Source: Promethearchaeota archaeon (GTDB taxonomy: Archaea; Asgardarchaeota; Lokiarchaeia; Sigyniarchaeales; SOKP01). From it: DNA of 32,000 nt. A program made the translations under genes and the position numbers. Below are positions 1 through 32,000 of this stretch, one piece after another (positions within the stretch are counted from its first letter, which is position 1; every line of letters starts with the position of its first letter). The stretch spans positions 360,001 to 392,000 of the forward strand of contig JAUWGH010000001.1 in assembly GCA_030606485.1 (NCBI GenBank), read 5' to 3'. Under the pieces are notes generated by a model that was not told the DNA's origin, did no database searches, and saw only the letters and a program-made list of their open reading frames with translations.

Positions 1-30
1 AAAAATAAGCTTAATCAAGCATTTTATTTT

Positions 31-1611
31 TTATCCTTTTCTCTTTGCTTCAGTTAAAGCTTTTTCTGCTAATTTTGTAGCTTTATTTGCCTTTTCTTTT
101 TGTTTTTTAAATTTATCTTTCCATATTTTTACTTCAGAATCTAATTCTTTTATTTTTTTTGTTAAAAGTGCTATTTCTTTAGCCGATTTTTGTATATCTT
201 TTCCAGCAAAATATTTTTGAAAGAGAGATTCCGCTTCTACCAATTCACCTTCTGATTTGGCTTCTAATATTTTAAGTCTCTTCTTCTTTAAATCTTCAAT
301 AGTTTCTTTAGAAAGAAAATCGAGAGGATTAAATCCTATGCCTCCATGTTCTGTTTTTCGTTTTCTAATTTTTAGAAATAAAGGTGCGATCTTAACGGCA
401 TCACCACAAATTATACATTCACCTGGGTCTAATCTTTGAATTTCTTCTTTATATTCTGGACCTAAATCTTCAGCACTTGAAATAGTTATATCAACATCTC
501 TTATATCAGTTAATTGATGTATTATCCATGTTCCTGCCTGACCTCTTATCGTAACATCTAATAGTTGGGGTTTTTGAGTAGATATAACGAGATTTGCACC
601 AAATTTTCTTCCTTCTTGAGAAAATAGTTTTACAGTTTCTGATATGTCTGTTTTCTTTTTACCTGCAAAAAGATGAGCCTCATCTATGAAAAGATAAAAG
701 GGTTGAATTTGTTTGGAGGTGCTCGCATTATATAATTTCATAAGAATATTATTGGCAATAACCTCTTGAAGTTCCAACGGTAAACCTCTAAAATTTATAA
801 TTGTACATAAATTTGAAGCTACTAAATCAGTTGCATCTAAAGAAAAAATATATTTTATGTCCACATCCGCTCCCTCATTCAAATTTAAATCAGCAAATTC
901 TATTATTTTTTCAACAAATTCACTAGGAGATATTTTATCCTTTTCTAATTCCTCAATTGGAATTTCCGCTTCGGAATCTGAAGGAATACTTGGTAATTTT
1001 TCAATTGGTTCTGAAGATTTACTTATATCCCAATATTCAAGTTCTGGCTCTTCATTAGGAATTTCTTCATCAGTTTCTGAAATTTCTCTAGAAATTTTTA
1101 AACTAGAATATTCACCATGTCGATCAAAAATGACTATAGGAATTCCTTTTTCTAGGAATTCCTCAATTAACACTCCCATCGTATACGATTTACCCGAACC
1201 AGATTTACCCGTAATAAAAATTCTACCAAAATTCTTTACTAATAAACGCACATCATATTTAGAATAACCAAGTAGAGTCCCAAAATGTATTGAATCTTCT
1301 TCGGGATTATCAATCCCAAAAGTTTCTATAATTTGCTCCCTTTTAGCAAGATAAACTTCACTTCCGATCTTAAATGGTCTTTTCGGCATATGACCAAGAA
1401 CTTTTATTGTTGCCATTAATCCTTGTTTATCATTCCAGATATCACTTATCTTAAATAAATAATAATCTTTCTCTTCATTACTATCAGAATCAGTATAAAT
1501 CACTAAATGATCGTTTCGCCCTAGATTTTTATCCACAATTAAAAAATTAACCGTGTGTGTTGTTGTTTTACCGATTAACTTTCCAGCAATTATATCTTCT
1601 TGTTTAGACAT
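31..1611 (-). CDS. HerA-like/DUF87 P-loop ATPase with N-terminal beta-barrel, acidic insert and C-terminal coiled coil
   Basis: Walker A GKSGSGKS, IFDRHGEY motif, Walker B LFIDEAH, Arg-finger EGRKFG and STQKPQ motif; K/E-rich coiled-coil tail. Confidence 0.85.
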   Translation of the reverse strand: MSKQEDIIAGKLIGKTTTHTVNFLIVDKNLGRNDHLVIYTDSDSNEEKDYYLFKISDIWNDKQGLMATIKVLGHMPKRPFKIGSEVYLAKREQIIETFGIDNPEEDSIHFGTLLGYSKYDVRLLVKNFGRIFITGKSGSGKSYTMGVLIEEFLEKGIPIVIFDRHGEYSSLKISREISETDEEIPNEEPELEYWDISKSSEPIEKLPSIPSDSEAEIPIEELEKDKISPSEFVEKIIEFADLNLNEGADVDIKYIFSLDATDLVASNLCTIINFRGLPLELQEVIANNILMKLYNASTSKQIQPFYLFIDEAHLFAGKKKTDISETVKLFSQEGRKFGANLVISTQKPQLLDVTIRGQAGTWIIHQLTDIRDVDITISSAEDLGPEYKEEIQRLDPGECIICGDAVKIAPLFLKIRKRKTEHGGIGFNPLDFLSKETIEDLKKKRLKILEAKSEGELVEAESLFQKYFAGKDIQKSAKEIALLTKKIKELDSEVKIWKDKFKKQKEKANKATKLAEKALTEAKRKG

Positions 1612-1744
1612 TGAAATCTCTTACAAAAATAATGAATACTAAATATTTAATAAAAAATTACACATAAATTTTTAACTATTTATTATAATTCTTATGATAA
1701 TTGTTTATTAAAACCATCTTTTAACGAGAAAAGTAATAATAATA

Positions 1745-3082
1745 TCATTCTATTCTTTCATTTTTTTTTTTTGGCTTAAATTCATCAGGTACATATGGCT
1801 GGGCATATTTATTAACAATTTTAAAAAAATCTTTATCAGAGACTCCCTTCGCTATCTTATCTAACTCTTTCTTTATTATTTGAAAACTTTTTTGCACATC
1901 TTCCTTACTCGATTCTTCATGGGCTGCTTTTACTGCAGCTACAATCTTTTTAATAATCTCATCAGGAATATTTAAATCAAGTACTTTTATCTTCTCTTTA
2001 ATTGCATTAATAATTGAATGAGACCCACTTCCCTTTCCAAGATAAAATTTTCGTCGTCTTCCAATTATTTTTGGATTTATCGGTTCATAACTTAAAGGAT
2101 GTGCTAATATTCCTGCGATGTGAAGTCCGCTTTCATGACTAAAGGCATAACGTCCAACAATTGCTTTATTTAAAGCTAGAGGTTGGCTAAAATATTTCTC
2201 CGTTATTTCACTTAACTCCATTAATTTGTCCATTTTTATACCAGTATCAATTCCATTCCTTTCCAATATTAAAACAACCTCTTCAAGAGCTGCATTTCCT
2301 GCTCTTTCACCATAACCGTTTACACATGTATGAGGATAGACACAACCCTCAAATACGCCTACGATGGTATTACATGTGGCTAATCCAAAGTCATCATGAC
2401 AGTGTATTCCAATATCTGCTTTTTTTTTATTTTTTCTTAATACATTTTCCATAATTTGGTTGACAAGGAATTTTGTTGAATATGGAGTTAATACGCCAAC
2501 AGTGTCGCCTATTATAATGCGATCCGCACCAGTATCTATTGCTGTGTTGAACACATTAAAAATATGATCTAATTTTGCTCTTGTACAATCTTCAGACACC
2601 CAATTTACCTTTAAACCGTGATCTTTAGCACAAATTATCGCTTCTTCGATTATTGACAATTCTTTCTCTTCATCTAATTTTAGAAGTTTCATAAAAAAAT
2701 CGGAAATTGGCATAAAAATTACAATTTCTTTTGCATCACAATCGATACAAGCATCAATATCTTCTTTTTTCGGTCTTGCAATAGCTAATATTGACGCATT
2801 ATCATGTTTCTCTTTCATTAATGCCCTAACAATATCTTTTTCCGATTTGGAAACAGCCGGAAAACCAACAGCTATCAATTTTACTCCAGCTTCATCAAGA
2901 AGTTTTGAAAGATGGATTTTTTCATCCAATGTAAGGAAGACTGCAGGAGATTGCTCACCATCACGTAAAGTTTCATCCCAAATGTATACTTTTGATGGTT
3001 TATATGTGGGCAGCACATCTTTTAGGGAATTATAATCAAAAAGTAATTTTGATAATTCCTCTTTTGTGAATTTATAGCTCAT
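1745..3082 (-). CDS. Homocitrate synthase / isopropylmalate synthase family (DRE-TIM), no C-terminal allosteric domain
   Basis: DETLRDGEQ, HCHDDFG, GYGERAGNA and HESGLH motifs. MPISD resembles NifV-type PVSD, and the LeuA regulatory domain is missing; substrate not resolved. Confidence 0.85.
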   Translation of the reverse strand: MSYKFTKEELSKLLFDYNSLKDVLPTYKPSKVYIWDETLRDGEQSPAVFLTLDEKIHLSKLLDEAGVKLIAVGFPAVSKSEKDIVRALMKEKHDNASILAIARPKKEDIDACIDCDAKEIVIFMPISDFFMKLLKLDEEKELSIIEEAIICAKDHGLKVNWVSEDCTRAKLDHIFNVFNTAIDTGADRIIIGDTVGVLTPYSTKFLVNQIMENVLRKNKKKADIGIHCHDDFGLATCNTIVGVFEGCVYPHTCVNGYGERAGNAALEEVVLILERNGIDTGIKMDKLMELSEITEKYFSQPLALNKAIVGRYAFSHESGLHIAGILAHPLSYEPINPKIIGRRRKFYLGKGSGSHSIINAIKEKIKVLDLNIPDEIIKKIVAAVKAAHEESSKEDVQKSFQIIKKELDKIAKGVSDKDFFKIVNKYAQPYVPDEFKPKKKNERIE

Positions 3083-3208
3083 TTTAATTTATAGATGATT
3101 TCTAACTGTTAAAATAGAAAATATTTTATTATTTTTATCTTTTATAAAACAAGCTGTAATTAAAATAAAAGAAATAGACATAAAAATTGAATTGGATATT
3201 GAGTAATC

Positions 3209-3640
3209 CTAAAGAAATTTACTTTTTATCTCTTGTGTGATAAAACATGTTTCTTTAATAGATATTCCATCAATTTGTGAGATTTTTGTTTCGATTAATG
3301 GATTAAATTTCTCTATAGAATCAATTTCAACTTTTAAAAAGATACCACAATCTCCACTTAGGCGCCAGATATCAGTAACCTCGTCAATTTTCGAGAGTGC
3401 TGCACAAATTTCTTTTATCCTCTTAAAATCTGGCTCAATTTTTACAGTTGCCTTTATTTTGGGTTTACTATCTGCTTCATATACAATTGTAAACCTTTTT
3501 ATTACTCCAGCCTCTTTCAATTGATTAACTCTTCTTCGAACAGTTGCCTCAGTTCTACCAACACTTTCCGCAATTTCATTAAATGACTTTCTAGAATTAT
3601 CTTTTAATTCTTCTAAAATTCTTATATCAATTGGGTCCAT
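3209..3640 (-). CDS. Lrp/AsnC family transcriptional regulator
   Basis: HTH MDPIDIRILEELKDNSRKSFNEIAESVG...VRRRVNQLKEAGVIKRF plus a RAM domain. Start moved from the ORF-track 3715 to ATG 3640 (3658 also possible). Confidence 0.9.
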   Translation of the reverse strand: MDPIDIRILEELKDNSRKSFNEIAESVGRTEATVRRRVNQLKEAGVIKRFTIVYEADSKPKIKATVKIEPDFKRIKEICAALSKIDEVTDIWRLSGDCGIFLKVEIDSIEKFNPLIETKISQIDGISIKETCFITQEIKSKFL

Positions 3641-3854
3641 TTTTTTAACAACTTCCATTTTTATTATGTTATTTTTTGATAACCTATCTAATACTATGGA
3701 AAATAAAATTAACATTCTATATAAAAATTTTCAGTTACATAAATGAAAAAATAAAATTTTAAAAATAATGTATATCAAATAAGTAAAAATTGTGAAATTA
3801 AATAGTTAGAATATATTTTTTTATTAATTCAATAATAAATATTGTTATCTTTTT

Positions 3855-5039
3855 TTATATATTTCTTTTTTTTGATATTTGAGCTTTATATCCAGAATCC
3901 ATGAACATTTTAAGTGGATTTTTTGGTATATTTTTATCCTCTCTGTATTTTATTAATATTGAACTGACATCTGTAAAAAAAGCTTCTTTTAAACATGATT
4001 CTGCTCTGATAATATCTTGATTTTCCTGGGCTTCTTCTAAATATTTATTATCAATTGTAAGAGCTTTTGTATATATCTCTTGTGTAGAAATTACTGATTG
4101 AATCATTGCTTCGATCTTTGGTTTAATATTATGACTTTGATCCAACATAAATGCGGTCTTTCTGTAATCATCAGCATTCCCTTTAATTAATTCCTGAAAG
4201 ATTAGAAATAATTCATATATATTCAATGAACCTGTTGTTAAATCGTCATCACCATATTTTCTACAATTTAAATGAAATCCTCCTAATATATCTTCATCTA
4301 TTAGATTTGCAACAATGAATTCAATATTTGTTCCTTGAGGATGGTGTCCCAAATCCACTAAAACCTTTGCTCTTTCTCCTAGATTCTTACAAAATATATA
4401 GGATTGTCCCCAATCTGGTAAATCCGTGTGATAAAATGCAGGTTCAAAAAATTTATATTCTAATAACATGCTCATAAAATCAGGCATTGCTGAATAAACC
4501 TCTCGAAGTGATTGTAACATCCACTTTTTTCTTTTTATAAAATCTCCCTGACCGGGAAAATTTGTTCCATCGGCGAACCAAAGACTTAGATAAGGAATCC
4601 TTAAAATTCGACCAATATCAATACATTCCATAATATGACCAATTGCCTTCTCTCTAATCTCTATTTTAGAATTGGTTATGCTTCCAAATTTATATTCTTC
4701 TTCTTGAAATAAGTTTGGGTTTATAGCAGTTATTTTTAGACCTAAATTTTGAGAATAATCGGCAATCTCATTGAATGTATCAACTTTATCCCATGGTATA
4801 TGAATTGCAACCTCTGGTGCAATCCCTGTAAATTTATTCACCTGTGCTGCATCTTCCAACCTCTCCATTAAATCTCTTGCTGCAATTTTATCCCGAAATA
4901 CATGAAATCTGGTTCCACCTTCTGAATAACCCCAAGAAGGCGTTGCAATCTTGAAATTTTCTAGTTTTTGAAAAATTGTTTCAATTTTAATATTTCTTTC
5001 CTCTAATTTTTTTGTTAAAATATCTAACTCATCAACCAT
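3855..5039 (-). CDS. rhaI: L-rhamnose isomerase (RhaI type, xylose-isomerase-like TIM barrel)
   Basis: TPSWG, GGTRF, HIPWD, NPNLF, WFADGTN, EYKFFEP, DLGHH, GGFHLN, DDDL and DQSHN motifs characteristic of RhaI. Confidence 0.85.
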   Translation of the reverse strand: MVDELDILTKKLEERNIKIETIFQKLENFKIATPSWGYSEGGTRFHVFRDKIAARDLMERLEDAAQVNKFTGIAPEVAIHIPWDKVDTFNEIADYSQNLGLKITAINPNLFQEEEYKFGSITNSKIEIREKAIGHIMECIDIGRILRIPYLSLWFADGTNFPGQGDFIKRKKWMLQSLREVYSAMPDFMSMLLEYKFFEPAFYHTDLPDWGQSYIFCKNLGERAKVLVDLGHHPQGTNIEFIVANLIDEDILGGFHLNCRKYGDDDLTTGSLNIYELFLIFQELIKGNADDYRKTAFMLDQSHNIKPKIEAMIQSVISTQEIYTKALTIDNKYLEEAQENQDIIRAESCLKEAFFTDVSSILIKYREDKNIPKNPLKMFMDSGYKAQISKKRNI

Positions 5040-5318
5040 ATCTCATTACATCTTTTAATTTCTCTAAATGAAATTTATTTTATGACCTTTTAAATCTAAT
5101 TCCTTTATGATTAAAGCAATAAATCGCTCTCTCGTTATAATTCCATAATATATCTCAATATTAAATCTATCAACAATACTGAGTTATTACAATTACTCTT
5201 AAATAATAAAGTGATGAACTTTTAATAATACAGAAAAACTATTAATATCTGATTAATTTATTTTTGAATTAATCTTAACAAAAAATTAGCATTACCTTTA
5301 AAAAAAAGGCTGTAAAAA

Positions 5319-6122
5319 ATGGAGCAAGAAGAAAGAGGAATTCCAGAAAATGTCAAAGTAAGTCTAAAGAGAATTGGTTTGACGGATTATGAGATCTCCA
5401 TCTATTTAGCACTTGTTTCAGAGGGAGCTATGGATGCACGCAAACTTTCTGATGTATCTGGCGTTCCATATTCCCGAATTTATAATATTTTAAGTATTTT
5501 GGAAAAAGAAAAATCTTTTATTATAAAAGAAGAAGAATCTAGGCCCTCAAAATATCATGCAAAATCACCTGATGAAGCCTTATTAATTGCCAAACAGGAA
5601 ATGTTAAAAGATTATGAAGAAGATTCTAATCTTGTTATTAGAGAGTTAAATCCAATATATCAAAGCCAAAAAAGTCCAATTAAAATAGCACTTTATATAC
5701 ATAGAGGTAAGGAAACTTGTTTAAATACTGTTTTAAGTCTATTTAAGCTAGCAAAAAAATCGATATCTTTTGCTTCTCCAGACTTGGAATTTTTAGTAGA
5801 TTGTTATGAAGCAATAAAGAAGGCTCGCGCAAGGGGTGTTATTGAAATCAAACTATTAGTTGAAGAAAAATCAATTAAAGATAGTTCTTATAAAGAGATT
5901 TTAACAAAATACACTGAAATTGCAGAAGTTAGAGCAAGAGATCAAATATTTGGAAATGGCATTGTTATTGACGGTGGAAAACACGCATTCTTAATCTTTT
6001 CTCAGCAATTCTTTGAAAAGATTTCATATTTTGGAATAGTAACAGACCACCTCGCCTTTGGCCCTGCGGCTACATATTATTATACCTACTTATATAATAC
6101 GGCTAAAAAAATAAATCTCTAA
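5319..6122 (+). CDS. TrmB family (sugar-responsive) transcriptional regulator
   Basis: N-terminal wHTH (IGLTDYE...SGVPYSRIYNILSILE), PDEAL linker and PLD-like C-terminal effector domain; divergent from rhaI. Confidence 0.85.
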   Translation: MEQEERGIPENVKVSLKRIGLTDYEISIYLALVSEGAMDARKLSDVSGVPYSRIYNILSILEKEKSFIIKEEESRPSKYHAKSPDEALLIAKQEMLKDYEEDSNLVIRELNPIYQSQKSPIKIALYIHRGKETCLNTVLSLFKLAKKSISFASPDLEFLVDCYEAIKKARARGVIEIKLLVEEKSIKDSSYKEILTKYTEIAEVRARDQIFGNGIVIDGGKHAFLIFSQQFFEKISYFGIVTDHLAFGPAATYYYTYLYNTAKKINL

Positions 6123-6151
6123 TTTCTATTTCATAATAATAATGATATCAT

Positions 6152-6967
6152 ATGGCACGCCCGTTATGGTTTGTAAAAATTCTAAAAAAGACATTTCCTC
6201 ATATAATTATTATTGCTAAGTTGACAAGGTTTCCAATCATAGGAAAATTAATCGAGAAGATACTCTTTGAGGGCGATGATATAATCTTTTTGCCCAAGGA
6301 TAAAGTAATACAAATTAATGAAAGCTTGAAACCTCAAGATGAAATAATATTACCATCTAAAATAGTTGAATATTTCATTGAAAAAGCAAATTATCATTGG
6401 GTCATGAATTTCTGTATATGTCGAGATTCCATGAAATGTAAAGATTATCCTATTAATCTAGGTTGTCTCTTTCTTGGAGAAGCTGTAATGGGCATCAATC
6501 CACAATTAGGACGTCGTGTTACAAAAGAGGAAGCATTAGAACATGTGAAACGCTGTCGAGAAGCCGGTCTTGTTCATTTAATAGGCAGAAATAAGTTGGA
6601 TTCGTCTTGGCTTAATGTTAACCCAGGAAATAAGCTTTTAAGTATCTGTAATTGTTGCCCATGCTGTTGTCTTTATAGAATATTACCTCATGTGACATCA
6701 GAAATTGGAGAAAAATTTACAAGAATGCCTGGTGTCTCCATTAAGGTAACTGAGAAATGTATAGGTTGCGGAACATGCACTAAAAATATATGTTTTGTTA
6801 ATGCAATCAAATTGATTAATAAACATGCCACTATTAGTAATGAATGCAGAGGATGTGGAAGATGTGTTCTAATTTGTCCTCAAAATGCGATTGAATTAAA
6901 AATAGAAGATAGTACATTTTTAGATACTACAATCAGTAGAATAACAAAATTGGTTGATGTGTCATAA
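6152..6967 (+). CDS. 4Fe-4S dicluster protein with extra Cys-rich motifs
   Basis: CIGCGTC...C and CRGCGRCVLICP ferredoxin motifs, plus CICR and ICNCCPCCC. Function unknown. Confidence 0.75.
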   Translation: MARPLWFVKILKKTFPHIIIIAKLTRFPIIGKLIEKILFEGDDIIFLPKDKVIQINESLKPQDEIILPSKIVEYFIEKANYHWVMNFCICRDSMKCKDYPINLGCLFLGEAVMGINPQLGRRVTKEEALEHVKRCREAGLVHLIGRNKLDSSWLNVNPGNKLLSICNCCPCCCLYRILPHVTSEIGEKFTRMPGVSIKVTEKCIGCGTCTKNICFVNAIKLINKHATISNECRGCGRCVLICPQNAIELKIEDSTFLDTTISRITKLVDVS

Positions 6968-6990
6968 TCTTTTCCGTTTTATATCTCATT

Positions 6991-8040
6991 TTAAGATTTT
7001 AATTCATTAAGCGAGACTATAGCCTTACTCATATCATAAAAGGTTTTATCAATATTTAACCCCGTTAAAGCAGATGTCTCTACATAATCCATATTCAAAT
7101 CATTTGCGAGTTTATGTATCTCATCTATACCTACTCTTCTCTCAACACGTAAATCTCTTTTGTTTCCTAATAAAAAACCTACAAAATCATCCTTTAATTT
7201 TAATTTAATATCTTTATGCCAATTAAATATATTCAGAAAAGATTCGTGACTTGTTAAATCAAACATCAAAAATACACCTTCAGCTCCAGTATAGAAATGT
7301 TTTCTCATAGATTGGAATTTTTGTTGCCCAGCAATATCCCAAATCATAAAAGCAATTTCCATGTTAAATTTTTTTAATTGAACTTTTTTCTCGCTTATAT
7401 TTACCCCAATTGTTGGAAGATAAGTTCTTTTAAACGCTTTATCCGTGAATCTCAAAACAGCTGAGGTCTTTCCAACCTCTGGATCGCCGCAAATAATTAA
7501 CTTAAATTTAAAACCTCTAAATTTAGATATATCTTCTTTAGTTTCAGGAAATTCCTCTCCATGGAAAGTGGAAATTTCCTCATCTCGCAGTTCTTTTATT
7601 AAATTCAATAAATCAATTTTAAAAATCTTTATTTCTCCTGCAATCAATTTTATATCGGCTCTTGATTTTTCTAATTGAGTTATTTTTTTAGTAATTTTCT
7701 TAAAAACTGATTCAAAATTTCTATGATACTTGTAAAAAATAACATCCTCAATATCATTGAAAAGTAAATTAATCGCAGTGATTCGAAATCCTCCCGGATA
7801 ACTTTTATCTTTAATATGTAAATATTTTACAATACTTTTTAGGTTAAAGGATGGGAATGGAATGATAATTAACGATTTGGGAATAAATCCTCTTTCTCCT
7901 CTTAATAGAGAAATTGATTTATTATTAACTAATCTTTTTATATCTTCAGATAAATCATCAGGTTCCCATAACAGTGTTGTTGGACCTTCGGTTTCTTGGA
8001 ATTGCGAATAAATAATTCCTTCAATAGGGCTTTTTTCCAT
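6991..8040 (-). CDS. Rab-like small GTPase fused to an N-terminal longin/uDENN-like domain
   Basis: G1 GDPEVGKTS, G2 PTIGV, G3 WDIAGQ, G4 NKRD, G5 ETSA. The ~160-aa N-terminal domain starts with a beta strand followed by SQF...GP. No C-terminal prenylation cysteines. Alternative TTG start at 8049. Confidence 0.85.
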   Translation of the reverse strand: MEKSPIEGIIYSQFQETEGPTTLLWEPDDLSEDIKRLVNNKSISLLRGERGFIPKSLIIIPFPSFNLKSIVKYLHIKDKSYPGGFRITAINLLFNDIEDVIFYKYHRNFESVFKKITKKITQLEKSRADIKLIAGEIKIFKIDLLNLIKELRDEEISTFHGEEFPETKEDISKFRGFKFKLIICGDPEVGKTSAVLRFTDKAFKRTYLPTIGVNISEKKVQLKKFNMEIAFMIWDIAGQQKFQSMRKHFYTGAEGVFLMFDLTSHESFLNIFNWHKDIKLKLKDDFVGFLLGNKRDLRVERRVGIDEIHKLANDLNMDYVETSALTGLNIDKTFYDMSKAIVSLNELKS

Positions 8041-8264
8041 CCTTATCAAAAATATCGATTATTTAATATCTCTCTTTATTCGAATTAATTTTGTCTTAAT
8101 CGGCTTTAATCTATTAATAACTCATCTAGTATAAATACTTAAACAATAAAAAGTCCAAGAGATAAAAATTATCTTTAAATAAAGTTAAACCCAACAGTCT
8201 TTTGTTCAATAAAAAAAAACCTCAATATCTTAGTTTTATTTAAATAATATTGAGATTTTTTTCA

Positions 8265-9371
8265 TTAATAATGCTTAATCTCTGATTTAGATAAACACTC
8301 AAAACCATTTTCTTTAACAACTATTAAATCCTCTGTACGAGCACCACCTTTTCCAGGGATGTAAATTCCTGGTTCGACTGTTACTACCATATTTTTTTTT
8401 AAAACGAATTTTGAGGTTGCGTTTAAATAAGGCTCTTCATGAATATCAATACCTACTCCATGTCCCAATCCATGAATGAAATACTCTGCAACCCCATCCT
8501 CCTTAAATGAATCACGTGCAATGCGGTCCATTTCTGAACATTTCTCACCTGCCTTAATAACGTCTAAAACAGCTTGTTGTGCCTTATTAACAAAATTAAT
8601 AATTTCCGCTTTCTCATTAGTAATCTTTCCATGAATAAAAGTTCTCGTCATATCAGAGCAATATCCATCATATACTGCTCCAATATCTATAGTAATTATA
8701 TCCCCATCTTTTATCTTACGCGAAGTCGAGGTTCCGTGAGGAAGCCAAGATCTTTCACCTGAAGCAACTATTGTTTCAAATGCTGCCTTACTTGAACCAT
8801 TTTTTCTCATATGATATTCAGCCTCCGCGGCAAGATCCAATTCAGTAATTCCATCTTTAATATATTCAATCGCAGCCTTAAGACCAATATCTCCTAATCT
8901 GGCAGCTTCCTTTATTTTTATGATCTCATCTTCATCTTTACTCATGCGCGCTTCTTGGATTATGTCAGATATTCCTATAAACTTAGCACCTTTAAATTTT
9001 TGTATTAAATCATTATAGTTTTTATATGTTACAAACCCATCTTCAAATCCTAATTTTTTTAACTTTAATTTACCTACTTCATTTTTGATAAAATCCAGAT
9101 ATCCCTTAGGTATCTTTACCAACTCTAACTTCTCTGAAATGTCTAAATCCTTAAGCTTCGAATGAGCCATCTCATAATCTAATTCTGTAACAAAAAATTT
9201 TGGTATGCTAAAATTTTCAAAATCCACATTTGGTATTAGTAAAAGTGAATCGGTTTCAATTTTAAAACCTAATAAGTATAATAAATTCTCTGGTTTCTTT
9301 ATATAAAAGGCATCAACCTTTATTTGGTTAGAAGTAAATTTCTCATTCAATAAAAGTTTATTAATTCTCAT
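8265..9371 (-). CDS. pepQ: Xaa-Pro peptidase (M24B, prolidase/aminopeptidase P)
   Basis: Metal ligands in IDIG, YCSDMTRT, HGLGHGVGIDIHE, TVEPG and RTED; creatinase-like N-terminal domain. Confidence 0.9.
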   Translation of the reverse strand: MRINKLLLNEKFTSNQIKVDAFYIKKPENLLYLLGFKIETDSLLLIPNVDFENFSIPKFFVTELDYEMAHSKLKDLDISEKLELVKIPKGYLDFIKNEVGKLKLKKLGFEDGFVTYKNYNDLIQKFKGAKFIGISDIIQEARMSKDEDEIIKIKEAARLGDIGLKAAIEYIKDGITELDLAAEAEYHMRKNGSSKAAFETIVASGERSWLPHGTSTSRKIKDGDIITIDIGAVYDGYCSDMTRTFIHGKITNEKAEIINFVNKAQQAVLDVIKAGEKCSEMDRIARDSFKEDGVAEYFIHGLGHGVGIDIHEEPYLNATSKFVLKKNMVVTVEPGIYIPGKGGARTEDLIVVKENGFECLSKSEIKHY

Positions 9372-9681
9372 ATTTATTATAAAAGTGAGATATCAAATAA
9401 AAATCTAGAAAAAAGTAGTATTCATATTTTTTATTAATATAATAAATTAGACTTTTCAATTAAGAAGAAAAATTAAATTTGTCGGCGTTATAAGGAAAAG
9501 GGAGTATATTCGGTTTGAAGAAATAATTTAAAAACTATTCTAGAATGAGGGAGATGTAGTTTCTAACAATAGGGTTAAGGGTTGAGGTATAAGAATACAT
9601 TTTTATTTCTCCAGTGTCCGAATATTAAATAAAAAGTTTTTAACTTCTTAAGTTCTATATGAATCCTAATTGTATATAAAG

Positions 9682-9718
9682 TTTTCGTTTGTCCCGAGAA
9701 AAACGGGAAAATCGAAAA
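9682..9718. repeat. Imperfect inverted repeat (13/15 bp, 7-nt spacer) directly after a TATA-like TATATAAA
   Basis: TTTTCGTTTGTCCCG-AGAAAAA-CGGGAAAATCGAAAA in a ~550-bp intergenic gap. Confidence 0.5.
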
Positions 9719-9919
9719 TGTACATATTAATGTAAAAAAAACTTAAATTTGATGCCAATTTTAGAAAAAAATCATTAATTTATTATTAAAATATCACTAA
9801 AGATAATTAAATTAATGTAAATATTTTGCTGATTTTTTTTTAAATTTTTTTTATTTGAAGGATTTTTTTTTAGATATACTCTTTTTTTAGTAATTATTAA
9901 GTTTATATTTTTTTTTGTT

Positions 9920-11134
9920 CTAAAAATTCAACTTTTTTACGGCGTTTTTTAAATTTGGAATATATTTTTCACGACTAACTTTAATTAGCATGTTATAATA
10001 ATCCATCATTCTTTTTTTCAATTCAGTATGGGAAAAAAGTTCTAATACCAACTTATCATTTTTATCGAACATTGTTGTTGGAGCAATTTCATCTGAAGCA
10101 TTTATATGACATTCTTTTTTCCATTCTTTAGGAAGGTCGTTATCGAGCTCAACGTCAAGCATTTCTGCAAGAAAAATAGACCAAGCCCGAGGAACAACTG
10201 TTACTAAATAGCCTCCTCCGCCAACGGCGAGCCATTTATTTTTGCAATATTTTTTACTATATTGATGTATTTCTTTAGCAATTTCACGATAGCCTGAAAG
10301 AGATAAACCTAATTGAGTAAGAGGGTCCAAATTATAAGCATCTACACCAAGTTGTGTAACTAAGACATCTGGTTTATATATATTTAGGATTTCTGGAATA
10401 ATGTTTCTGAGAAGATTGAGATATAGATAATCATAAAAGCCAGGCAATAACGGAAAATTAATAGAGAAGTATTTCCCATCTCCATCTCCAATTTCATTTA
10501 CATCGCCAGTTCCGGGGAATAGATACCTTCCACTTTCATGAAAAGATATAGTTAAAACATTAGGATCTTTATAATAAAACCATTGTACACCATCTCCATG
10601 GTGTGCATCAATATCTAAATATGTTATTCGTATATTGGGTTTTAATAACTTCATTTTCTTGATAGCTAGAGCCACGTCATTAAAAATGCAAAACCCTGAC
10701 GCTTGATCTTTATGTGCATGATGTAAACCTCCAGCAGGATTGAAAATTATATTATATTTTTCAGATTGATTCATGATCATTTCAGCAGCTTTAATACTTG
10801 CACCAGCGATTAAAGCAGAAGCTTCGTACATCCCTTTAAAAATTGGATTATCTCCCGGACCTAATCCATATTTCCAACCTTTGGCGGTTGGATTAGCTGG
10901 ATCTTCACTTAATTTTTTTACAGTTTTTACATATTCTTCCGAATGTAGCATCATCAAATCTTTCTCGGTAGCCATTTCTGGAGCAATAATCTCAATCTTA
11001 GGGTGGGACATAAGACCAAGCTCCTTAAATAATTTATAAGTTAACTCTAATCTTATTGGTTTTAGAGGGTGTGTTTTACCGAAATTATATGTTATGAAGT
11101 CTTCAGAATAAAGTAATCCAACCTTTTTTTCCAT
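9920..11134 (-). CDS. Zn-dependent histone deacetylase family protein (AcuC / class I-like)
   Basis: HPLKP.R, GGLHHA, SGFCIFND, DIDAHHGDG, QLGVD and GGGGY motifs all present. Confidence 0.9.
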   Translation of the reverse strand: MEKKVGLLYSEDFITYNFGKTHPLKPIRLELTYKLFKELGLMSHPKIEIIAPEMATEKDLMMLHSEEYVKTVKKLSEDPANPTAKGWKYGLGPGDNPIFKGMYEASALIAGASIKAAEMIMNQSEKYNIIFNPAGGLHHAHKDQASGFCIFNDVALAIKKMKLLKPNIRITYLDIDAHHGDGVQWFYYKDPNVLTISFHESGRYLFPGTGDVNEIGDGDGKYFSINFPLLPGFYDYLYLNLLRNIIPEILNIYKPDVLVTQLGVDAYNLDPLTQLGLSLSGYREIAKEIHQYSKKYCKNKWLAVGGGGYLVTVVPRAWSIFLAEMLDVELDNDLPKEWKKECHINASDEIAPTTMFDKNDKLVLELFSHTELKKRMMDYYNMLIKVSREKYIPNLKNAVKKLNF

Positions 11135-11174
11135 AAATAATCATATGTTTTGTTTTATTATAAATTGATTTTTA

Positions 11175-12659
11175 TTATGAAGTTTTGATTGTTTTCGACA
11201 AATTCTTACCTTTAACTCTGTATTTATTGATAAGTAATACAATTATAATTACTCCAATAAGAGATATTATGCCGGTTATTATCCAAATCATATTTTTGAC
11301 AAATAAAGGTTGAAAAGTAAAATAGATATCTTCATTGATATAAAATATTAACGCATTAGTTTTCCACAATCTAGTTGTATTACTTAGAAATCCCGGGGGG
11401 TCGTAAATTGTTCCATTTTTTTGAATAAACTCTATATATCCCTCATTAAATTCATCAGAACTCTTTTTATACATATAATTACCCAAAAAATTGATTACTT
11501 CTGTGGCTGTAGTTAAATATTTCTCTTGTTCGGATGCCTTAAATAATTCCATTAAACTATATGCATAGAGCGCATTCCCATATCCTTCTTTAATATTTGC
11601 ACCTATTCCTGAAGTTGAGTTAAACCATACAACAGCTCCCCCCTTTTCAGAATCAATAAAATAGGGTTTTATAATATTAACGATAACATTTTCTGCTTTA
11701 TCAATATAAACCACATTTCCAGTGGCTTGATAAAGTCTTGCATAAGATAATAATGATAGAGCCTGTGTTCTGAAGATTATTTTATCTGTTGATGCATTAC
11801 TATATTCTTTAAACCCTTTTCCATTAATAAATAATACATCTTCAAGATATTTCATCGTTTTCTGAGCATCGTTAAGAGATGCATTAAAAATTTCTTGCTC
11901 AACATCGATTGAGGATTCTCTAACCAACAATCCATAATTTAGCATACCTGCAATAGCCCATAAAGAGGTATTTGCTAGACAATATTGAAGATTCGGATCT
12001 CCTCCAGATGTATATTTATAATAGGAATTAAGTCCTGTTTCATAGCCTTCTCCTTTAATTGCAGTCCAGAACGCTAAATGATAAGATTGAGATGGACCTT
12101 GATATTTGGGCGTATTATTTGCTTTCATAGATTCTCGCTGAATGAATAAAGGGTCCAATAATTGGTTTTTAATAATATTATTTTGAGAATCACGATATGC
12201 ACTTGTTAAAAATTCTAAAGCAATCATGCTATCAATCGTAAAATATATACTCTTATTTTTTTCACTTTCCGCTCTCAAAATTTTATGATACTTCGAAAAA
12301 TTTGATTGTAATGTTGTTAATAGCTCATTTTCTGCCCATGCATATGTCATCGTAGTTCCTGATATAACATATCTATGATAAAACGCAGCTAATGTAAAGA
12401 TCTTTTCTTGAGCATATGAATTTATTTGCGCTTCAATATCAATTAACCCACTATAATCATCATATCCAACTCCTTTTAATCCGTTTTCTATTTCATGCAG
12501 AAATAATTTGGTCTGTAGAAAAATATTTTTTGCTCTTACATTTGCTATTGTCTCATTAATTGTTTCATTCTCATTTGCATAGACTAAATAATTTCCACCA
12601 ATTAAGACATTGAAACACAGTAGAATAATAAACAAAAGAGAATTTGTATATTTTTTCAT
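11175..12659 (-). CDS. Exported, C-terminally membrane-anchored protein with a putative six-hairpin (alpha/alpha)6 glycosidase-like domain
   Basis: N-terminal signal peptide and C-terminal TM helix with basic tail. Repeated helical hairpins (LSYARLYQATGNVVYIDKAE; MELFKASEQEKYLTTA) are typical of GH76/AGE/YyaL-like toroids. Confidence 0.55.
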   Translation of the reverse strand: MKKYTNSLLFIILLCFNVLIGGNYLVYANENETINETIANVRAKNIFLQTKLFLHEIENGLKGVGYDDYSGLIDIEAQINSYAQEKIFTLAAFYHRYVISGTTMTYAWAENELLTTLQSNFSKYHKILRAESEKNKSIYFTIDSMIALEFLTSAYRDSQNNIIKNQLLDPLFIQRESMKANNTPKYQGPSQSYHLAFWTAIKGEGYETGLNSYYKYTSGGDPNLQYCLANTSLWAIAGMLNYGLLVRESSIDVEQEIFNASLNDAQKTMKYLEDVLFINGKGFKEYSNASTDKIIFRTQALSLLSYARLYQATGNVVYIDKAENVIVNIIKPYFIDSEKGGAVVWFNSTSGIGANIKEGYGNALYAYSLMELFKASEQEKYLTTATEVINFLGNYMYKKSSDEFNEGYIEFIQKNGTIYDPPGFLSNTTRLWKTNALIFYINEDIYFTFQPLFVKNMIWIITGIISLIGVIIIVLLINKYRVKGKNLSKTIKTS

Positions 12660-12958
12660 AATTTATTCTCAAAGATTAATAAAGCATAATATCATTCAAT
12701 AGAAATGAATTGACTATATTTGCATAATAATATTTACTTTAAATTCCATTTTAAATTTAAATAAATTTACTTATCAAAAAAATATTCAAAATTCGTAACA
12801 AGAAGATAAAAAAAGGCATAATATATTATTTTCATATTATACCTAAATATAAAATCAAAAAAATAAAATTTAATAGATCTTAATAGGTGTTAACATAAGA
12901 GGCAAGTTCTAACTATCAAAAAATATATTAAAAATTAACTTAATTTATCAAGAAAATT

Positions 12959-13513
12959 ATGTCCGTTCGCTTTAAGCAATTTTTATTACGAGTTGGAAAA
13001 GATTGTGAGTTTAAACCAATAGAGAATAAGCTATTATTATTTTTAAAAAAAGAAAGCGAACAAAAGAGAAAAAATTATCCCCGATTATTTGAAGCTATGA
13101 GAGAGCATTGGCCAAAATATGCTGAGGGGTTTAAAATCTCTCATCTCTTAAAAAATCATTATCGTGAATTTTTTAATTTTTATTTATCTACACTTTTTCC
13201 TTTTCGAAAATCTGACCTTTCATATGATGATCCTGAAGCTCCAACTCCTGTAGATTTCAAACTTGTATTTTCTTATAAATATAACGAAAAAGAAATTGAG
13301 GTATTAAGAGAGGTCTTAAAGGAATTACATCTTGATGTTTCTGTCGAGAGTATCTTCAAACGACTTTTTATTTTTACAATAAGCTCCTATGGATATATGG
13401 TCGAACAAATCTTTAATCGGCCATTTGCATTTCAATTTTTTTCAATTGACGGAGAAAAGATAAATGATAATAGTTATAAAGTAACTGCAATTATTTCAGG
13501 AAGAGAGCAATAA
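12959..13513 (+). CDS. Hypothetical protein (184 aa)
   Basis: Only long ORF in the interval, normal composition; no firm family motif. Confidence 0.65.
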   Translation: MSVRFKQFLLRVGKDCEFKPIENKLLLFLKKESEQKRKNYPRLFEAMREHWPKYAEGFKISHLLKNHYREFFNFYLSTLFPFRKSDLSYDDPEAPTPVDFKLVFSYKYNEKEIEVLREVLKELHLDVSVESIFKRLFIFTISSYGYMVEQIFNRPFAFQFFSIDGEKINDNSYKVTAIISGREQ

Positions 13514-13539
13514 TTAATGTATTTTTTTTAAAAATCCAT

Positions 13540-13959
13540 CTATTTTAGATAAGATGATAGGTCAACAGCTTCCTCATCTCGTCTTTTAACTTTAATTGAT
13601 ATCTTTGTCCCTTTAAACTTTCTTTCTAGATATAAAATAGTCTCGAGAGGCATTCTTCTTAATATAGCACTTCTTTCATTGATTATCATTAATAATAAAT
13701 CAATCTTTTCTATTACACTTGGAGTCACTAATGTATTAAAGATCGCCCAATAAATTTTTGGATCTGAATTTTTTAAATTAATTAAATGATTATAAGCATC
13801 GGGGCTGAGTATTGCACGAAATACCACATCAATTTTATCATAAATCTGTTTTTGTTGTACATTTTGAAATTCATGCATCTTTTGTTTTTCCAACATCATT
13901 TTTAATTTATTCATTCGAATTGTCTCCAATTCATGTTCCTCTTTTTCATCTTCAGGCAA
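13540..13959 (-). CDS. PDCD5-like DNA-binding protein (divergent)
   Basis: N-terminal ELETIRMNKLK helix, ILSPDAYNHL (compare LTPEARERL) and basic C-terminal KVKRR; TTG start. Confidence 0.6.
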   Translation of the reverse strand: MPEDEKEEHELETIRMNKLKMMLEKQKMHEFQNVQQKQIYDKIDVVFRAILSPDAYNHLINLKNSDPKIYWAIFNTLVTPSVIEKIDLLLMIINERSAILRRMPLETILYLERKFKGTKISIKVKRRDEEAVDLSSYLK

Positions 13960-14040
13960 TTTCTAATTCACTAGTTCTACAAAAAATTTATCAATATTTA
14001 ATTTAATACAATACCTTATTGGTAATTAATCTTTCCATTT

Positions 14041-14964
14041 TTACTTTGCTTTCTCAATAACTTCTAATGCAATCTTCAGGGCTCGTATTCCATCATCTAG
14101 AGTTACCTTAAGATCTTTATCCTTATCATATAGGAAATTTAAGATTTCTCTTTTTAATGGTTCTTCCAGTTTTAATGGAGAATATGTCTCATCCTTTATC
14201 TCTGGGTTATCTCCCAATAAATTCAAACCTATTCGAAAATTAAATGTTTGGGATATAAAATTTATCTCAATAGTTCCATTAACTCCATGAACATACATTC
14301 TTCGAAATTTTGTTGGAGTACACCAATTAGATTCAATTGAACCTTTTGCTTTTCCAAAATCTAATAAAATAAAAGCTGCATCCTCATGTTTGTTATCAAT
14401 AAATCGATTTACCATGCCAATAGCATTTTTTACCTCACCTAGAATTCTCTCTTGCAAATAAATATCATGAATTGATAAATCCAAAATGACTCCCATATTC
14501 CAATCTCTTTTTGGATAAAGTCCAATCCTCTTTGAGGCAATAGTAATGATCTCACCAATCTTTGGGAGATTCTCTAATAGTTTATCAAAAACGGGGTTAT
14601 ATAATTCAATAAAACCGGGCATGACACGGCAATTTGTAAATTCTTTAAATTGTTCTAAATCAGATAATTTTAATGCCATAGGTTTTTCCATTAATACATC
14701 TATACCTTTCTCAGCAAACTTCCTAGATATTGTTGGAATACTTGATGGTGGTGTAACTACACTAGCTGCATCGATATCTTCACTTTTAATCATATCATCT
14801 ACATTAGTATAAACGTTAATATTATCATATAACCCTTTTACAAGCTCTAAATTCTCTTGATTTGCATCACACACAGCAACTAATTTGGAAACCTGACTAT
14901 AATTCCTTATATGCGCTCGACCAAACCATCCCGCTCCAACAACTGCAGTTCTTTTATCTTTCAT
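14041..14964 (-). CDS. Gfo/Idh/MocA oxidoreductase (WbpB/WlbA-like candidate)
   Basis: VVGAGWFG Rossmann motif, EKPMA and DLSIHD motifs; ATG at 14964. Confidence 0.85.
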   Translation of the reverse strand: MKDKRTAVVGAGWFGRAHIRNYSQVSKLVAVCDANQENLELVKGLYDNINVYTNVDDMIKSEDIDAASVVTPPSSIPTISRKFAEKGIDVLMEKPMALKLSDLEQFKEFTNCRVMPGFIELYNPVFDKLLENLPKIGEIITIASKRIGLYPKRDWNMGVILDLSIHDIYLQERILGEVKNAIGMVNRFIDNKHEDAAFILLDFGKAKGSIESNWCTPTKFRRMYVHGVNGTIEINFISQTFNFRIGLNLLGDNPEIKDETYSPLKLEEPLKREILNFLYDKDKDLKVTLDDGIRALKIALEVIEKAK

Positions 14965-15033
14965 TTCTAAAATCAATTTTTTTTAACATCTAATCTTAGA
15001 TAGTCAAATAACAAATAATTAAATAATCCTTTG

Positions 15034-15978
15034 CTAATGTTTTTTTAGCCATCCAATTAATAAATGCCATTTATCTCGAAAATTTGGATCTGTAAAAAGA
15101 CAATGATAACCTCCCTCAATTAAATACAACTCTTTCATATCTGAATTTAGTTTTTCATAAAATTCAGAAACTCCCGTTAATGAGACTTCCATATCTGATG
15201 TTCCTTGAAAAATTACAGTTGGAATATTTATTTTTGAAGCCTTTGAGACTGATTTGCGAATATATTTAAAAAGTTGAAATAAATATCGCGCTGATATCTT
15301 TTCTAAATGATTTGGATCTGTTTTATCATATTGTTGATGAATGGGGTTATTAATTCCCTCATCCTCCCTTCCTTTTGCGCCAATTACCCTAAAACTTGGA
15401 GCAAATATCCTTAATATAAATAAAGGTAACGCAAGAACAATAAGCATTAATTTTCTCTTTATTGGTAAGTTTATTTTCACCGCAGGAGAAAATAATATCA
15501 AACCTGTTAAATTTTCAGGATATTCTGCAATGTAATTTATATTGACTGCACCCCCCATACTTTCTCCCACTAAATAGATTGGTGTATTCGGATATTGTTC
15601 GTAAATGTAATTTATAAACTCATGCAAATCTTTGAGAATATGCTTAAATCTTTTTAAATCTCCTTTTTTTCCGCCCGAATGACCATGATTCCTGTAATCA
15701 GGAGCGATAACCATTATACCTTCATTATATAATTTATCCGCCAGGAGCACAAAGAATTCTCCGTGTCCCCCCATCCCATGACTTATAATAATAATCTTAT
15801 TTATCTCACTGATTGGTTTCCATACTCGATAAAAAATTTTAGTTCCATCAAAACTTGAAAAATAATAATTTTCACCATTTCCTGCGATGGGATCATCCCT
15901 AAGTTGTTGTAATAAGGGATTGATTTCTAGATGATTTATATTGATATTTTTATTGTTTTTTGAGAAGTTCGAGGTCAT
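15034..15978 (-). CDS. Alpha/beta hydrolase (monoglyceride lipase/lysophospholipase-like)
   Basis: HGMGGH, DYRNHGHS, nucleophile GESMG, Asp in GTSD and His in GGYH. Confidence 0.85.
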   Translation of the reverse strand: MTSNFSKNNKNININHLEINPLLQQLRDDPIAGNGENYYFSSFDGTKIFYRVWKPISEINKIIIISHGMGGHGEFFVLLADKLYNEGIMVIAPDYRNHGHSGGKKGDLKRFKHILKDLHEFINYIYEQYPNTPIYLVGESMGGAVNINYIAEYPENLTGLILFSPAVKINLPIKRKLMLIVLALPLFILRIFAPSFRVIGAKGREDEGINNPIHQQYDKTDPNHLEKISARYLFQLFKYIRKSVSKASKINIPTVIFQGTSDMEVSLTGVSEFYEKLNSDMKELYLIEGGYHCLFTDPNFRDKWHLLIGWLKKH

Positions 15979-16211
15979 AACTTGAAAACTTTATGAAATA
16001 AATATAATAAAGAATAAAAAATATTTAAATAGGATTTGTAGATGGATTAATATTTTTTTTACTTAAGCACCAAAAGAGAGGTTTTGGTTTTTTCTCTATA
16101 ATATTTTTAAACAATAAAATTCAGAAAAATGTATCGAATTCTAAATAAAATTAAAAAAGATCTCAAGCATAAATATAAATTAAATAAAAAACTTTTTATC
16201 AAACGTTAAAA

Positions 16212-16712
16212 ATGTATTATGAAACTAATCAAAAATTGATTTATCGAATTCATTTAATTTTTTTTACATTTACTTTTTTTCTCTCTTGTTTTTTTAATTA
16301 TTATCCAATTTACTCATGTTATTGTCCATATATGTTGGCTTGCATTCCGATTTATCAATACTCTGTTAATGGATTTGAAGTATTCACTTTTGGTTTGGGA
16401 TTTCCATTCGGATTAATTGGACTTATCTTAATATTTTTATCAAATATATTTATTTACAAATTAAAAATAGGTAAAGCATTAATATTGGGAATAACTGGAT
16501 GTATTTTCATTGGAATTATCTTAATTTATTTACCCATTTTTATTGATAATCATTCTATTCCTAAAATATGCCCTCGAGTAACTGTTATTAATCTTATTGA
16601 ATTTGGTTATATATTAGGGTTCATAGCATGGATTGCTTTGTGTGGAACTAACATGGGACTATTAATATTTTGGGTCAAGGGAGTGAAACCTAGTAATAGA
16701 ACTAAGAAATAA
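16212..16712 (+). CDS. Hypothetical membrane protein (about 4 TM helices, Cys-rich loops)
   Basis: Four hydrophobic segments; loops contain CYC...C and ICP. Confidence 0.55.
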   Translation: MYYETNQKLIYRIHLIFFTFTFFLSCFFNYYPIYSCYCPYMLACIPIYQYSVNGFEVFTFGLGFPFGLIGLILIFLSNIFIYKLKIGKALILGITGCIFIGIILIYLPIFIDNHSIPKICPRVTVINLIEFGYILGFIAWIALCGTNMGLLIFWVKGVKPSNRTKK

Positions 16713-16726
16713 AATATAAAAAGAAG

Positions 16727-16858
16727 TCCCCTGGGCCGGATTTGAACCAGCGACCACACGGTATCTATTCGCTTTAGCTGACGTATTTTCATTGATTCTT
16801 TTCTCAATACGCGATAAAAATCTACAGCCGTGCGCTACTACCACTGAGCTACCAGGGG
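16727..16858 (-). tRNA. tRNA-Tyr(GTA) with a 59-nt intron at position 37/38 (intron 16763-16821)
   Basis: Acceptor CCCCTGG/CCAGGGG with A73 (archaeal C1:G72), anticodon stem CACGG/CCGTG, T-arm GCTGG-TTCAAAT-CCGGC. Exons are 37+36 nt, the BHB central helix is CUGU/AUAG, and CCA is not encoded. Confidence 0.95.
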
Positions 16859-16943
16859 TTTTTAAAATTATTTCCAATAAATATCAATTAATATGTGTAA
16901 ATTAATATTTATTTTTTAGTTTTTCTAAAAAGAGAAGTTAGGA

Positions 16944-18293
16944 TTAATTTGGTCCTTCTCCGACTTTTCTATAGATAAACCCATGGTCTTGGCATTCTTT
17001 TTTAGTAAGAATATTTCGACCATCAATAATTATGGGATGCCTCATTTTCTTTCTGAGGTCAGCTAAATCTAAATTTTTATACATACTATGATTTGTAGCG
17101 ATAATTATTGCATCAGCATCTATAACTGCTTTATCAAGATCTCTTGTTAATTCCGTAGTATTATAGTCCATCGGTTTAACATATGGATCATGAGCAATTA
17201 TTTCGATTTTATTATATGAAAATAGACGTCTAACCTCTTCAACAATCGATACTACAGGAGTATTTCTGGTATCATCACAATCTGCTTTATATGCAACCCC
17301 TAAAATTGAAATTTTAAAAGGGTTCTCATCAATACCTGTCTCCACAAAAGCCTCGTTAAGCAATTCACTTGTATGAACTGGCATAAATTCATTAACTTTT
17401 CTTGAGAGTGGAACCATTTTTGAACAATATTTCTTTTTTGTGTATTTATCATGCCCATATACTAATAACCATGGATCTTTCGTCAAACAATGACCTCCAA
17501 CGCCTGAACCTGGTATATGCATCATTCTATCTTTTCTCATATTAATAAGACTAATAATTTCGAATATATTTCGATTAAAATCTTCACATAATAATGCCAT
17601 TTCGTTTGAGAATGCAATATTTATATCTCTATATGTGTTTTCTATAACTTTAGTTAATTCTGCAGTTAATGTATCAGTAATATGAAGTTCAGATTTTATC
17701 ACACGACTAAACAATGCTAATGCTCGCTTATTTGCTTCTTCACAGCCTCCACCAATCACCCTTGGCATATTTACAATATAATCTATTAATGCTCCAGGCA
17801 TAAGTCTCTCAAATGAAAATACCAGATAGAAGTCTTTTCCCCTTTCTAAACCACTCCCCTCTTCCAAAATTGGTTTAACTAAATTATCGGTTGTTCCAGG
17901 AGCCACGGTTGATTCAATTATTATAGTAGTTCCTTTGGATAAATATTTCGATATATTTTGTGAAACTTCTCTTAAAGATTCATAACGAGGTATCTTTTTT
18001 GCATCTACGGGAGTTTGAACATCAATTAAGATATAATCTGCATCCTTGCAAACTGAATAATCATCAGTAACCCTAAATTTGTCATTCTTTACCACTCTGG
18101 CAAGCAATTCATCAAGCCCTGGCTCCTCACCCTCGAATGGATTCTTTCCAGCATTAAGGCAATCAATTTTCCAACCAGACCTTTCTGAGCGACGTTGTAT
18201 TCCTACAACCTGAAAATCTTCAATGTCCGCTAAAAGCACTGCCATTGGGATTCCAACATATCCCATTCCAATGACTACTATTTTTGTAACCAT
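16944..18293 (-). CDS. Nucleotide-sugar dehydrogenase (UDP-GlcNAc/ManNAc 6-dehydrogenase, WbpA/WecC family)
   Basis: GMGYVG, VQTP, ESTVAPGTT, K...ENTYRDINIA, catalytic GGHCL, AYK and HDPYV motifs. Confidence 0.9.
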   Translation of the reverse strand: MVTKIVVIGMGYVGIPMAVLLADIEDFQVVGIQRRSERSGWKIDCLNAGKNPFEGEEPGLDELLARVVKNDKFRVTDDYSVCKDADYILIDVQTPVDAKKIPRYESLREVSQNISKYLSKGTTIIIESTVAPGTTDNLVKPILEEGSGLERGKDFYLVFSFERLMPGALIDYIVNMPRVIGGGCEEANKRALALFSRVIKSELHITDTLTAELTKVIENTYRDINIAFSNEMALLCEDFNRNIFEIISLINMRKDRMMHIPGSGVGGHCLTKDPWLLVYGHDKYTKKKYCSKMVPLSRKVNEFMPVHTSELLNEAFVETGIDENPFKISILGVAYKADCDDTRNTPVVSIVEEVRRLFSYNKIEIIAHDPYVKPMDYNTTELTRDLDKAVIDADAIIIATNHSMYKNLDLADLRKKMRHPIIIDGRNILTKKECQDHGFIYRKVGEGPN

Positions 18294-18411
18294 TTTTTAA
18301 TAAACCCCTTTTTTAAAAATTATAAAATACTAAATTTTTGTCAGTTTATAAGTCTTTTATAAAACTTAGCTTAAAAAATATTTGTAGATAATAATCCAAA
18401 GTTTATGTTTT

Positions 18412-18849
18412 TTAATCATCATTCAGTTCTAAAACTTGAAACCTTGAATATCCCTCTTTACTTAAAGAATAATCTAAATAATCGATTTTTTCAGGAATTA
18501 TCTTCAAAAACATTTTAGCTTTCCTTTTAACAATCTTTCTCGCATGTTCATAATCATCATCCTCAGGATAAATAAACCTTATTTTAGTTGATGTTATTTG
18601 CAATCCTTGAATCTCACCTTCGGACAGTGGAGTATATATTCCTATGCTAGCTATAGGGTTCGCTTTTAGATTTTCTACTTTCGCTCCACCTGCAGGTGTC
18701 ATATATATGTCTAATCCATCATTGTAGAAATCAAGCGGAGTTGCGCGAGGAATATTATTATTGCATGTGCATAAGACTAAAACCTTCCTCTTATTCAAAA
18801 ATTTTAAAATTCTCTCCTTTATATGTTCCTTAGGTAATTCTTTTCCCAT
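18412..18849 (-). CDS. Pyridoxamine 5'-phosphate oxidase-like FMN-binding protein
   Basis: VLCT...PRATP, K..NLKANP and GLQI motifs of the split-barrel family; ATG at 18849. Confidence 0.75.
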   Translation of the reverse strand: MGKELPKEHIKERILKFLNKRKVLVLCTCNNNIPRATPLDFYNDGLDIYMTPAGGAKVENLKANPIASIGIYTPLSEGEIQGLQITSTKIRFIYPEDDDYEHARKIVKRKAKMFLKIIPEKIDYLDYSLSKEGYSRFQVLELNDD

Positions 18850-18993
18850 ATTAACCAATTGGTAATAATACTAGGCTATTTATTAAATATATTCTTAAAA
18901 ATATTTCATTGGTTTATTAAATTAAATAGTAACGAAATTAACTAAACTAAAAATCTATTAAAAAGATTTATTAATAAAAATCGAGATGTATTA

Positions 18994-20366
18994 TTGAACT
19001 TACTGAAAAATTAGTAAATATTTCTAATTTTTTAGTATCACTACGAGTCCACCATCACTTTTACTACGGATAGGGCTGTGTATCGTAGCAAATCCTTTTT
19101 TTGTAGAAAGGATTCCTCGTTCAAGGAGGGTTGATGCGATAGGAATACGTAACAATGCTTATTTTTCAAAAATTTAATCATAATGTTGATCGCAGAATTA
19201 AGATCACGATCAAGATAATTTCCACAATCGCATTGAATAATTCTTTCGGAAAGACTTCTTTTTTTAAGCTTTCCACAAATTGAACATCGTTGAGTAGTAT
19301 ACGATTCGTCAATTCTTATAACTCTTTTCCCTACAAGTCTCGCCTTGTAAGTTAAGAATTCGACAAAACGACCCAACGATCCCGTATTGTTAACAGAATA
19401 GTTTAAAGTTTTGTTAGCTTTATTTTTTTGAGCATTTCCCGTAGATTTTTTCTTTTTAGCCATCTCTTTCACATTTAGGTCTCCGACAATTATTGTATTT
19501 GCTTTGGTATGTGTCACAATCTGTTTTGAAATTTTATGTTGAAAATCACGCATTTGATAAGCACACTTTTGATGCATCTTCCTGAATTTGTGATGATATT
19601 TTCTCCACTTTTTACTATATTTTTTACAGTGGTCTCGCCTTGATTGAATGTTTTCTATTTTCTTTTTCCAATAGAGATCTGCTCTTTTATTTTTAATTTG
19701 AATAAATTTAGAGTGCAAATTCACCGCAGATACAATATTTGAAACTCCTAAATCAATTGCTTGATATAGCCCATTATCTTTGTATCTTGGTGCTTGAACT
19801 TCATATGTAATAGAAATAAACCATCGATTTTGGAAATCCTTAAAAATTTCCACCTGTTTAACCATTCCAACAGCACAATAAGGATATTTAAGAGAAAATA
19901 TTAATGGAATTTTTGAAGGGTGTTTATGCGAAAATTGTATCACTTTCTTTTCTAATTTGAAACCACTCTGATTATAACAGATTGTTGTAAATTTTTTTTT
20001 TGATTTAAATTTAGGTGGTCGAGCTTGTTTATCTCCATTTATCCATTTCGTAAAAAACGATTTATAATCGGAGTTGAGTCTTTTCAATATCATTTGTAAA
20101 ACTTTAGAATAAACCCATATATATTCAGGATATTTCTTTTTAAGTAAAGGTAATTTATTTTGTTGCTCTAAAGAAGATATATATTTTTTGTCGTCTTTTG
20201 GCTTATATTTGTTTTTATTCCAATTTTCTATTCTTTCAGCTAACGCAAAATTATATATTAATCGACATTTTTACGACAAATCCCACAGAATCAGTTCTTG
20301 ATTCTTTGAGGGAAATATTCGAATTTTTTGAGTTAGATTCACAATTATTATTCTATAAAGAATAAT
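18994..20366 (-). mobile_element. Non-autonomous IS200/IS605-family (IS1341-like, tnpB only) element
   Basis: tnpB ORF; right-end hairpin 19001-19037 followed by AGTTCAA (minus strand). The left end is approximate (hairpin ATTATTCT-TTAT-AGAATAAT at 20347-20366). No room for tnpA. Confidence 0.7.
19041..20342 (-). pseudogene. tnpB: TnpB RNA-guided endonuclease, interrupted by an in-frame TAA at codon 24
   Basis: GTG at 20342 is in frame with the ORF-track ATG at 20093. The reading is VNLTQKIRIFPSKNQELILWDLS*KCRLIYNFALAER. RuvC motifs AIDLG, IVGDL, IDESYTTQ and DRDLNSAINI; Zn finger CSIC...CDC. Confidence 0.85.
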
Positions 20367-20527
20367 GACAATTTAACTCGCTTAGGGTTCTAATTTAGAA
20401 AATTTTGCCTAAAAATAAGTATGTTTATATTTAAATACATTTTTAACTATATTCTAATATAATAAAAGTACTTAACACAATGATTTTTATAATTTAATTT
20501 TAAATAGAGATTACAATTAAACTTATA

Positions 20528-20532
20528 AGGTG
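20528..20532 (+). promoter_or_regulatory. Putative Shine-Dalgarno AGGTG for the E2 gene
   Basis: Lies 6 nt upstream of an in-frame ATT at 20539; archaeal SD consensus is GGTGA. Confidence 0.4.
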
Positions 20533-20538
20533 TAAAAA

Positions 20539-21048
20539 ATTAGAGAAGAAACTGATTATGTAGAAGCAATTGAGGCATTTAAAGAAATTAATTTTGTAAT
20601 TATCGAACCTTGGGGAAGATCAATAGATCATTTAAGGCTTACTATAATTGGAAAACCAGGAACTCCATATAATGGGGGTAGATTCTTGTTTGAGATAAAA
20701 ATGCCTGAGAACTATCCTTTTGCACCTCCATATGTTTATGCCCATACTTTAATGTGGCATCCTAATATCGACTCTTCAATTCCACCAGGAAAATTGAATA
20801 TCTGTCTTGATCTTATAAATCCCGATCTTGTAGGTAAGGTTGATGCCTCTACTGGAGCTTCAGGATGGACTCCTTCTAAAACTTTAACAAATATTGTTGA
20901 ATCATTGAAGGGAATAATGCATGTGGAACCACCATTTTTTAATCCTGGCGATCCTTTAAATCATGAAGCGGGAGAACAATATTTTAGACAAAAATCGAAA
21001 TTTGATAAAAAAGCAGAGAGCTGGACAAAGAAATACGCTATGGATTAG
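20539..21048 (+). CDS. Ubiquitin-conjugating enzyme E2 (about 169 aa; start codon non-canonical or damaged)
   Basis: PGTPYNGGRF, YPFAPP, WHPNI, catalytic ICLD, WTP and PLNHEA motifs. The frame is open for 49 codons upstream of the ORF-track TTG (20686) and encodes the conserved E2 N-terminal strands. Confidence 0.9.
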   Translation: MREETDYVEAIEAFKEINFVIIEPWGRSIDHLRLTIIGKPGTPYNGGRFLFEIKMPENYPFAPPYVYAHTLMWHPNIDSSIPPGKLNICLDLINPDLVGKVDASTGASGWTPSKTLTNIVESLKGIMHVEPPFFNPGDPLNHEAGEQYFRQKSKFDKKAESWTKKYAMD

Positions 21049-21081
21049 AAATTTTTTATAGAAATATCTTTAAAGACTTCA

Positions 21082-21100
21082 TTTTTCTTTTCTTTTCTTT
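21082..21100 (+). terminator. Oligo-T tract downstream of the E2 gene (possible archaeal terminator)
   Basis: TTTTTCTTTTCTTTTCTTT about 35 nt after the stop codon. Confidence 0.35.
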
Positions 21101-21159
21101 CAAAAATTAATCCTCCATAATAATAAATGAATAAAAAATAAAAAAAAATAAATAAATTA

Positions 21160-21783
21160 ATGTTACTAAGTGAATTATTGGATTTTCCAAAAGATTTGCG
21201 AGTAGTAGTTTTTGATTTTGATGGAACTCTAGTAAAATTACATGTTGATTGGGATGCTCTGCGTAAATTACTTAGTGATAAATATATGGATGATTTTGGA
21301 GAAGAACAAACATTTAGTAGAATTACTTTAGGTTTAGAAAAAGTTGTAGCGAGAGGAGATCCCGAATTAATTGAATCTTATATTCGAACTATTGAAAAAT
21401 TTGAAAGAGATAATATAAAAGAATATACCTTCTTTGATGAAATCGTTTTTTTTATCGAGAATTTAGAAAAGTTGGGATTGAATTCAAATATAAAATTCGC
21501 AATTTTTTCTTTAAACTTTCGTTCAACAATTTTTTCTATTTTGTCTAAACAGAATCTCTTAGGAAAATTCCAATATATTGTAGGAAGAGAAGATGTTGTT
21601 GAATGGAAACCTGATCCTGAAGGTCTTTTTAAAATTCTGAAACACTTTAATATTTCTAGCGAACAAGCTATTTATATAGGGGATTCTGAGTTTGATATGG
21701 AAGCAGGCAAAAATGCCAAAATAAAAACTTACTTGATTGATAAATTCATAGCGAATATTAAGAAAGCAAGGAGTAAAAAATAG
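21160..21783 (+). CDS. HAD-superfamily hydrolase (phosphoglycolate phosphatase-like)
   Basis: DFDGTL, KPDPEG and IGDSEFD motifs. Confidence 0.9.
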   Translation: MLLSELLDFPKDLRVVVFDFDGTLVKLHVDWDALRKLLSDKYMDDFGEEQTFSRITLGLEKVVARGDPELIESYIRTIEKFERDNIKEYTFFDEIVFFIENLEKLGLNSNIKFAIFSLNFRSTIFSILSKQNLLGKFQYIVGREDVVEWKPDPEGLFKILKHFNISSEQAIYIGDSEFDMEAGKNAKIKTYLIDKFIANIKKARSKK

Positions 21784-21799
21784 AGTATCATTAAAAGTT

Positions 21800-23392
21800 T
21801 TACAGATAGGAAACGATTACATTATATTTTTTTATTTCTAATTCACCAATATCTTTACCTAAAGGCGTAAGTGTTACAACGTCATTACTCGTTATTTTTA
21901 GGCTTTGTAATAGAGCTTCAGGATCTTTAAAAGTGGGAATTGAGGGATGCCAAAGAATCTCTTTATTCATTGAATTCGTGATCATCCACTTTTCGGAATC
22001 TAATTTATAACCAGAAACATCCAATGCACTAAAAATGTCTTTAACCTTTGAATTAAATGGAACTACAATACTAACATTTTCCTCTCCTTCAATATCCCCA
22101 CAATCAATGCAATCTTCTCGTTTAAACACAGGAACCTGTTCGAATATCCCATAAATTCCGCTATAATTTACATAAGGAGGATCCATGGGGGGACCAATAT
22201 CCCTTCCCTTTGCTCTAAATATTAATTTTAGTGCCTCTTGGGATTGAATACTTGCGATAATTGAACTAACAGTCTGAACCGCAGCGATTTTATTTCCTAA
22301 AATATTTTCCATATCTTCAAATACATAATTTGGACCGAAAGTATCTCGAATATTAATCTTCCACTTTTGTATTTCTTCTTCTGATAATGTTGATAATTGC
22401 TCATCAGAGAGGTTTTCTTTAAAAACTCGTTCTCGTAATAATTCTAATTCCTCTTTAGCTAATTCCATTAATTTATATATATCCTCATCATTATCCAAAT
22501 CTGGCATCCATCCATATTTCTTTTCAAAATTTAACTCTGCTTTTAAAACACAATGATTTCTATTTCTCGGAATACCCTTTAATGTGCATGCTGCAATTAG
22601 TTTATCATCAGGTGGTGGAATAGGAACTAGACACCGATAACAAGCTGTTTGATCAAGATAATCTTCAGAATATTTTTCATCAAACTCATTTTCAACTTGC
22701 TGGCGAACTTTTTCAACAACCGGCTCTATAAATTGAGATTTTAATAGAGATATTCGCTCCTCAAGCTTTTCTATACTTTCTTGAGCAGCAAAATATTCAC
22801 TGTATTCTTCTTCAGATAAATCCCATAATTTTTCTTGTGCTATTTTATCTATAACTTTTTCTCTCTCATGGAATTTTATATTTGAGCCTTTTGGGATAAT
22901 GTTTTGAACATGACCCTCAAATCCTACAGTACCACCCTCAACCATTGGCTTTTTTAATCTTAAAGCAATCTTGTTTAAATCCATTCTTGCTCTAACATTA
23001 TCTAATGCAGCAATAATAACATCCGATTCTTCATACACCTTCATTGGAAGATTTTGTAATTTTTCGAAATAATACTCAACTTCGAGAAACGGAGCCATCA
23101 GTTTTAAACGCTCTGCAGCAACCTCAACTTTTGTTCTACCCTCATCTCCTGCATGAAACAACATTTGTCTTGAGAGATTTGAGGTTTCAATTTTATCCAT
23201 ATCAACTAAAATTAATTTCCCTATACCCATTAAAGCCAAATCCTTAGCAATCTCGCACCCCAAGGCTCCGATTCCAATAATTAAAGCACTGCTCCGTTGA
23301 AATGTCTCTTGATCCCAGCCTTCAACGAGCTGCTGACGAGCATACATCTTTCTTTCTTCTAAGGAAAATTCCCTTTTTTCCCTCGGTTCCAT
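21800..23392 (-). CDS. Ubiquitin-like activating enzyme E1 (UBA2/UBA3-like: adenylation domain, SCCH, putative UFD)
   Basis: YARQ, GIGALGCE, DMDKIETSNLSRQ, zinc pairs CYRC and CIDC, catalytic ACT in CTLKGIPRNRNHC, re-entry GNKIAAVQTVSSIIA and a ~90-aa C-terminal domain. Confidence 0.9.
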   Translation of the reverse strand: MEPREKREFSLEERKMYARQQLVEGWDQETFQRSSALIIGIGALGCEIAKDLALMGIGKLILVDMDKIETSNLSRQMLFHAGDEGRTKVEVAAERLKLMAPFLEVEYYFEKLQNLPMKVYEESDVIIAALDNVRARMDLNKIALRLKKPMVEGGTVGFEGHVQNIIPKGSNIKFHEREKVIDKIAQEKLWDLSEEEYSEYFAAQESIEKLEERISLLKSQFIEPVVEKVRQQVENEFDEKYSEDYLDQTACYRCLVPIPPPDDKLIAACTLKGIPRNRNHCVLKAELNFEKKYGWMPDLDNDEDIYKLMELAKEELELLRERVFKENLSDEQLSTLSEEEIQKWKINIRDTFGPNYVFEDMENILGNKIAAVQTVSSIIASIQSQEALKLIFRAKGRDIGPPMDPPYVNYSGIYGIFEQVPVFKREDCIDCGDIEGEENVSIVVPFNSKVKDIFSALDVSGYKLDSEKWMITNSMNKEILWHPSIPTFKDPEALLQSLKITSNDVVTLTPLGKDIGELEIKKYNVIVSYL

Positions 23393-23500
23393 AATACCTA
23401 CAACTTATTAGATTAAAAATAAAATTACATAATTCATATAATTATTAACTTTTATTTTTATTCAATAAGTAAATCAATTTTTTATGGATAAATGTAATTC

Positions 23501-25081
23501 ATGTTTCGCTATTCAAAGGGGTGCAAACAATTTTTAAATAAAAAATGGATTTTCTTCTGGTTAATAGTAATCTGGCTTAATTCTCCCTATCTTTTTTTAA
23601 TGAATCATTTAAATCAAATAATTTTCCCATTTAATCCAAATTATAATTTAGATCTTCAAACGGAGCAAGTACCCATTAAGGCAGCTGCTGTCTCTCAATT
23701 TCAAGTGGGCGATTTATTTGGCTTAAATAAATCTTATTACGATGGAGATTTAAGCGGAAAAAATTCAACTATTGCAATATTCGATACGGGAATTTATCCA
23801 TATCATGATGTTTTCACAAATAATGGAAATAACTCTTGGAATGAAAAAATCGTTGCGTTTTATGATGCTTTTGAACAAAAAGAAAAAAGCCCGGAAGATA
23901 TTCAGTGGCACGGAACATATGTCTCATCAATTGCAGTAGGAAATTCATCAAAATATCTTGGGATAGCCCCTGGGGCAAAGTTAGCAGGTGTAAAAGTATT
24001 TAAATTGTCTGAAGAGGGTGATGAATTAATATCATCCATAAACGCGATTGAAAATGGGATTGATTGGATTCTTGAAAATAAGAATAAATATAATATTAAA
24101 ATAATAAGTTTCAGTTTTGGATTAGAGGCTTCATCAGATAGTAATTCAATCAAACTCTTAAATTCAATCACAGAATCTCTGATTGAAGCAGGAATTGTTG
24201 TGGTAGCAGCTGTAGGAAATGATGGAGAAGAGGGAACAGGTTTTCGCACAATTACTTCTCCAGCTGATGCAAAATCGGTTATTGGTGTAGGTGGTGTGAA
24301 AAGCAACGGTATGATGTATCCAAAAAGTAGTAAAGGCCCTTCTAGTGAAGAAATTATTAAACCAGATTTATGCGCACCCGCTGTTGGTATATATGGAGCT
24401 AAAAAGGATGATTTTGGAAGTAATCATACATATATATACGCTTCAGGAACATCTGCAGCAACTCCTATGGTTAGTGGATTAGTATCATTAATGCTTGAAA
24501 AAGATCCTTCTTTAACACCCCTTGAAGTAAAAAGCATTATTTCTTTAACTTCCATAAAAACTATTTATCCAAGAGCTATCAAAGATAATTATCAAGGATG
24601 GGGAATGATTCAAGGTTATGCTGCTCTAGATGCACTAGACCAATATATAAGTTTTGAAAATAATAATAGTGTTAGTTTTTCCTTAGGAGATAATTATAAT
24701 CAAAAAAAAGTGTGGTGCAGAAAAATCAACCTACAAGGTGGAATGCATTATTTTTTTGATTTAGCCCTATTAAATGATGCAGAAGCAGAGCTTTATATTT
24801 TTGATACAACACCTAATTATTATGGAGAACCTATAATAACTGCTTCAACCATTAACCAATTCGATTTCTATAGAAGATGCGGAATTTTTATACCAAACAA
24901 TCATGAGTATTTCTTAGTTGTAAAATTGATATTTGGCAGTGGTTCAGGAAATTTTTTATTATCAATAATTTTTGATTATAGATTATTAATTATAGTAGCA
25001 ATTTCGGCTCTAATGATAGTTGGAATAATTTATATAAACCGAGATCTTAAAAAATCCATTATTGAAATAAAAAACATTTAA
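23501..25081 (+). CDS. S8 subtilisin-like serine protease with N-terminal hydrophobic segment and C-terminal TM anchor
   Basis: Triad FDTG (D), HGT (H) and GTSAATP (S), oxyanion AVGND; beta-rich C-terminal domain followed by a TM helix. Confidence 0.9.
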   Translation: MFRYSKGCKQFLNKKWIFFWLIVIWLNSPYLFLMNHLNQIIFPFNPNYNLDLQTEQVPIKAAAVSQFQVGDLFGLNKSYYDGDLSGKNSTIAIFDTGIYPYHDVFTNNGNNSWNEKIVAFYDAFEQKEKSPEDIQWHGTYVSSIAVGNSSKYLGIAPGAKLAGVKVFKLSEEGDELISSINAIENGIDWILENKNKYNIKIISFSFGLEASSDSNSIKLLNSITESLIEAGIVVVAAVGNDGEEGTGFRTITSPADAKSVIGVGGVKSNGMMYPKSSKGPSSEEIIKPDLCAPAVGIYGAKKDDFGSNHTYIYASGTSAATPMVSGLVSLMLEKDPSLTPLEVKSIISLTSIKTIYPRAIKDNYQGWGMIQGYAALDALDQYISFENNNSVSFSLGDNYNQKKVWCRKINLQGGMHYFFDLALLNDAEAELYIFDTTPNYYGEPIITASTINQFDFYRRCGIFIPNNHEYFLVVKLIFGSGSGNFLLSIIFDYRLLIIVAISALMIVGIIYINRDLKKSIIEIKNI

Positions 25082-25106
25082 ACAGTTATAAATTAAAATT
25101 TAAGAA

Positions 25107-28100
25107 TTATTTTTTCTTTGATTTTTTGGCAGCATCTTTTATCCATTTATGTAGCTCTTTAAGTTCTTCCTTGGTTTTTTGTTTTTCTTTCTCTATTGCT
25201 TTTTGTTCCTTGTCCTCTTCAGCTTTTGCAATTTCTGCTACCAAATTTTGTTTAATTTTAATCATTTTTGTTAACTCTTTTGCAAAACTAGCAGCATCTG
25301 ATTTTATTTGTTCTTTAGTAACAACTTGAATACTTTCTTGTTCTAATCGTTGTTGTCTTAATGATTTGATAATGTCATCTGAAATTGCTGAAATTTCCTT
25401 AACTGATTGTATTTTCATTGTTTCTTCTTCTATTCGACGCTGTTCTTCCAATCCTTTTTGTTTTAATAGTGCCTCTTGAGCTCTTTTAATTTCTTCCTGT
25501 ACTATTATTGCATTTTCTTCTAATTTCTTAGTAGTCTCTATTTCCTTTTCAATATATTTTATCTGTTCAAACCAGCCAATACTTTTAAATTTTTCAACAG
25601 CCTGATCAAATTGTTCGTAAGCAAAATTAAACTGGTGCATTAAAACTGATTTTTTTGCATCATCAAGAAGATTAAAACCCTCTTGTTGAAGTTTTTCTCG
25701 TTGTTCTTGTTCAAATTTAAATGCTTCAAGCTTTATCCGTTGTTCTTCTTGAACTCTTTGAACTTCTAGCTTTTTTCTTAGAATTTCCTGCTTAAATTTC
25801 TCATATTCTTCAGCAGCACGAATTCGAGCCTCTTCTTCTTGTTTTTGTTGAGTGATAAATTTTTGTTTTTCTTCTCTTAAATTTCTGATTAAAGCGTCTA
25901 TATTCGCAATTTCTGGCTCCCAATTTATCTCTAAAAGAACATTTCTTGCTTCTAAATATAACTCAATTGATTTATCAAAATCAGGAGGGAATTCCTTTAA
26001 AAATTTATCAGCATTCTCCAATAAGGTAAATGCAACTTCTCTACGACTTTCTACTTTTTTAATTAATTCTTCTCTTTGCTTTAGAGCCAAATATTTTGCT
26101 CTTTTCATTTCCTCTTCTTGACGTTGACGTTCTTCAATAATTGTTCTAAGCTCGGCTTCTTCTCTTTCTCTCTGGAGTTGGGCTTCCTTTTCTTGTTGTA
26201 TAATTTGTTCTTGTTCTAACTTTCTCATTTGTACTTTTCTGATCATCTCATTGATTGACTCTAAGGGATATTGAATTTCACTTAGAATTAATGAAGCTTT
26301 TAGGTATGTTTCAATTGCTTCATCAAAGTTACCAGTCTTAATAAATTGTTCTGCTTCTTCTAGTACCTTGAATGCTTCGTTTCTTCGTTGTTCAAAACGA
26401 GTTTGTAATTTTTCACGTGATACAATAGCTTTTAACTTCTCCATCATTCTTTCTTGTTCCAATTGAACTTTTTGGGCAATCTCCCCTTCAAGGTACTTTT
26501 CTTCTTCTTCTCTTTGGAGCGCTGCTTCCATTTCTATATGTTTAAGCTGTTCTTGCTCTAATTTTTTATTCTGAACTTTTTTAATCATTTCATTAATTGA
26601 ATCGATAGGATATTGAATCTCGCTAAGAATTAACGTGGCATTTCTATAAGCACTAATCGCTAATTCATATTTTCCGGAGTTGGTTAATCGTTCTGCCTCT
26701 TCTAGCACTCTAAATGCTTCTTCTCTTCTTTGTTCGCGATAATCTTTAATTATTTCTTGTGCTTCAAGCGCAATCTTTTTTGACCTCATTTTTTCTTTCT
26801 CAAGCTTTATATGATAAACAATTTCCCTTTGAAATCCTTCTTCTTCTAATTGTTTCTGAATTTGAATCTCTCTTTCTCTTTGACGTAATTCTTCTTGTTC
26901 CCTTTGTTTTAATTTGATTTTTTGAATCATATCTTTTACAACGTTTGATGGGAATTGAATTTCACTTAAAATTATATCGACTTGACGGTATAGTCTTAAT
27001 GCTTCCTCAAAATTTTCTTCTTTCGTCTTTTCTTTAGCTTTATCTATAATGTCAAATCCTTCCTTACGCCTATTTTCACGATGAGCAAGTAATTCTTCCT
27101 GAGTCTGAATAGCAATTTTTTTTGCTAACATTTTCTGTCTTTCATTCTCAATACTTCGTGCGATTTTTACCTGAAAGTCTCTTTCCTCTGCATCACGTTT
27201 AACTGCTAACTCAATTTGCTGTTGTTTGATTTGTTCAATTTCGAGTTTGCGCTTATTTAAATTATCTAGTGTGTCTTGAATTACTTTTAGATATGGTCCT
27301 TTCCATCCTATTTCATTAAGAATTCTCATAGCAGATATGTGTATTTCAATAGCATCATCTAATTTATCTCTTTTTATATATGTATCTGCAACTTCAAGCA
27401 TTTTTAGCGTTTCATTTTGCCTTAAATAATTTGCTTCTGATAAAACCTTTTGTTGTTCTTGAATATATTGTGCCATTTTTATTTTTTCTGCGTTCATTAC
27501 CTTCATTTGCACAATATTGTATTGAAATTCTCTCGTTTCTTGTTCCCTCCTAAGCGCTTCTTCTCTAGCTTTTTGCTCCAAAAGTTCTCTTTCCTTCTTT
27601 CTCCTTTCAAGTTCCCGAATAGCATTTTGAATATTTCTTAATTCCTCAGTCCATTGAATTTCAGCCAAAATTATTGAAGCCTCGTGATATTTCTCTATAG
27701 CGGCATCAAAATTTCTCTTAATTGTAAACTGTTTTGCTATATCTAAAATATTGAATGCTTCATTCTTTCTTGTTTCTCGATATTCCATTTCTTTTTCATA
27801 TTCTCTAAGCATAATTTCTTTTTCTTTGAGTCTTTTCTCTTCTCTTTTCAATTCTTGAGTAATCTCTTCCTGAAAACGTCGGTATTCAAGCTCTCTCTGA
27901 GTAGCTGCTTCAATTTCTCTCTGTCTCATTTGCTCTTCTTCTATTTTTCTAATGTGAAGTTTTCTAATCATTTCATAAATTGCATCAACTGGATATTGAA
28001 TTTCAGTTAGATAAAGAGCTGCTTTGCGATAAGTTTCAATAGATAAATCTAAGTTTCCTCTTTTTATTAAGAGTTCCGCTTCATCTAATATTTTAAATAC

Positions 28101-31100
28101 TTCATCTCGGCGTTTTTCTCGGTATGCCCTTATATTTTCTTGAGTTTCAATCTCAATTTCCTTCACTATCATCTTCTCTCTCTCAAGTGCTACCTGATGA
28201 GCAATTTCTCTTTGAAATGCCTCTTCTTCTAATTGTCTTTTAATTTGAAGTTCTTTCTCTTTTTGACGTAATTCCACTTGTTCCTTTTGCTTCATCTTGA
28301 TTTTTTGTATCATTTCTCTTACCGCATATGATGGAAATTGAATTTCACTTAATAAAATATCAGCTTGGCGATAAAGCGTTAATGATTCATCAAATTTTCC
28401 AGATTTAGTTAGTTCTTCTGCTTTATCCATAATATCAAATGCTTCCTTACGTCGATTCTCTCGATAAGTAATTAATTCTTCCTGAGTTTGAATATCTATT
28501 TTTTTTACCAGCATCTTCTTCTTTTCAGACTCTATACTTTGAGCAATTTTGGCTTGAAATTCTCTTTCCTCTGCTTCACGTTTAGCTGCTAATTGGATTT
28601 GATGTTGTTTTATTTGTTCAACTTCAAGTTTGCATTGAGTTAAATTATCAAATGTATCTTGGATTACTTTAAGATAAGAACCCTTCCATCCTATCTTATT
28701 AAAAATTTCTACTGCTGACCTATAAATTTCAATAGCATCATCTAATTGACCTCTTTTTATATGAGTATCTGCAACTTCAAGCATTTTCAACGCTTCATTT
28801 TGCTTTTTTAGTTGTTGTTCTGATAAAACCTTTTGCTGTTCTTGTATAAATTGTGCCATTTTTATTTTATCTTCTTCACTCTTTTTCATTATAGAAATTT
28901 TTTGCTGAAATTCTCTTATTTCCTCCTCTTGTTTGAGAGCTGCCTCTCTTAGTTCTAGTTGCCAAAGATCTCTTTCTTTCTTTTTCTTATTAAGCTCACT
29001 AATTGCATTTTGAATGTGTTCTAATTCTTCTGTCCATTGAATTTCTGCTAAAATTATTGAAGATTCATGATATTTCTCAATAGCCGCATCGAAATTTCCC
29101 CTCATTGTTAAAATTTGTGCTGAATCTAAAATATGAAATGCTTCCTCTTTTCTCATTTCCCGATATTTTACTTCTTCTTTAAACTCTCTGATTGCAATTT
29201 CTTTTTCCTTTAATCTTTCCCGCTCCTTTCTTAATGCCTCAGTAATCTCAGTTTGAAATTTCTTTGCTTCTAATTCTCTCCAAATTGCATCTTCTCGAGC
29301 TTTTTGTTCCCAAAACACTCGTTCTTTCTTTTTGTATTCAAGATCGCGAATTGCATTCTGAATAAGAGCTAACTCTTCTGTCCATTGAATCTCAGCTAAA
29401 ATAATCGATATCTTATGATATTTTTCTATAGCTGCATCAAAATCTCCAGCAATAGTCAATTTTTCAGCTTTATCCATAATCTTAAATGCCTCATCCCTCC
29501 TTTTTTCTCGATATTCTTTTTCTTGTTCATATCCCCTAAGTGCAATCTCTTTTTCTCTTAATTTTTCACGCTCTTTTCTTGAAATTTCAGCAATCTTTTC
29601 TTGAAATTCTCTCTCTTCAAGCTCTCGTTTAATTGCTTCTTCTCGAGATTGTTGTTCCCAAAGTTCTCGTTCTTTCTTTCTATTTTCCAGTTGGCGAATT
29701 GTATTTTGAATAAGTGTTAATTCTTCTGTCCATTGTATTTCCGCCAATATTATAGAAGCTTCCCGATATTTCTCAATTGATGCATCAAAATCTCCTCTAA
29801 GTGTTAATAACTTTGCTGAATCTAACACATCAAAAGCTTCCTTTTTTCTATCTTCACGATATTCTACTTCAGCTTCATATTCTATGAGTGCAATTGTCCT
29901 TCTTCTTAATCTCTCACTCTCTCTTCTTAATTCCCAAGCGATTTTATCCCGAAATTCTCTTGATTCTCTCTCCCTTTGGGCTGCCAGTTCAATTTCTCTT
30001 CGTTTAAGTTCCTCTTGTTCAACCTTTTTTAACCGAACCTTTCTAATCAATTCATGAATCGAATCAACAGGATATTGTATTTTACTTAAAAGAAGCACGG
30101 CATTTCGATATGCATTAATTGCCGGCTCAAAATTCCCGATTTTAGTTAAATCCTCCGCCTCATCCAATATCTTAAATGCTTCCTCTCGTTTTTGCTCACG
30201 ATATACTTCTATCTTCTCGCGTGTTTCGATTGCTATCTTCTTCACCATCATCTTCTTTCTCTCAAGTGCTAACTGACGAGTAATCTCTTTTTGAAATGTT
30301 ACCTCCTCTAATTGCCTATGAATTTGAAGTTTTCTTTCTTTCTGTAATAACTCCTTTTGTTCCTTTTGTTTCAATTTAATTTTCTGTATCATTTCTTTAA
30401 CAGCATGTGAGGGAAATTGAATTTCACTTAAAATAATATCAGCTTGACGATAAAGCTCTAAAGCTTCATCAAAATTTCCACGTTTTGTTAAAATCTCCGC
30501 CTTATTCATTACATCAAATGCTTCAGTACGCTTTTTTTCTCGATAAGCAAGTAATCGTTCTTTAGTCTGAGCCGCGATTTTTTTAACAAACATTTTTTTC
30601 TTTTCTAACTCAATATTATGAGTAATTCTTGCTTGAAATTCTCTTTCTTCACCTTCATGTTTAACCGCTAATTCCTTCTGTCGCTGTAGCTCTTGTGTGA
30701 TTTCAATCTTACGTCTATTTAAATTTTCTAGTGTATCTTGGATTACCCTAAGATAAGGGCCTTTCCAGCCAATTTGATTAAAAATTTCTATTGCCGATTT
30801 GTGAATTCTAATAGCCTCATCTAAATTTCCTTCCCTTATATGCTCATCTGAACTCTCGAGCATTTTCAATGCTTCTTCTTGTTTCTTTAATTTCTGCTCT
30901 GATAAGATTTTTTTCTGTTCCTGAATATATTGCGCAAATTTAACTTTCTCTTCTTGCTGACTTTTGATTAAAGCAATTTCATGCTGAAATTCTCTTGCTT
31001 CTTGTTCCCTTTTGATAGATTCCTCTCTTACTATTTGTTCCCACAGTTCTTTATCTTTCTTTTGTTGCTCAAGTTTGCGTATTGCACCTTGAATAAGTGC

Positions 31101-32000
31101 CAACTCTTCTGTCCACCGAATTTCAGCAAAAATAATCGATGCCTCATGATATTTTTCAATCGTAGCATCTAAATCCCCCCTCATTATTAACATCTTTGCT
31201 GCATCTAAAATATCAAAGGCCTCATTTTTTCGATTTTCACGATATTTTACTTCAGCTTCGTATTCTCTTAGTCTAATTTGACCCTCTCTTAACTTTTCAC
31301 GCTCCGTCCTTAATTCTTCAGCAATCATATCCTGAAATTCTTGGGTTTCTTGCTCACGTTTCAATAATACCTCTCGAGTCTTCTGTTCCCATAATTCTCT
31401 TTCCTTTTTTTTATTCTCAAGTTCTCGAATCGCATTCTGAATAAGTGCTAACTCATCATCCCATTGAATTTCTGCAAAAATAATCGAAGCTACTTCATAT
31501 TTTTCTATAATATCATCAAAATCTCCACTGATTGTCAATTTTTGAGCTTCATCTAAGATCTTAAATGCTTTCTCCTTTTGTTTTTCGCGATATTTCACTT
31601 CTTTTTCATATTCTCTAACTGTAATCTCTTTTTCTCTTAACTTCTCACGTTCCTCTCTTAATTGTTCAGAAATTTTATCCTGAAACTCTTTCGTTTCCTT
31701 TTCTCTTTTTAAAGCATCTTCTCTTTCTTTTAATTTTAGAAGTCTCATTTCTTTCTTTCTGTTTTCAAGATCTCGAATAGCACCTTGAATGAGTGATAAT
31801 TCATCAGTCCATTGAATTTCTGCAAAAATCATTAATGCCATGTAATATTTTTCTATGGCAATATCAAAATCCCCGCGTAATGTGTATTCTTCTGCCTCAT
31901 CTAATATTTTAAAAGATTCAACCTTTCTTTTCTTCCGATATTCAATCTCTGTTTCATATTCCCTAATTTCGATCTTTTTCTTCTCTAACTTTTCCCTTTC
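25107..32000 (-). CDS. Giant helical repeat protein (>=2297 aa, 5' end outside the window)
   Basis: The frame stays open from the ORF-track ATG (31841) to base 32000 and continues the repeat (ERE...VESFKILDEAE...GDFDIAIEKYY). 19 TPR/MIT-like units are separated by E/K/R/Q-rich helices; no TM segment is visible. Confidence 0.9.
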   Translation of the reverse strand, partial: EREKLEKKKIEIREYETEIEYRKKRKVESFKILDEAEEYTLRGDFDIAIEKYYMALMIFAEIQWTDELSLIQGAIRDLENRKKEMRLLKLKEREDALKREKETKEFQDKISEQLREEREKLREKEITVREYEKEVKYREKQKEKAFKILDEAQKLTISGDFDDIIEKYEVASIIFAEIQWDDELALIQNAIRELENKKKERELWEQKTREVLLKREQETQEFQDMIAEELRTEREKLREGQIRLREYEAEVKYRENRKNEAFDILDAAKMLIMRGDLDATIEKYHEASIIFAEIRWTEELALIQGAIRKLEQQKKDKELWEQIVREESIKREQEAREFQHEIALIKSQQEEKVKFAQYIQEQKKILSEQKLKKQEEALKMLESSDEHIREGNLDEAIRIHKSAIEIFNQIGWKGPYLRVIQDTLENLNRRKIEITQELQRQKELAVKHEGEEREFQARITHNIELEKKKMFVKKIAAQTKERLLAYREKKRTEAFDVMNKAEILTKRGNFDEALELYRQADIILSEIQFPSHAVKEMIQKIKLKQKEQKELLQKERKLQIHRQLEEVTFQKEITRQLALERKKMMVKKIAIETREKIEVYREQKREEAFKILDEAEDLTKIGNFEPAINAYRNAVLLLSKIQYPVDSIHELIRKVRLKKVEQEELKRREIELAAQRERESREFRDKIAWELRRESERLRRRTIALIEYEAEVEYREDRKKEAFDVLDSAKLLTLRGDFDASIEKYREASIILAEIQWTEELTLIQNTIRQLENRKKERELWEQQSREEAIKRELEEREFQEKIAEISRKEREKLREKEIALRGYEQEKEYREKRRDEAFKIMDKAEKLTIAGDFDAAIEKYHKISIILAEIQWTEELALIQNAIRDLEYKKKERVFWEQKAREDAIWRELEAKKFQTEITEALRKERERLKEKEIAIREFKEEVKYREMRKEEAFHILDSAQILTMRGNFDAAIEKYHESSIILAEIQWTEELEHIQNAISELNKKKKERDLWQLELREAALKQEEEIREFQQKISIMKKSEEDKIKMAQFIQEQQKVLSEQQLKKQNEALKMLEVADTHIKRGQLDDAIEIYRSAVEIFNKIGWKGSYLKVIQDTFDNLTQCKLEVEQIKQHQIQLAAKREAEEREFQAKIAQSIESEKKKMLVKKIDIQTQEELITYRENRRKEAFDIMDKAEELTKSGKFDESLTLYRQADILLSEIQFPSYAVREMIQKIKMKQKEQVELRQKEKELQIKRQLEEEAFQREIAHQVALEREKMIVKEIEIETQENIRAYREKRRDEVFKILDEAELLIKRGNLDLSIETYRKAALYLTEIQYPVDAIYEMIRKLHIRKIEEEQMRQREIEAATQRELEYRRFQEEITQELKREEKRLKEKEIMLREYEKEMEYRETRKNEAFNILDIAKQFTIKRNFDAAIEKYHEASIILAEIQWTEELRNIQNAIRELERRKKERELLEQKAREEALRREQETREFQYNIVQMKVMNAEKIKMAQYIQEQQKVLSEANYLRQNETLKMLEVADTYIKRDKLDDAIEIHISAMRILNEIGWKGPYLKVIQDTLDNLNKRKLEIEQIKQQQIELAVKRDAEERDFQVKIARSIENERQKMLAKKIAIQTQEELLAHRENRRKEGFDIIDKAKEKTKEENFEEALRLYRQVDIILSEIQFPSNVVKDMIQKIKLKQREQEELRQREREIQIQKQLEEEGFQREIVYHIKLEKEKMRSKKIALEAQEIIKDYREQRREEAFRVLEEAERLTNSGKYELAISAYRNATLILSEIQYPIDSINEMIKKVQNKKLEQEQLKHIEMEAALQREEEEKYLEGEIAQKVQLEQERMMEKLKAIVSREKLQTRFEQRRNEAFKVLEEAEQFIKTGNFDEAIETYLKASLILSEIQYPLESINEMIRKVQMRKLEQEQIIQQEKEAQLQREREEAELRTIIEERQRQEEEMKRAKYLALKQREELIKKVESRREVAFTLLENADKFLKEFPPDFDKSIELYLEARNVLLEINWEPEIANIDALIRNLREEKQKFITQQKQEEEARIRAAEEYEKFKQEILRKKLEVQRVQEEQRIKLEAFKFEQEQREKLQQEGFNLLDDAKKSVLMHQFNFAYEQFDQAVEKFKSIGWFEQIKYIEKEIETTKKLEENAIIVQEEIKRAQEALLKQKGLEEQRRIEEETMKIQSVKEISAISDDIIKSLRQQRLEQESIQVVTKEQIKSDAASFAKELTKMIKIKQNLVAEIAKAEEDKEQKAIEKEKQKTKEELKELHKWIKDAAKKSKKK
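25480..32000 (-). repeat. Coding tandem repeat, 342-351 nt period, higher-order period 2079 nt
   Basis: Conserved W/F/Y codon positions: 31809, 31461, 31113, 30765, 30414, 30072, 29730, 29382, 29034, 28686, 28335, 27993, 27651, 27303, 26952, 26610, 26268, 25920, 25572. Confidence 0.9.

Follow-up and report, generated by a model that had tools for sequence, protein, structure and literature searches.

A widespread archaeal TnpB with a probably relocated RuvC glutamate, carried by a non-autonomous IS200/IS605-type element and apparently interrupted very recently in a Promethearchaeia archaeon

The DNA analysed here, referred to as the window, is a stretch of 32,000 nucleotides from a Promethearchaeota archaeon (GCA_030606485.1 JAUWGH010000001.1:360001-392000). 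On its minus strand lies a tnpB reading frame that is broken by one nonsense codon and enclosed in a short element, the right end of which holds a candidate omega RNA (reRNA). The features discussed below are collected in Table 1. The window is collinear with "Promethearchaeia archaeon isolate ABR01" over 6.6 kb at 94% identity and, judged by this collinearity, the host is a Promethearchaeia (Loki-type Asgard) archaeon, which bears out the "probable Asgard archaeon" of an earlier note on this DNA. The stretch occurs in sequencing runs of eight studies, which are metagenomes of cold seeps and marine sediments.

Table 1. Features of the tnpB element, in coordinates of the window
Feature	Position	Strand	Basis or remark
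tnpB-only, non-autonomous IS200/IS605-family element	~18996-20432 (1437 bp)	minus	copy comparison and empty site
tnpB frame	19041-20342	minus	433 codons plus TAG stop; one internal nonsense codon; 429-455 aa in intact homologues
In-frame TAA at codon 24	20271-20273	minus	GAA (Glu) in homologues; single G>T on the coding strand
RuvC-I catalytic Asp197, motif A-I-D-L-G	19752-19754	minus	alignments and column counts; D-hydrophobic-G type, not D-P-G
Gly287 (GGA), motif IIVGDL, at the canonical RuvC-II Glu position	19482-19484	minus	on model beta-strand 283-288
Putative relocated Glu346 (GAA, "Ealt"), motif IDESYTTQRC	19305-19307	minus	directly after model beta-strand 340-345
Zinc finger C353-x2-C356 ... 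C371-x-C373	19224-19286	minus	Cas12f1-like_TNB, E 2e-20
RuvC-III catalytic Asp380, motif LDRDLN	19203-19205	minus	aligns with Asp501 of ApmFanzor2
Candidate omega-RNA (reRNA) scaffold, 161 nt	18995-19155	minus	covariation, DNA conservation
Terminal stem-loop of the candidate scaffold / right end	19001-19037	minus	AU-rich here; GC-rich and of different sequence in other subgroups

That the frame encodes a TnpB-family protein, as the earlier note had held, follows from both family models and fold. With the translation carrying an X at the stop codon, the guided_TnpB model (NCBIfam NF040570) matches residues 6-389 with 208.8 bits against a cut-off of 100, and the Pfam domains HTH_OrfB_IS605 (PF12323), OrfB_IS605 (PF01385) and Cas12f1-like_TNB (PF07282) all exceed their gathering thresholds. 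Among 5.8 billion proteins searched there are 1465 homologues, the best 120 of which are intact and 401-496 amino acids long. The intact form of the protein would be expected to perform RNA-guided, TAM-dependent cleavage. Close members of the family carry the labels Promethearchaeota/Lokiarchaeota, Odin-, Hermod-, Heimdall-, Hod-, Borr-, Wukong- and Sifarchaeota, and members at about 50% identity come from Methanoculleus, Thermoplasmata, Methanohalarchaeum and DPANN; the family is pan-archaeal, spanning Asgard archaea, Euryarchaeota and DPANN.

The arrangement of the RuvC residues is what sets this protein apart from an ordinary TnpB. The earlier note had read a Gly at the place of the canonical RuvC-II Glu and a Glu 59 residues further on, where ordinary TnpB has Pro, together with intact RuvC-I and RuvC-III aspartates, and each of these readings was upheld. 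The phmmer alignments match G287 to the canonical Glu in an ISDra2-like nuclease (9yyg) and E346 to the Pro in the ISDra2 "SPYFPSSQ"; against the mimivirus Fanzor2 (9b0l_P), the partner of G287 is the Gly in ICIGKLNV, that of E346 is Glu467 and that of D380 is Asp501. Glu346 precedes the first CxxC of the zinc finger by six residues (E346-S-Y-T-T-Q-R-C353-x-x-C356). Of 121 database homologues, every one has D197, E346 and D380, and all but one (120/121) have Gly at position 287; counted over 80 genome loci plus the window, the residues are kept in 80 (D197), 79 (G287), 80 (E346) and 77 (D380) of 81 sequences. All four zinc-finger cysteines are likewise invariant or nearly so in both sets. Going by these columns, the Gly287/relocated-Glu layout is a conserved one and not a chance feature of a single sequence, nor is the protein the simple dead mutant that the earlier note had named as the opposing case, for the layout has been kept rather than lost by decay. 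That the catalytic Glu has been relocated is well supported.

In ApmFz2 the catalytic triad has been solved as Asp324, Glu467 and Asp501 (PMC11832414), and the E467A mutant is inactive, so that Glu467 is essential for cleavage (PMC10530073). An AlphaFold2 model of the window TnpB built from 90 sequences (pLDDT 86.4, pTM 0.76) puts G287 on beta-4 (residues 283-288) and E346 just after beta-5 (340-345), and a shift of the Glu from beta-4 to beta-5 has been described by Altae-Tran et al. (PMC10691335). Homology to Fanzor2 and the strand topology together suggest that Glu346 would reach into the active site. According to the model, the WED/REC/RuvC/zinc-finger fold of the solved TnpBs is present in the window protein, the best structural match being ISDra2 TnpB (Z 26.7, TM 0.66/0.78, 351 residues aligned, rmsd 3.5). 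ApmFz2 is matched with Z 20.8, over residues 131-518 of its chain only; the window protein begins at the WED strand and has none of the Fanzor2 N-terminal extension.

Since it has Gly at the canonical Glu position and a Glu in the E-x6-CxxC context, the window TnpB belongs, on its motifs, to a published class with a rearranged RuvC-II that has been given several names. Jiang et al. (2023, PMC10530073) described it as "TnpB2", which has an alternative Glu and, in TvTnpB, shows activity without collateral cleavage; Altae-Tran et al. (2023, PMC10691335) had already catalogued the "RIIr" branches, several of which are nearly confined to archaea; and Yoon et al. (2023, PMC10711439) defined "Ealt" as E-x6-CxxC. 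The characterised example is TvTnpB of Thermoplasma volcanium, which goes with an IS605 Y1 TnpA. The earlier note had called this layout a Fanzor signature, which is right insofar as Fanzors have it in common with a subset of TnpBs such as TvTnpB (PMC10530073, PMC10711439, PMC10691335), but it is not a mark specific to Fanzors. Ealt proteins in fact split in two, a D-hydrophobic-G clade of ordinary TnpBs and a D-P-G clade made up of Fanzors and cyanobacterial, IS607-linked pro-Fanzors (PMC10711439). In the window family RuvC-I reads D-L-G, with Leu in 74 and Pro in one of the 81 sequences (80 loci and the window).

As an observation on the D-P-G fingerprint itself, 11 giant-virus homologues of Fanzor2, at loci located with the back-translated ApmFz2 motif, have D-L-G, in contrast to D-P-G in ApmFz2. 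These proteins cut against the published fingerprint, and the D-P-G criterion is, with that caveat, not absolute.

The most conserved DNA of the element is at the 3' end of the gene, in a stretch covering the last ~38 codons (~115 nt) of tnpB and 46 nt past the stop and ending in ...GTTCA. RNAalifold, applied to 21 copies including those of Thermoplasmata and Borrarchaeum, predicted 34 pairs, in which 92% of cells are paired, and compensatory double changes fall on 21 of the 34 pairs, as against 7-13 in controls in which the partners were slid by 1-3 columns. Every copy closes with a hairpin, unrelated in sequence, and then a conserved (T/A)AGTTCA, in the form (G)TAGTTCA or AAGTTCA. Judged from covariation and conservation, the stretch looks like an omega-RNA scaffold with a predicted scaffold-guide boundary, and we infer that the guide would start at about 18993-18994. 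No Rfam family matched positions 18800-20600 at E<=1.

The limits of the element could be drawn from copies as well as from an allele that apparently lacks it. In a four-way DNA alignment similarity begins near 20427 and stops sharply after ...CAGTAAGTTCAAT at 18993; the two copies compared for the ends (L005 and L007) sit in unrelated contexts and have 81-82% protein identity. Copies at 95-96% (L006, L008 and L104) are syntenic, with DNA 94% identical over 4.2-6.6 kb. Contigs of run X2 join 18995 straight to a homologue of 20433-20459 (22 of 27 positions identical, the best match in the window). These are three short contigs, 43-70 nt long, whose diverged flank spans 27 nt, and their junction is an empty-site allele that defines both ends of the element. 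Because of this junction the element can be placed at 18996-20432 +/-2 nt, each end being ambiguous by about 2 nt owing to AT microhomology. Comparison of the empty and the filled site gives no evident target duplication, and the two ends of the element do not resemble one another. On the left the flank has ...TATTTAA, and two other insertions are preceded by TTAA, which together suggest a TTTAA-like target and TAM; a left-end alignment of 11 further copies, with flanks too AT-rich for the purpose, fixed no TAM.

A Y1 IS200-type TnpA of about 140 amino acids (PF01797, E ~1e-38) is encoded directly upstream on the same strand in eight of the 80 family loci, belonging to Thermoplasmata, Borrarchaeum, Methanosarcinales and one Promethearchaeia, and it is the sole recurrent neighbour; a serine recombinase as recurrent neighbour was found in none of the 80. 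Neither the element nor the window genome as a whole (13 contigs, 100% complete by marker genes) contains a Y1 TnpA. The window copy is therefore a non-autonomous derivative, the transposase being absent here and present in complete members of the family. The genome has one copy of this tnpB family and two further TnpBs, of another relocated-Glu type without zinc finger.

Among 121 homologues, 118 have Glu at codon 24. The plus-strand A at 20273 that turns it into a stop is confined to the window and run X1, which is probably the source sample and has it at a depth of ~65 in a single contig version, whereas contigs of runs X2, X3 and X10, from three other studies and with just 2-9 differences in 1501 nt, have C and hence GAA. 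From these near-identical contigs, the inactivation of the window tnpB is apparently very recent and private to one population. One may of course also read the same pattern the other way, namely that the organism itself has an unbroken gene, the TAA being an error of sequencing, assembly or consensus, or else read through. Such a reading would account for three near-identical populations having GAA and for the lack of other defects in the frame, which matches intact orthologues at 95-96% identity, and the stop is indeed known from one assembly and from contigs that probably come from the sample behind that assembly. Against it, the X1 contig carries the A at considerable depth with no alternative contig, the change is a simple transversion rather than a homopolymer error, and internal stops are common in the family, occurring in 12 of the 80 loci; as for readthrough, there is no sign of recoding, and the other long ORFs of the window are normal under table 11. 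An error is thus less likely than a recent mutation, and we consider an intact gene in the organism improbable.

A further explanation that has to be weighed is that the family as such is catalytically dead or exapted. On this view Gly287 would mark lost activity, and the protein would be retained at one fixed locus to bind under RNA guidance or to regulate. Exapted, inactivated TnpBs have been documented (PMC10691335), and the window copy would fit in being the only one of its family in a genome that has TnpBs of another type and no TnpA, at a locus syntenic with relatives at 94% nucleotide identity. Yet all three carboxylates, like the zinc finger, have been kept from phylum to phylum, and TvTnpB and ApmFz2 are active with this layout (PMC10530073). 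Copies of the family occur in many contexts, with several in one genome and some beside a Y1 TnpA, the site is polymorphic for the element, and pseudogenes, the window copy among them, are as frequent as the count of internal stops given above. We therefore give little credence to exaptation here.

The earlier note had placed this TnpB among the closest prokaryotic relatives of Fanzors and had taken an Asgard member to bear on where Fanzors came from, in other words on an archaeal, host-side origin of the RNA-guided nucleases of eukaryotes. Some facts do lean that way. The host is an Asgard archaeon, the Gly/relocated-Glu layout is common to both groups, with E346 corresponding to Glu467 of ApmFz2, some giant-virus Fanzor2 homologues also have D-L-G, and it has been speculated that TnpBs reached eukaryotes from archaeal and bacterial partners both (PMC10530073). 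The comparisons of sequence and context point elsewhere. The family has D-L-G and not the D-P-G of the Fanzor clade (PMC10711439), its transposase partners are Y1 and not IS607, the N-terminal extension of Fanzor2 is missing, the fold is nearer to ISDra2 TnpB, and Fanzor1 (8GKH) was absent from the phmmer matches and from the 50 Foldseek matches listed.

Scores against Fanzor2 tell the same way. As query we used a giant-virus ORF (L096:418-1896) that is a clear homologue of ApmFz2 (E 2e-106), searched against 1.84 billion representative proteins (50%-identity clusters). At least 3369 clusters matched it at E<=1e-10, 340 of them with E<=1e-30; the top 150 all score at least 146 bits, 138 of them have E-x6-CxxC and most have D-P-G. 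At the same database size the best member of the window family reaches 55 bits (E 6.8e-10) and the median member 38 bits; for the window protein and those closest to it, no match to this Fanzor2 homologue was reported at E<=10. The converse cluster search, with a natural orthologue of the window protein (P0002), returned generic TnpB clusters only and is uninformative on affinity to Fanzors.

In a "quick" IQ-TREE phylogeny of 86 sequences, rooted at the midpoint, with long branches and without TvTnpB and Fanzor1, so that it speaks to separation and not to direction, the window family forms one clade (SH-aLRT 98), set apart by long branches from a clade of Fanzor2 and its relatives (support 100). 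The main Asgard subclade (support 100) is nested among sequences of Euryarchaeota and DPANN, within a family that is pan-archaeal, which speaks against the bearing on Fanzor origin that had been proposed. Taken together, these comparisons indicate that the window TnpB is not specially related to Fanzors, and a place among their closest prokaryotic relatives is very unlikely. Even less likely, in our judgement, is the idea that the main Asgard clade of this Y1-linked family was an independent archaeal source of some Fanzor1 lineage, with the D-L-G proteins of giant viruses as intermediates.

The reading that we prefer, and hold with considerable confidence, is that the window contains a recently broken, non-autonomous IS200/IS605 tnpB element of the known rearranged class, stranded and decaying, rather than a link to Fanzors. 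In the intact protein the third carboxylate of the D-E-D triad would be Glu346, at the end of beta-5 and beside Asp197 and Asp380, the canonical beta-4 Glu being replaced by Gly287. Such a protein would bind an omega RNA transcribed from the 3' end of its own gene (about 19155-18995), with the adjacent flank serving as guide, and would cut DNA beside a T/A-rich TAM, presumably something like TTTAA. Cleavage of this kind may bias towards retention of the element after excision by TnpA. The window copy would have been put out of action very recently by the change of GAA to TAA at codon 24, in a genome that apparently has no Y1 transposase to move the element.

The relocated-Glu RuvC site itself has already been described, modelled, solved and tested by mutation, in TvTnpB and ApmFz2, and the present locus matters little beyond its annotation. 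What the analysis adds is that one widespread Asgard/archaeal family of the class is linked to IS200/IS605 (Y1) elements, that this family has a well-defined candidate omega-RNA scaffold and a right end in ...GTTCA, and that it is polymorphic in cold-seep populations, where intact, nonsense and empty-site alleles occur. The family could also offer a compact nuclease of ~430 amino acids for genome-editing screens, possibly one without collateral cleavage, for which the intact alleles would be a sensible start.

Compared with systems that are already known, the window protein is like Fanzor2 (Acanthamoeba polyphaga mimivirus L79, PDB 9b0l) in its probable relocated-Glu triad and in the core fold (Z 20.8). 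Fanzor2 has in addition D-P-G, an IS607 or eukaryotic context and, at its N-terminus, a structured extension of ~130 residues, none of which applies to the window TnpB, and thousands of clusters lie nearer to the Fanzor2 homologue than the window family with its maximum of 55 bits. With ISDra2 TnpB of Deinococcus radiodurans (PDB 8h1j, 8exa, 8bf8) it has in common the order of domains, the IS200/IS605 Y1 context and an omega RNA, a candidate in the window, that overlaps the 3' end of the gene; the two proteins are ~23% identical in sequence, and ISDra2 TnpB has the canonical beta-4 Glu and a Pro at the position of E346, in contrast to Gly287 and Glu346 here. The rearranged TnpBs including TvTnpB differ from the window copy in that the latter has no TnpA and carries a nonsense codon, and the TAM of the window element is probably T/A-rich (about TTTAA), as against the NTGAC reported for TvTnpB. 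In the remaining respects the window TnpB resembles them: Gly in place of the canonical Glu, a Glu six residues before CxxC, a D-hydrophobic-G RuvC-I, a length of ~430 amino acids, an archaeal host, an omega RNA (a candidate here) at the right end and, in the complete elements of its family, a Y1 TnpA.

Run X2, a cold-seep sequencing run, contains an empty-site allele in which one flank is fused straight to a homologue of the opposite flank (window junctions 18995/18996 and 20432/20433). Since filled and empty-site alleles are found side by side in this one sample, insertion of the tnpB-only element is polymorphic in natural populations. The gene adjoining its left end encodes an E2-like protein whose counterpart in a syntenic close relative (L006) is 94% identical and recorded as PF00179 (UQ_con); such ubiquitin-conjugating proteins are eukaryote-signature proteins, typical of Asgard archaea.

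Features of the window and the other TnpB genes of the same genome
Feature	Position	Strand	Remark
Terminal hairpin	19001-19037	-	before GTTCA
Perfect 8-bp inverted repeat, ATTATTCT / AGAATAAT	20347-20366	-	4-nt loop; immediately 5' of GTG start
Ubiquitin-conjugating E2-like protein, 120 aa	20686-21048	+	adjoins left end of element
Very long ORF, at least 2244 aa	25107-31841, possibly open to 32000	-	occupies right end of window
Second TnpB (L003)	G000:C10:196879-197955		outside window
Third TnpB (L004)	G000:C12:194432-195514		outside window

At the other end of the element, the terminal hairpin is long and nearly pure A/U in the window's subgroup, whereas in the other subgroups (loci L014-L082) it is short and GC-rich, i.e. 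its sequence has been wholly exchanged while the structure is retained. A stem upstream of the GTG start is retained, with shifts, in L005 and L007, two copies in unrelated contexts, and the inverted repeat of the window may be either a left-end hairpin or a means of translational control.

The two other TnpBs of the genome belong to one family, distinct from that of the window TnpB, and have no Cys4 zinc finger. Because both lack the canonical RuvC-II Glu (IGIGHN in L003, VIGYN in L004) and instead have a Glu in GEPYTSKC and NEDHTSKC, respectively, all three TnpBs of this genome are of the relocated-Glu type. One in-frame TAA is also present in the L004 gene, as in that of the window.

The sole "bacterial" member of the window TnpB family lies on an 83,912-bp scaffold of a Sulfuricurvum sp. 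MAG. This scaffold is the same, in length and coordinates, as a contig listed as viral by IMG/VR (IMGVR_UViG_3300029288_003882), so that a virus or other mobile element may have been wrongly assigned to a bacterial MAG during binning, in which case the family would be purely archaeal.

A giant-virus set of IMG/VR contigs (L088-L098; 83 kb to 1.26 Mb) yielded 11 Fanzor2-like ORFs of up to 628 aa, several of them truncated at the locus end. All 11 combine a RuvC-II Gly with E-x6-CxxC, yet at RuvC-I they read G-I-D-L-G, as opposed to G-I-D-P-G in the mimivirus Fanzor2 ApmFz2 (PDB 9b0l). Thus, the published D-P-G fingerprint of Fanzors (PMC10711439) is not universal among Fanzor2 relatives.

Follow-up and report, generated by a model that had tools for sequence, protein, structure and literature searches.

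Among prokaryotic enzymes, the E1s of Asgard archaea are the closest relatives of those with which all ubiquitin signalling begins. They bear on the open problem of the route by which the asymmetric E1 of eukaryotes arose from a symmetric dimer like that of MoeB. The window, which is the whole stretch of 32,000 nucleotides that was analysed, is AT-rich (G+C about 30%) and carries an E1 gene with a long helical insert. The initial annotation described the gene as a single-chain E1 that unites features divided between two E1 halves in eukaryotes, and suggested that a homodimer of it would resemble the ancestor from which canonical E1s arose by duplication. The question is whether the insert is a relic of such an ancestor and, if it is not, what it might do. 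The analysis points to an Asgard E1 of a known kind that probably carries an order-specific helical clasp.

The gene comes from a Lokiarchaeial Asgard archaeon and encodes an enzyme (E1) that activates a ubiquitin-like protein. The four elements named in the initial annotation, an arginine motif, an 81-aa insert, a catalytic-cysteine domain and a second CxxC followed by a domain of UFD size, are all present between positions 21800 and 23392 on the minus strand (Table 1). A Pfam scan of the whole protein returns ThiF only (E 3.7e-56), and this match is split across residues 24-428, which implies that the domain holds large insertions. Sequence matches among solved structures are led by the active halves of UBA1, UBA7 and UBA6, followed by UBA3 and SAE2 and then by MoeB and ThiF. 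The AlphaFold2 model, built from 69 sequences, has a mean pLDDT of 81.9 and a pTM of 0.70, and Foldseek ranks UBA3 (2nvu_B) first for it at 7e-27. The modelled adenylation core superposes on MoeB and ThiF with Z of about 32 and an rmsd of 1.5-1.8 over about 236 residues; for MoeB the values are Z 32.2 and rmsd 1.6 over 236 residues, with 236 of the 240 MoeB residues aligned and the inserts skipped. SAE2 and UBA3 align with the model from its N-terminus through the last residue, 530 (SAE2: 18..530 to 5..535; VIA, Z about 29). The layout is, as modelled, that of a canonical E1 catalytic subunit, in which a MoeB-type adenylation domain is followed by a crossover loop anchored by zinc, a Cys domain that is small and helical, and a UFD.

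Table 1. Positions in the window of the E1 gene, its motifs and inserts, and the neighbouring genes
Feature	Residues	Position	Strand	Evidence or remark
E1 (ubiquitin-like activating enzyme) gene, 530 aa		21800..23392	-	Stop-free frame; Pfam ThiF; UBA3/SAE2 matches
YARQ motif, R19 a candidate trans arginine finger	17-20	23333..23344	-	At least 90% of the 69 sequences have R19
ATP-binding motifs GxGxxG, D64 and ETSNLSRQ	40-45, 64, 69-76	23165..23275	-	
Insert 1, short helix (177-190) then long helix (198-245)	168-248	22649..22891	-	Missing from relatives of about 415 aa
First CxxC (CYRC, C251 and C254), putative zinc ligands, start of crossover loop	251-254	22631..22642	-	Invariant in 69 sequences
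Catalytic-cysteine segment CTLKGIPRNRNHC	269-281	22550..22588	-	C269 (codon 22586-22588) invariant in 69 sequences
Insert 2, about 31 aa, helical, inside the Cys domain	about 321-351	22340..22432	-	Gapped in every short form and the fused form
Second CxxC (CIDC, C428 and C431), putative zinc ligands, before the UFD	428-431	22100..22111	-	
UFD (ubiquitin-fold domain) at the C-terminus	437-530	21803..22084	-	Alternating strand/helix pattern; SAE2/UBA3 structural alignment
Neighbouring E2 (UBC fold), ATT start codon		20539..21048	+	Pfam UQ_con
HAD hydrolase		21160-21783	+	

The residues of the nucleotide-binding site are intact. The ATP-site residues G40, G42, G45, D64, D66, N72 and L73 are invariant in the family alignments, and K88, D131 and R136 are likewise invariant among the 69 sequences. 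C428 and C431 are invariant in the alignment with the short Asgard E1s, and at least 90% of the 69 sequences have C428. C269 stands opposite C632 of human UBA1 and C600 of yeast Uba1, although the local alignment that pairs them is short and by itself lacks significance. The initial annotation had placed this cysteine in an SCCH domain. The cysteine is invariant, but the domain is a small one (about 110 aa) of the UBA3/SAE2 kind; it is helical in the model, spans residues 256-365 between the crossover and re-entry segments, and has no match to Pfam UBA_E1_SCCH. The UFD has no Pfam match at the sequence level; it is recognised from the structural alignment with SAE2 and UBA3, the chains of which terminate in this domain. 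A single chain does unite an arginine of the partner type (R19), a catalytic-Cys domain and a UFD, as had been proposed.

The 81-aa helical insert, here insert 1, is genuine and is extra with respect to both UBA1 and the Asgard E1s of about 415 aa. The alignment to the latter places it between the GHVQ.IIP strand (GFEGHVQNIIP, residues 157-167) and the first CxxC, and the spacing from this strand to the catalytic-Cys segment is 93 residues here versus 12 in UBA1. The insert is predicted to be all-helical, with a 14-residue helix and a 48-residue helix and no strands, at moderate confidence (pLDDT 55-76 in the monomer model). Described as acidic in the initial annotation, it contains 22 D/E versus 12 K/R and has a pI of 4.5; the pI of the whole protein is 4.85, and the acidity of the insert is not much above that of the rest of the protein. 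A second insert, of which the initial annotation makes no mention, lies within the Cys domain, and the model draws helices at residues 302-327, 330-335 and 338-352 in this region.

Across 43 long-form sequences the identity to the query is 45% for insert 1 versus 71% for the core. Within insert 1, W190, Y200, L210, E211 and I214 are conserved in 100% of these sequences and A203, I207 and F237 in 98%, and position 217 is hydrophobic in 100%. The hydrophobic residues follow a 3-4-3-4 spacing of the a/d type over residues 203-217 and an i+4 spacing (225, 229, 233, 237, 241) after P224. P224 is 95% conserved and a kink in the long helix is expected there, yet the model draws the helix as continuous. 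This pattern of conservation marks insert 1 as an element that folds and is under selection, not as a linker. An FCCH or any other known domain in the insert was ruled out by Pfam and by a sequence search of the PDB. Pfam scans of the whole E1 and of residues 168-250 alone gave no match to E1_FCCH or another named domain, the best matches being unrelated with E of 0.02-0.08, and the PDB search with insert 1 gave nothing below E 0.47. In the literature searched, the coverage of which is incomplete, there is no description of a Lokiarchaeial E1 insert or of a tandem Asgard E1.

The distribution of the insert bears directly on its age. Of the 400 genomes of the phylum that were searched, those with full-length long forms all belong to f1, f2 and f3, three families of the order from which the window comes. 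The long forms are 60-67% identical to the query in f1 (roughly 115 of the 134 genomes), 58% in f2 and 50-54% in f3, where they are found in closed genomes of 4.3-6.0 Mb among others. In the other families of the same class (f5-f7) the ORFs are 414-453 aa long and the match, good as far as about residue 170, breaks there, and the remaining families of the phylum have shorter E1 forms. More than 700 proteins match the query; the best 120 are nearly all of about 527 aa and 62-67% identical, and their named sources are Promethearchaeota or Lokiarchaeota. Among the best 150 matches in an exhaustive search of 1.84 billion cluster representatives, the long spacing is found only in an f3-type representative and in a fragment of the query's own cluster.

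A maximum-likelihood tree of the E1s was calculated with the insert columns dropped, by a quick method that gives SH-aLRT support only. The long forms of f1 and f3 and the C-terminal halves of a fused E1 from a fourth family, f4, form one clade with an SH-aLRT of 100. This clade is nested among short forms, first those from the same class (96) and beyond them a further set (97), and the eukaryote-type E1s form a separate clade. The f1, f3 and f4 sequences appear as a trichotomy, so that one gain and one loss of the inserts cannot be told from two gains. The restriction of the inserts to f1-f3, together with the nesting of the long forms inside insert-less forms, argues that the inserts are derived within one order. 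On this comparison of sequences, insert 1 is a late, order-specific addition and not an ancestral relic of eukaryotic E1s, and the proposal that it is ancestral fails.

The f4 family of the same order has a single-chain E1 that, judged from its motifs, combines a dead N-terminal half with a live C-terminal half, as in UBA1 (P0123; G279-G282). It was found in four genomes and on one metagenomic contig, in open frames that run to about 730-985 aa, two being truncated where the contig ends. On the metagenomic contig a ubiquitin gene is followed, about 680 bp downstream, by the E1 gene, and a small ORF on the opposite strand lies between the two. The C-terminal half is 63-66% identical to the query core and does not have either insert. 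The N-terminal half keeps YARQ and GxGxxG and has lost SNLSRQ, D131, both CxxC pairs and the catalytic Cys. A model of the fused protein (pLDDT 77, pTM 0.70) resembles full-length UBA6 and UBA1, with a TMq of 0.54-0.57 across about 1040 alignment columns. The closest relatives of the N-terminal half are Helarchaeal and Lokiarchaeial E1s (38%, 3e-37), and no eukaryotic inactive domain is present among its 40 best matches, which argues that this duplication was independent of the eukaryotic one. Tandem E1s are also known in bacteria (BilD, PMC11354881).

If insert 1 is not ancestral, its role has to be sought in the enzyme as it now stands. A homodimer of residues 1-440 was predicted from an own alignment with three controls. 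The homodimer scored 0.61 (0.60, 0.66 and 0.61 in separate runs) versus 0.00 for the best control. In a benchmark, 20 of 30 proteins with structures solved as same-chain pairs and 1 of 23 with structures solved as single chains reached that mark, a comparison that is rough only, an own alignment having been used here. The runs share at least 55% of their contacts, and the partner pLDDT is at least 71. The predicted interface has two parts. The first is MoeB-like and consists of residues 12-23 (with R19), 47-56, 70-81, 98-101 and 373-419; residues 15-20 lie beside residues 47-56 and 70-81 of the partner. This core interface resembles the solved homodimers of MoeB, ThiF and UBA5, and that part of the prediction may be a carry-over from them. 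The second part is formed by residues 177-241, which is nearly the whole of insert 1. The pairs with the top confidence in the predicted complex are 210-210, 207-214 and 203-217/218, and their residue sums near 420-427 indicate an antiparallel arrangement about the dyad. These trans contacts fall on the conserved a/d-type hydrophobic residues (A203, I207, L210, I214 and position 217).

From these predictions we infer that the E1 would work as a symmetric homodimer in which R19 of each chain completes the ATP site of the other. Insert 1 would form a helical hairpin that crosses the two-fold axis and packs antiparallel on the insert of the partner, centred on L210. Such a dimer clasp would have been gained within one archaeal order, along with the second insert in the Cys domain. 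The reading that insert 1 is a lineage-specific dimer clasp on a symmetric homodimeric Asgard E1 is given a probability of roughly 0.55, somewhat better than even. A homodimer like the one from which canonical E1s arose by duplication is a plausible part of the initial annotation, and it is predicted with R19 at the interface; however, it would be a trait of all Asgard E1s, the insert-less ones included. The combination of an arginine finger, a Cys domain and a UFD in one chain does resemble a pre-duplication E1, and the Asgard E1s without inserts have this combination as well.

The strongest rival to the clasp is one in which inserts 1 and 2 pack in cis, folding within one chain as an enlarged helical module on the Cys domain. 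Such a cap would gate the catalytic cysteine or dock the E2, the Ubl or another partner, and the modelled dimer contact would be incidental. The two inserts always co-occur and are absent together from the fused f4 form, which fits a cap as well as a clasp, and both the i+4 hydrophobic spacing after P224, as in a helix that lies on a protein surface, and the modest pLDDT of the insert are in its favour. The top-confidence predicted contacts are, however, those between the two inserts across the dyad at conserved a/d positions. Co-evolution of the E2 with the insert was considered and dropped: the orthologues of the E2 keep their collinearity and a length of 171-173 aa irrespective of the E1 inserts, and so give no sign of the co-variation with the E2 that would favour a cap. 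Packing in cis is the less probable of the two arrangements. A different objection to the clasp as described is that the E1 could pair, as a catalytic subunit, with a degenerate ThiF-type protein encoded separately, on the plan of SAE1-SAE2 or NAE1-UBA3; UBA3 and SAE2, which it resembles most closely in structure, are both subunits of heterodimers. A separate partner subunit, which would have told against the initial annotation, was looked for, and no SAE1- or NAE1-like gene is present among the three ThiF-family genes of the genome. The genome is rated 100% complete, and its only other ThiF-family genes encode a 255-aa MoeB-like protein and a 287-aa protein. The E1 has also retained the arginine, which in heterodimers comes from the partner, and the homodimer prediction passes its controls, so that a heterodimer is very improbable.

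There remains the reading closest to the initial annotation, that the insert corresponds in function or in evolution to the FCCH insertion of AOS1 and APPBP1, acts in trans on the ubiquitin of the partner and preserves a pre-duplication state. The FCCH and SCCH are insertions into two pseudosymmetric adenylation domains, and the FCCH differs widely in size and form between eukaryotic E1s, being a disordered loop in SAE1 and expanded in NAE1 (PMC12355090). The alignments confirm that the insert site is topologically equivalent to that of the FCCH: the insert follows the strand that precedes the FCCH in the inactive half, and in a symmetric dimer each insert is topologically also that of the partner. 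In the active half, however, the same site is also the point of exit for the crossover loop and the Cys domain (PMC12355090). The insert has been found in no more than three families, all of one order, whose long forms are nested in insert-less forms, and it is absent from the eukaryote-type E1s compared. The UBA1-type FCCH folds as a beta-barrel; insert 1 is all-alpha, with no beta-barrel and no significant match to E1_FCCH or another domain, so that its identification as an FCCH does not hold. The model pairs the insert with the insert of the partner, and no residues of the Cys domain (245-372) are among the confident trans contacts listed, although a contact could exist without being in the list. 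An FCCH equivalent in this sense is quite unlikely. A further form, in which the insert clasps the dimer and also touches the Ubl that is bound or thioester-linked on the partner, as a convergent stand-in for the FCCH in a symmetric E1, is unlikely as well. If it were true, the insert and the f4 tandem would give one Lokiarchaeial order two separate routes from a homodimer towards the design of the eukaryotic E1.

The surroundings of the gene are consistent with an active pathway. The E2 next to the E1 is likely its cognate E2, and the E1-HAD-E2 neighbourhood recurs in G145, G147, G184, G160 and G216; further neighbours are a TnpB element, a subtilase and a 2244-aa repeat protein. Truncation of the E2 by the upstream TnpB element was considered and rejected. 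The ATT start lies behind AGGTG and is kept in two other species of the genus, and the f3 orthologue of the E2 has ATG at the matching codon. The genome also encodes an 84-aa Ubl that ends in GG-I. With this Ubl and the intact adjacent E2, a working Ubl-E1-E2 pathway is plausible in this archaeon on gene content, and we infer that the E1 pairs with both.

An unrelated feature was observed in E1 genes of the f1 family. In nine genomes from two genera, exactly 30 extra bases lie between the codons for GVGAL and GCEIAKD (GxGxxG). The 30-nt insert contains one or two in-frame stops and the rest of the E1 ORF is intact; the E1 gene of the window is without it. The element fits a bulge-helix-bulge (BHB) in which the end of exon 1 pairs with the 3' end of the insert in a central helix of 3-4 bp, with bulges of 3 nt on opposing strands, in each of which the junction takes the same relative place, and an inner hairpin of 9 bp. 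In the nine copies 87.5% of cells pair, versus 24-44% when the partners are slid, and four pairs change on both sides, figures to be read with the structure having been derived from these few, related sequences. The element resembles a tRNA-type (BHB) intron. For two intron-bearing loci, the sequencing runs listed were of DNA from salt-marsh metagenomes, with none of RNA. Translational bypass was set aside, the take-off and landing codons being mismatched and the bulge-helix-bulge fitting. No Pfam match to a homing endonuclease was found among the scanned ORFs that neighbour the intron-bearing E1. In the literature searched, cbf5 is the described case of a BHB intron in an mRNA (PMC2738675).

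For the origin of eukaryotic E1s, the insert drops out as a tempting "missing link", being late and specific to one order. In its place, Lokiarchaeia of a cultivable type offer a homodimer that is apparently reinforced, in the model, by a coiled-coil clasp, and the sister family f4 offers an independent tandem duplication in which one half is already dead. Either the clasp E1 or the tandem E1 of f4 could serve as a tractable model for the question of what asymmetry in the dimer buys an E1.

Compared with known systems, the E1 is closest in layout to UBA3 and SAE2/UBA2, which have, in the same order, an adenylation domain, a CxxC crossover loop, a small helical Cys domain, a second CxxC and a UFD. 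C251, C254, C428 and C431 match the layout of the SAE zinc site, to which the crossover loop contributes together with the loop that precedes the UFD (PMC12355090). UBA3 and SAE2 have only a few residues where this E1 has the 81-aa insert, and they need a separate inactive subunit that provides the arginine, whereas this E1 keeps R19 and is without such a partner gene. The E1-like enzyme of Candidatus Caldiarchaeum subterraneum and the Asgard E1s of about 415 aa are likewise single-chain enzymes with a small catalytic-Cys domain and zinc cysteines, and likewise part of a ubiquitin/E1/E2 set (PMC5654768; PMC11354881). The short Asgard E1s are 32-50% identical to this E1 and collinear with it, but without both inserts. 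As a further difference, the genes of the system are dispersed here, with the Ubl about 370 kb away and the E1 and E2 convergent around the HAD gene. The homodimers of MoeB and ThiF share the adenylation core, the N-terminal arginine that acts in trans, the Cys4 zinc site and, as predicted here, the same interface regions; they serve sulfur-carrier proteins and are without the catalytic-Cys domain, the UFD and the insert. UBA1, UBA6 and the bacterial BilD combine an inactive and an active adenylation domain in one chain, whereas the E1 of the window has a single adenylation domain.

Nearly complete genomes of the window's own family, f1, differ in whether a search recovered the long-form E1 (the enzyme with an 81-aa insert at residues 168-248 and a second insert at 321-351). 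Several of these genomes, for example G233, G222, G276, G232, and G193, yielded only matches at about E 1e-40 and the long form was not found, and a few other f1 genomes, such as G167 and G275, feature an additional paralogue of ~400-430 aa. These two results suggest that the long-form E1 was lost or replaced in some f1 lineages.

The E1 genes of nine related genomes, from the f1 genera g5 and g11, feature 30 extra nucleotides that interrupt the codons of the GxGxxG motif. In-frame stops are present within this insert, compensatory changes are seen in its structure, and, judged from the nucleotide sequence, it fits a putative bulge-helix-bulge intron. The window's own E1 gene is without the insert, and the matching site is located between codons L44 and G45.

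The first 49 codons of the neighboring E2 gene, which encodes a UBC-fold protein, include no ATG, GTG, or TTG. Translation appears to start at an ATT positioned 7 nt past an AGGTG motif, an arrangement that is conserved in two further species of this genus. At this codon, an E2 orthologue from family f3 features an ATG. In the window's own genome (G000), the sole Pfam-ubiquitin match is a protein of 84 aa with GG-I at its C-terminus, and its gene is ~370 kb away from E1 and E2. The genes of the ubiquitin-like system are scattered and do not form an operon.

Coordinates of the features discussed, with the strand where reported
Feature	Position	Remark
E2 gene	window 20539-21048 (+)	
Site matching the 30-nt insert	window ~23258-23263	
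30-nt E1 insert	L006:268-297; L007:1633-1662 (minus strand)	also L012-L018
TnpB-type transposon gene	window 19041-20093 (-)	~450 bp upstream of E2
2244-aa highly repetitive helical protein	window 25107-31841 (-)	past the subtilase that adjoins E1
84-aa GG-I protein gene	G000:C10:752621-752812 (L005:1486-1740, minus strand)	
f4 tandem E1	L004:1291-3693 (P0123); L009:1989-4367 (minus strand)	also L008, L042, L043

The sister family f4 has a single-chain E1 of its own, in which the N-terminal adenylation domain is degenerate and the C-terminal one is live. At locus L004 a ubiquitin gene is located ~680 bp upstream of this E1, with a small opposite-strand ORF in between. The layout of the f4 E1 is like that of UBA1, however, the f4 duplication is independent.
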